DNA of 64,000 nucleotides from Heptranchias perlo (taxonomy: Eukaryota), in the NCBI RefSeq assembly GCF_035084215.1, contig NC_090328.1, forward strand, positions 105,524,001 through 105,588,000, read 5' to 3'. This document shows, piece after piece, positions 1 through 64,000 of the stretch. Each line of letters opens with the position of its first letter. The first letter of the stretch is position 1. A program made the position numbers and the translations under genes. Under the pieces are notes generated by a model. The model did not search any database, had not been told where the DNA came from, and saw only the letters and a list, made by a program, of their open reading frames with translations.

Positions 1-142
1 ACACTGTCATCAGCTTTCCATTGGGAATGAGGACTGCACTTTTTATATCTGTATTAAATTCAACAAAAACCATGTACACAAGAGAAAAGGAACTGCATAA
101 TTTCAGACCTCTGAAGAAATCTGGATTTTAGCTAAAAAAAGG

Positions 143-525
143 TTGGAGGAGGAAGAGGACAGGGAGGATAAGGAAGGGATGGAGGAGGAGAAGGAAGAAG
201 AAGGGGAAGAGAAGGAAGAGGAGGAAGAAGGAGAGGAGGAAGAAGAAGGGGAAGAGGAAGTCGAAAGGGAGGATGAAGAAGAAGGGGAGGAGGAAGAAAA
301 GAGGATGAACGAGAAGTAGGGGAGGCTGAGAGTAGGAAGAAAGAGGTTTTGAGAAGGAATAAGGGGAGCAGGGGGAGAAGAAAGGAGAGGGTTAAGAGAA
401 GGAGGAAGAAGGATGGAGAAGAAGGAGGAGGAGGAAGAAGATGGAGATGAAAAGGAGGAAGGGGAGGGGGAGGAAGAAAACGAAGGGGAGCAGGAGGAGG
501 AGCAGCAGCAACAGTAGCAGCAACA
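143..525. repeat. Polypurine (GAA/GGA/GAG) low-complexity tract
   Basis: Almost pure A/G on the + strand, grading into (CAG/CAA)n at the tail of the adjacent L2 fragment. Confidence 0.9.
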
Positions 526-725
526 ATAACATTTATTTAGTGCCTTTAATAGAACAAAACATCCCAAGACATTTGATGTAACAAAGCAGACCTGGCAGTG
601 GTAGAAGAATTAAGAGGTGACCAAACACGTGATCAAAAGGTATAGGCTGTGAGGAGACTTTTAGAGGTGGCAAAAGAAGCAGCAAGGTAAAGAGGTTTAC
701 AGATGGAGTTCCAGAGGGGAGGATC
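520..725 (-). mobile_element. Degenerate L2 LINE 3' end
   Basis: CAACAATAACATTTATTTAGTGCCTTTAA...CATCCCAAG resembles the reverse complement of the L2 3' tail at 8220-8277. Confidence 0.6.
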
Positions 726-1540
726 TAGACAGATGTTCAGAGCAATAATTAATCTCTCTTCACACGTGCAGTGCTAATTTCTCTACGTCAACATTGTTTT
801 TTCCATCTTGGTAATGGGTGATGGGTGAGCTAGAGCCTCAGCAACAATGGCAAGCCTAGTAATGGGGCCAAGGCGAAGGTTTATGAGCACAGTCTAGTGG
901 GGAGGCATATAATTTCTTAAGGTAGGAATGTAGGGGTGACGATCTATCTGTATTCTCTAGTGGTATGCAGGGACATCTTTAGACATTCCAATGATTTTTT
1001 TTTCGTACAGAATTTAGCAAAAAATGTACTTCCCTATAGGCTGGAAATTGGGGAACGAGTTGTATTTCCTTTCAAAGGTACGCACTATCCTACCCTCCCC
1101 TTCCAAAACTGCTGCCTCAATCCGTGCTTTGAGATCTCTACTTTTCTATATATTCCTTTGCAGTCTCACAACATAAATAATAGGTTTAGAAATTTCTGTT
1201 TAAAATGTTCATTGTTCATCTCGTGATTTGATACTGGTTTTGAAATACATGGAGGCAATTTCTGACAGCTGTCTTACATCATGAATATTATCCAACAGCC
1301 CAAGGGAAACACACATGATAAGATCCGTAAATATTGAACCTTAGCAGAGCAGATAAAGAAATATGGCATTATAAGATATTACCTGTTGAACTCTGACGAT
1401 CTGAATCCAAACCCAGCCTGATAGATGTTCAAAGTCATCAGTGTGTTCAGATCCAGGATCAGATTCCAGGGCAGAGAGTGAGGCCACAGAGAAAATAAAG
1501 CGCAATTTAAAATTCTTGCCAGAATACTTGGGAAGTGTCA

Positions 1541-2460
1541 TTTTTTTTTATTCGTTCATGGGATGTGGGCATCACTGGCAAGGCCAGCATTTATTGCCCA
1601 TCCCTAATTGCCCTTGAGAAGATGGTGGTGAGCCGTCTTCTTGAACCACTGCAGTCCATGTGGTGAAGGGTCTCCCACAGTGCTGTTAGGTAGGGAGTTC
1701 CAGGATTTTGACCCAGTGACAATGAAGGAATGGCGATATATTTCCAAGTCAGGATGGTCTGTGGCTTTGAGGGGAACGTGCAGGTGGTGTTGTTCCCATG
1801 TGCCTGCTGCCCTTGTCCTTCTAGGTGGTGGAGGTCGCGGGTTTGGGAGGTGCTGTCGAAGAAGCCTTGGCGAGTTGCTGCAATGCATCCTGTGGATGGT
1901 ACACACTGCAGCCACGGTGCGCTGGTGGTGGAGGGAGTGAATGTTTAGGGTGGTGGATGGGGTGCCAATCAAGCGGGCTGCTATGTCCTGGATGGTGTCG
2001 AGCTTCTTGAGTGTTGTTGGAGCTGCACTCATCTAGGCAAGTGGAGAGTATTCCATCACACTCCTGACTTGTGCCTTGTAGATGGTGGAAAGACTTTGTG
2101 GAGTCAGGAGGTGAGTCACTCGACACGGAATACCCAGCCTCTGACCTGCTCTTGTAGCCACAGTATTTATGTGGCTGGTCCAGTTAAGTTTCTGGTCAAT
2201 GGTGACCCCCAGGATGTTGATGGTGGGGGATTCGGCAATGGTAATGCCGTTGAATGTCAAGGGGAGGTGGTTAGACTCTCTCTTGTTGGAGATGGTCATT
2301 GCCTGGCACTTGTCTGGCGCGAATGTTACTTGCCACTTATCAGCTCAAGCCTGGATGTTGTCCAGGTCTTGTTGCATGCAGGCATGGACTGCTTCACTAT
2401 CTGAGGGGTTGCGAATGGAACTGAACACTGTGCAATCATCAGCGAACATCCCATTTCTGA
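1541..2460 (-). mobile_element. CR1-group LINE family 2, 3' part with poly(A) tail
   Basis: RT C-terminal peptides ILGVTIDQKLNWTSHI and IYKAQVRSVMEYS; A-tail at 1542-1549; same 3' UTR recurs at 20283, 25380-25512 and 29302. Confidence 0.9.
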
Positions 2461-3235
2461 CAGTTGACGGCAAAGGATGAAGGTCTGATTTCTGGTCCAA
2501 AATTTCATGATGTAGATAGAGCTGCCAATGAACAGTTCACCAGACTGCAGAGAGCTTATTAACATTGCAAACTACAAGGTAAGCAAACCTAAACAATGAC
2601 ACTGTCAATCCATAAGCTGAAAACATACAGGAATAACCCAGAAATTGAAACCCAGAGATTGGTTGCTATGATTAGTCAACAACTCCATTTTATCATGTGA
2701 CTACCAGGATGGTAGAAGCTGAACTAGATGGACCTTTGTCTTTAATCGTCTAGCAATTCCTAATTCCTATGGAATAGGGCTCACCTCAAATGACACGCGC
2801 GCACATCTGAGTTCAAGTCTTAATAGAGCTTGTATTTTGAATTGCTCAATGTTATATGTGCTGCATTTCATCAGTTGTCATCTTGGATATTTTTTAATGA
2901 GATTTCTTACCTTGGCAGAAAACTGGCATTGGATACAATGCACTTTCCTTGAACTCAGCTTGCCACATGTTAGCTTTTAACTGTGATCATGATTGGAGTC
3001 AAAAGCCGCAAAAAGGGATTCACATTTCATTCATCCGGCCTGATCACTGAAAATGAAGGAATATGAATGGTTACAGTGGAAAATGGAATAAATAGAGGGA
3101 GTGACCCTCTCCCCCAAAAAGTCGCTGAATACAATACGTCTCAGAGTATCGAAACATCCAACAATCAGTGATAATTGTCTAAAAATGTACTTAGTATACT
3201 ACTATAAAATGTAATTAGTGAATTGCACGATATAC

Positions 3236-3308
3236 TTAGCATTATATTGTACAATGGATTTAGTATTATATTGTACAATGTATTTAGTATTATACTGTAC
3301 AATGTATT
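3236..3308. repeat. 24-bp tandem repeat x3 (TTAGTATTATATTGTACAATGTAT)
   Basis: Direct inspection. Confidence 0.8.
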
Positions 3309-3325
3309 GTTATTATTTTGCACAA

Positions 3326-3630
3326 GAAGAAAGAAAGAAAGAACTTGAATGGATATAGCAACTTTCATGACCTCAGGATGTCCTAAAGCCCTTTACAATG
3401 AAGTACTTTTTTGAAGTGTAGTCACTGTTGTAATGTAGGAAACATGGCAGCCAATTTGCTCACAGCGAGGACCCACAAACAGCAATGTGATAATGACAAG
3501 ACAATCTGTTTTAGTGATGTTGGTTGAGGGATAAATATTGGCCAGGATGCCGGGGAGAACTCCCCTGCTGTTCTTTGGATAGTGCAGTGGGATTTTTTAT
3601 ATCCACCTGTGAGGGCAGATGGGGCCTCGG
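3326..3630 (-). mobile_element. Deu-domain SINE (SacSINE1-like), 5'-truncated
   Basis: Matches the reverse complement of the 3' half of the full copy at 23318-23783; (GAAA)n tail. Confidence 0.85.
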
Positions 3631-4819
3631 AACACAGGTTAGATAAATTACATTATTTCACTTAACTTACAGTATTTGTTTCAAAACAATTAAAGTTCCA
3701 AACACTTAGTAGTTTGCTATGGTCACTTTGGACCATGTGTTCATGATGATGTGTTCATGACGACAAGCTTGAGGCTCTTGGCCAAACAATCTGATCCTGA
3801 TATGGGATATTTAAACAAAGGGTAGACCACCCATCACCCCTCCACCCTCACCTACCCTGCCATATTTCAATATCCATCCCAGACCATCAGGCCTAGATTT
3901 TCTGCCCACAGATGTAACTTGAGCAGCCAGGAAATGCATTGGGATCCAATCTATCTACTCCCTGCCACTACTAGAATTTCCTGCCTAAAGTGACGGGAAA
4001 TGCAATACATATGTCCATAAATTGCCATGTAAATGACAGAAATACATCACCGGGATGTATTTTCCGTCATTGGTGCTATAGTAACACTTTGCACTAGGGA
4101 TGCTTGTTCGTCCCTGGAGTGCAGTGTGGCAGTGGGTAGTAGAGGGCCCCTTTAAGATTTAAATAGGCAAAAAGGTCCATGCAAAGTGATTGATTACATA
4201 CGTTCAGGCACCAATTAAAAAATATACAACATTATTTAAAACTTTAAAAGGTAGGACAGAGTGGCCGCCAGACATCCTGCTGAGACAAGTTACAGGAAAT
4301 CTCCATGCCACATCCCAGTGGACCTCCTGACTGGAACCTGACACAATTATTTAAATGGCTGGGTTGGGGCACATCATGCAGTGGGTGGAAGTCCTTCCCT
4401 GCAATACTTCCATTGGTGTACGGGCTCGGTGGAAGATCTACGCTTTCTCTCCTTCACCATGGCAACAGAAAATCTCTCCTAGAAAGTGCTAACCGCACCA
4501 TTTTAGAATTAATACAATACCTGGCATAGTTACAAATTCCTGTAAAAAATATGTAACATAGAGTGATTCTTATAATCTGAGACAAGAAAGATCTTCTGTC
4601 CTGTCACCGAAGGGTCCCATCCAAAATGTCTACCTGTCTTCAGATGATGATTGATCCAGTGTGTATTTCCAACATTTCTGTTTTTATTTTTCTTTATCCT
4701 GGTTGCCATTATCCCTAATTAAAAACAATTTTGATAGTTTCACACCTCAGTTGAGATTGATAAGTATGTCTCTGATTACAATTTCACATGAAGGGAGAAT
4801 TGAATAAGAAATGGTAAAC

Positions 4820-5582
4820 AGTAAATGGTAAAAGGTTGTTTTTCAAACTGGAGGGAAGTATACAGTGGGTCCCCCAGGGGCCAGTATTAGGATCACTGCT
4901 CTTTTCGATTTATTTAAAGACCTGGACTTGGGTATACAGGACATAATTTCAAAGTTTGCAGATGGCACAAAACTCAGAAATGTAGTAAACAGTGAGGGGG
5001 ATAGTAGCAGACTTCAGGAGGACATAGACAGACTAGAGAAATGGGCAGGCACATGGCAGATGAAATTTAATGCAGAGAAGTGTGAAGTGATACATTTTGA
5101 AATACAATTTTAAAGGGGGTGCAGGAACAGAGAGCCCTGGGGGTTCACATACACAAATCTTTGAAGGTGGCAGGACAAGCTGATAAAGCTTTTAAAAAAA
5201 CGATGGGATCATTGGCTTTATAAATAGATGTGGAGATGCCGGTGATGGACTGGGGTTAACAATTGTAAACAATTTTACAACACCAAGTTATAGTCCAACG
5301 ATTTTATTTTTAATCCCACAAGCTTTCGAGGGCTTTCCCCTTCCTCAGGCGGTTTCCCCTTCCCCGCCTGAGGAAGGGGAAAGCCCCCGAAAGCTTGTGG
5401 GATTAAAAATAAAATCGTTGGACTATAACTTGGTGTTGTAAAATTGTTTACAATTTATAAATAGAGGCATAGAGTACAAAAGCAAGCAAATTATGCTAAG
5501 CCTTTATAAGTCATTGGTTAGGCCTCAGCTGAAGTATCTGAGCAATTCTGGGCACCACACTTTAGGAAGGATGTCAAGGCCT
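4820..5582 (+). mobile_element. CR1 LINE RT fragment, interrupted by a Penelope-type insert
   Basis: ISKFADGTKL...WQMKFNAEKCEVIHF; LYKSLVRPQLKY. Confidence 0.9.
5229..5453. mobile_element. Palindromic Penelope-type terminal-repeat insertion with a hammerhead motif in each arm
   Basis: Inverted arms; 12-bp TSD TTTATAAATAGA (5217-5228 and 5454-5465); CTGAGGA-A-GGGG-AAAGC-CCCC-GAAA-GCTT at 5368-5396. Confidence 0.85.
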
Positions 5583-5689
5583 AGGTCTAGTATCAAGCAC
5601 CAAGTGAACCTTGGCAGCACAAGGTTCCTTAAACCTGATCTTCACACATTCACACGAGGTGGCTGTTGTGATGGGCACTTTTCTAGAAC

Positions 5690-6545
5690 CCATCCTGTTT
5701 CACAAACGTCTTCAGCCAAAAGTGTCATTTGGTCATCTCCTGAGGTCCCCAGCATCATAGATGCCAGTGTCCAGCCAATTGAGTGCACTCCATGAAACAC
5801 TAAGAAGTGGTCACATGCACTAGGCATAGAGATGGCTTTGAGCCCTGATAACATTTCAACTGTAGTGCTGAAGACTTACATACCAGAACTAGCCATCCCC
5901 AACCAAGCTATTCCAGTCTAGCTACAGTACTGGCATATGTTCATCAATGTGGAAAATTGCCTGAGTAGGTCGCATCTACAAAAATCAGGACAAATCCAAC
6001 CAAACAATAACCACTATTTAGCCTCCCCACAATCATCTGCAAAATGATGGAATAAGTCATCAGCAGTGTCATCATGTATCATCTAGTCACCAATAACTTG
6101 CTCACTGACTCTCAGTTTGAACTCTGCCAGAACCACTTAGATCCAGACCTCATCACAGCCTGGACCCAGACATGGATTCAGAAACTGAACGCCAGAGGAG
6201 AGGTGAGAGTAGCTTCCCTTGATATTGAGGCAGCATTCAACCAAGTAGGGCACTAAGAACACAAGGCTCAGGCTGACATTTGACAAGTTGCATTTATGTC
6301 ATAAAAGTGCCATATTCTATCTCTGTAGCCTCCTCCAGCCCTGCAACCTTCCAAGATCTCTGCGCTCCTCCAATTCTGGCTTCTTGCGCATTCCCGATTT
6401 TCTTCACTCCACCATTGGCAGTTGCACTATCAGCACAGGACTGGAAAAGTTGAAGGGAAAGGCTCACCAACTTTTCAGATCAATTAGGAATGGGCAAAAA
6501 AAATGTTTTTCCAGCATCGTCTACATCCCGAGAGCAAAATTTAAA
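5690..6545 (+). mobile_element. Degenerate CR1-group family 2 fragments, with a short L2 piece inside (about 6317-6425)
   Basis: EVRVASLDIEAAFNQV RT motif; the internal piece matches L2 7925-8030. Confidence 0.7.
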
Positions 6546-6644
6546 AATAATACTCTTTCTTGCATGTGTTCCCTCATATCTGCTTTTGCAGAAGAAGGTT
6601 GCCTTTAATGGAAGGCAGCACTTTCAGGCAGAAGGAAGACCTGT

Positions 6645-8277
6645 TGCCTATCTCCCCTCATGCCCTTTCCGAGATCATCTTGTCCATGAGACCCACCTCA
6701 TGCTCCCTTGACCCTATTCTCACCAAACTGCTGACCATCCAACTTCCCTTCCTGGCCACCATGTTAGCTGATATGAATTCCCTCTCCTCAGGTACTGTCC
6801 CCCTTCCTTTCAAACCTGCCATCATCACCCCACTCCTCAAAAAACCCACCATTGGCCCCTCTGTCCTTGCAAACTACCGCCCCATCTCTAACCTCCCTTT
6901 CCTCTCCAAAGTCCTTGAATCTGTTGTCATCTCTCAAATCCATGCCCATCTTTCACACAACTCCTGTTTGAACCTCTCCAAACAAATTTCCACCCCTGCC
7001 ACAGCACTGAAACGGCCTTTGTTAAAGTCACAAATAACATCCTATGTGACTGTGATCGTGGTAAACTATCTCTCCTCATCCTTCTCAACCTGACTACAGC
7101 CTTTGACATGGTAAACCACACCATCCTCCTCCAATGCCTCTCCTCCGTTGTCCAGCTGGGTGGGACTGCCCTTGCCCGATTCCATTCCTATCCAGTCGCA
7201 GCCAAAGAATACCTGAAATGGCTTCTCTTCCCTCTCCCGCACTGTTACCTCTGGTGTCCCCCAAGGATCTATTCTTGGCCTCCTATATCTCATCTACATG
7301 CTGCCCCTAGGCAACATCATCCGAAAACACGTTAGATTCCACATGTATGCTGATGTCACTCATCTCTACCTCACCACCACCTATCTCGACCTCTCCATTG
7401 CCTCTGATTTGTCACGCTGTTTGTCCCACATCCAGTATTCAATGAACAGAAATATCTTCCAATTAAATATTGCGAAGATCGAAGCCACATACTCCCTTCC
7501 CTAGCCACCAACTCCATCCCTCTCCGTGGCCACTGTCTGAGGCTGAACCAGACCATTCGCAACCTTGGTGTCCTATTTGACCCTGAGCTAAGCTTCTGAC
7601 CCCATATCCTCTCCATCATTTCCACCTTTATAACATCACCTGTCTCCGCCCCTGCCTCAGCTCATCTGCTGCTGAAACCTTAATCCATGCCTTTGTTACC
7701 TCTAGACTCGACTATTCCAGTGCTCTCCTGGCCAGCATCCTACCTTGCACCCTCCTTAAATTTGAGCTCATCCAAAACTCTGCTGCCTGTATCCTAACTC
7801 GCATCAAGTCCCATTCATCTATCACCCCTGAGCTCACTCATCTACGTTGGCTCCCAGTTCGGCAATGCTCGATTTTAAAATTCTCATCTTTATGTTCAAA
7901 TCCCTCCTAGGCCTCACCCCTCCCTATCTCTGTAGCCTCCTCCAGCCCTACAACCTTCTGAGATCTCTGCACTCCTCCAATTCTAGCCGCTTGCGCATCG
8001 CCAATTTTCTTCGCTCCACCATTGGCGGTTGTGCCTTCAGCTGCCTAGGCCCTAAGCTCTGGAATTCCCTCCCTAAACCTCTCCGACTCTCTACCTTTCT
8101 CTCCTCTTTAAGATGCTTCTTAAAACCTACCTCTTTGACCAATCTTTTGGTCACCTGTCCTAATATTTCCTTTTGTGGTTTGTTGTCAAATTTTGTTTGA
8201 TAACGCTCCCGGAAGCGCCTTGGGATGTTTTACTATGTTAAAGGTGCTATATAAATGCAAGTTGTTGTTGTTGTTGA
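6645..8277 (+). mobile_element. L2 LINE, 5'-truncated and frameshifted
   Basis: NYRPISNLPFLSKVLE and FHMYADVTHLYL RT motifs; 3' tail AAAGGTGCTATATAAATGCAAG(TTG)n. Confidence 0.9.
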
Positions 8278-8619
8278 AGGTCACCACACTAAGACCTTTG
8301 ACCACCCCCCCCCTCATTAAAAGTACAACATTGAGGTTATAGGTGTGGAAACAATAGAAGAAGTAGGGTAAGCTGAGCTCCTGTAAGATCATTGCTTTAC
8401 ATTGCTTATCTATCTTTTCACTGACTCATTCATTCCCTCACACAGGCCCACTTTGCCACATTTCAGTGTGACATACTGCCAACTCTGGGGTTTGAAGAAG
8501 TGTATTACTGTAATCATTGTAACGTATGTTCTTCATCTATTCCTCCGAGTGTCCAAGAGAAGGAAGAGATAGCAAAGCCTACTGTACAGCCCTGAGATAA
8601 CATCACACAGCATTCAGCA

Positions 8620-9330
8620 TCACCCACTTCCTACGGTGCCATTCCGGGGGAGCCCGTTAGAATGTTGAAGCTCAGAGCACTTGGTGAAACACTGAGCACA
8701 ATTGACGAGGAGAAAGTGCAGGTAGAATTTCAGGAGATGCAACCTGCTGGCCTCAGAATCAATTTGAGGCCTACCTCAGATGTTGTGCACAGGACTTCAG
8801 ACCCCACAAGGCCTTTCTTGGTGTCATTTGAGGCTGTGCCATGCAACATGTAGAGGATGGAGGAATCCCTGGAGAAGTCTACAATCCACATCTATGACTG
8901 CCTGGCAGGGGGAAGACTACGATGGAGAATAAGGCCCCTCCGGGCTCCTCTGCAGCAGAGCACACCAAGGTTCTAAGCTCAGGTGTAGTTTTTTTCATAA
9001 ATGCTTTGACTGGTGCTATGGAGACATTGAGCTCCAATCTACAGCTGTCTGTCTCTGGATTCACCTTATTCGAGACAGCCAGAACACAAAGCTTCAACTA
9101 CCTCATTGCTGCTCAAGGATTTGCTCCCTCAGAGATCTCTAGCCACGCTGAAGGAGTGCCCGGTAGTATGGGATTGACAGGAATTGGCACGAATGATGGA
9201 GACAGCTCTCAGGGCAATGCCACATTCCCACCTCTCTGCCAAATACCTCAGATGACAGTTGCTGATTGTACAGGCCCAGACACTCTCTGTGGTGCCTTCA
9301 TTTCCATAGCCATCAACAGAACTATTTCAT
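8620..9330 (+). pseudogene. Highly decayed Harbinger Myb/SANT-gene exon 3 remnant
   Basis: GGTGAAACACTGAGCACAA and GGATGGAGGAATCC resemble 49153-49171 and 49374-49387; lies convergent on the nuclease remnant at 10190-11110. Confidence 0.45.
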
Positions 9331-9334
9331 CTGA

Positions 9335-9625
9335 TGGGTGAATCCAGAACAAGAAGGCATAATCTTAAAATTAGAGCCATGCCACTTAGGAGTGAAATCT
9401 GGAAGCACTTCTTCACACAAAGGGTAGTTGAAATCTGGAACTCGCTCCCTAAAAAGCTGTGGATGCTGGGTCAAATGCAATGTTCAAGACTGAGATCAAT
9501 AGATTTTTGTTAGGTAAAGGTATCAAGGGATATGGAACAAAAGCGAAAAAATGGAGTTGAGGTACAGATCAGCCATGATCTAATTGAATGACAGAATAGG
9601 CTGAATGGCCCACGTCTGTTCCTAT
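9335..9625 (+). mobile_element. CR1 LINE 3' end
   Basis: Similar to 32170-32470 (CACTTCTTCACACAAAGGGTAG...GATCAGCCATGATCT). Confidence 0.85.
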
Positions 9626-9711
9626 CAAAATTGTTCCTGTCAGTTCTATTGGTATGACGTTGATTCAAGTTGCATTCATGGATTTTGGGCCCACTGGAGG
9701 GAAAGCTATAT

Positions 9712-9887
9712 TTATCTGATCATTTATTTCATTACTGCTTGTGGGGCCATGCTTTGTGGAAATAGGCTGCCATGTTTTCCTAACATTATAACATGACCAT
9801 GCTTCAAAAGTACTTCATTGGGTGTGAAGTCCTTTGAGATGTTCTGAGGATGTAAAAGGTGTTATATAAATGCAAGTTCTTTCTTTC
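9712..9887 (+). mobile_element. Deu-SINE 3' fragment
   Basis: Shared tail AAAGGTGTTATATAAATGCAAGTTCTTTCTTTC. Confidence 0.75.
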
Positions 9888-9949
9888 TGTTGACGTGGCA
9901 GCTGGGCATATGGGAGGAGGACTGTTATGTAAAGGTAGAAAATGTCTAT

Positions 9950-10110
9950 GAGGGTGAATTTCTGCGGGGGTTCTCCTGGTCGTCTGCTGTAACCTCAGCA
10001 GAAGAAGTACAGAAACTTTGGAGAAATGGCGTATATGGTGTTTAAACCGTTTTTCTGGGGTTTCCGTGATTCTTCCACCGAAGTTACAGTGGACGACTAG
10101 GAGACCCTCC
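9950..10110. mobile_element. Hairpin MITE-like element
   Basis: About 57-bp imperfect inverted arms (9973-10029 vs 10047-10103); starts GAGGGTGAATTT, like the Harbinger TIRs in this window. Confidence 0.6.
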
Positions 10111-10189
10111 CACCGCCTCCTGTTAATGAAAGGCAATTAAATCCTGTCATGCAATCTGAGAAGCTTATTCCGCAGGAAATTCATTTTTG

Positions 10190-11110
10190 TTGTGCTCAAT
10201 CTCATCTTCTTCAGCTTGTTGTTGCCTTTCTTCTCCTGGCTGCTCCATAATTAAGATCCCTTGGAGAAGAGAGCAGGCAACAATATTTGTGGGCCTTGAC
10301 TGGGCTATACTCCAAGTAACAGAATCACTGTTTGAGGATGCTGAAAGCTTGTTCCACTATGGGTCACACTACATCTCCTGAGCTCCTATCATTGGCTACT
10401 GAACTCGTGTCATGAGCTATGGCTGCAGTGTACGTCCTTGGTCTCCCAAAAGCCATACTTGGTGTCTTTTTGGCCCTTCTGGCATTGTTAATGGGCACAG
10501 GCTGAATGAATCATGGGAGCATGGATTGAAGCATACGATTCTGTTCCTGACCAAATGGCAGAGCACCATAAAGAATATGGTCACTGGCGCACCATCGGTA
10601 TATCGATGGAACAATAGTCCTTTCTATTCATGAATGGTGTTGCCTTCAGACACATACGGCTACATGAGTATATTCAATGCACGTACTGGAATCCTGCCAA
10701 ACAGTAGAAGTGGAGGGTTCTTTCTTGCTGTTGGCTGCTTTCCACAGGAAATATGATAAAATAACTGGCCTTGGCAAACAATGGGTCATCTACTTGCCTG
10801 ATACAACTGTGGACTGAAGGTCAGGAGACGTGACATTGATCTCGTGCCTAGAAGACTCCTGCCACATAAAAGTGCAATGCAGCTGTAACCTTGACAGCCA
10901 TGGAATGATCTGTCCCTGTGCTGGAGCTGGTCTCCAAGTCTGGCAGCATAAGTGTGCAGAGTCCAGTAATGGCTTCCTTTGGGAATCTAAGTCAATGTTG
11001 GCAGGTTTCTTCAGACAGTGCCAACTGAAAGACCCCAGTCCTGTACACACGAGTATCAGCGTGGATGAATGGAGCATCAAAGGTGCAATCTGATCTGTCC
11101 AGCTTGCCTC
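10190..11110 (-). pseudogene. Ancient Harbinger DDE nuclease remnant
   Basis: Minus-strand peptides AVKVTAALHFY, PCSHDSF, WLLGDQG and IVEQAFSILKQ, in the expected order. Confidence 0.75.
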
Positions 11111-13563
11111 CTTGAATCCTCCTCATAGGAATATCTACAGCAGGATGGTAATGAGCCCTCTAACAAGTACAGCTGTACAAACAGTCACTGACAAAAGGGA
11201 CAGTACAGCTTTGCATATCTATCAGGAAGGCTCTAACTAGTTTAAATAACTTTTTGTAACAAGACCAAGGCAGTGCACACGAGATAATAACAGCAACGTA
11301 CTTTTAACAACAAGGGCCCAACTGAAGCGGATAAGCCTTCCAGACAGAATTCTTTTAAGACAAATGCTGAACCTATCCAACGCTGCCATCATTACTATAA
11401 GTAGGGCTGCCTCATTTAAATGAATTTGCAGCGTGCAATGTACTTTGTGCAAAGTCACTACATAGGCTCCAAGATGTCACTGCACATCACAGCTGCATTA
11501 TGCAACTACCGTTATATTATTGGCCCAAAATGTCCCTTTGTGCACATGTGACATAATTTTCTATGGTCCATCATTGTTGTTCCTAAACGCAAATGATCAA
11601 GATCTCCCTTTCTTTAAGGCCAGTCAGTGCCACATTAGATGTTTTCTCTCCTTCCAGCCCCACAAAAACACTGTGGGTTCAACACCCTCATTCTTGCCTC
11701 CTCACGTGCAGCTGCCTCCAGCGCCCCAGCTGGCCGACCTTCCTGTGGTCCAAAACCGGTGAGCTGCCCCATGATGCCAGTTTGGTGTCTACAGCTCGCT
11801 GGTCAGATTCAAATGAAGCCCAGGCCTCAAGATGGGCCCGGAGCCAGTTTGCCACTTGAACAGGTGGTTGGCCAGCACGCTCCACCCAAAAGTCAAAATC
11901 TACTCCCATAACTGATATAAACAGGGGTATAGGGGAAATTGGGAGATTTCTTGCGTGTCCTCATGAATGGTTCCATTCTGCTGTCTTATCGCCGCAGCCC
12001 CTTTTTCCACGATAATCCTGAGGAATCTCCTGCTCTTTCAGGGGGAGCCAGTCCACCCCTGGGTATAAATAGAGCACTGTGGGACAATTCAGCTGTGGAT
12101 TTCTGTAGGAAATGGAGGGTGAGAGTACAGAAAGTAGAAATCAATATGTATTGGGTCAAGATAATTGTAACTGGTAAATTGGAAAATTTGTATGTTCATG
12201 ATACCAAAGTGACAGAAAAAATGCCTCCTACATCAATTTGCTGGGTTTCCACCTGACAGGCACCCAAAAAGGGGATTGTTCAGAGAAAGTGGGTTTTAGA
12301 AGTTGCAGCCTGGACTTTCAGATTGCAGTGTCTGAAAAGAGGCTGCGAGTGACTTCTGCAGACCTGCGGCAAGGTAAGTTTGACACTCACTTAGGCCTTA
12401 AGCAGGAATAATGAGGCTGATGACCATCTGGCTGCAGTCTTTTACAGCAGCTGGAAGGCCCAAGAGCCAGCTGAATTTGCAGTGCTCACTCATGCTCCCT
12501 TCCCTGATCTGGGCTGCCCTTTTACTACCAGGGACCTTTTCCTGCCTGGTTCAGGTGCGGTCCAGTCAGACTAATTACAAACATACACAGTCCGACTAAT
12601 GTTGGTGGGGAGGAGAAGAATTATCCCCATCATCTCATTATTTAGAGGCACCAAATTCATGAAGAAGGCCTCGTGAAATCTTAGTTTGGGGAGGGAGAAA
12701 AGCCAGATTCGCTATTTATCATTTTTATCAAAGTAATGTCACGTGCAAGCGATGTTATGATGCATTTTGTTGTGCTTTATGTCATTGTGTCTTTGTAAAG
12801 AGGTTTGCCAGATAGGCTGTGATGGAAATGGTACCTACTTAACAAGAACTTCCATGAATGGTAATTGATTAGCATCACCAGATCAATTTGGTTACCTAAA
12901 GTGAGCCATTTCTCATTAATAAAGTCAATTTCAATTCTTGAGGGTTGGATATGAATTTTCTTTAGAACACAAGAGGGAAAAGTGTCCCTCTGCACACAAT
13001 GGCATTTTCTATGTTCTGTCATTGAAGTACAAAGTCCCAAGTGTTGTTGCATAACTAACTACAATGTGCGTCAAATTTATATTTACCCACATTGTGCATT
13101 TACCCGAGACTGCAGCAGTAATACTGCACAGTGATTATTACTTGGTTAATAAAAATAAAGCCTATTTGAACTTAAATCTCTCTATTACATATCCTTCTGA
13201 TCTTAAAGTCTTACAAAACCCTTTGATGTGCAATCGTACAAAGGAATGAAAAGAAAAAGGAATATATATCCAGCAGCAGCATGCCATTTTTTCCCTAAAG
13301 CAGCTTCGACCCAGATAAGGAATGTTTTCCTTTACGTCAGCCAACTGCGAGCAGTTCTGTGCTGTAGACATAGCGATGAAAGACTGCGACAACTCATTTT
13401 ATTTGTGACCCTTACTGGCATTCAGTTAGCCCAGGCCCACCTGTTCTTTTTCTAATTCAAATCAGTTCTTAGGCAACACTGAAAAATAAGCAGTATTCCA
13501 ATAACAGAATAAAACTCTATAACAGTCTTCACATATTGAGAACCATCTCAAATTGCTTTACAT

Positions 13564-13936
13564 AGAAAGAAGGAAAGAAAGAACTTGCATTTATATAACA
13601 CCTTTTGTGGTCTCAGGATGTCCCAATATGCTTTATCATCAATGAAGTACTTTTGAAGTGTAGTCACTGTTGTAATGTAGAAAACACATCAGCCAATTTG
13701 CACACAGCAAGGTCCCACAAACAGTGATGTTGGTTGAGGGATAAATATTGGTCAGAATACTAGGGAGAACTCCCTGCTCTTCTTTGAATAATTCCAAATC
13801 TTCAAAATCATGGGATTTTTTACTCCCTTAGTACTGCTGTACCAGCCTAGATTATGTATTCAAGTTTTGGAGTGGGGCTTGAATTCACAATGTTCTGACT
13901 GAGAGGCAAGAGTGCTACCACTGAGCCTCAGCTGAC
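13564..13936 (-). mobile_element. Deu-domain SINE with tRNA-like head and internal deletion
   Basis: Reverse complement of the head GGCTCAGTGGTAGCACTC and of the shared tail. Confidence 0.85.
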
Positions 13937-13994
13937 AGTGGACATTGAGTGGACAAATAGGCAGAGAAAGGAGAGAGGCGTGAGGAGGGCATTT

Positions 13995-15115
13995 TATGTG
14001 GCGCCTTTTGAAAATTCAAATATACTGGTTCTCTTTTATCTACCCTGTTAGTTACAGCCCAGGCCCACCTGTTCTTTTTCTAATTCAACACTGAAAAATC
14101 AGCAGTATTCCAATAACAGAATAAAACTCTATAACAGTCTTCACTGGTTCTCTTTTATCTACCCTGTTAGTTACATCCTCAAAAAACTCTGATAAATTTG
14201 TCAGACACGATTTCCCTTTCATAAAGCCATGTTGACTCTGCCGAATCATATGATTTTCTAAATGCCCTGTTACCACTTCCTTAATAATGGAGTCTAGCAC
14301 TTTCCTGATGACTGATTTCAGACTAACTGACTTGTAGTTCCCTGTTTTCTCTCTCCCTCCCTTCTTGAATAGCGGGGTAACATTTGCTACCTTCCAATCC
14401 ACTGGGACCGTTCTAGAATCTAGAGAATTTTGGAAGATCATAACCAATGCATCCACTATCTCTGCAGCCACCTCTTTTAGAACCCTCGGATGTAGGCCAA
14501 CAGGTCCAGGGAATTTGTTGGCTTTTAGTCCCATTAGTTTGTCCAGTACTTTTCCTCTAGTTCTCACTCTCATTTATCCCTTGATTCCCCACTATTTTTG
14601 GTATGGTTTTTGTGTCTTCTACTGTGAAGACAGATACAAAATATTTGTTTAAAGTCTGCCATTTCCTGATTCCCCATTATAATTTCGCCTGCCTCAGCCT
14701 CTAAGGGACCAACATTACTTTTGCTACTCTCTTCCTTTTTATATATTTGTAGAAGCTCTTACAATCCATTTTTATATTTCTTGCTAGTTTACTTTCACAT
14801 TCTATTTTCTCCCTTTTTATCAATTTTTTAGTCGTCCTTTGTTGGTTTCTAAAACTCTCCCAATCCCCAGGCTTATTACTCTTCTTGGCAACATTATAAG
14901 CCTCTTCTTTCAATCTAATACTCTCCTTAACTTCTTTAGTTAGCCATTGGTGGGTCACTCTTCCCATGGAGTTTTTATTTTTAAATGGAATGTATATTTG
15001 TTGAGGATATTGAAATATTTCTTTAAATGTTTGCCATTGCTTTTCAACTGTCAAACCTTTTAATTTAGTTTCCCAATCTACCTTTGACAACTCATCCCTC
15101 ATACCTATGTAATTG
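13995..15115 (-). mobile_element. CR1 LINE ORF2 internal fragment
   Basis: ORFs 14085-14573 (QHGFMKGKSCLTNL) and 14701-15132. Confidence 0.9.
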
Positions 15116-15121
15116 TCTGTA

Positions 15122-16310
15122 ACTGCAGACAAGTATTATTCACCAGTATAATGCATCATTGCAGACCAGTATTATCCACTAGTATAATGCACCATTGCAG
15201 ACCAGTATTATCCACCAGTATAATGCACCATTACAGACCAGTATTATCCACCAGAATAATGCACCATTGCAGACCAGTATTATCCACCAGTATAATGCAC
15301 TATTACAGACCAGTATTATCCACCAGTTTAATGCACCATTGGCGACCAGTATTATCTACCAGTATAACACATCATTACAGACCAGTATTATCCACCAGTA
15401 TAGTGCACCATTGGTGACCAGTATTATCTACCAGTATAACACATCATTACAGACCAGTATTATCCACCAGTATAGTGCACCATTGGTGACCAGTATTATC
15501 TACCAGTATAACACATCATTACAGACCAGTATTATCCACCAGTATAGTGCACCATTGCAGACCAGTATTATCCACCAGAATAATGCACCATTGCAGACCA
15601 GTATTATCCACCAGTATAATGCACTATTACAGACCAGTATTATCCACCAGTATAATGCACCATTGCAGACCAGTATTATCCACCAGTTTAATGCACCATT
15701 GCAGACCAGTATTATCTACCAGTATAACACATCATTACAGACCAGTATTATCCACCAGTATAGTGCACCATTGCAGACCAGTATTATCTACCAGTATAAA
15801 GCACCATTGCAGTATTATCACCAGTATTATGCACCACAAAACTCTAGGATTATGCACCACGACACAGCACCATTGCACACCCGTATTGTTCAGCAGCATA
15901 ATGCGACGCTGCACACCAGTATTATTTACAAGTATAGTGCTCCATTGCAGACCAGTATTATCCACCACTATAATGTATGACAGCACACCAGTACTATGCA
16001 CCATTATAATGCAGCACTGCACACTAGTATTATCCGCTAATATTATGCACCATTACATACTAGTATTATCACCAGTATTACGCACCACAGTACTCTAGGA
16101 TTATCCACCACATCACAGCAGTATTATCCACCAGTATAATGCTCTATTGCACACCAATATTATCCACCATTATAACACACCACTGCACACCAGTATTATC
16201 CACCAGTATAATAACCACTATACCAGTATTTGGCACCAGTATTACAAAGCAGTATTGTAAAAGAATAGTAAAGACCACAACAAACCAATATTATAGACCA
16301 GTATAATGCA
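15122..16310. repeat. 36-bp minisatellite (CCAGTATTATCCACCAGTATAATGCACCATTGCAGA), degenerating rightwards
   Basis: 12-aa periodicity in the overlapping ORFs; direct inspection. Confidence 0.95.
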
Positions 16311-17121
16311 TCAATATTTTTAGAAGTATTTACTTCAATTTGCAAACAGGTAATATCGTCCAAGAGTCATTCTTTTATCTTGTCATAATAAAATGCACTA
16401 TTGCCTAGTACAAAAACAAAGAGACAAAGCCTTTAAGAAATTAATTTATGCGAATATCTTTCTTGGTAATAAGGCTCATTGCTAATTTCAGAGGCTAGGA
16501 TCGAAGTTATATTATTTTCATGAGACAGAAATAAGTAAAGAATAATTATGTGAATAATCATTGTCAAAATTCTTTGTTAAATTGTCAGATTAAATGTGAT
16601 TTCCTTCTTAATTGTGCAGGGCAAGCTGCGTTAATTCCGTGGTGGCTGCAACATGCACTCTCAGACTCAGTACTGTCTCTCTGACTGTTAAAGTTCCTTT
16701 ACTCACTGCAGGAATGAGACTCATCCACAGTTAATGTTCTCCACTTAACAGTTTCTATAATCTTATGAGCTGGTGAGCTTGCTGGAAAATCCAATCTTAC
16801 AGGTTCAAAATTGGATTTGCATCTTTACTGCTGTACATCTGGCCTCATGGTGGCTTATATATGTTCTTATTGACTGCCATTATGCAGGTTTGGTGTTTGC
16901 TTTTAATGTGCATCTCTGTGTTAGCATTAGAGAAACTCCATTTTGTACTCATGCTGAATTTTCACAAAAATTATTGATAGGAGAAATTTTTATTGCTCCC
17001 GCACTTGATTACAAAATGACAGATCTGTTCTGGAATAGTGCCATTTAACGACAGCCTGCAAAAATACAAGACATAACTACAACCAGTTGTAAAAGGGTCC
17101 TATCTGTGAAAAAAACACAAT

Positions 17122-18574
17122 GGGCTCAATTTTGAAAGGGCGGCGGGATGAAACCGGGGCGGGGGGGTTTCCCACTGTTTCCCACGCGATTGCAAGTTAA
17201 TTGGTGGCCCTCTATGTGGCTTCTGGGTTTGCCGTCCAAAAGCTGCGCAGTGGGCGGGCTGTGCACCAGCATGACAGGCTATCAGCGGAGCGGCTCTATT
17301 TAAAGGGCCATTGCTCCAATGGCTTTAGCTGCAGCAAACACCAAGAACGCACAATATGAAGCATCACAGGGGCAAGGCTGCTCCAAGCTACAATGATGCC
17401 TCTGTGCAGCAGCTACTGGCCGGGTTGAGGAGGTGGAGTGAAGTCTTTTACCCCAAGGATGGGAGGAAGTGCCCTGCCTCTGCCACCAAGAAGGTCTGGC
17501 TCGAGGTGGCAGAGGAGGTCACCAGCAGCAGCAACATCTCCCGTACCTGGGCCCAGTGCAGGAAGCGCTTCAATGACCTAACTAGGTCAGCCAAAGCGAG
17601 TACACATTTTGATTCTTCAGCATTCTGTGTTCCACATCACCACCCCCACCACCCCCCCCAAACTAATTCTGCATTGCCAAGACTATTCCATCACATCACT
17701 CCTCACACCCACTTAAGGCTCATCCTCAACTTACCTGCACCTCCTCACCTCCTCATTTGTGACCCCACCGCTACCACTCACCCCAATCCTCATCCAATGT
17801 GATGGCTCTGTCTCATACTCACCCTCTGATACATCTCTTTCATGGTCAGCCTCACCCAAAGCAATGCATCCATCGGCTGACCACTTCACCATCACTCACT
17901 CACACGTCTGTACTTTCTCCCCTTCTAGGAGAAGCGAGCTCAGAATGCACGGGAGAGGGTGAGGACTGGAGGGGGGCCGCAACAAATAGTGATCCTCACA
18001 GATGTGGAGCAGAAGGCGCTGCAGATCAGCCGCACCCTCGAGTGCCTGTCTGTCGGCACTGAGACTGGCACCCCACAAACGTCTGGTGATACAACTTTAA
18101 CATTCATCACATGTTAATAATGATTGGCACGTTGAACTCCTCAGTACGCTCATCGCAAAATAACACCTGAGTGCCCTGCTGCAATAACTCACCTTTTATC
18201 CCCATCTGTCAAACAGGCATTTGAACATCTGACTGGCTGCTGCATGAAACATGTCTCCTTGAACATGGAGTGTTTCCCACAGCACAGGAAACAGGCTGAG
18301 GTTGAATTAAAATCGCGCCCCCGCCTCAATCTCCTCAAAATTAACAAGTTAAACAACATTAACTATATCAATAAGTGGTTTAAGTATCGTCCAGCTGGCA
18401 ATTAAAGCTGGAGGGACTTCCGGATTCATGAAGCACGCAAGCACACAGGTGCGTCTGTGGCAACCCCGGAAGTCTGCGGATTGGAGCCGACTTCCGAGCC
18501 CGCTCAGGATTTTCGCCAGTTTTGCAGCCTCTCCATTCCCAGCGCACCCGCAATTTGATTTTAAAATTGAGCCC
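17122..18574 (+). mobile_element. Non-autonomous PIF/Harbinger element (family B) with Myb/SANT exons and no nuclease
   Basis: TIRs GGGCTCAATTTT...AAAATTGAGCCC; 3-bp TSD AAT on both sides; right end similar to 51370-51556. Confidence 0.85.
17356..18085 (+). CDS. Harbinger Myb/SANT-like DNA-binding protein, exon 1 17356-17595 and exon 2 17929-about 18085 (predicted)
   Basis: W..VAEEV...RTWAQCRKRFNDL trihelix motif; phase-0 intron GCGAGT...CCTTCTAG joins in frame to EKRAQNARERVRTGGGP; TATTTAAA at 17297. Confidence 0.6.
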
Positions 18575-19044
18575 AATATTTTTTTAATTGTTTGGGACGG
18601 AAGATGAAAAAAGCTGTGCATAATTTCTGTCACAATAATATCATGAAAAAGCAGCAGGATGATGGTTTAGGATGTTATTCGGCAATTTTCTTTCAGGAAG
18701 ATGGGGAAACCAGATTTCTTCAAAAGGTATTTTCATTTCCAGATTCTCCCAGACTCTCAAAGAATTATCCCTTTATGTAGCAACCTTCATTTAAGAGGAT
18801 GCATTGGACCAGATCTGTGGAACTCTTGCATTACAGATGACCAGATTGGATCCACAGCCCCATGGCCATTTAGAGACAATACAGATATAAATGCAGAGAA
18901 GGCAAAATATTCATCTGTCACGTGGGGGGGGGGTCGCTGGAGAGAGAAAGAGACATTAATCACGATGATTTCTTCATTTCAAAACAAATTCCACTTTGCC
19001 CTTGACTTCATGTTTCGTTGCACCGTTCATTAGGGTCGTAATAT

Positions 19045-19482
19045 GTGTTAGCACTCTAGTCTCTGAGTCAGAAGGTCGTGGCTTCCAGCCCCACTCCAGA
19101 GATTTGAGCACATATTTTAGGCTGACACTTCAGTGCAGAACTGAGGGAGTGCTGCATTATCGGAGGAGCCGTATTTTAGATGAGATGTTACATCGAGGCC
19201 CTGTCTGCCCTCACTGGTGGACGTAAAGGATCCCATGGCTCTATTCGCAGAAGAGCAGGGGAGTTCTTCGAGTGTTCTGGCCAATATTTATCCCTCAACC
19301 AAGATTACTAAAACAGATTATCTGGCTATGTCTCTCACTGTTATTTGTGGCACCTTGCTGTGCGCAAATTCACTGATGCGTTTCCCTGCATTACAACAGT
19401 GACTACATTTCATTGTCTGTGAAGTTCTTTGGGACATCCTGAGGTCATGAAAGGTGCTATATAAATGCAAGCCCTTTGCTTC
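19045..19482 (+). mobile_element. Deu-domain SINE, near full length
   Basis: tRNA-like head, central CTGAGGGAGTGCTGCA...GGTGGACGTAAAGGATCCCATGG, L2-like tail. Confidence 0.85.
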
Positions 19483-20282
19483 CTTCACTTAATAGAGATT
19501 TCTGTTCCTGCTATGGAAGTTGAATCTATGTTAATGTATCGGGCTCATTAATTTCAATTTCATCCAAGAGATCTTACAGCAATTTCTTGCTGTTTTTATT
19601 CCATTTTGGTTTCTTCATCTGAGTTAGAATGATGTTTGTGTACATTTTCACTGTCTATTTCATCGTGCTGTGCTTGCTTTTCTTTTCAGTGTTACGAGGT
19701 GTTCCCAGTTCAAATTCTTCCTCATTACCATGGCTGAAACAAGGCCTTGACTTGCACTGGCAGGCCGATGCATCTTTCTTGCCTTTATAAATGAAACCCA
19801 CAATGATGGCACAAGGAATGCCAACTAGTTGCAACACATTGCATACCATGAAGATTTCATAGAAATGCCGACAGTAAATTGTATTACAGTACATAGAGAT
19901 CGACAAGCTTGGTCAGATTTTTTTAACAACAGTATTGACATGGTTGAGTTCGTAAGCCATTAATAATTTTCTGAATGCATAGGTACTTTGTCTCAAACCA
20001 ATGGCTTCAAACACACCCTGAAATTTCTATGATTTTTTTAATTGTATCACTCCTTCTGTCAAAAGAATGTGCCTTAGATCACCTGATAGAACAAAGTAAT
20101 AACAGATGTTCTTCTGGAGCTCGTCAGTTCCGCTATTTGACCAGTAAAAACCAATGAAAAAAAGTTGGGCTTGCGCTTGCAGATGTTCACCGGGATGTTG
20201 CAGTGAATAGTAGCAAAGTTATTGATAGACTAGTGACACATGACCGTCGACTGGACTTCATGCCCCGGTGCAGATGGATTTT

Positions 20283-20510
20283 TAAAAAAATTATTCCTCG
20301 GGATATGAGCGTCGTTAGCAAGGCCAGCTTTTATTGCCCATCACTAGTTGCCCTTGAGAAGGTGGGCCTTCTTCTTGAATCGCTGCAGCTCATGTGGTGA
20401 AGGTATTCCTACAGTGCTGTTAGATAGGGAGTGCCATGATTTTGACCCAGTGACGATGAAAAATGGCAACATATGTCCAAGTCGGAATGGTATATGACTT
20501 GGAGGATTGC
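20283..20510 (-). mobile_element. CR1-group family 2 3' end
   Basis: Matches 1541-1770. Confidence 0.8.
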
Positions 20511-22030
20511 ACCCATGGACACTCAAAGGAACTAAGAAGGAGATAGCAGAGGCACTAGTATCCATATATAAAAATACAACAGAAAAAGGAATAGTGCTAG
20601 AGGATTGGCGTACAGCAAATGTAATTCCTATCTTCAAAGCAGGAGATAGAACTAATCCAGGGAACTAAACACCAGTTTGCTTAATGTCAGTGGTAGGAAA
20701 GATACTAGAATCTTTGCTAAAAGATCAGATTACAAAACATCCAGAGACAGAGAATATAATTTAAAATATTCAGCGCGAATTTCTAAAAGGAAAGTCATGT
20801 TTAGCCAACATTATTGAACTTTTGGAAGAAATAACAAAAGAGTAGACAAGGGCAATGCCCTAGATATGGTATAAATGGACTTTCAGAAGGCCTTCGATAA
20901 AGTGCCACATAAGGGCGTGTGGAGTCAGGGTCCAGGCAGCAGAATGATTGAAAGGTGGCTACAAAAGAGAAAACAGAGGGTAAGAGTTAAAGGAAGTTTC
21001 TCAGGCTGGCAGAAAGTGGGAAGTGGTGTCCTGCAGGGATCCATGCTGGGACCATTGATGTTCACCACATACTTAAATGATTTGGACTCAGAAATTGGAG
21101 GTATTGTGTCAAAATTTGCAGATGACACCAAATTTAGTGGTATACTTAATAATGCAGAAGACTGCACCAAAGTACAGGAAGACATAAATAGGCTTGTAGA
21201 GTGGGTGGATCAGTGGTAAATAAAATTCAATACAGCGAAGTGTAAGTGGTTCATTTTGGTAAGAGGAATAGGAAGTGACTTATTCCTTAAAAGGTTAGAA
21301 ACTAAATGGGGTAGAGGAGCAAAGAGATCTGGGAATCACTAAAGTAGCAACGTAACTTGATAAGGTCATAAATAGTGCAAACAATGTGCTGGGGTTCATA
21401 TCTAGAGAAATAGAATACAAAAGCAGGGAATTAGTTTTAAATTTATATAGAACATTGGTTAGACCACATTTGAAGTATTGTATACATTTCTGGTTTCCAT
21501 ACTACAAAGAGGAAATTGAAGTACTGGAGAAAGTGCAGAAATGATATACAAGGATGTTACCAGAACTGAGAGGATGCAACTATCAGGAAAGATTGAGCAG
21601 GCTGGGGCTCTTTCCTCTGAAAAACAGACTAAGAGGAGACCTGATAGAGGTCTTTAAAATTATGAAAGGATTCGATAGGGGTAGATGTGGAGAAACTGTT
21701 TCCATTTGTGGGTGAGTCCTGAACTAGGGATATAAATATAAATATAAAATAGCCTCTAACAGATCAAATGAAGAATTTAGGAGGAATTTCTTTACACAGA
21801 GCGGTGAGAATGTGGAACTCGCTGTCACATGGTGTGGTTGAAGCAGATAGCATTGACATATTTAAGGGGAGGCTTGATGCATACATCAGGGAGGAGGGAT
21901 TAGAGGGATATGGGGGTATGGTGGGAAGAGGTAATTAGATTGTGAGGAGGCTCATGTGGAGTATAAACATTAGCATATACCATTTGGGCCATTAGGCCTG
22001 TTACAGCGTTGTAGATTGTATTTAATTCTA
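20510..22030 (+). mobile_element. CR1 LINE, decayed 3' part
   Basis: MDFQKAFDKVPH...GVLQGSMLGP...KFADDTK. Confidence 0.9.
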
Positions 22031-23317
22031 CCTAAGACTGAGTTTTTGTTTCATTTGTTTAATTTGAATTGTTAGATTAATGGAAGTAATAATGTTTCTA
22101 TCTGAACCTTGTTGTGAAATTCTTATTTGAAAAATAGACCTTTTGAAGTAATTTTGTAAGCTCATATCTAAACCAAAAAATATTACCTACTCCACTGTGT
22201 CAAATTTTAAAGGCATAAAGGAATGAAATGAGATAAAGGTGCTATATATGGATTGTGAAAAGTTTACCTTGCCTGATTACATTTTTTGCATCACCTAGAT
22301 ACTGAAGAAGATACATATTTTCCTATTGATCTCGACAATAGCAATATGTTAAAGTACATACAGTTGATAGCATCCAGCACCTTTAGAAGTCTGACAATGC
22401 CAAAACGTATTTGGAGTCTCCAGCTGCATATTCATAAATCCCAGGGAATTACAAGTAACAATGTGCTCTTATTATACTGCATATTCCCTGAACACCATGA
22501 GGTACTGGCATGTATGCTGAGGACTGTCATCACTTTCACTGCTACGGGTAATAGACTGGGGATCACAGTGAAGATTACGTAATGAGATAGTAACCAACAC
22601 AAATTGTGAATTTGATCATTTCATTTTAATTAGACAGCGGCGTTTGATCAAGAGATCAAGAGAGGTCTTTGATGCTGAGGGTTCATTGTTTAAATTGCAA
22701 AAAAGGTTCATTGCATTGATTGATTGGTTGATAGATTAATGAGGAATCGTTAATTGGGTTTGCAGCTTTGCAGACAAGTTTGGCTAATGGTTTGACTGGA
22801 GTGTGCAAATTCAGCCTAGCTCCCAAAGTATTTCTTTGTATTTGAAGCTAGCATTCTCCATTATCAGTTGTGAATTGGAATTTAATATTGTTCAATTAAT
22901 CTGAATATCTCAACTTCAAAACAATGAATGGTAAAAGGAGGAAACTTGCTTTAATTCAGTAGGTCATGTATTTTCCGAGGAGTGGTCAGATGTGAGGCTC
23001 ACTTTTAACTTCCTGTTTGAGGCAAATATTCCAAATCGATAGCTCTAATTTTGTGAGATTGTGTGTCACTAGTGGGGTCTCGCATATAGACTGGAAATTC
23101 AGGAGCACTTTGCCCACAAATTTCTGACCTCTGCAGCTTTTACCTCAATATGTTATGCCATTCCTGAAAGTGGTACAAGAAGATGGAACCAACTGAATTC
23201 ACTTTGCCAGTAACCAGACCTTTGTCTTTCAAAATTAAAGAGGCTTGCACATTTCTTCACCAAAAGTTCTTCTAAAGGGTGTTGATTTATCATGGGTTTT
23301 TCTAATTGCATTTATGA

Positions 23318-23783
23318 TGTCAGCCATGGCTCAGTTGGTAGCACTCTCATCTCTGAGTTAGAAGGTCATTGGTTCAAGCCCCACTCTAGAGAATTGAGCA
23401 CATAAGTCAGGCTGACACCCCAGTACAGTACTGAGGGAGTGCTACATTGGCGGAGGTGCTGTCTTTTGGATTAGACGTTAAACCGAGGCCCTGTCCGCCC
23501 TCTCAGGTGGGCGTCAAAGATCCCCTGGCACTATTTTGAAGAAGAGCAGTGGAGTTCTCCCCAGTGTACTGGCTAATGTTTATCCCTCAACAAATATCAC
23601 TAAAACAGATGATCTGGTCATTGTCACATTGCTGTTTGTGGGACCTTGCTGTGCACAGATTGGCTGCCATGTTTCCTCCTTTGCAACAGTGACTACACTT
23701 CAAAAGTATCTCGTTGACTGTGAAGTGCTTTGGGACGTCCCGAGGTCATGAAAGGCGCAATGTAAATGCAAGTCTTTCTTTTC
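23318..23783 (+). mobile_element. Full-length Deu-domain SINE (SacSINE1-like)
   Basis: A-box-like TGGCTCAGTTGG and B-box-like GGTTCAAGCCC; Deu-type core; tail shared with L2. Confidence 0.9.
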
Positions 23784-23851
23784 TTAATGCTTATATATTT
23801 TACTATAAGTACTTGCTGAATTTTTCTCCTTTATATTGCTATTTAATTGTA

Positions 23852-24197
23852 AGAAATAAAGAAAGAACTTGCACTTATATGGTGCCTTTTCATGACTTCA
23901 GGACATCACAAAGTGCATCACAGCGAATGAAGTCTTTTTCTGATCTGTAGTTATTGTTGCAATGTAGGGCATGTGGCAGCCAATTTGCACAAGGTCCCAC
24001 AAGCAGCAATGAGATAAATGACCAGGTAATCTATTATAGTGATGTTGGTTGAGAGATAAATATTGGCCAGGACACAAAGCAATCTCTTCGAATAGTGCCA
24101 TGGAACTTTTACATCCACTTGACAGGGCATACAGTGCATCGGTTTAATGTCTCAACCAAACAGTGGCATCTCCGACAATGCAGGACTCCCTCAGTGC
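23852..24197 (-). mobile_element. Deu-domain SINE, 5'-truncated, tail-to-tail with the preceding copy
   Basis: Reverse-complement similarity to 23420-23783. Confidence 0.85.
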
Positions 24198-24954
24198 CCA
24201 CAACTTTCCAGAAATTGTAAATAAGTACGTTAGAGGATAAATGGTGAGAGGTTCTGCTGCCCTTTAGATCCTCACTCAGTGGAAGTGTGGACACATGCGC
24301 CCGTTGAGAGAAAACGGTTTATAAAACCTCAAATTAACAACGATTACTGACATCAGTTAATCAGAACTTACCTACTGAACCCAAATTTCCAAGACAATTC
24401 AGTGAGAGACAAATAATTTACTTGTAAAAGACGTACTATTGGTAGTGTGCTGTTTTATCGTCCCAGGTTCATTCTCCTGCTGATGTCCCATTACATAAGG
24501 TGATCTTTACTGTTCGACTTGTTTATGAAATTACAATGAAGGCTGTGGTTTTGTAGTGTTTTACTCTTATTAACACCAGTTTGACCTTGGCTCATAAACT
24601 TCCACTAATTAGCACTGGAGGCTGCTGTGGAAAATTGCATGAACGTAGCTTTTCTAATGGTGCATACACTCATTAGGATATCTGATGACCCTCATAATTA
24701 CACTTGTCCTTTGCACCACCACTAATAACTAACACAAAGTAGAAAATGCAGACTGTTGGTAAATTTGCTACTTGCATAATTATGGCCTAATTTCACTGCT
24801 GTTGGAAGCAAATCATCAAGTGAAAAAACTAACCCGATATGTTTCTGAATTTATAAGCAACAAGGGGTAACTTCCATGGTTTACAGGGAACACTTCGTCT
24901 GAGTCATGCATAGTTGAATCCAAGTGTGTGAAACCTTGATCAAAGCATATAATT

Positions 24955-25512
24955 GACCAAAGCCTCTCCACCACCAACAAGGCTCAAGTCAGGAGTGTGA
25001 TGGAATACTCTCCCCTTACTTGGATGAGTGCAGCTCCAACAACACTTGAGAAGCTCGACACCATCCAGGACAAAGTAGCCCACTTGATTGGCACCTCATC
25101 GACTAGCCTAAACACCTACCCCTTCTACCACCGACGTACCATGGCTGCAGTCTGTACTACCTAGAGCATACACAGTAGCAACTCGCCAAGGCTTCTTTGG
25201 CAGCATTGCCCAAACTCGTGACCTCCACCACATAGAAGAAGAAGGGCAGCTGGTGCATGAGGACACTGTCACCTGCAAGTTCCCCTCCTAGTCACACACC
25301 ATCCTGACTTAGACATATTTCGCCGTTCCTTCATCGTCGCTGGGTCAAAATCCTGGAATTCCCTACCTAACAGCATTGAAGAAGCACCTTCACTACTGAC
25401 TTCAGTGATTTAAGTAGAAGGCTCACCACCACCTTCTCAAGGGCAACTAGGGATGGGCAATAAATACTTGCCTTGCCAGTGGTGCCTGCATTCCAAGAAT
25501 GAATTAAAAAAA
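24955..25512 (+). mobile_element. CR1-group family 2 3' end with A-tail
   Basis: Reverse-complement match to 1541-2100. Confidence 0.85.
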
Positions 25513-25739
25513 GGCTTATCCCTCAAAACTCCCCAAACTCAACTCACAAAAGACCCTTGCAGCCATTAAACAGAGAAGACTTTCATCATCCTATCAGCCT
25601 GGGCTTGATTGAATCCAGGTCTCAGGGTGAAAAGGCAGTGTCTGGCCCACTTTGTCATCCAAGTCAGACTAACAGGATGAAAGTCTCATATTAAGTCCAG
25701 CACAGTTGAGATGCCTTAACCTTACACTGCATGGTCATC

Positions 25740-26030
25740 AACACTACTACTACTATTGCTACTACAAATTGCATTTATTTAGCGCCTTTAACATAGAAAA
25801 ACATCCCAAGGCACTTCACTGAGTCGCAATCAAAAAAAATGGATGCCGAGGCACAGAAGGAGATATTAGGGAAGGGTGGCCAAAAGTTTGGTCAGAGATG
25901 AGTTTCAAGGACGATCTTAAAGGAGGAGAAGGAGGTGGTAAAGTGGAAAGGTGGAGGAACTTAGGGAGGGAATTCCCAACTGTGGGACCTAGAGGGCTGA
26001 AGGTATGGCTGCAGGCACAGCACTAATGGT
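25740..26030 (-). mobile_element. L2 LINE 3' end
   Basis: Reverse-complement similarity to 8010-8277. Confidence 0.75.
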
Positions 26031-26049
26031 GTTCTGAATTATACTTTGG

Positions 26050-27920
26050 AATGTAGGAAGGTGCAGGACTGGGAAGAGTATACAGTCCATTTGGCCAGTC
26101 CCAAAATTATTTTCTCTCAATCGCCCACTTTTCTAAATATCTATCCAATTCTCCCTTAATTTATTCCACAATATTTGCCTCCACTGTTCCCTGTGTATTT
26201 CATTCTGCACATTCACCAGCCTCTGTGTAAAGTTTTAAATTTAAACTGCCTGTGCATGTTCCATTTTCTAAGCCTCACCCTGTGTCCCTGGTTCTAGAGT
26301 TTGTCACAATCTTCAAAACAGTACTGGGGTTCAATTTATCAATTCCCTACGGAATTTTAAATTCTTGAATAATATCTCCCTGAGGCTCCCCTTCTCCAGA
26401 GTAAACAACCCCAAGCTCTTTAATATTTCATAACTCAGATGCCTTAAACATGGTATTAGCTTTGTAGTCCTTTTCTGCACTGTCTGGATTAATGCTGTGA
26501 TGCAGCAACCAGAAGTGTACACAGTACTCCACATGTGGCCATAGCAATGCATTTTACAGACTCATTATCACCTCCTGGGATTTGTTCTTTATCCCTCTTG
26601 CTATAGATCCGGTTAGCTTTTCTTACTGCTGTTGCACACTGCACTATTGGTTTAAGTGAGCTCTGAGATCCCTCTCCCGTGTTGTATCCTGTGGGGTGAT
26701 TTAGTGTATATCCCCAATATTTATTTATTTTCTCCAGTCTTATTACCTTGCATGAGTGGTAAATGCCATTCATCACTTATCAGTCCACCGACCCAACTTA
26801 TCGAGATCTCTTTGTATTTGGTATGCCTTTTCTCTATTGAAAAATCTTGCTGTTGTTCCTTTCATGTCCTCAGAACATCCCAAAGTGCTTCACAGTCAAT
26901 AAAGTACTTTTTTGGAAGTGTAGTCACTAGTAATGTAGGCAAGTGCAGCAGTGATGTTGTACACAGTAAGGTCCCACAAACAGCAGTGAGGTAAATGACC
27001 AGATAATTCTTTTTAGTGGTATTGATTGAGGGGTAAATATTGGGCCAGAACATTAGGAGAACTCTCATGCTCTTCTTTGAATAGATGTTATGGGATCTTT
27101 CACATCCACCTGAGAGGGCAGATGATTTAATGTCTCATCTGAAAGACTATTGTTTGAAGCTTCCTGCAATTTAGTGTCACTGTTAAATGTTTGCTTTTAT
27201 CCCCCGGCTCCAAGTAACTGTTTACACTGTAAGTAGCAATGGCCCCTGCACTGATCCTTGTAACACCCGACAAGTGACTCCTTGGCGTGTCGATAAAGCC
27301 TCATTCACAGCCACCCTTTGTTTTCTCTGGTTTAGCCAACTTTCAATCCACCTCAGAAGCCTGCCTCCTATCCCATACCTTTCTATCTTGTCAACTAATT
27401 GCTTGTGTGCATGGTATCAAAAGCCTTGCTGAAATCCAAATGCATCAGTCCAAGGAGTTTCTGTTATCAACAAGGTCTGTAATTTCCTCGAAAAACTCCA
27501 GTAAATTTGTTAGACTAAATCTCATTCCCATAAATCCATGCTGACTCCCTCTTTCTATACCATACCCATCTAAATGGTCATTGACCTTCTTTCAGGATGC
27601 CTTCTAATATTTCACCAACTTAGAGATTAGGCTCATTCACCTCTAGTTTCCTGGTCACCATTATGCCCCATTTTAAAGACTGCTGTGATGCTATTTCCAA
27701 GTTCTCAGGCACTACTCCTGTTTCTTATGATTCCCAAAAGATACTTATAAGGGCAGCCAGTTCTTCAATTACCCTTGTATAAAGTCCAGGCTTGTCTTCA
27801 CTTAACTTCCACTGTGTCAGTCTAATCTGAAATTTCTATTTCTTTTAGTACTTCCTCACTTCCTTTCCCTGAAATTCAACTTTCATTCCTCCATAAACAC
27901 AGAAGTGAATCATTTAGTGT
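26050..27920 (-). mobile_element. Old CR1 LINE with a nested SINE
   Basis: VQKRTTKLIPCLRHLSYE..LGLFTLEK; decayed RT motifs at 27200-27700. Confidence 0.75.
26858..27146 (-). mobile_element. Deu-domain SINE fragment
   Basis: Matches the other SINE copies. Confidence 0.8.
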
Positions 27921-28499
27921 TTGCTATCCTTGTAATTTATCTCAGTCCACTGTGCTGCCTGTAGCTTTATACTTTAGGTACAGTTGGAAAGAAATATTTT
28001 TGCCTGCAGATATTTATGAAGCCAAGCAATGATCTAAGGGACACAAGCTTGTAAATAAACTCCTCTGGATCCCTAGGGAACAGAACCACATTCCCTCCTC
28101 CCCTAAAACTACTATAAATAGGAAACAAACTTACCAGGCACAAGCCAGAGGATATGCATAATATAGGAATAAAGCCTCACTAGCAACTAGCACAGGTCAG
28201 AAATAGGTCTATAACGTTAGTGCTAGCAGTGGAGCCTAATTAAATTACTCCTTATACTTATGGGCAGGATATACTGGCTACACACTGGCTACTCTAGCCT
28301 CCTCTGAAACCGGACTCATCCTTGCATATGCTTTGTAATGCAACGTATATGTACCTGTGCATAAACCTACCTTCTGCAGCTTTAAAGGAATCTGGAGCAC
28401 TCAGCGTAACTTTGCAAGATCCTTTGATCTCAAATGGAATTCCCGTATCTCTTCCATCTGCTCAACTTGAATACTGCTCCCACTTCTACGGGTACTCTT

Positions 28500-29985
28500 A
28501 GAATCATAAAATCATAGAATGGTTACAGCACAGAAGGAGACCAATTGGCCCGTTAAGCCCGTGCCAGCTCTCTGCAAGAGCAATCCAGTTAGCCCCACTC
28601 TCCCACCCTTTCCCCATAGCCCTGCAGATTTTTTCCCTTCAAGTACTTATCCAATTCCCTTTTGAAAACCATGATTGAATCTGCCTCCACCACCCTTTCA
28701 GACAGTGCATTCCAGATCATAACCACTCACTGTGTAAAAATGATTTTCGTCATGTCGCCTTTAATTCTTTTGCCAATCACCTTAAATCTGTGTCCTCTGG
28801 TTCTCAACCCTTCTGCCAATGGGAAGAGTTTCTCTCTATCTACTCTGTCTCGACACCTCATGATTTTGTACACCTCTATCAAATCTCCTCTCAACCTTCT
28901 CTGCTGCAAGGAGAACAACCCCAGCTTCTCCAGTCTATCCACATAACTGAAGTCCCTCATCCCTGGAACCATTCTAGTAAATCTTTTCTGTATTCTCTCT
29001 AAGGCCTTCACATCCTCCCTTAAGTCCAGTGCCCAGAATTGGACACAATACTCCAGTTGTGGCTGAACCAGTGTTTTATAAAGGTTCATCATAACCTCCT
29101 TGCTTTTGTACTCTATGTCTCTATTTATACAGCCCGGGATCCCATATGCTTTTTAAATGACCTGTGCACATATGCATATATACCCCCAGATCTCTCTGTT
29201 CTTGCACCCCCTTTAGAATTGTACAGTTTAGTTTATATTGCCTCTCCTCATTCTTCCTACCAAAATGTTTCATTTTGCAAGTCTTTGCTTTAAATTTCAT
29301 CTTTTTTTTTATTCGTTCATGGGATGTGGGCATCGCTGGCAAGGCCAGCATTTATTGCCCATCCTAATTGCCCTTGAGAAGGTGGTGGTGAGCCACGTAT
29401 CTGCCCATTCCAGCCTGTTGATCTCCTCTTGACGTCGATTACTATCCTCCTCACTGTTCACTACACTTCCAAGTTTTGTGTCATCTGCAAATTTGAATTT
29501 GTGCCCTGTACACCCAAGTCCAAGTCATTAATATATAGCAAGAAAAGCAGTGGTCATCGTACCGACCTCTGGGGAACACCATTGTATACCTTCATCCAGT
29601 CCGAAAAACAACCGTTCACCACTACTTTCTGTTTTCTGTCTCTTAGCTAATTTCGTATCCATGCTGCCACTGGCCCTTTCATTCCATGGGCTTCAACTTT
29701 GCTGACAAGCCTATTTTGTGGCACTTTATCAAACGCCATTTGGAAGTCCATATACACCACATCAACCGCATTGCCCTCATCAACCCTCTCTGTCACCTCC
29801 TCAAAAAACTCAATCAAGTTAGTTAAATACGAATTGCCTTTAACAAATCTGTGCTCTCTTTCGTTAATTAATCCACACTTGTCCAAGTGACCATTAATTT
29901 TGACTGTTGATTATCATTTCTAAAAGCTTCCCCACCACTGAGGTTAAACTGACTGGCCTGTAGTTGCTGGGTTTATCCTTACATC
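28500..29985 (-). mobile_element. CR1 LINE 3' part, with a family-2 3'-end insert at about 29302-29394
   Basis: LYKTLVQPQLEYCVQFW; VYMDFQMAFDKVP; (TAGAATCA)n tail at 28500-28520. Confidence 0.92.
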
Positions 29986-30362
29986 CTTACACCCCTCTTC
30001 TAATGCTTTTCTTGCATTCCTGGATCGAATACAAGAAAAAAACTTGGCATCGAATAGGCAACTCCTTTACCCTTCCAGCTACTAAGATCCCTCTCCCCAC
30101 AGCAACCTTTCATATCTATGTTATTGTCAGTGCTCCTCTGAACTTTTCTCTCTTGTATCTCTTAACCTACTAGTAAGCCATCCTAAATCATCTACCTATT
30201 CTCTGCTTCTTCACTGTTGAAATTAAGACTCATCAGGCTGATTCCTATTCTAACTTATTCTTTCTCGGGACCACAGTGCTCCTCACTTCCCTCAGTCTTC
30301 CCATCTCAAACAATCTACATGCTTGTAAAACCCAACAATGGGAGGATCTAATCACTACTCCC

Positions 30363-31782
30363 TAAGTTATAGAACCAGGGTTCTGGCCATTTATTAAATC
30401 ATATTTTAAATCCAATAACCCCAAGAAAGAACTGTACTGTTTGGCAAGCTTGTGGGAGTGGCTTAGGGAATAGGATTGACTGGCAGGAGTTTCGAGCCAG
30501 GCTAACCTGACTAAGGTGCTTTCATATACAAACGGACATTTCACACTGACAGGCTGGGTGGAAGGGAACCCAGGCCGATTGACGTCATCACCATTTAACA
30601 TGATTACTGGGAACAATACCCCGAGAGGTAACTCAGAGACACTCAGTCCCAACCGAAACTGGTGGAAGGCAGGAGATGGCCGGGCCATTGTCTTCAAGGA
30701 GAGAAGCCAGTTAAGCAAGATCGGTTTGAGATCAAAACCCATTACCTGCTAATGGGGGCCATCAACTCAGGAAACGACAGATACCCAGTAATCAGCACCC
30801 ATTGTCTCTCCAGTTGCAAGGCCTGGGAGCGGGAAAACGAAATAGCATTTTTCACAAAGATTTCAAAGGTTATGAGTCACTCCTGGCCCCAGGGGGGGTG
30901 GGGGGGTGTCCAGACAGATCACCTGAGTCAATGCATCGATCAGTATTGGTGGGAGAAAAGGTGATGGGTTTTGGGGATATGAGGAGCCGTGTGGCAATGG
31001 TTCCTTGCTCGGCTCAGCTCTCTGCTGTCTGCTCTGCGCTCTGCTCTCTTCTCTCTTCTCCTCGGCATTAATCTACAGTGAGTCTCCAGAGTGGGGCTCA
31101 GCTCGATTCAATGGAACACCGCCAGAAGCTGAGCGCTGCTCTTCATCCCTCATCAACGGACCTCGACTCAAACTGGATCTTGGATACTGCTTCGGCAGTA
31201 CGGAACCAGGAGCGAGACGTGCAGGAAGAAACTGCAAGCAAAACAATGGGCAATCGGAGTGAGCATATTGCCTGTGCCTACACATCCACAAGACCACTTA
31301 GCTGTGTGAGGGGGTGATTGTAAGTCCCAACCAAACCTTAGACGGTTTTAGTGCTGGGGGGGGTCCTGCGTTAGTTTATTTTACGGGTGGGTTCTCATAT
31401 TAGGCCGTGGTAATTTAGTGCGGTAGGGCTTATTGGACAAGCCAGGGTTGTACTGTTTGTACAATGGGTGCTGATTACTGGGTATCTGTCGTTTCCTGAG
31501 TTGATGGCCCCCATTAGCAGGTAATGGGTTTTGATCTCAAACCGATCTTGCTTAACTGGCTTCTCTCCTTGAAGACAATGGTCTGGCCATCTCCTGCCTT
31601 CCACCAGTTTCGGTTGGGACTGAGTGTCTCTGAGTTACCTCTCGGGGTCTTGTTCCCAGTAATCATGTTAAATGGTGATTACTAGTGTCATAGTTAATCT
31701 TATTAAACACAATACGGTTGAGCCCGAAAACGTGTGTCCGAGTCTGATCTGTCCTTATAATCCCTATAGTTCCAGTACTTAT
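30363..31782. mobile_element. Possible solo LTR / LTR-like repeat containing a long inverted duplication
   Basis: CpG-richer block with TAAGT...ACTTA ends and ATTAAA at 31702; no TSD seen; classification is tentative. Confidence 0.3.
30587..31679. repeat. 219-bp inverted repeat (30587-30805 and 31461-31679), 655-bp spacer
   Basis: Arms are reverse complements with 3 mismatches by manual comparison; mirrored ORFs 30662+ and 31604-. Confidence 0.95.
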
Positions 31783-31789
31783 AGTAAGA

Positions 31790-32480
31790 GGTGTGTCATG
31801 AACAGGTGCAGAAAATAATCAAGAAGGCTAATGGAATGCTGGCCTTCATATCTAGAGGACTCGAGTACAAGGGGGCAGAAATTATGCTGCAGCTATACAG
31901 AACCCTGGTCAGACCGCACCTGGAGTACTGTGAGCAGTTCTGGGCACCGCACCTTCGGAAGGACATATTGGCCTTGGAGGGAGTGCAGCGTAGGTTTACT
32001 AGAATGATACCCAGACTTCAAGGGTTAAGTTACGAGGAGAGATTACACAAATTGGGGTTGTATTCTCTCGAGTTTAGAAGGTTAAGGGGTGATCTGATCG
32101 AAGTTTATGAGATATTAAGGGGAACGGATAGGGTGGATAGAGAGAAACTATTTCTGCTGGTTGGGGTTTCTAGGAGTAGGGGCCACAGTCTAAAAATTAG
32201 AGCCAGACCTTTCAGGAGCGAGATTAGAAAACATTTCTACACACAAAGGGTGGTAGAAGTTTGGAACTCTCTTCCGCAAACGGCAATTGATACTAGCTCA
32301 ATTGCCAAATTTAAATGTGAGATAGATAGCTTTTTGGCAACCATAGGTATTAAGGGATATGGGCCAAAGGCAGGTATATGGAGCTAGATCACAGATCAGC
32401 CATGATCTTATCAAGTGGCGGAGCAGGCACGAGGGGCTGAATGGCCTACTCCTGTTCCTATATTCCTATGTTCCTATGTT
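31790..32480 (+). mobile_element. CR1 LINE 3' end, young (198-aa open frame)
   Basis: KANGMLAFISRGLEYK...HFYTQRVVEVWNSLP; (TTCCTATG)n tail. Confidence 0.95.
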
Positions 32481-33274
32481 TTCGGTATGCCCGAGAAAAC
32501 CACTTACAAGTTATACAGACTTCTTTCTTATTACCCTCCATTGGCTACTTTTAGAGATACATTTTTGTAGATATTTAGTAGATAGCATTCTCCCCTTTAT
32601 ACTTACATCAATTTTTGTCTAAAAATGGTGAATAAGAGTTAGATTATATTCTTCAACCTTCGTGCAGTTTCCCCTGCCCCAGAGCACCATGAGCCACAGA
32701 GATCACATGCATAACTATTAGTAGACTGCCAGGGTTAAAGTTAAAGAACAATTTTTCTGTCATGCATTGGTGATGGGCAAGTTACAGACTCAGAAAACTT
32801 AGACTCAAATGCATACTTCAAAAAAATAAAGATCTGTTTGATTTGACCACTACAGGTTGCACTGCAGGGGAAAAAAGCATCAGAATCAAATAATCTGCTC
32901 TCAACTAGCAAGAATGAAAAGCAAGAAGCAATGACTTAAATTCAGAGGTGTCATTTATGTTGTTGTGGTCTTGGAGACGACACTTGGTAGAACACTGACT
33001 GTACATTTAGACAAGGGCATTTTGTCCCTCCTCATAGTATATTGAAATGAAGCTGTGAAAGTGCTTGTTGCTCAGCCATTTTTTTAAATGGTAGATGCAT
33101 TTGACATCAAAGCGGAACAACCTGAACCAAACTCAGACATTTCCAATAAATCCAAAATTATCCATTTTGGGCTTTTCATTCAGTTCAGTGTGGAGCTGCC
33201 ATCTGCTTGGTTTGGACTGGGATGTCTGTAAATTTCTTGATTCTTAAATTTAAACTGAACTAAATCTTTTCTCC

Positions 33275-33446
33275 CCAAAGCGTTTTACAGCCAATGAAGT
33301 ACTTTAAAGTGTAGTCACTGTTGTAACGTAGAAAACGCATCAGCCAATTTGCGCACAGCAAGGTCTCATAAACAGCAATGAGATAAATGACCAGTTAATC
33401 TGTCAATGTTCCTAGTGATATTGGTTGAGGGATAAATATTGGCCAG
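33275..33446 (-). mobile_element. Deu-SINE fragment
   Basis: Matches the other SINE copies. Confidence 0.75.
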
Positions 33447-33449
33447 GAG

Positions 33450-33950
33450 GCAAGGGTATCACATGCACAGGCTGGAGGTCCCCCGAGACTTTCATTGTGT
33501 CTTGCACCAAATATGACTATCTCAAAAGAAATGCATTGTGGCAGCTGCCAGGGAACTGGGCATTAATCTGAACGATTCTGTTCTGCTGGTTGTAGATCAG
33601 CTGGATGTTGAGAGAGTAGAACGCCTTTCTGTTCATGCAGACTACAACACAAGAGACAGGAGGTCAAATGGGTACATGGGTGCAATCAATCATTGCTTGT
33701 ACATGTGGAAAGCCAGCAATACAATGATATTGTGCAGCCGATGTTAGGCTGCTGTTGTTCATTGATGAATGTCATGAAGGTGTTGGCACTCCTGAATAAG
33801 ATGCATCCATGGGCAGCCAACTAAGTGGCATTGCACTAGCCTGGCAGGAAGTTGATGATATAGATTGAGGGGTGTGATTACCTTGACAGCCATTAAAAAT
33901 GCTGTCAGATTGCAGATGTTGACCATGGGTCTTCTTGCAGGAGATGGCAC
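33450..33950 (-). pseudogene. Decayed Harbinger nuclease remnant
   Basis: Minus-strand AVKVITPLNLY, IDCTHVP and MNRKAFYSLNIQLI. Confidence 0.75.
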
Positions 33951-35496
33951 AGTTTGGTCACTGCCTCCCTGCTACTCCATAGTCTCCGAAAGCACAGATC
34001 TTCAATCAACCCCAGGAACCTGTGCCTGGGACAGTACACTCGGCAAGCAGCATAGTGTCAAGAATGGATAGTACGCCTTTGGTCCCACCATACATCTCTA
34101 GGAGCCCAATCCTGCTTCTGCTCCTGTCAGTCCCAGGGGAGCAGTAATAGCAACCTGCCTTTGTACTGTGTACACAGAACAACCTTTTGTCAGAGGCAGC
34201 TGCTTCCTAGAGATTCTGCAGTCAAAATCAGCCACGACCTGGGAAGTCCCCTCTGGAACAGATCCTGGCCCTGTTCCAATACGTAATCTTGCACATCCCC
34301 CCTGTAACTGGTAAATTTGCCGGTATTGATAGGGTTAAGGCTCAGCATTGTGTGCTGTACAGCAGAGTCCTGTTCCCAATGCCAGAAATGTGGATTGGAG
34401 CAGCGAACAATCGACAAACATGTCTCCCAATTTTACTGACACTTTTTCTGTCAACAACAATTTTTAGGCTTCAGTAACCCACAGTTCACCTACGAATACT
34501 GCACCAATAGCAATTTATAACCTAGAGAGTCTCCTTTACCCACCTGCTTCAATTCCACAAACAACAAGAAAAGGAAGCAATCATTTTAAACTATTATTAA
34601 TCCTGTATTCTTCTCCACCAAATATACAAGTGTTTGGGAAATAGCTTCTTTTGTTGTGAGGTTTGTTTTGTCAGGTTCATTTTAGTTTCTCAGGAAACCA
34701 AAATGGTGGAGCAAAGCCAGCAAAGGAAATGTCCCACACAATACAGTAAACAGCCTTTCCAAATCACTAACTCACAGCATTAGCAGATGATGCACTAACA
34801 TTGGGTCCACACGGTAAGATTTTCCTGAAGAATTCTTAGGATGCTGACTACAGGATGCCTAGTTGTGAGAAGTTTAATTAAATCACATTTTGTGCTATGG
34901 AGGGAAGTCAATATAGAATTAACAAGCTCTCTGGGGGAGGGTTCATGTGAAGATGTGGTGATATTTTGTATTATCTGAGTATAATGCTCCCCAAAAATGT
35001 ATTAAAAACCCACCAATTGATGCTAAGTAGCACTATAGAGCAAGTTGCACTCTCCAGACAAAAATGTTACTTTTGTAAGGAATGCAAACAATACGGGTAA
35101 AAATCCTGTGGCCTTGTCCACTGCCCATTGAATGAATATAATTTATTTAACACATAAGGTGGAGATGGAGTTGGAAGAGGGACAGAGGACATGGCAAAAT
35201 TGAATAGATATAGCAATTTAATATGGCAAATGTTGACTGCAAAGTGTGACCAAGTTTTGTGACTACAGGAGGTAAGGCTTGTGCATGAGAAGCTCATGCC
35301 CTATGCAAAACTTTTCAAAATCAGGAGTGAATTTTGGGAAATTGAACGCTGAGGCCAGCAGGCCCAAATTAAGAATGGAAAATCCTCCAGGACTCGTTGA
35401 TCTTCTTGCCCGAATTCCTGATGTTAATTTCTGGTAGGTGAAGCTGAGCTCTGGGAATGCAAATATGGAAAATTTACTCTGCCATGAGCTTAAGGT

Positions 35497-35943
35497 GTCA
35501 GCTGTGGCTCAGTGGTAGCACTCTCACCTCTGAGTTTGAAAGTTGTGATTTCAAACCCCGCTCCAGAGACTTGAGGACAAAATCTAGGCTGACACTGGAG
35601 TACTGCACAGTCAGAGGTGCTGTATTTTGGCTGAGGCATTAAACCGAGACCCCATCTGCCCTCTCAGCTGGATGTAAAAAGATCCCATGACACTATTTGA
35701 AGAATAGGGAAGTTTTCCCTGGTGTCCTGGCCAATATTTATCCCTCAACCATCACCACTAAAACAGTTTAGCTGGTCATTATCACATTGCTGTTTATGGG
35801 ACTTTACTGTGCGCAAATTGGCTGCAACATTACCTACATTGCAACAGTGGCCACACTTCAAAAGTAACTTATTGACTGCAAGGTGCTTTGGAACGTCCTG
35901 AGTTTGTGAAAGGTGCTATATAAATGTGAGTTCTTTCTTTCTT
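35497..35943 (+). mobile_element. Full-length Deu-domain SINE
   Basis: Colinear with 23318-23783. Confidence 0.88.
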
Positions 35944-36057
35944 CAGATGACATCCAGAAACCACAGGAGTGAAATGTAAAGGTTGAGCAGGTTATCGATT
36001 CCATCCAAATGCATCGCTGCATTGAAACACAGACCTACCTGTGTTTTTCTTTATGAA

Positions 36058-36227
36058 GGAAGATTTTATGACTTCATACCCCCAGCACAGAGCTTCCCAC
36101 AGCGGGAAAAGTTAATGGACAGAAAATTCATGTGGGCCATGGCTGACCTCTGCACACAAATTCCTGAAATGTGCTCCTGGTTTGCATAAGCTATGTGCTG
36201 GGAACAGAAATCAGTCAAATCTACCCT
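36058..36227. mobile_element. Degenerate MITE-like hairpin
   Basis: CCCAGCACAGAGCTT ... AAGCTATGTGCTGGG inverted arms extending to AGATTT/AAATCT. Confidence 0.5.
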
Positions 36228-36629
36228 ATGATGCAGCTATGTGCAATCATTTGTTACTGTTTTCATTTAGTGAGGATAACCACATTCTGGAAGGAAGCAT
36301 TTTAAACAAACGTCAGGGTCAGACAATTGAATCGCATAAATCAAACTGAATTAACATTGTATTGCACAAGGAGTTACAGAGAAATAGCTTATCTTAGACT
36401 CAGTTGAATGCAGAGCTGGAGGGACTGGATCGCATCAAGCATGTTTACTGCATATGATCTTTGGAGGTTGGCCTATTGAAATTATTTTAGCGAGTTTCCG
36501 GCCTGGACTGGGCCTGGTGCTGGGATCACTGATTGTGGCTGTGGCATTCAAGAGTTGCTCATCATTTGACCAGGAAATAAAGACTACTGTTTGGAGCCCT
36601 TCAAATTTAATAGAGGGAAGACGAGGAAG

Positions 36630-37295
36630 AAGAAGGAGGAGCATTTGAGGTCTTAGGAGGGTTGCCCCATTTTGGGACAGAAAGGCACCCTCCTCACAGA
36701 ACAGCAGCCTACACTGTATGGTAGGATGTGGTGAAGAAAGGCAACGGGGTGTCCAATGTTCCCAAGTATTGGGAGACGATGAGGAAAAAGCTTGGAAGGC
36801 TCCCAAGGTAAGACCTAGGACTTTGCCTACACAATGTTTCCCACCATAGTATGCATGCCACAAAGAGTTTCTTCTCAACAGCTACTGTTTGACTAAGGTA
36901 TTATGCAGAGCACTCAGGTAATCTTTGTGCTCTTTCACACGTGTACATACATACCCATATTGTTGCAGGGCAATCTCTGTGCAGGCATCAAAATAAGCAA
37001 CCAGGGTTGTACATGAAGAAAAGGGATTTGTGGTAATGCTCGGATAGACATCTATAATGCCCTGCACTTTGTGGAAACCTGCAACACAGAAAAAGGGCAG
37101 TGCCCTCTCATGCTGCTGGTTGCTATCCGTGGTGAAAATTTTTGCCCTGATAAATGAGGCATCTGACACCTGCACTGTTGAATGACAGATGCGGCAAATA
37201 ACCCTGAGGTGGCTTGATATGCTTTAGCAGTAGAAAAAGTCATGGCTGCAGTCACCTTTACAGTCAGTAGCACAGCCATTCCAGTCGTCAGTCTT
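36630..37295 (-). pseudogene. Decayed Harbinger nuclease remnant
   Basis: TVKVTAAMTF and AGFHKVQGIID correspond to VKVTVALNF and AGFPTVQGAID. Confidence 0.7.
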
Positions 37296-37317
37296 GTCAG
37301 GAGATCAGGCTGGAGAA

Positions 37318-37510
37318 TACAACAGCAACTTGCATTCATCCAGCACCTTTAATGTAGAAAAATATATCCCGGGCACTTTACAGAGGTGTGGGGAAAATGG
37401 ATGCAGAGACAAAGGAATGATTATGAAGGATAACCGAAAGCTTGGTCAAAGAGATGGGTTTAAGGAGGATCTTAAAGTAAGAGGCAGTGTGGAAATCGGA
37501 GGGGTTTAGG
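37318..37510 (-). mobile_element. L2 3' fragment
   Basis: CAACTTGCATTCATCCAGCACCTTTAA tail in reverse orientation. Confidence 0.6.
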
Positions 37511-37867
37511 ATGAGTGTTCTGCCTATGGTATATGCTGAAGCAGAGCTGGTGAAGGTGGACTATGGGTAGCTGTATCTTGGTATATACTCGTGGCTTCTC
37601 TGCTAAGGGCGAATGGGGGCAGTCCAATTCTGGTGAAAACAGTCGTGCCTTTCATCCATCCTCAAATCCTCCTCTTCCCTCTCCAAGACAATAAGAAAGG
37701 AACACCTGAGGAATTCCCATATCCTGAATTTTGATACAGCTCCCAGGAATTCTGAGGTGAAAATTGCAAAGAAAAGAAAAGAAAAAATATGGCAAAGACA
37801 AATGCCACCAAAATAATGCAGAAAAAGTGGTGCAGAAGTCACAAGACCAAAAAGCAAAACTCCAGTA

Positions 37868-38762
37868 TACCTCACCATCATCTCTCTTGACCCCTCCTCT
37901 GCCTCTGATTTGTCATGCTGCTTGTCCGACATCCAGTATTGGATGAGCAGAAATTTCCTCCAATTAAATATTGCGAAGACCGAAGCCATTGTCCTCGGTC
38001 CCTGCCACAAACACTGTTCCCTAGCCACTGACTCCATCCCCCTCCCTGGCCACTGTCCAACCTCGCCGTCCTATTTGACCCTTGGCTGAGCTTTCGACTC
38101 CATTTTCCTCTCCATCACCAAGACCACCTACTTCCATCCCCATCATATCGCCCGTCTCCGCTCCTGCCTCAGCTCATCTGCTGCTGAAACTCTCATCCAT
38201 GCCTTTGTTAACTCCAGACTCCTGGCTGGCCTCCCATCTTCCATCTTCCATAAACTTGAGCTCACCCAAAACTCTGCTGCCCGTATCCTAACTCACACCA
38301 AGTCTCATTCGCCCATCACCCCAGTGCTCACTGAGCTACATTGGTTCCAGGTCCGCCAATGCTTCGATTTTAAAATTTTCATCCTTGTGTTCAAATCCCT
38401 CCATGGCCTCTGCCCTCCATATCATTTTTACCTCCTCTAGCCCTAAATTCCTGTGATCCTCTAATTCTTGACTCTTGCGCATCTCCGATTTTCATCACTG
38501 CACCATTGGCAGCCATTCCTTCAGCTGCCTAGGCCCTAAGCTCTGGAATTCCCTCCCTAAACCTCTCTGCCTCTCTACCTCTCTCTCCTCCTTTAAGTGG
38601 CTCCTTAAAACCTATCTCTTTGACCAAGCTTTTGTTCACCTATCTTCATATCTCGTTATGTAGCTCGACATCAAATTTTGTCTGATAATGCTCCTGTAAA
38701 GTGCATGGGATGTTTTTATTATGTTAAAGGTGCTATATTAATGCAAGTTCTTGTTATTATTG
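37868..38762 (+). mobile_element. L2 LINE 3' part
   Basis: Colinear with 7365-8277, including the tail. Confidence 0.88.
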
Positions 38763-39611
38763 CCAGTAAGAAACTTGGTATATTATGCCTTCAGTCCTTT
38801 TGTATTCATTGCTATATTTTTGCAGCCTTTAATGAGAGTCCCATGAATTTCACATGATTGTGGCTGCGCATAAACCTCTAGCATTCGGAAAATCATACTT
38901 TGGGAAACAGACTTAAGGTCTTCTCGCCTGACCTCCCGGCTGCTGCTCACCCAATCCACACTGGTGCCATGGTGCATGTGGATTGACAAATCATCCCTCT
39001 TATACTTATGATTTGTTGTAAGATGAGATTTATCATTGCATGGAGCTGCTCAGATACTGGGGTTTTTACTGCTTCAGGGACCTGTTTATGCAAAATTGAG
39101 GGAGTTAGGCAGTAAATCATGTTGCATGAGGTGAGTGTAGAAATCCACGGAATTTGATGTGAGGCTTCAAGTGCGACAAATTAGGTGCCTTATTTATAGT
39201 GCAGCAAATAGCAACAAATGAAAACAAACTTTAGTACAGAACTTGAGAGTAAGAGGTGTTAATACTGCTGCAATGCTCCATCAAGGAGACCTGACAGGTG
39301 GAGACCCTGATTCATGCCTTAACCAGCACAGTCAGACAGCCCCTGGATTAAAAGAACAGCCATCAGCTTCCTTTTTGCTCATGGGCTTTCCTCAGACTAA
39401 CAATGACTGACTCAAGGTTGGCAGCTGTGCATCCAAAAAAAACATTTATGAATGGAAAGTCTGTAATAATACTCATAACAATTCAAGTCCAAACAATTGT
39501 CAGCCTCTTCTTACAACCCTGAACTCATTCAGCATCCCTGAGCTCTTTCAGCATAGATTCATGATCAGCAGTACTTTTCTATTTACTTTGTTCCTTGAAG
39601 TATGGTTGACC

Positions 39612-40082
39612 TTAGGAACATTGGGACAGGAATTGGCCATTCAACCCCTCAAGCCTGTTCCACCATTCGGTTAGATCATGGCTGATCTGTACCTCAACTC
39701 CATTTACCCGCCTTTGATGTAATTCCCTTGATACCCTTACCTAACAAAAATCTGTCGATCGCAGTCTGGAAAATTTAATTGACCCAGCATCCACAGCCTT
39801 TTGGGGAAGAGAATTCCACATTTCCACTACCCTTTGTGTGAGGAAGTGCTTCCTGATGTCAGTTCTGAATGGCCTAGCTCTAATCCCTTGTTCTGGATTC
39901 CTCCACCAGAAGAAATAGTTCCTCTGTATCTGCCCTATTGAATCCTTTTATCATTTTAAACACCTCAATTAGACCAGTCTTCATCCTTCTCAACTCAAGG
40001 GAATACAGTCCAACTTTATGCAATCTGACATCATAATTTAACCCTTTAAGCCTTGGTATCATTCTGGTGAATCTGCACTGTC
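39612..40082 (-). mobile_element. CR1 LINE 3' end
   Basis: MIPRLKGLNYDVRLHKVGLYSLE. Confidence 0.85.
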
Positions 40083-40410
40083 ACGCTGAGTCGAATACAT
40101 ATGTGGAAATATACCTGGTGATTAAAACACATTGATTTGTGCATGGAAGATGGATACATCTGAACAGAGCATCATGAAGAGAAGGACAGGAATAAACTGC
40201 AAAATATAACTATTCCACAGGGTAGGGATCATTTCATTACTACTTGAAATCAGTGATATCATTGCAATGGATTAGGTGGTGGGGAGGGATGGGTTGGGGG
40301 GGGGGTTTTCTATGATTCTGCATAATTGCATTTTGGAGACTGGAAAGGGATGGGGGTGGTGGTGGCAGTGGATTTGTGGGCTGCTGGTGGGCAGCACCTT
40401 TCAAGGGGCA

Positions 40411-40530
40411 GTTCTGATGAAAGGTCATCTCTCTTTGTTTCTCTCTGCACAGATGCTGCCTGACCTGCTGAGTGTCTCCAGCATTTTCTATTTTTATTTC
40501 AGATTTCCACCTTCCGCAGTACTTTGCTTT
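40411..40530 (+). repeat. Short interspersed repeat, possibly a second Penelope-type terminal repeat with a partial hammerhead core
   Basis: CTGATGAAAGGTC...CAGATGCTGCCTGACCTGCTGAGTG..TCCAGCATTTTCT; related pieces at about 4600-4690 and 46608-46655. Confidence 0.5.
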
Positions 40531-41524
40531 AGCTTTCAGTTCTTCACTGTAGCATGAATTTGGGAGGGACTATTGCTGTAACTGTTGTCATCTGTGCAAT
40601 TCACTTTAAGAAATGAAATCAGACCTACAGATTTTAGACTACCTGACCCAGCCTGATTAAAACAGTTGGGCCACTTGCCACTTGGGTTCACTTACTATGG
40701 TCAGTCATACAGATTTCCTGTGAATCTCAGTGTAAACTCTCCTGGGCTTGCGAATTATATTTGCCCTACTACCAGGCCCCGCAGAAAAAGTCTGGAGCAT
40801 TTGTAACCTTGCAGTTTCCTTCATAAATTTTCTATTACCAGCTGTGAGCAAAAAAAATACTTCAGGATATAAATAATGCCCTTTTGCCAAAATGAGGACA
40901 CTTTTTTTTGTCTCAGTGTTCTCCCGAGATCCCTTGACTTCAGCCCAGCTATTGCACCCTGGTCACCTTCAAATGTTAAAGACCAGAAACTATTTAATAT
41001 AACGTCAGCCACACAGATGTGATCCTTATATAAATTTATAGCTACAAGCCAGATCCCTTCATGGAATAAAACATGACAACTAATTTAATCCATGTGTAAT
41101 AGGATTTCTTTGCGGATCAATGGGCTTATAGTACCCTCTTTCTGGCTGTTTATTCTATATTCAAAGGTAAAATTGCTCCTGCCTTTTTTAGATTAATCAT
41201 TAATTCTGATTATTTTCTTTTAGAATTCAGAAATGCCTACATTAAGTTATTTAAGCGCTCTGAGTCATCTTTCAGGATGTAATCAGCACCATTTAAAAAT
41301 AAGTTGTTATTGTATTTGCTTTTAAAGCAGACCAAGTTCATCGAGGCTGATGGAACCAGAATACATATAACTGGCATTGAATTCACAAGTAGGTCACTGA
41401 GAAAGAAACACTGGATGGTGCAGTTCTAATGCATAGAGTTCAGCTCACATGTCTCCATCTGCCAATGAAATTGTTAATATCAGAAAATAGCTACTGGACC
41501 TTTGGCTCTTTTCCAACATTAGAA

Positions 41525-41928
41525 ATATGATGTGAGACTACGTCTTCCATATGATGTGAGACTACCTCTTTCATATGGTGTGAGACTACTTCTTCCATAT
41601 GATGCAAGACTACCTCTTCCATAAGATGTGAGACTACCTCTTCTATATGATGTGAGACTACTTCTTTCATATGGTGTGAGACTACCTCTTCCATAAGATG
41701 TGAGACTACCTCTTCTATATGATGTGACACTACTTCTTCTATATGATGTGAGACTACTTCTTCCATGTGATGTATGACTACTTCTTCCATATGATGTGAG
41801 ACGACCTCTTCTATATGATGTGACACTACCTCTTCTATATGATGTGAGACCACTTCTTCTATATGATGTGAGACTACTTCTTCCATATGATGTGAGACTA
41901 CCTCTTCTATATGATGAGACTACCTCTT
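41525..41928. repeat. 24-bp minisatellite (ATATGATGTGAGACTACCTCTTCT), left block
   Basis: 8-aa periodicity HHMEEVVS. Confidence 0.95.
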
Positions 41929-43220
41929 ACATAGAAACATAGAAACATAGAAAATAGGAGCAGGAGTAGGTCATTCGGCCCTTTGAGCCTGCTCGCCATT
42001 CAATATGATCATGGGTGATCCTCTATCTCAATACCATATTACCGCGCTCTCCCCATACCCTTTGATGCCTTTTGGGTCTAGAAATCTATCTAGCTTCTTC
42101 TTAAATATATTTAGTGACTTAGCCTCCACAGCCTTCTGTGGTAAAGAATTCCACAGGTTCACCACCCTCTGAGTGAAGAAATTTCTCCTCATCTCAGTCC
42201 TAAATGTCCTACCCTTATCCTGAGACGGTGACCCATTGTTCTGGACCCCCCAGCCAGAGGAAACATCATCGCTGCATCCAGTCTGTCTAGCCCTGTCAGA
42301 ATTTTATATGCTTCAATGAGATCCCCTCTCATTCTTCTAAACTCGAGTGAATACAGGCCGAGTCGACTCAATCTCTCCTCATATGACGGTCCTACCATCC
42401 CAGGGATCAGTCTGGTGAACCTTCGCTGCACTCCCTCTATGGCAAGTATATCCTTTCTTAGGTAAAGAAACCAAAACTACACACAATACTCCATGTGTGG
42501 TCTCACCAAGGCCCTATATAACTGCAGTAAGACATCCTTGCTCCTATACTCAAATCCTCTTGCAATGAAGGCCAACATACCATTTGCCTTCCGAACTGCT
42601 TGCTGCACCTGCATGTTTGCTTTCAGTGACTGGTATACAAGAACACCCAGGTCCCTTTGTACATCAACATTTCCCAATCTATCACCATTTAAATAATACT
42701 CTGCCTCTCTGTTTTTCCTTCCAAAGTGGATAACTTCACATTTATCCACATTATACTGCATCTGCCATGTATTTGCCCACTCACTCAACTTCTCTAAATT
42801 GCCTTGAAGCCTCTTTGCATCCTCCTCACGACTCATGATCCCACCTAGTTTTGTGTTGTCAGCAAACTTGGAAATATTACATTTGGTTCCCTCATCCAAA
42901 TCATTGATATATATTGTGAATAGCTGGGGCCCAAGCACTGATCCCTGCGGTACCCCACTAGTCACTGCCTGACACCACAAAAAATACCCATTTATTCCTA
43001 CTCTCTGTTTCCTGTCTGTTAACCAATTTTCAATCCATGCCAATACATTACCACCAATCCCATGTGCTTTAATTTTGCACACTAACCTCTTATGTGGGAC
43101 TTTATCAAAGGCCTTCTGAAAATCCAAATAAACCACATGCACTGGTTCTCCCTTATCTATTCTACCAGTTACATCCTCAAAAAAGTCCAGTAGGTTTGTC
43201 AAACATGATTTCCCTTTCAT
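41928..43220 (-). mobile_element. CR1 LINE 3' part inserted into the 24-bp minisatellite
   Basis: KGKSCLTNLL...YLDFQKAFDKVPH...KFADNTKL; (CATAGAAA)n tail. Confidence 0.95.
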
Positions 43221-43765
43221 ATGATGTACAACTACCTCTCCCATATGATGTGAGACTACTTCTTCCATATGATGTGAGACTACTTCTTCCATATGATGTA
43301 CAACTACCTCTTCCATATGATGTGAGTCTACTTCTTCCATGTGATGTGAGACTACCTCTTTCATATGATGTGAGACTACTTCTTCCATATGATGTGAGAT
43401 TACTTCTTCCATGTGATGTGAGACTACCTCTTTCATATGATGTGAGACTACATCTTCCATATGATGTGAGATTACTTCTTCCATGTGATGTATGACTACT
43501 TCTTCCATATGATGTGAGATTACCTCTTCTATATGATGTGAGACTACCTCTTCTATATGATGTGACACTACCTCTTCCATATGATGTGAGACTATTTCTT
43601 CCATATGATGTGAGACTACCTCTTTCATATGATGTGGGACTACCTCTTCCACATAATGTGAGACTACCTCTTCTATATAATGTAAGATTACCTCTTCTAT
43701 ATGATGTAAGACTGCCTCGTCTATATGATGTAAGACTACCTCTTCTATATGATGTAAGATTACCT
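43219..43765. repeat. 24-bp minisatellite, right block
   Basis: Same unit as 41525-41928. Confidence 0.95.
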
Positions 43766-46607
43766 ACAAAAAGGGGGCAAGCACTTTGATGGGAGTGTAC
43801 TATAGGCCCCCAAACAGTCAGGGGGAGATAGAGGAACAGATATGTAGGCAAATCTCAGAAAATTGTGCAAATAATAGGGTAATAATAGTGGGGGATTTCA
43901 ACTTCCCCAATATTAACTGGGATACTCAGAGTGTAAAAGGCTTAGAGGGTACAAAATTCTTAACGTGCATCCAGGAGAGCTTTTTGAGCCAGCATGTAGA
44001 AAGTCCTACAAGAGAGGGGGCGGTACTGGACCTAATTCTAGGGAATGTGGCCAGCCAAGTGGAAGAAGTGCTAGTAGGTGAGCACTTTGGTGACAGTGAC
44101 CATAATTTGGTGAGATTTAAGGTGGTCATGGAAAAGGACAGGGAGGGGGCGGAAATAAAGGTTCTAAATTGGGGGAAGGCCGATTTTAATAGGATAAGGC
44201 AGGATCTGGCCAAAATGGACTGGGATCAGCTGCTTGTAGGAAAATCCGCATCGGAGCAATGGGAGTCTTTCAGAAGGGAGATTGAGACCATACAATGGCA
44301 ACATGTTCCCGTAAAGGTCAAGGATGGTTCCAAGAACTCCAGGGAATCTTGGATGTCAGGGGATATACGAGAATGGATTAGGAAAAAAAGGAGGGCTTTT
44401 GGCAGATACAAAAGGCTAAAGACGGAGGAAGCCCTAGAGGAGTACAAAAAGTGCAGGGGGATACTTAAAAGTGAAATTAGGAGATCAAGGAGGGGCCATG
44501 AAATAACACTGGCGAGCAAAATAAAGGAAAATCCTAAGATGTTTTATAAGTATATTAAGGGTAAGAGGATGACTAGGGAAAAAATAGGGCCCATTAGGGA
44601 CAAAAATGGCAATCTGTGTGTGGAGCCGGCAGATGTAGGAGGGGTTCTAAATGAATTTTTTGCATCTGTTTTCACTATGGAGAAGGACGATGTAGACATA
44701 GAAATACGGCAGGGGGACTGTGATATACTCGAACATATTAACATCGAGCGGGAGGAGGTATTGGCGGTTTTAGCAGGCCTAAAAATGGATAAATCCCCAG
44801 GCCCGGACGAAATGTATCCCAGGCTACTGTGTGAGGCAAAGGAGGAGATTGCGGGGGCTCTGTCACATATATTCAGAACCTCTCTGGCCACAGGGGATGT
44901 CAATTGTAAACAATTTTACAACACCAAGTTATAGTCCAGCAATTTTATTTTAAATTCACAAGCTTTCGGAGATTTTCTCCTTCCTCAGGCAAAAGTTGAA
45001 ACATTTGCCTGAGGAAGGAGAAAATCTCCGAAAGCTTGTGAATTTAAAATAAAATTGCTGGACTATAACTTGGTGTTGTAAAATTGTTTACAATTGTCAA
45101 CCCCAGTCCATCACCGGCATCTCCACATCACAGGGGATGTGCCAGAGGACTGGAGAACCGCTAATGTAATACCATTATTCAAGAAGGGGAGTAGGGAAAA
45201 ACCGGGGAACTAAAGGCCAGTGAGCCTAACATCAGTGGTAGGAAAATTATTGGAAAAAATTCTGAAGGACAAAATTAGTCTCCACTTGGAGAAGCAAGGA
45301 TTAATCAGGGATAGTCAACATGGCTTTGTCAAGGGAAGATCATGTCTGACTAATTTGATTGAATTTTTTGAGGGGGTGACTAGGCGTGTGGATGAGGGTA
45401 ACGCAGTGGATGTGGTATACATGGATTTCAGTAAGGCCTTCGATAAAGTCCCCCACAGGAGACTGGTCAAGAAGGTACGAGCCCATGGAATCCAGGGTGC
45501 CTTGGCACTTTGGATACAAAACTGGCTTAGTGGCAGAAGGCAGAGGGTGATGGTCGAAGGTTGTTTTTGTGACTGGAAGCCTGTGGCCAGTGGGGTACCA
45601 CAGGGATCGGTGCTGGGTCCCTTGCTGTTTGTGGTCTACATTAATGACTTGGATATGAATGTAAAAGGTATGATCAGTAAGTTCGCTGATGATACAAAAA
45701 TTGGTAGGGTGGTAAATAGCGAGGAGGATAGCCTCAGTCTGCAGGACGATATAGATGGGTTGGTCAGATGGGCGGAACAGTGGCAAATGGAATTTAACCC
45801 GGAAAAGTGCGAGGTGATGCACTTTGGAGGGACTAACAAGGCAAGGGAATACACAATGAATGGGAGGACCCTAGGCAAGACAGAGGGTCAGAGGGATCTT
45901 GGTGTGCAAGTTCACAGATCCCTGAAGGCGGCGGAACAGGTAGATAAGGTGGTAAAGAAGGCATATGGGATACTTGCCTTTATTAGCCGAGGCATAGAAT
46001 ATAAGAGCAAGGAGGTTATGATGGAGCTGTATAAAACACTGGTTAGGCCACAGCTGGAGTACTGTGTGCAGTTCTGGTCGCCACACTACAGGAAGGATGT
46101 GATCGCTTTGGAGAGGGTGCAGAGGAGATTCACCAGGATGTTACCAGGGCTGGAGCGCTTCAGCTATGAAGAGAGACTGGGAAGATTGGGTTTGTTTTCC
46201 TTGGAGCAGAGGAGGCTGAGGGGGGACATGATTGAGGTGTACAAAATTATGAGGGGCACAGATAGGATGGATACTAAGGAGCTTTTTCCCTTCGTTGAGG
46301 GTACTATAACAAGGGGACATAGATTCAAGGTAAAAGGCGGGAGGTTTAGAGGGGATTTGAGAAAGAACTTTTTCACCCAGAGGGTGGTTGGAGTCTGGAA
46401 CTCACTGCCTGAAAGGGTTGTGGAGGCAGGAACCCTCACAACATTCAAGAAGCATTTGGATGAGCACTTGAAATGCCATAGCATACAAGGCTACGGACCA
46501 AATGCTGGAATATGGGATTAGAGTAGACAGGGCTGATGGCCGGCGCGGACACGATGGGCTGAAGGGCCTCTATCCTTGCTGTATAACTCTATAACTCTAT
46601 AACTCTA
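43766..46607 (+). mobile_element. Young CR1 LINE, ORF2 (part of APE endonuclease plus RT) split by a Penelope-type insert
   Basis: GVYYRPP, VGDFNFP, SDHN endonuclease motifs (43786-44900); 433-aa RT frame 45220-46521; (TATAACTC)n tail; one TAA at 45211. Confidence 0.97.
44901..45128. mobile_element. Palindromic Penelope-type insertion with hammerhead motifs
   Basis: 12-bp TSD CACAGGGGATGT (44889-44900 and 45129-45140); inverted arms; CTGAGGA-A-GGAG-AAAAT-CTCC-GAAA-GCTT. Confidence 0.88.
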
Positions 46608-46727
46608 GAAGCTGCCTGACCTGCTGAGTGTTTCCAGCATTTTCTGTTTTTATTCATAGCTGGATGTTACTAAAATTCAGTGGACTCCTTCATTAACAAT
46701 AATAATCTGTGAATTAATGAGTAGAAC

Positions 46728-46910
46728 AATAACAACTTGCATTTATACAGCACCTTTAACATAGTAAAACCACCCAAGGCGCTTCACAGGAGCTTTATCA
46801 CACAAAATTTGACACTGAGCCACATAAAGAGATATTAAGACGGGTCACCAAAAGTTTGGTCAAAGAGGTAGGTTTTAAGAAACGTCTTAAAGGAGGGGAG
46901 CCAGAGAGGT
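46728..46910 (-). mobile_element. L2 3' end
   Basis: Reverse complement of 8095-8277. Confidence 0.8.
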
Positions 46911-46919
46911 AACAAGGCT

Positions 46920-47160
46920 AATGCACAGTATATGTGCTATAGTGCACAGTATAGGTGCTATATCATACAATATAGGTGCTATAACACAGAGTATAGGTGT
47001 TATATCGCACAGAACAGGTACTACATTGCACAGCATGGATGCTTTATTGCACAGAATAGCTGCTATAACAAACAGTATAGGTGCTATTGTTCATAGTATA
47101 GGTGCAATAACACCAAGTATAGGTTCTATGATGCCCAGTATAGGTGCCACAGTGCACAAC
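46920..47160. repeat. Degenerate 21-bp tandem repeat (CACAGTATAGGTGCTATAGTG-like)
   Basis: 7-aa periodicity HSIGAIV. Confidence 0.8.
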
Positions 47161-48154
47161 CAGCTCAGAAGACCTACATTAATTTTGCAACAGATGTACA
47201 GAGTCGGAATGGGTTTAAACAATGCACTCTCTACATTGCTGGCCAGTAACATGTAATTGTTGCTAGTGTAAAGCTTCACACTGATTGCAATTTCCAGGTT
47301 CTAATTCCAGAACAATACAATATCATGAATTCAGAAATTAAGTTCTAATTTAGTTCCAGCAAAATGAACAATTGTAGAATCTACCCCATAGGTCACAAAT
47401 GACATTGCCAGATAATTCCAAATAAACCTAGATTCTCCAGATATCTCTTCCTCAGATCTATGTTTCCTGTTAAAACCTGAAAACAACAAACCAATTACTG
47501 GCAAGAGGTTCTTCATAGGTTTTAATAGCTTCAGAGAAATTGATATATAACAAAAAGAAGCAATGTTGTCTAAATTCAAATACATGACCACAGATCGAAT
47601 GCTCTACTTAGATGAATGTGCTCCATCAACATTAGATGACTCTTATACATAAGAGAATTTTGTGTCTAACAATTTATATAGGTTCCCAACTACATTTGGA
47701 GAATTATCCTGCCTGTACTTCACAGCACAAAATGTTGCGATTTAAATGCTTGATCATAAAGATTAAACAGACAACCCTCATCTTTCTCTCTCTGTTGCCT
47801 TCATGTACATAGAACTACTGTTGAGCACAAAGAGACTGAAAGACTATGGGGGTTAAATTGGATAATCCTCGAAAGCATGCACGGGGATCGCGGTCCGCGA
47901 TTAACTCACACCTGTTCATTGCGCTGCAGGCAGTGAGTTAAATTGACGCTACCTGCTGTTTTAAATGATTGTTGCATGCAGCCAGCGCTACCTGTGCTGT
48001 TCATTGGCTGCACGCATCAGCTAGGTTCCTGATCTCACAAGTGACTAGCGCTACTTAAAGGCAGCCTGCACCTCTTAAAGGGGAGGTGCATTGTGGCTGC
48101 AAGAAAGGGTGGAAGTCAATTGTGAAGTGAATCTGTGCTGTAATATATTGAAGA

Positions 48155-49790
48155 ATGGCTGAACAGGCGAGAGAACGTGCACCAAGGTTCTCTGATAATG
48201 CACCGGAGGCCTTGGTGCAAGAGGTGGAGAGAAGGAGGGACATCCTGTATCCGCCAGGGAGGCACGGAGCTCTCCAAACATTTGCTCAGGAGGCAATGGG
48301 AGGAAGTAGGGTGGAGGTCAATGCCAGGAGTATAGCTTCAAGAACATGGATGCAGTGCAGGAAGAAATTCAATGATCTGACATGAGTTGTCAAGGTGAGT
48401 GAGTTCAATTTTCAGATGGCATATCCTACCAACTACACCACTAGACTCATCCACTGCTGAATTCACTACACCCCACCCCTTCACCCACCTACGAAAAATC
48501 TCTATCAATCAGTATTCAATTCTTCAACTCATATGCTTTAACACACCATCACACACTTAGCACTGTTGCAAGCCTCACACCCACATCTCACAAGTTATAC
48601 ACACTGGCAGCTATTCAACCATGACAGCCACATCACCCAAACATCTTGCAGGACACTCACCGATACACTTCCCGTTTTCTTGTAGAAGAAGGTGGCGCAT
48701 AACAGAAGGCAGCAAGAAAGAAATGGAGGAGGACAAGTAGCCTACATGTTTTGACCCCCATGGGTTAAAACATGCCCCTCAGAGCTGGCCATCATGGGAA
48801 GGGGCATCACTGAGACCGTGACCACTGGCAGTGCTGGAAGGATCAATAATGAGGGTCGCTGCATTCCTAATCCTCCTTCTCTCTTCCCACTTCTCCCTCT
48901 TCTCATCATCTTTTCTGACTCACGAGCTGCAGATGATGTAAGCACACATTACTTTCTTTCTCCTCACCCCTCGCCATAACCCAACCCTTGTCCCTTTTTC
49001 ATTTCAGGTACCCAAGAAATGGGACCTGCCCAGTCAGAGGAGGCAGAGGAAGAAGACAGTGATGATGAAGATATACCGTCACTCGCAACCACCAGCTCTG
49101 AGACGGACACTGCGCGTACGTTAGAGGCTAGGGTAGAGGAGGGATCTGCGCATGGTGAGACACTGGGCACAAGTGCACAGGAGCCAGGGCAGGGGGGAAA
49201 GATATCGCATGTGCCAGCTCACCAGAGGGCGAGGTCACACACTAGTTCTGCTGCAGAGGATTCAGATGATGACTTCGATGGGCCAGGCTGCAGAAGAAGG
49301 CTGATGGGCGTACACAACCAAAAGCTTGGTGCATTGGAAAACCTACTAGAAAGTCTGCGCACAATGTCAAGGGGCATGGAGGAGTCCAGCTCCAACTTGG
49401 CACAGGGCTTTGCGCAGAGCTTGGAGTCCATTGTATGTTATACCCCCATCGGGTGGAGAGATCAGCTGCTCTCAAGGCTCTGAATATCATTGTGTAATTA
49501 CCCACTGAGATGTGTGTGTGAGCAATGACTGGCTCGTCTATTTAGTTTCAACATGGAACAGGTGGTCACCTCCGTCAGCACACCTGTGGAACAGACTATG
49601 ATGCAGCATCTGATGACCGATGTCACAGCTTCCATCAAAGGTCTGACTGCTTCCTTGGAAGATCAGACTGCTGCCATCATGGCTCTGGATGCCACGGTTG
49701 AAAGGGGCTTCCAAGGCATCACAGCAGTCCAGCAACCTGTTCTCCAAAAGATCACCAGGATTGCTGAGGTGCTGCCCTGGGAGAATGTCA
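48155..49790 (+). pseudogene. Harbinger A Myb/SANT gene (exons about 48155-48394, 48686-about 48853, 49009-about 49790), disrupted
   Basis: RERAPRFSDNAPEALVQEV...RTWMQCRKKFNDL; AAG|GTGAGT donor, TTGTAG and TTTCAG acceptors; TGA at 48383. Confidence 0.8.
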
Positions 49791-51556
49791 GGATCCTCTT
49801 CCATGGCTCCATGGAAGAAGAACCTGCTGATGTGAGGGCATCTCTGAGATAGTGTCACAGGTAAATGCGGGAATGTCTGAGATGGAGGGAAGGCTAGCCT
49901 CCATGGAGCTTCAAGCACGGCTCACCAATGAGTCCATTGAAGTCCTGACAACGGCCCTTCAGACTCAGGGTGAACAACATTCTGCTGCCTTAAACAGGCA
50001 GGCAGATCCACTAGCACTAGCACTGGCCTTACAAAGCTTCACACATGTCCTCCAAACTCTCGTCCAGCAGAGTGGTAGGAATGGTGTGGGCCTGGCCCAG
50101 GGGAGGGAAGATGGCGAAAGGGGACATGGAAGTGGGGATGCCACTCAAAGCGCCTCACCCATTGTCCCCCTCTCAACCAGTACCCGCAATGCTGCCTCCT
50201 CTCCAGGTGGCCAAGTCTGCCCCTGCACAGGTGCAGGTGGAGCAGTCTTTGGAGGGGCTCCCACGGGCACCGAAACCCAGAGGGCGTAAGCCCAAAGCAT
50301 CTAATCGGTCAGGGCATGAACAAAAGCAACCTGCCACGACCTCTGCTGCGGCCACAGGGGATGCACCACGTAGGAGTAGTCGTAAGCGTACGGCAAAGGT
50401 TTTGTGAGCACAAAGGGGATGCACAAGGGTGTTTGAAGGTTTGTCATGTTTTTTATTTATGTTTGCTTTTTGCTAAACTCACATTAAATATTATTATTGT
50501 CACCACTACTGCCACATCTTGGCCATTCTTGACTGGCTTGTGTAATAAGGCCCTTTCATGAGGTTCACCATGAACTTGATGTCACCCATTGGGTCACTCT
50601 ACAGTGGGTGTATGTGTAGTTGCAGGACTGTTTTGTGCAGGAGACGGGGGGTTGGGGGCGATGCTGGTGTGGCCGCTGCTCTGTCCAGGTGGTGAGGACT
50701 AGACTCTTCACACTGTCTGAAGTTAGGAGAACCGTTCACATATCAGTGACTCCCTGGCCTCACGAGCAGCCAGGTGAGCCGCTGTTTTGCCCATGAGTTG
50801 CTCCTCCTCCTCTGCTTCTTACTCCTCCTCTTCCGCCTCCTCCTCCTCAATGTGGGTGGCAGATGTGGATGGGGCCTCCTCCAGTGGCAGCCCTCTCTGT
50901 TGTGCCATGTTGTGCAGGGCACAACACATGACTATAATCTGTCCCATTCTGTCTGGTGCGTATTGAAGTGCTCCCCCAGAACGATCAAGGTACCTGTAGC
51001 ACATCTTGAGCAGCCCTATAGCATGCTCAATTGTAGACCTGGTAGCAATGTGGCTGTCGTTATATCTATGCTGTTGCTCAGTGGTGGGGTTCCTCAGAGG
51101 TGTCATGGGCCACGTGTGCATGGGGTATCCCTTGTCCCTGAGGAGCCAGCCCTTGCGGGTGTTAGGTGCGTGGAAGAGGGGTGGGATGTTGGACTCCTGG
51201 AGGATGAAGGAATCGTGGCAGCTGCCAGGGTATCTGACGCACACGTGAAGGAATCTCTTGCTGTGGTCACAGATGAGCTGAGTGTTGATGGAGTGATAGC
51301 CCATCCTTAGTACTTGGATCGTTGAGGATAGTACCTCAACTATCTACCTAATTATCTAAAGCAGCATCCCACTGGCTTTAATTGCCGGTGGGAGTCCCGC
51401 ATTCGGGAGCTGCGTGCGCACCCAAACGCGTCACTAGGGAACCCGGAAGTTAGCGGGTTGGAGCTGGGCTCCGAACCCGCTCTGGGATTCCGCCATTGTA
51501 GGAGCCCCCCCCCCCCGGCCCCTACGCAACCACTCCGCCATCCGAAAATCGGCCCC
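49790..51556 (+). mobile_element. Right portion of a family-B Harbinger (Myb-gene 3' end plus truncated nuclease) nested in family A
   Basis: Ends AAAATCGGCCCC; 51370-51556 similar to 18395-18574; family-A sequence resumes at 51557. Confidence 0.75.
50720..51304 (-). pseudogene. Harbinger B DDE nuclease, C-terminal half
   Basis: YPGSCHDSFIL, WLLRDKGYP, TIEHAIGLLK, CCALHN, acidic tail. Confidence 0.85.
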
Positions 51557-51599
51557 AAGGAGTGTGGGACTGTTGATGTATGGGGAGGTGTCGTTGAGG

Positions 51600-53848
51600 T
51601 TTCTGGTATCGCTCATTAATAATCTGTTAACATACAGCCCTTGTAGAAAGTGCTTATCTACGTTATAGTCTCCCTTCCTCTTCATCTTCCTCCACTTCCT
51701 CTTCCAATTCCTCCTCCTCCTTCACTTCCTCATGCTCATGCACTTCAGGTTCTCGCCGGATAGGGGGTGGCAAGGACTGTTCCCTCATAATGGTGAGGTT
51801 GTGCCAGGTTGTGCAGCGTGCAACACACAACCACAAATCTTGATACCCGCTCAGCTACGTACAGCAGATCTCCTCCAGAGTGGTCCAGGCATTGGAAGGT
51901 AACAGGAAGCAGAGAGTAGTGGTGAACAGTTGTTTTTCAGACTGGAGGGAGGTGTACAGTAGTGTTCCCCAGGGGTCGGTACTAGGACCACTGCTTTTCT
52001 TGATATATAATAATGACTTGGACTTGGGTGTACAGGGCACAATTTCAAAATTTGCAGATGACACAAAACTTGGAAGTGTCGTGAACAGTGAGGAGGGTAG
52101 CGATAGACTTCAAGAGGATATAGATAAGCTGGTGGAATGGGTGGACACTTGGCAGATGAAATTTAACGCAGAAAAATGTGAAATGAAACATTTCGGTAGA
52201 AAGAACGAGGAGAGGCAATATAATCTAGAGGGCACAATTCTAAAAGTGGTATAGGAACAGATAGATCTGGGGGTATATGTGCATAAATCGTTGAAGGTGG
52301 CAGGGCAGGTTGAGAAAGTGGCTTAAAAGGCATACGGGATCCTGGGCTTTATAAATAGAGGCATAGAGTACAAAAGCAAGGAAGTCATGATGAACTTCTA
52401 TAAAACACTGGTTCAACCACAACTGAAGTATTGTGTCCAGTTCTGGGCACTACACTTTAGGAAAGATGTGAAGGCCTTAGAGAGAGTGCAGAAAAGATTT
52501 ACTGGAATGATTCCACAGATGAGGGACTTTAGTTATGTGGTTAGACTGGAGAAGCTGGGGTTGTTCTCCTTGGAACAGAGAAGGTTGAGAGCAGATTTGA
52601 TAGAGGTATTCAAAATCATGAAGGGTCTAGACAGAGTAAATAGAGAGAAACTGTTCACATTGGCAGAAGGGTCAGGAACCAGAGGACATAGATTGAAGGT
52701 GATTGGCAAAACAGCCAAAGGTGACATGAGGAAAAACTTTTTTACGCAGGTTAAGATCTGGAATGCACTGCCTGAGGGGGTGGTGGAGGAAGATTCAATC
52801 ATGGCTTTCAAAAGGGAACTGGATAAGTACTTGAAAGGAAAACATTTGCAGGGCTACGGGGTTAGGGTGAGGGAGTGGGACTGGCTGGATTGCTCTTGCA
52901 TAGAGCTGGCACGGTCTCGATGGGCCGAATGGCCTCCTTCCATGCTGTAACCTTTCTATGATTCTATGATTCTATGGTGTGCTTTATCATGTTCCTTCTG
53001 GCAGCATGGTTCTCATTGTATGCCTGCTGTGCACGTGTGCACAGGTTCCTAACCGGAGTCATGAGCCATGTCATGAGAGGATAACCCTTGTCGTCCAATA
53101 GCCAGCCTTTGCTTTGCCCTTCTGGTTTAAATATAGGTGGAACAGAAGACTGCCGCAGAATGAACAAATCATGACTGCTGCCAGGATGGCAGGTATTCAC
53201 CTGCATGATGCGCTGCCTGTGCTCGCATACCAGCTGCACATTGAGGGAGTGAGATTCCTTTCTGTTGACGAATATGGCCGAGTTCAGGTGAGGAGCACAC
53301 AAGGCAATACGCGTGCAGTCAATGGCACCCTGCACCATGGTGAAGCCTGCAATCCGAGCAAAACCTCGTGCTCGCTCCCCCTGCTTTTCCCTGGCAAAAT
53401 AGATTGAGATAAATGTGTTTCTCATTATATAGAGAGCCTCATTGACCTTCTTTGAACTACAGTGAACTGCAAACTGTGAGGTGTTGCTTATATCTCCAGC
53501 AGCTTTCTGAAAGGAGCCAGAGGCATAAAAATTAAGAGCCACGGTCGCCTTGACAGCCACAGGCAATGCTGTCCTTGCCCTGCTTTGAGGCTGCAGTTGT
53601 GGTTGCAGCAGTTGACAAATTCCAGTCACGACTTCTTTACTGAACCAAAGGGGTCTGATGCACTGGTTGTCGCTGAAGTTGAGGTAAGTGAATTGGCCCC
53701 TGAAGACCCTTGTTGGATATGGCCTCCTGCTGAGCACCCTGCTCCTCCTTCTCCTCCCTCTTCTAGCAGCTTGTTCTGCTCTGCGTGGCCTTTCTTCATT
53801 CTCCCAGTCATATTCAATTCCCAGAGGAAGCCCTACCAGGCCACTCAT
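51600..53848 (-). pseudogene. Harbinger A DDE nuclease split by CR1 (5' part 52977-53848, 3' part 51600-51898)
   Basis: GAIDCT, PGSSHD, LLDDKGYP; the likely catalytic Glu reads Lys (IKHTI); FQCLDHSG resumes left of the CR1. Confidence 0.88.
51899..52976 (+). mobile_element. CR1 LINE 3' part
   Basis: VPQGSVLGP...KFADDTKL; (ATTCTATG)n tail. Confidence 0.95.
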
Positions 53849-54865
53849 GTCTGGAAGCAACATTTTTCAGCACTGTGTTTTAAATGCCACTGAAAGTGCT
53901 ACAAGACTAGCCAGATGACTCCCTGTAGAGTATTTAAACTTTAGCCAAGTATAGGAAACCTCCAAAAGGCAAACAATTGCACCTGCAGTGAGTAGAAATA
54001 ATCCAGCAACTAATCTGTTTGTACTTCATGATCCCTCCAAATCCCTCTAAATGGGGAGATCTTCATGCCATTTAACGGCATGTTCAGCTGTGCGAGGTTG
54101 GCTGGAGTAAGAAGGTGCAAAATGGCAGTGGTGGCTTCAAATCAGAGTTGCACACTGATTTGCATCATTTTCTCCCTGCTCTGCATGCTGCTGGTGGTCA
54201 TTAGGCTTGCATGCGAAAACCCCTTTACCAAGATGACGTCCAGCGCACTTCCCATCGGAAGTGTGCGTGCACGTCTCGGTCCTCATTTTTGAGTCTTAGT
54301 TTTCCACATAGCGCCTAATAAACAGAGGCTACATGGCCCAATTTAATCCTCAATAGCTCCAGAATATGAAGTGCACCCCTGACAACAGTTTGCAAACATG
54401 GCTTCACTTCCTCAGGTGCTTTAACTTTTAGCTTACTGGCAATCAGAGAAAAACACTTCAGTAGAAATCTGCGGACTGAATTTTCAGTCATTCTGCCCGG
54501 CGGAAACGGGCGGTATCTCCCTGAAAATGATGGGCAGTGACCTACCGTCCCATTGCCATCGTTGCTATGGCTGCAACAATGTTCACCAGGGCCCACAGCT
54601 GGATGGCTGGATCGGCTCCTACAGTCGGGCGGTAGGTCCATTTAAAATGGAAATTGGGTTTGTATGCCATCAATGGGACCCCCGATTACCATTCTTCGAA
54701 CTGATTTTAATCGGAGTGTGCACTGTTATTATAATACAAAGCATAATCAGAAATAAATCAAGTTTATAGAAAGTGAAAAGGTTTAAAAAGGAAAAAGGTT
54801 GAGGGTAAGAAAGACAAATATGTTCGCATTATTACACATTTTCAAGCTTCATCACTCAAGATAAT

Positions 54866-54956
54866 TTCACCTGACGAAGGAGGAAGCCTCCGAAAGCTTG
54901 TGAATTTAAAATAAAATTGCTGGACTATAACTTGGTGTTGTAAAATTGTTTACAAT
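54866..54956 (+). ncRNA. Solo Penelope-type repeat with a minimal type I hammerhead ribozyme motif
   Basis: TTCAC-CTGACGA-A-GGAG-GAAGC-CTCC-GAAA-GCTT-GTGAA: helix I TTCAC/GTGAA, helix II GGAG/CTCC, palindromic AGCT in place of helix III. Confidence 0.7.
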
Positions 54957-55034
54957 TAATCTATCAAGCCACTGAATTTTAGCTACTTAGATGAGATTAT
55001 ATGGTTAAAATTAGTCTGAATCACAAACACAAAG

Positions 55035-55096
55035 CCACACAGTGTGCCCGTGTGCACACACTCATGCACACACACACACACGGGTACACACACACA
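55035..55096. repeat. Imperfect (CA)n microsatellite
   Basis: Direct inspection. Confidence 0.8.
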
Positions 55097-55257
55097 GTGA
55101 TGTACCAGGAGTCTTTTTATGCTTCAATAATCCAACTATAATATATTAAAAAACTTATGTTTGCATGCAATTCCTGTTTAAAATATCTTACTTCCTTTTG
55201 TCACACTTTTATGTCAACTTTTTTCATTGAGTTCCTATGTCCACATTTATAATGGGA

Positions 55258-56047
55258 ATTTTGGCAGGAAGAATGAGGAGTGGCAATATAAACTAAATGG
55301 CACAATTCTAAAGGTGGGGTGGGGGGCAGGAACCGAGAGACCTGGGGGTATATGTGCACAAATCTTTGAAGGTGGCAGGACAGGTTGAGAAAGCGGTTAA
55401 AAAAGCATACGGGACCTGGGCTTTATAAATAGAGGCATAGAGTACAAAAGCAAGGAAGTTATCTTGAACCTTTATAAAATACTGATTTGGCCACAACTGG
55501 AGTGTTGTGTCCAATTCTGGGCATCGCAATTTAGGAAGGATGTGAAGGCCTTAGAGAGGGTGCAGAAAAGATTTACTAGAATGGTTCCAGGGATGAGGGA
55601 CTTCAGTTACGTGGATAGACTGGAGAAGCTGGGGTTGGTCTCCATAGAGCAGAGAAAGTTAAGAGGAGATTTGATAGAAGTGTTCAAAATCATAAAGGGT
55701 TTAGATAAAGTAAATAAAGAGAAACTTTTCCAGTTGATGGAAGGGTCAAGAACCAGAGGACACAGATTTAAAGTGATTGGCAAAAGAATCGAGGGGCGAC
55801 ATGAGGAAACACTTTTTTACGCAGTGAGTTGTTATGATCTGGAATGCGCTGCCTAAAAGGGTGGTGGAAGCAGATTCAATCGTGGCTTTCAAAAAGGAAT
55901 TGGATAAATACTTGAAGGGAAAAAATTGGCAGGGCTATGTGGAAAGAGCAGGGGAATGGGACTAACTGGATTGCTCTTACAAAGAGCCGGCATGGGCTTG
56001 ATGGGCCGAATGTCCTCCTTCTGTGCTGTAACCATTCTATGATTCTA
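55258..56047 (+). mobile_element. CR1 LINE 3' part, same subfamily as 51899-52976
   Basis: Colinear sequence and ATTCTATG tail. Confidence 0.93.
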
Positions 56048-56860
56048 TGGGCTGTAAATTGGGCAACGTAGCGCCCATTTCGTAGGCATAACACGGCCTC
56101 CTAAGGACCCAAAAACCCAAAATGGGTCCGGAATGCGCACATACACTTCTAGCACACTTCTAGAAATGGGCGCTATCTTGCTAAAGGCATTTGTGCAGGC
56201 GCAGATAACGTACACTGGCAGCATGTAAAGTAGGGAGAATATGCGGTAGATCAGTGTAGAATGCTGATTTAAAGGGACAGATGCAATTTTGGAATGCAAT
56301 ACTCCAGCCAACGCAATGTCTTAATCTCGCACAGCTGAGCAGGTCGTAAATAGCATGGAGGACCCACCAACAGCATTATTTAAAGGGGTCATGCAGGAGT
56401 TACAGATTAGTTTCTGGATTATTGTGTCTGGCTGCAGATGCATTTGTACCTATTTTTGGAGGTCTCCTATACTTGAATACTTGGGCTAGGGGATATAAGC
56501 TAACAATTAGAGACAGGACTTTCAGGAGTGAAGTTATCGTATATTGTACTTTGAAAATATCAGATTCCTGTAAATTTTGAGTAGTCAAGCTGTTGCTCAT
56601 TAAAAATTCCAGGGTTCCCATCATTATCATGCTTTATTATATTGCAGCACAGATTCATTTCACAATTGACTTCCACCATTTCTTGCAGTCACAGTGCACC
56701 TCCCCTTTAAGATAGGCAGACTGCCTTAAAGTGGGGCTAGCCACTCCCGATATTGGGGCCCCCTGCTGGTGTATCAGCCACTCAACAGCGCAGATAGCGC
56801 TGGCTGCACGCAGCAATCACCAGGCAGCACGAATGTTATGTGACTAAGTTTACATGAGCA
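56048..56860 (-). mobile_element. Internally deleted Harbinger A (nuclease-side end plus Myb promoter piece)
   Basis: Starts GGGCTGTAAATTGGG like 58944; 56690-56830 matches 62730-62870. Confidence 0.65.
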
Positions 56861-57964
56861 ATTCATAGAATCATAGGGGGTAATATTGGATAACCCCCGA
56901 AACCGGGCACGGGGGTGATGATGCGCAATTAACCCGCGCTAGGTCGTAACATTCGTGCTTTCTGGTGATTTATCTGATAGCTGCGAATGTCCAGGCCTAG
57001 CTGTGCTGTTGAGTGGCTGCTCACCAGCAGGGCGGCCCCGATATAGCGAGTGGCTAGCACCACTTAAAGGCAGCCTGCACCTCTTAAAGGCAGCCTGCAC
57101 CTCTTAAAGGCAGCCTGCACCTCTTATTTGCAAAATACATGATACGGGTCTGCACAGAGTCTGAACGGTGTTCAGAAATCGCACACATAAAATACAGACA
57201 CAGGTCCCATCCTTTTTTTTTAAACTGTTGATTTATTTTAAAATATTGACTAAAGGTTGCTCCCATCTGCATCCCACATCCTCCAATCAGCATGCCAGAC
57301 CCCACCAATCTGCTGATCTGAGCCTGCGAGAGTGCATGCACCAAGGTTCTCTGGTGATGCACTAGAGGCCTTAGTGCAAGAGGTGGACAGAAGGAGGGCG
57401 TCCTATATCTGCAGAGGGGCAAGTGGTCCTCCAGACATATGCTTCCGAGGTAGTGCGAGGCAGTAGGAGATGAGATCAATACGAGGAGCATAGTGCCAAG
57501 AACATGGATGCAGTGCAGGAAGAAGTTCAATGATTTGAGACAAGTGGTTGACTGTCAAGTGGCATCTCCTACCAACTGCACCAGTAGCCATAGCCACTGC
57601 CCAATGCACTATACCCCCCATCACCCACATGCCAACAAACTCTTTCAATCAGTACTCAACTCTTCCAATCAGATGCTTCATCTCACCCTCACGCATTACC
57701 ACTGTTGCAAGCCACACACCCACAACTCACAGGTCACACACACTGGCAGCTATTCAACCATGACAGCCACATCACCCAAACATCTTGCAGGACACTCACC
57801 GACACACTTCCCACTTTCTTGCAGGAGAAGGTGGAGCATAACAGGAAGCAGCAAGTGGCAGTGGCTCCATGGAACATGAACCTGCTGTCATCTCTCAGGT
57901 GCCCTTGCTGTTGCCTGTCAGCTAGCCAGCCCACTCCCTGTAGAGTATTGAAACTTTATTATTG

Positions 57965-58487
57965 GAATATAGGAACAGGAGTAGGCCATTTAGCCCCTCA
58001 GGCCTGCTCCCACGCCATTCAATGAAATCATGATGTGGAGATGCCGGTGATGGACTGGGGTGGACAAATGTAAGGAATCTTACAACACCAGGTTATAGTC
58101 CAACAGTTTTATTTGAAAATCACAAGCTTTCGGAAGCTTTCTCCTTCGTCAGGTGAAAGGAGAAAGGAGGAAGGAGAAAGCCTCCGAAAGCTTGTGATTT
58201 TCAAATAAAACTGTTGGACTATAACCTGGTGTTGTAAGATTCCTTACAATGAAATCATGGCTGATCTGTGACCTAACTCCATATACCTGCCTTAGACCCA
58301 TTTCTCTTAATACCTTTCGTTAACAAAATTCTCAGTCTCAGATTTAAAATTAACAATTGAGCTAGCATCAACTGCCATTTGCAGAAAAGAGTTTCAAATT
58401 TCCACCACCCTTTGCATGTAGAAACGTTTCCTAACTTCACTCCTGCAAGTCCTGGCTCTAATTTTTAGGCTATGTCCATAGTCCTAG
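57965..58487 (-). mobile_element. CR1 3' end
   Basis: Reverse-complement similarity to 32170-32470. Confidence 0.85.
58033..58246. mobile_element. Palindromic Penelope-type insertion (different subfamily) with hammerhead motif
   Basis: 13-bp TSD CAATGAAATCATG (58020-58032 and 58247-58259); the minus arm has a full CTGACGA...GAAAGCTT core, the plus arm has lost CTGA. Confidence 0.85.
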
Positions 58488-59448
58488 TATTCAAGTATAG
58501 GAGACCTCCAAAAACAGGTACAAATGCATCAGCAGTCAGAAGCAATAATCCAGCAACCAATCTGTAACTTCCGTATGATCCCTTTAAATAGTGCTGCTGG
58601 GGGGGTCTTCCATGTTGTTTAAGGCCTGTTCAGCTGTGCGAGGTTAACACAATGCGTTGGCTGGAGTGTTGAGTTCCAATATAGCAGTGTCCCTTTAAAT
58701 CAGCATTGCACACTGATCTATTGAATAATCTTCCAACTTTACATACTGCCAACGTTCATTAGGTGCGCATGTGCAGCCACCTTTTCCAAGGTGATGTCCT
58801 GCGCACATCACACCGGAAGTGTACATACGCATCTCGGATGCCATTTTTGGTGCTTGGGAGTCCACGTAGCACCTACACAACAAGTGCTACGCGGCCCAAT
58901 TTAGCCCCCAGTGTGTTGTAATTACATCCGCGCACCAATTGTGGGGTTATAAATTGGGCTGTGCAGCGCCCGTTTTTCAGATGCTACACAGCCTCCTATG
59001 GTCCCAAAATGGCATCCGGAATGTGCATGCACACTTCTAGTGCGACGTGCATCAGACGCCATCTTGGTAAAGGCGTTTGCTCACGTGCAGATAATGAACG
59101 ACGCATAAGGTGAATATGCGTTAGATCAGTGTGCAACGCTGATGTAAAAGGATAGATACTATTTTGGAACTCAACGCTCCAGCCAACGCATTGTCTTAAC
59201 CACGAACAGCTGAACATATCTTAGATTGCCTGGAGGACCCCTCCACCAATGCCATTTAAAGGGATCATGCAGGTGTTGCAGGTTAGTAGCTGAATTATTG
59301 CTTCTGGCTGCTGGTGCAATTGTACGTATTAATTGAAGCTTCCATACTCGGAGAGTGTTGCTATAGTATATAGAGAGAGTAGTTTAGCAGGTCCTGCATT
59401 ACTGTTGATGTCATTTACAACAGTTTGGTGAACAAGATTCCTGCAACC

Positions 59449-60629
59449 ATGGGTGGCCGAGTAGGGCTCCCGCTGGGCATTGAACATGACTGGGAACATG
59501 CAGGGAGGCCACTCAGAGCAGGACAACCTGTGAGGAGAGGAATGGGGAAGACGAGGTGCAGGGCACTGAGCAGGAGGCCATGTCCCATGAGGGCCTTCAG
59601 GGAACAATACTCTTACCTCAACATGAGCGAAGATCAGTGCATCCGATGGCTGCGCTTCACCAAAGAGGTTGTGACAGAGATTTGTCAACTGCTGCAGCCA
59701 CAACTGCAGCCTCAGAGCAGGGCAAGGACAGCATTGCCTGTCACTGTGAAGGTAACCGTGGCGCTGAACTTTTACGGCTCTGGATCCTTTCGGGCCTCTG
59801 CTGGAGACATGTGAAACATTGCAGTTTGCAGTGCACTGCTGCATAAGGGAGGTCACGGAGGCACTGCATGAGCTGCATAACAGGTTCATCATGTTCCGTC
59901 TTGACAGAAAGAAGCAGAACGAGCGAGCACAAGGGTTTGCTCGCATTGCAGGCTTCCCCACGGTGCAGGGTGCCATTGACTGCACGCATATCGCCATGCC
60001 TGCTCCACATCTCATCGCAGCTATCTTCATGAACAGAAAGGGGTTCCACTCCCTCAGTGTGCAGCTGGTGTGTGACCGCACGTAGCGCATCAGGTCAATG
60101 CCCGCTACCCTGGCAGCAGTCATGAAGCCTTCATTATGCGGCAGTCCAACATCCCAACTATCTTTGAACCGGCTCGCCAAGTCAAAGGCTGCCTACTGGG
60201 TGACAAGGGCTATCCCCTCATGAGGTGGCTCATGACTCCAGTCAAGCACGCACACATGCAGAGCAGGCATACAATGAGAGCCATGTGGCCATACGGAACG
60301 TCATCGAGCACACTGTAAGCCTCCTAAAGCAGCGCTTCCGCTGCCTGGACTGTTCTGGTGGAGCCCTACAGTACTCAGTTGAGCGGGTGTCAAGATTCAT
60401 CGTGGTATGCTGCATGTTGCACAACCTCGCCCTTATGAGAGGACAGCCCTTGCTATCGCCTATCTGGCAAGACCCTGAGCCAGAGGCAGAGGAAGAGGAG
60501 GACGAGGCTGAGGAGGAGGAGAAGGAAACGGAGGAGGAAGTGGAGGAAGAGGCAAGGAGGCAACAAGGTGCTCAGGCCCTGTCTGCCAGAGCTCTGCGTG
60601 CTCACCTTATTCATGAGCAATATCAGTAA
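59449..60629 (+). pseudogene. Harbinger DDE nuclease (HARBI1-family transposase), frameshifted
   Basis: GAIDCTH, LLGDKGYP and VIEHTVSLLKQRFRCLD spread over four ORFs; poly-Glu tail. Confidence 0.9.
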
Positions 60630-60859
60630 CCTCAACGACACCTCCCAAGTCACCAACAGTCCTACACTCTCCACCTTTGCTCTCCCATATGATCATCTAA
60701 TCGTCCTCCTCATGATTAAACATTGCTTCCTCCTGCAGCTCATCACATAAATAAAAACCACCAACAACTGCATCTTCAAATACAAATTTATAAAGTTACA
60801 CATTAACCCAAGTATACAACATTACACTGTTCACCCTTGTGCATTCCCTCAGTGCCTGT

Positions 60860-62699
60860 TGTTCATGTGCCTTTGTCTTTCCTAGTACTCCTACGAGGTA
60901 CATCCCAAGTGACAGGAGCATGGGTGGTGGAAGGCTGCTGGCCTTCAATTGAGGAGAGTGCAGATGGCCATAAAGGACAACCTCGAGCAGTTGAGGGCTG
61001 GGAGGGCCCGGCTTTAGACTGCACCATCTCGGCATAGGCTGCAGCAGTCTGGCCTGGCTGGCTGTCAGGCAACAACAAGGGCACTGGTTGAGTGGCAGGG
61101 GTGGGAGCAGGAATGCTGTCGTCCGGAGAGAGGATATAGGTTCAACTGTCATGGCGCTACTGCCACTCGCACGGAGCAGCGCCTCAGCATTCCTGGCAAT
61201 CAGCTGGAGAACAGATTGCTGGTCTGCTGTGGCACCCTGGAAGCCCCGTTCCACAGTGGTACCCAGAGCCACGATGTCAGCGCTTCTAAAGCAGCTGTCC
61301 GAGCTTCAACTGAAGCGTGTAGACCTTTGATGACATTGGTTTGTGCTGCAATAGGAGATGTTGGTGCTGCAATGGAGGCCATCAGAGGCTGCATCATGGT
61401 GGGTTCCTTAGGTGCGCTGATGGAGGTGACCACCCGTTCCATGCTGGTAAGGATGGGCTCCAAGCTCTGCGCAAAGCCTTGTGCCAAGTTCGAGGTGGAC
61501 TCCTCCATGCCCCTTGACATTGTGCGCAGGCTTTCTGGCAGGCTTTCCAGTGCACCAAGCATTTGGCTGTGTACGCCCATCAGCCGTCTTCTGTAGCCCG
61601 GCCCATTGAAGTCATCAACTGACTCCTCGGCAACAGAATTAGTGAGCGACCTCGCCCTGCGGCGAGCTGGCACCTGTGGTATCTGTTCCCCCGCCGCGGC
61701 TCCTGCGCACTTGTGCCCGGTGTCTCACCACGTGCAGACCCTTCCTCTAACCTAGCCTCTAAAGGACGCGCAGTGTCAGTATCTGCACTGGCGGAAGCGA
61801 GTGTCAGATCAAGTGAAGGTATGGCTTCATTGTCAGTGTCCTCCTCCTCCTCCTGCTGCTCCTCCTCGGACGGTGCCGGCTCCATTTCTTGGGTCTCTGC
61901 AATGACAAAGGGAGACGGGTTGAGTTGTGGAGCGGGGAGAGAAGCAAGTAAGATGTGCGTGCTGACACCATCTTCAGCACGTGAGTCAGAAAAGATTGTG
62001 GAATGAGGGAGATGTGGGAAAAGAGAAGGAGGATTAGGTATACAGAGACCCCCCCATCGTCAGGACCTCCACACCGCCAGTGGCCATGGCCACAGCGATG
62101 GCCCAGCCAATGATGCACAGCATGTTCTCCTCCACGGGGGGTAAGGATGCGAAGGCGTGCCTGTCCTCCCTCAGGCCTTTCATTCTGCCGGCTGTTATAC
62201 GCCACCTTCTCCTACAGGACAGAGGGAAGTGTGTCAGTGAGTGTGCTGCAAGATGTGCCTGTCATGGTTGAATAGCTGCCAGTATGTGTGTCTTGTGAGT
62301 AGTGGATGTGTGGATTGCAAGTGCGGTAATGTGTGAGGGTGAGACGCAGCATCCGAAGTGTAGCTTTGCGTACGGATGGGCAGCGTTTGTTGGTGGGTGG
62401 GTGATGGAGGGTGTCGTGTGTGGAGCAGTGTTGCAGTTGGTTGGATGTGCCACTTGACACCTGCATTCACTCACCTTGACTACTCATGTCAAATCATTCA
62501 TTCAACTTTTTTTGGCACTGTATCCACGTGTGTGGTGCAATGCTCCTGGCATGCACCTCCAGGGCCATTTCCTCCCATTGCCTCCGCAGCTGGTGTCTGG
62601 AGGGTCTCCTGTTACCCTGCTGGTATCCACTCTCTCCACCAAGGCCTCCAGTGCGTCATCGGAGAATTTCAGTGCACGCTCTCTTGCTGGTCCAGCCAT
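60860..62699 (-). pseudogene. Harbinger A Myb/SANT gene, three exons (62699-62475, 62211-about 62051, 61896-about 60860), frameshifted
   Basis: MAGPARERALKFSDDALEALV; splice sites at the same positions as in the 48155 copy; basic C-terminus RRSTRKDKG. Confidence 0.85.
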
Positions 62700-64000
62700 T
62701 CTACTTGTCAACCTCCACTGCTTGCATTGACAGTGCACCTCCCCTTTAAGAGGTGCAGACTGCCTTTAAGTAGTGCTGGCCACGCCCCATATCGGGCCTC
62801 CTGCAGCCACTCAAAGGTGTGGGTAGTGCTGGCTGCACATACAAATCATGGAAATGAGCTGGCAGCCCATATCTTACGTGCCGCCTGCATCGGAAACACT
62901 GGGCAATCAATCGCGCACCGCGACGCCCGTGCCCGGTTTCGGGGGTTCTCGAATTTAACCCCGGTTGTGTTTTACTGTCTCAGTGCTACATTTCTCAGCT
63001 CCTCAGCCTGTACTATACAGAGACTCCCAAGCTCCAAACAACTCTACTTCTCTGCTTCCCAAGTTAACAATGTTTTGTTATTTAACTGAAATAGTAATAT
63101 AAAATCAAAGTATTTCATATTATAAATATTCTCTATAAAGGAAATACGGCACAACTCAATCTTAGTTCCAAGTGCCTAAGGGCACCTTGTATATCCTGAA
63201 CATTGTGACTCTCTATATAGGGAGACATGTAAATCATTCAGCACATAATTGAAAATAAATGCTGTGGAAATGATTATAAAAAGAAAGAAAATCAGTGGTT
63301 CGAGAAATAAATAGGCTCACTATTGTGTTTAAGGGAAATGAAAAATAAATAGCACATAACAACAGAGACAGAATGAACATATGGGAAATAAAGGAAACAC
63401 TGTAAGAAAATAAATACAATATTAAAATATAAATTTTGTCTAAACTTTCAGCTTCACATTACATATACTTTGAATTTGCGAAGGATTATGTGGCTTTGTG
63501 AGGAGCTGAATTCACAGTTTGGGAATCTCTGGAGACTGTGTTCCAAACATTGCTTGGGGTGTTAATTAAACTCAATCCAAGCTATTTGTACCTGAAGGAA
63601 AAATATATTAATTCCACCTCCAGAAATCATCTCCGCAGCAAAAAAAAATACAGCTATAACAAAACTAAATTTGTTCCTTTTTCTATATTGGACTTCCTTA
63701 TAATGCTAAAAAAATCTATCTCCCTCAAGCTCGTACATTCACTGGGTCAATTCCACGGACATCCATCCCCAGGGCAACAACATAGTTAAAGAGCTGATAC
63801 TTTGAGTCACCACAGATTGGTATTGTAGCATATCTTATAACTCAATCATAAATTGCATGCTCTCATATCCTTACAAGTAACAGAAAAGAACTATCTCAAG
63901 ATCCTTCATTTCCCCTTCTACTTGGAAATTATCAATTAAAATTACATTTGTAGAAAGGACCTTTAATTGCATCAAATGAAGAGGCTCTGGATATTTCAAA

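What the first reader, a model, noticed from the sequence alone, without database searches (positions are those of the whole stretch)
5217..5465. Palindromic mini-retroelement carrying a hammerhead ribozyme motif on both strands (copy 1)
Seen: a 225-bp insert with a 12-bp TSD, made of two inverted copies of one repeat joined just 5' of a CTGAnGA...GAAA core, so each strand encodes one hammerhead motif. Known: Penelope-like elements carry minimal hammerheads in their terminal repeats and often have an inverted repeat at the 5' end. Inference: these are ORF-less units mobilised in trans, either extreme Penelope truncations or a retrozyme-like non-autonomous family.
Basis: partly seen in the sequence, partly recalled or inferred. 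Interest (0 to 1): 0.7.

Follow-up and report, generated by a model that had tools for sequence, protein, structure and literature searches.

The report
Two-armed Penelope retrotransposon run-off stub
This 225-base mirror-image insert is a short scrap of a very abundant Penelope-like jumping gene, likely made when the element's enzyme copied the first 100-135 letters of its RNA twice, once from each cut DNA strand, so it is likely not a self-copying ribozyme element but a footprint of how these genes build their mirror-image ends.

Summary
The arm is the pseudo-LTR of an autonomous Penelope-like element in the same genome (3.0-kb unit, intact 891-aa RT/GIY-YIG-type ORF). In a genome-order sample, 47 head-to-head insertions run from 142 to 4,001 bp with mostly unique junctions, so this is not a replicating mini-family or retrozyme. 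It is not random truncation either: 42 of 43 pairs have exactly one tailed and one tail-less arm, and 29 of 116 arms stop 9-15 nt before the hammerhead core, a point that shifts with a TATA box across subfamilies. Best reading: both nicked target strands prime cDNA at the two internal start sites, the cDNAs run off the RNA 5' end and are joined head to head. The layout is in print; the one-tail rule and the run-off class were not found in six paper searches. This scan noted the same thing before in at least 14 other genomes.

The parts
5217..5228 (+). left target-site duplication (12 bp)
   Evidence: identical to 5454-5465; empty site matches other LINE copies
5229..5262 (-). one-sided Penelope 'tail' (AC-rich on the element's sense strand); in full-length copies it runs directly into the ORF's ATG
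   Evidence: tail described in PMC3846280, PMC8557442, PMC11167929
5263..5352 (-). tailed arm: pseudo-LTR segment from about -4 to +85 (0 = C of CTGA), continuous with the tail
5324..5348 (-). minimal type I hammerhead core (CTGAGGA ... GAAA); predicted cut between 5320 and 5319
   Evidence: covariation; cut site inferred from hammerhead numbering
5353..5363 (.). junction loop; on the - strand it is a copy of 11 letters of the arm itself (templated insert)
   Evidence: similar inserts in other junctions
5364..5453 (+). tail-less arm: second copy of the same pseudo-LTR segment, head to head with the first
5368..5392 (+). minimal type I hammerhead core; predicted cut after 5396
5408..5413 (+). 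AATAAA hexamer followed by a GT-rich stretch (possible poly(A) signal; untested)
   Evidence: sequence; hexamer present in the arm patterns of all three subfamilies
5454..5465 (+). right target-site duplication (12 bp)
4824..5580 (+). host: decayed LINE RT fragment interrupted by the insert (CR1-like is a recalled label)
   Evidence: tblastn and empty-site alignment
44890..45130 (+). second palindromic copy, another subfamily, tail on the right
54870..54957 (+). single tail-less arm
58031..58250 (-). third palindromic copy, third subfamily, tail on the left

Best explanation
The insert is a promoterless stub of an autonomous Penelope-like retrotransposon, likely built at the landing site from two short cDNAs that were likely primed on the two nicked target strands and likely ran off the 5' end of the element's RNA. 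Shown: the arm and tail are the pseudo-LTR of a 3.0-kb element with an intact 891-aa RT ORF; head-to-head insertions of all lengths have one tailed and one tail-less arm and an 11-14-bp TSD; arm ends pile up 9-15 nt before the hammerhead core. Inferred: (1) the endonuclease nicks both strands about 12-13 nt apart; (2) each 3' end primes reverse transcription at one of two internal start points (+121, tail end; +85-90, tail start), as the anole enzyme does in vitro; (3) when priming happens on the 5' pseudo-LTR both cDNAs run off at the transcription start, about 27-30 nt below a TATA box; (4) end joining with trimming, microhomology or short templated inserts fuses the two cDNA ends. The stub lacks the TATA box and its ribozyme motifs are predicted to be locked in the hairpin, so it is likely a dead end. 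Odds by step: stub of the autonomous element made anew each time 0.93; twin priming 0.75; stop point = RNA start 0.65.
For: Partner: same 38-mer lies ~230 nt after an ORF end in long head-to-head copies and 122 nt before the ATG in full-length ones; intact 891-aa ORF in L285, RVT_1 E 1.6e-10, CX4CX2C linker and VVY...YIG motif. Continuum: 47 pairs from the first 100 genome-order matches span 142-4,001 bp, 21 at 190-260 bp. One-tail rule: 42 of 43 pairs with both 3' ends readable (p 5e-12 against 0.5; 4 more pairs unreadable). TSD 11-14 bp in 39 of 47 pairs. Stop point: 29 of 116 arms end at -15..-9, 16 at -11; none between -53 and -141 with wide gap extension; single arms and two full-length copies (L283, L288) start at the same place. 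Median end -9, -13, -13, -16.5 for TATA at -38, -39, -40, -46 (n 12, 11, 35, 18; rho 0.32, p 0.003 on 83 arms). Arms of one insertion are closer to each other than to other insertions in 16 of 17 long pairs, sharing 66 minority sites yet differing at 151 of 15,768. PMC11167929: the anole enzyme cuts and extends both strands and starts at two internal sites that bound the tail.
Against: No RNA 5' ends could be seen: only assembled contigs were offered. No cap-derived extra G: in 7 single arms whose TSD abuts position -13 there is none outside the TSD, and the G in 11 of 14 inverted junctions can mostly be read as the other arm's letter. The TATA test is partly circular because a subfamily can only be assigned from upstream letters that were kept; 34 of 117 arms were ambiguous and left out, and small groups (-44, -47, -42) do not fit. 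Weak hairpins (-2.5 to -6.1 kcal/mol) lie just upstream of the stop point and could pause RT. D. virilis Penelope has a TATA-less internal promoter (PMC2377424). Shared variants could also come from gene conversion between arms. 75 of 213 arms run past the TATA box, so run-off is one class, not all.
Confidence: 0.7

Rival explanations
1. Twin priming as above, but the common stop is a reverse-transcriptase pause or a nuclease block at helix I or an upstream hairpin on a longer (tandem or read-through) RNA, not the RNA's start.
For: Hairpins whose 3' base lies at about -8 to -12 in several subfamilies; no cap G; 75 of 213 arms pass the point.
Against: Hairpins are weak and differ between subfamilies, and are weakest (-2.5 to -3.7) in the long-spaced group, whose -46 members still show a sharp edge at -15..-17; the edge keeps about 27-30 nt from a conserved TATA while the sequence between varies.
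Confidence: 0.15
2. One cDNA folds back and primes its own second strand (self-priming, as proposed in PMC3846280), giving the palindrome.
For: Arms share variants; short fold-back-like inserts occur at junctions, including this copy's loop; some junctions are exact palindromes.
Against: Fold-back from a tailed cDNA makes the tailed arm the longer one, and from a tail-less cDNA gives no tail; seen: tail-less arm longer in 26, tailed in 8, equal in 8, and 12 vs 13 among the closest copies. Arms can differ in length by 2 kb, and some pairs hold 240-280 bp of unrelated sequence between them (L050, L244, L258).
Confidence: 0.09
3. A replicating non-autonomous palindromic family or retrozyme that copies itself as a unit.
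For: 30 near-identical copies with fixed outer ends; a few simple junctions recur.
Against: Those 30 were picked by likeness to the query; unbiased sets show varied junctions and a size continuum; loop orientation flips relative to the tail; recurrent junctions sit at microhomologies and many lie in one cluster on C9; no tandem units of the stub were seen; no TATA box in the stub; motifs predicted locked.
Confidence: 0.04
4. Hammerhead self-cleavage creates the short template.
For: A few head-to-head junctions end at the predicted cut (+29) (about 4 of the 50 loci listed).
Against: The main stop lies about 40 nt upstream of the cut, keeping the whole core; about 60 junctions lie near the cut against 194 just above the core, and most of those keep letters upstream of the cut; in the anole element uncut RNA is the main substrate (PMC11167929).
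Confidence: 0.02

Closest known systems
Endonuclease-bearing Penelope-like insertions with inverted 5'-truncated pLTR, 30-40-bp tail and TSD (Pen2a_Av, PMC3846280; Fig. 2 of PMC8557442; D. virilis Penelope, PMC2377424)
   Same: Head-to-head inverted pLTR, tail on one end, TSD, partial tandems, palindromic junctions.
   Different: Here nothing but the two pLTR stumps is present, such stubs are the commonest size class, and their stop point is fixed; PMC3846280 reads the inversion as self-priming on an antisense template, which the arm-length asymmetry here does not favour.
Poseidon of Anolis carolinensis in vitro (PMC11167929)
   Same: Both-strand cutting and extension, two internal RT start sites bounding the tail, AT-rich targets, hammerhead upstream of the start sites.
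   Different: That paper does not treat inverted insertions in the parts read; here the ATG follows the tail instead of lying at hammerhead stem II, and the ORF has the Neptune/Nematis-type linker.
Minimal type I hammerheads of metazoan PLEs (PMC4209133)
   Same: Core, extra base between positions 9 and 10.1, G10.1-C11.1, palindromic 15.2-16.2, 4-5-bp helix I; dual motifs on opposite strands 100-700 bp apart were noted there.
   Different: Here the opposite-strand motifs are 20 bp apart and predicted to be sequestered; activity untested.
Non-LTR retrozymes (PMC7229834, listing only; 10.64898/2026.07.22.740005)
   Same: Short, ORF-less, PLE-derived, type I hammerhead.
   Different: Retrozymes are head-to-tail tandem units; this is a head-to-head single event with a unique junction.
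L1 twin priming and retroviral strong-stop DNA (recalled)
   Same: Second primer from the other target strand; short cDNA that runs off the RNA 5' end.
   Different: In L1 twin priming the two cDNAs cover different parts of the RNA; here both cover the same part.

Membership tests
Endonuclease-bearing Penelope-like element (Neptune-type) | Single ORF with RT domain linked to this repeat | tested here: met
   891-aa ORF in L285, RVT_1 E 1.6e-10; ATG directly after the tail
Endonuclease-bearing Penelope-like element (Neptune-type) | C-terminal GIY-YIG endonuclease | tested here: met
   No Pfam GIY-YIG hit at E<=0.01 for this ORF, but VVY...YIG motif present and the region aligns with the Pfam-positive domain of a second family (33% identity over 766 columns)
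Endonuclease-bearing Penelope-like element (Neptune-type) | CX2-5CxxC linker between RT and endonuclease (Neptune/Nematis, PMC8557442) | tested here: met
   CX4CX2C present
Endonuclease-bearing Penelope-like element (Neptune-type) | pLTRs in partial tandem and/or inverted arrangement | tested here: met
Endonuclease-bearing Penelope-like element (Neptune-type) | 30-40-bp tail at one end | tested here: met
   42 of 43 pairs
Endonuclease-bearing Penelope-like element (Neptune-type) | RT phylogeny placing it in Neptune rather than Nematis | not tested
   no reference PLE proteins were fetched
Minimal type I hammerhead | Core plus extra base at 9/10.1, G10.1-C11.1, palindromic 15.2-16.2 | tested here: met
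   (core columns were fixed by the search expression, so their invariance is not independent)
Minimal type I hammerhead | Helices I and II supported by covariation | tested here: met
   13 recurrent variants: helix I pair 4 C-G 5, U-A 6, U-G 2; helix II pair 3 G-C 5, A-U 7, G-U 1; helix II pair 5 is an A-C mismatch in 5
Minimal type I hammerhead | Self-cleavage (dimer or protein-assisted) | not testable with these tools
   folding predicts low helix probability for the monomer (0.02-0.26) and 0.0 in the full hairpin
Non-LTR retrozyme | Head-to-tail tandem units each with a hammerhead | tested here: not met
   stubs are single head-to-head events with their own TSD
Non-LTR retrozyme | Unit copied as such (fixed internal structure) | tested here: not met
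   junctions vary, loop flips, sizes continuous
Non-LTR retrozyme | Circular RNA intermediate | not testable with these tools
   no raw RNA reads offered
MITE / fold-back DNA transposon | Symmetric terminal inverted repeats with a transposase partner | tested here: not met
   ends are asymmetric (tail) and the partner is an RT ORF

The most novel reading that the evidence does not exclude
Penelope-like elements make a strong-stop cDNA like retroviruses. If the AATAAA signal in the arm cuts the mRNA before the 3' tail, the only RT start sites on the mRNA are in the 5' pseudo-LTR; every insertion would begin as a 100-135-nt run-off cDNA, long copies would need a template jump through the repeated -13..+60 region, and the palindromic stubs would be double failures of that jump. 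This would explain pseudo-LTRs, tails and inverted ends in one scheme.
Probability: 0.2. Interest if true: 0.78.

Novelty: new variant of a known kind. Interest (0 to 1): 0.44.

Why it matters
How Penelope-like elements, the sister group of telomerase RT, make inverted ends and one-sided tails is open. Tens of thousands of stubs give in vivo statistics that fit the 2024 in vitro result (two start sites, both strands) and predict an RNA start to within a few bases, which CAGE or one reconstitution can test. For annotation: these palindromes look like MITEs or miRNA hairpins (one search gave only sub-threshold miRNA matches) but are retroelement debris.

Tried and rejected
Rfam scan: no hammerhead family; only sub-threshold miRNA hairpin matches. 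First GIY-YIG search returned a different Penelope-like family that shares no arm or tail sequence. Searching with the DNA upstream of the window's single arm found only an unrelated repeat. The apparent fixed junction in L001-L030 was rejected as selection by similarity to the query. Twelve arm ends at -151..-285 were mostly alignment breaks at a microsatellite and shrank to a few. Cap-G test: hand tally of the 100 of 107 matches listed was G 40, A 47, T 13; contexts of 30 gave no support. Expression: no RNA holder listed; contigs laid from 4 of 16 runs cannot show starts or ends. The first TATA expression missed TATAAAT variants and was redone. Look-up of earlier findings by sequence was blank. 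Repbase and Dfam could not be searched, so the family may already have a name. Supplements of the papers were not read; Fig. S2 of PMC11167929 and the supplementary motif lists of PMC4209133 may bear on novelty.

Full report
Observation. The insert is 5229-5453 between two copies of TTTATAAATAGA. It has a 34-nt one-sided segment (5229-5262), two 90-nt arms with one mismatch and an 11-nt loop that copies part of the arm. Shuffled windows give inverted arms of only 8-9 nt. It interrupts a decayed LINE RT fragment. The window lies on C4 of a 3.25-Gb genome; 'shark-like' is my recall from its repeats, not a call result.

Hammerhead. Each arm has a CTGAGGA...GAAA core. Rfam does not call it, but it has the features that PMC4209133 lists for minimal type I motifs of Penelope-like elements, and helices I and II covary among 13 recurrent variants from 154 arms. 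In the full hairpin the helices have predicted probability 0.0.

Abundance. Exact 34-35-mers of the arm occur 2,237 (this copy's subfamily), 43,843 and 9,378 times, controls 0. In 75 stretches of 10 kb taken at round coordinates there were 25 loci, 11 inverted pairs and 14 single arms or fragments; 6 of the 11 pairs are short. That scales to roughly 100,000 loci and 26,000 short pairs, a rough figure.

Partner. Long head-to-head copies carry on both arms the 3' part of an RT ORF, about 230 nt of UTR, the hammerhead and the arm. Full-length copies have hammerhead, arm and tail directly before the ATG; L285 holds an intact 891-aa ORF with RVT_1, a CX4CX2C linker and a GIY-YIG-type motif. Several are partial tandems. 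This is the layout described in PMC3846280 and PMC8557442.

Not a mini-family. The 30 best matches looked fixed at the junction, but they were selected by likeness; even there the loop faces either way relative to the tail (12 vs 13 after removing 3 duplicates; 2 others). The 194 short palindromes of this subfamily show mostly different junctions in the 50 listed. From the first 100 genome-order matches (68 merged regions; arms under 93% identity dropped) I obtained 47 pairs and 22 single arms; pair lengths run from 142 to 4,001 bp.

Rules in the pairs. 42 of 43 readable pairs have one arm ending at +115..+121 and the other at +83..+94; none has two tails. TSDs are 11-14 bp in 39 of 47. The tail-less arm is longer in 26, the tailed in 8, equal in 8 (p 0.003), which simple fold-back does not predict. 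In 16 of 17 long pairs (10 loci had been picked for length) the arms are closer to each other than to other insertions, yet they differ at about 1% of sites: same source RNA or locus, though gene conversion is not excluded. PMC11167929 shows both-strand cutting and extension and two internal start sites that bound the tail; one primer per target strand at each site accounts for all of this. Whether one RNA is copied twice with strand displacement, or two RNAs by a dimer, is not resolved.

The stop point. 29 of 116 arms end at -15..-9 (4.1 per nt against 0.2 or less further upstream), with a gap from -53 to -141. Single arms and two full-length copies start there too. A TATA-like box lies 37-47 nt above the core in all subfamilies while the spacer varies, and the stop point moves with it (loci picked by junction or length were left out; 34 of 117 ambiguous arms dropped; partly circular). 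An initiator-like TCA(C/T)TT places A at -13 in this subfamily (consensus recalled). Against: no cap G, weak upstream hairpins, a TATA-less promoter in D. virilis Penelope, no RNA data. PMC3846280 reports a putative TATA and initiator in a rotifer pLTR. The hammerhead cut site is at most a minor end.

Verdict. A stub of a known kind of element in a known layout; new are the one-tail rule, the arm asymmetry and the run-off class. Searches did not find these in print. What I saw: PMC4209133 parts 1-2 of 4; PMC11167929 parts 1-2 of 4; PMC3846280, PMC8557442, PMC2377424 passages; 10.64898/2026.07.22.740005 part 1 of 5 and passages; PMC7229834 listing only; no supplements. My reading was noted before I saw earlier notes; one search then showed 131 similar notes in at least 14 other genomes, which are not independent support.

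Noticed in passing
L043 (C4:141688000-141697999), L044 (C1:198141000-198150999), L419 (last 10 kb of C4); hits: A second, unrelated Penelope-like family with two intact ORFs (754 aa with no Pfam hit; 744 aa RT + GIY-YIG), its own hammerhead motif and a degenerate TTAGGG tract forms long tandem arrays (unit about 7.7-8.2 kb) near chromosome ends. At the C4 end a 5.6-kb copy sits between a TTAGGG run and the terminal 4.3-kb TTAGGG tract. ORFs point away from the end on C1R, C4R, C5L, C6R, C9R, C20L, C25L, C29L; the C1 array at 0.92-1.02 Mb points the other way; 5 other contig ends checked held no copy in their last 10 kb. Worth its own follow-up.
   Followed up: partly
window 5217-5228; L178, L235; L225, L256, L061: The same target sites in abundant LINE copies are hit repeatedly: TSD TTTATAAATA(GA) in three different loci and ACAAAGATTGGT in three, suggesting preferred AT-rich targets.
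   Followed up: no
L050:660-899; L244; L258: Some head-to-head pairs hold 240-280 bp of unrelated sequence between two arms that both stop at about -11: capture of foreign sequence at the junction.
   Followed up: no
C9:2.24-3.42 Mb: Nine copies with the same microhomology junction cluster here, probably carried by a segmental or tandem duplication.
   Followed up: no
L028: A short palindrome whose one arm runs through the tail into the ORF start, with tails on both sides.
   Followed up: no
window 5348-5353 (+ strand 5345-5353) and equivalent sites: The antisense strand at the hammerhead's 5' edge reads like a splice donor (CAG GTGAGT / GTAAAT in other subfamilies); may only reflect helix I constraints.
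   Followed up: no
window 15020-16141, 41405-43734, 46898-47179: Minisatellites with 36-, 24- and 21-nt periods, two of them inside LINE-derived sequence.
   Followed up: no
window 30584-31682: A 222-nt inverted repeat pair, 98% complementary, 655 nt apart; not part of this family by blastn.
   Followed up: no
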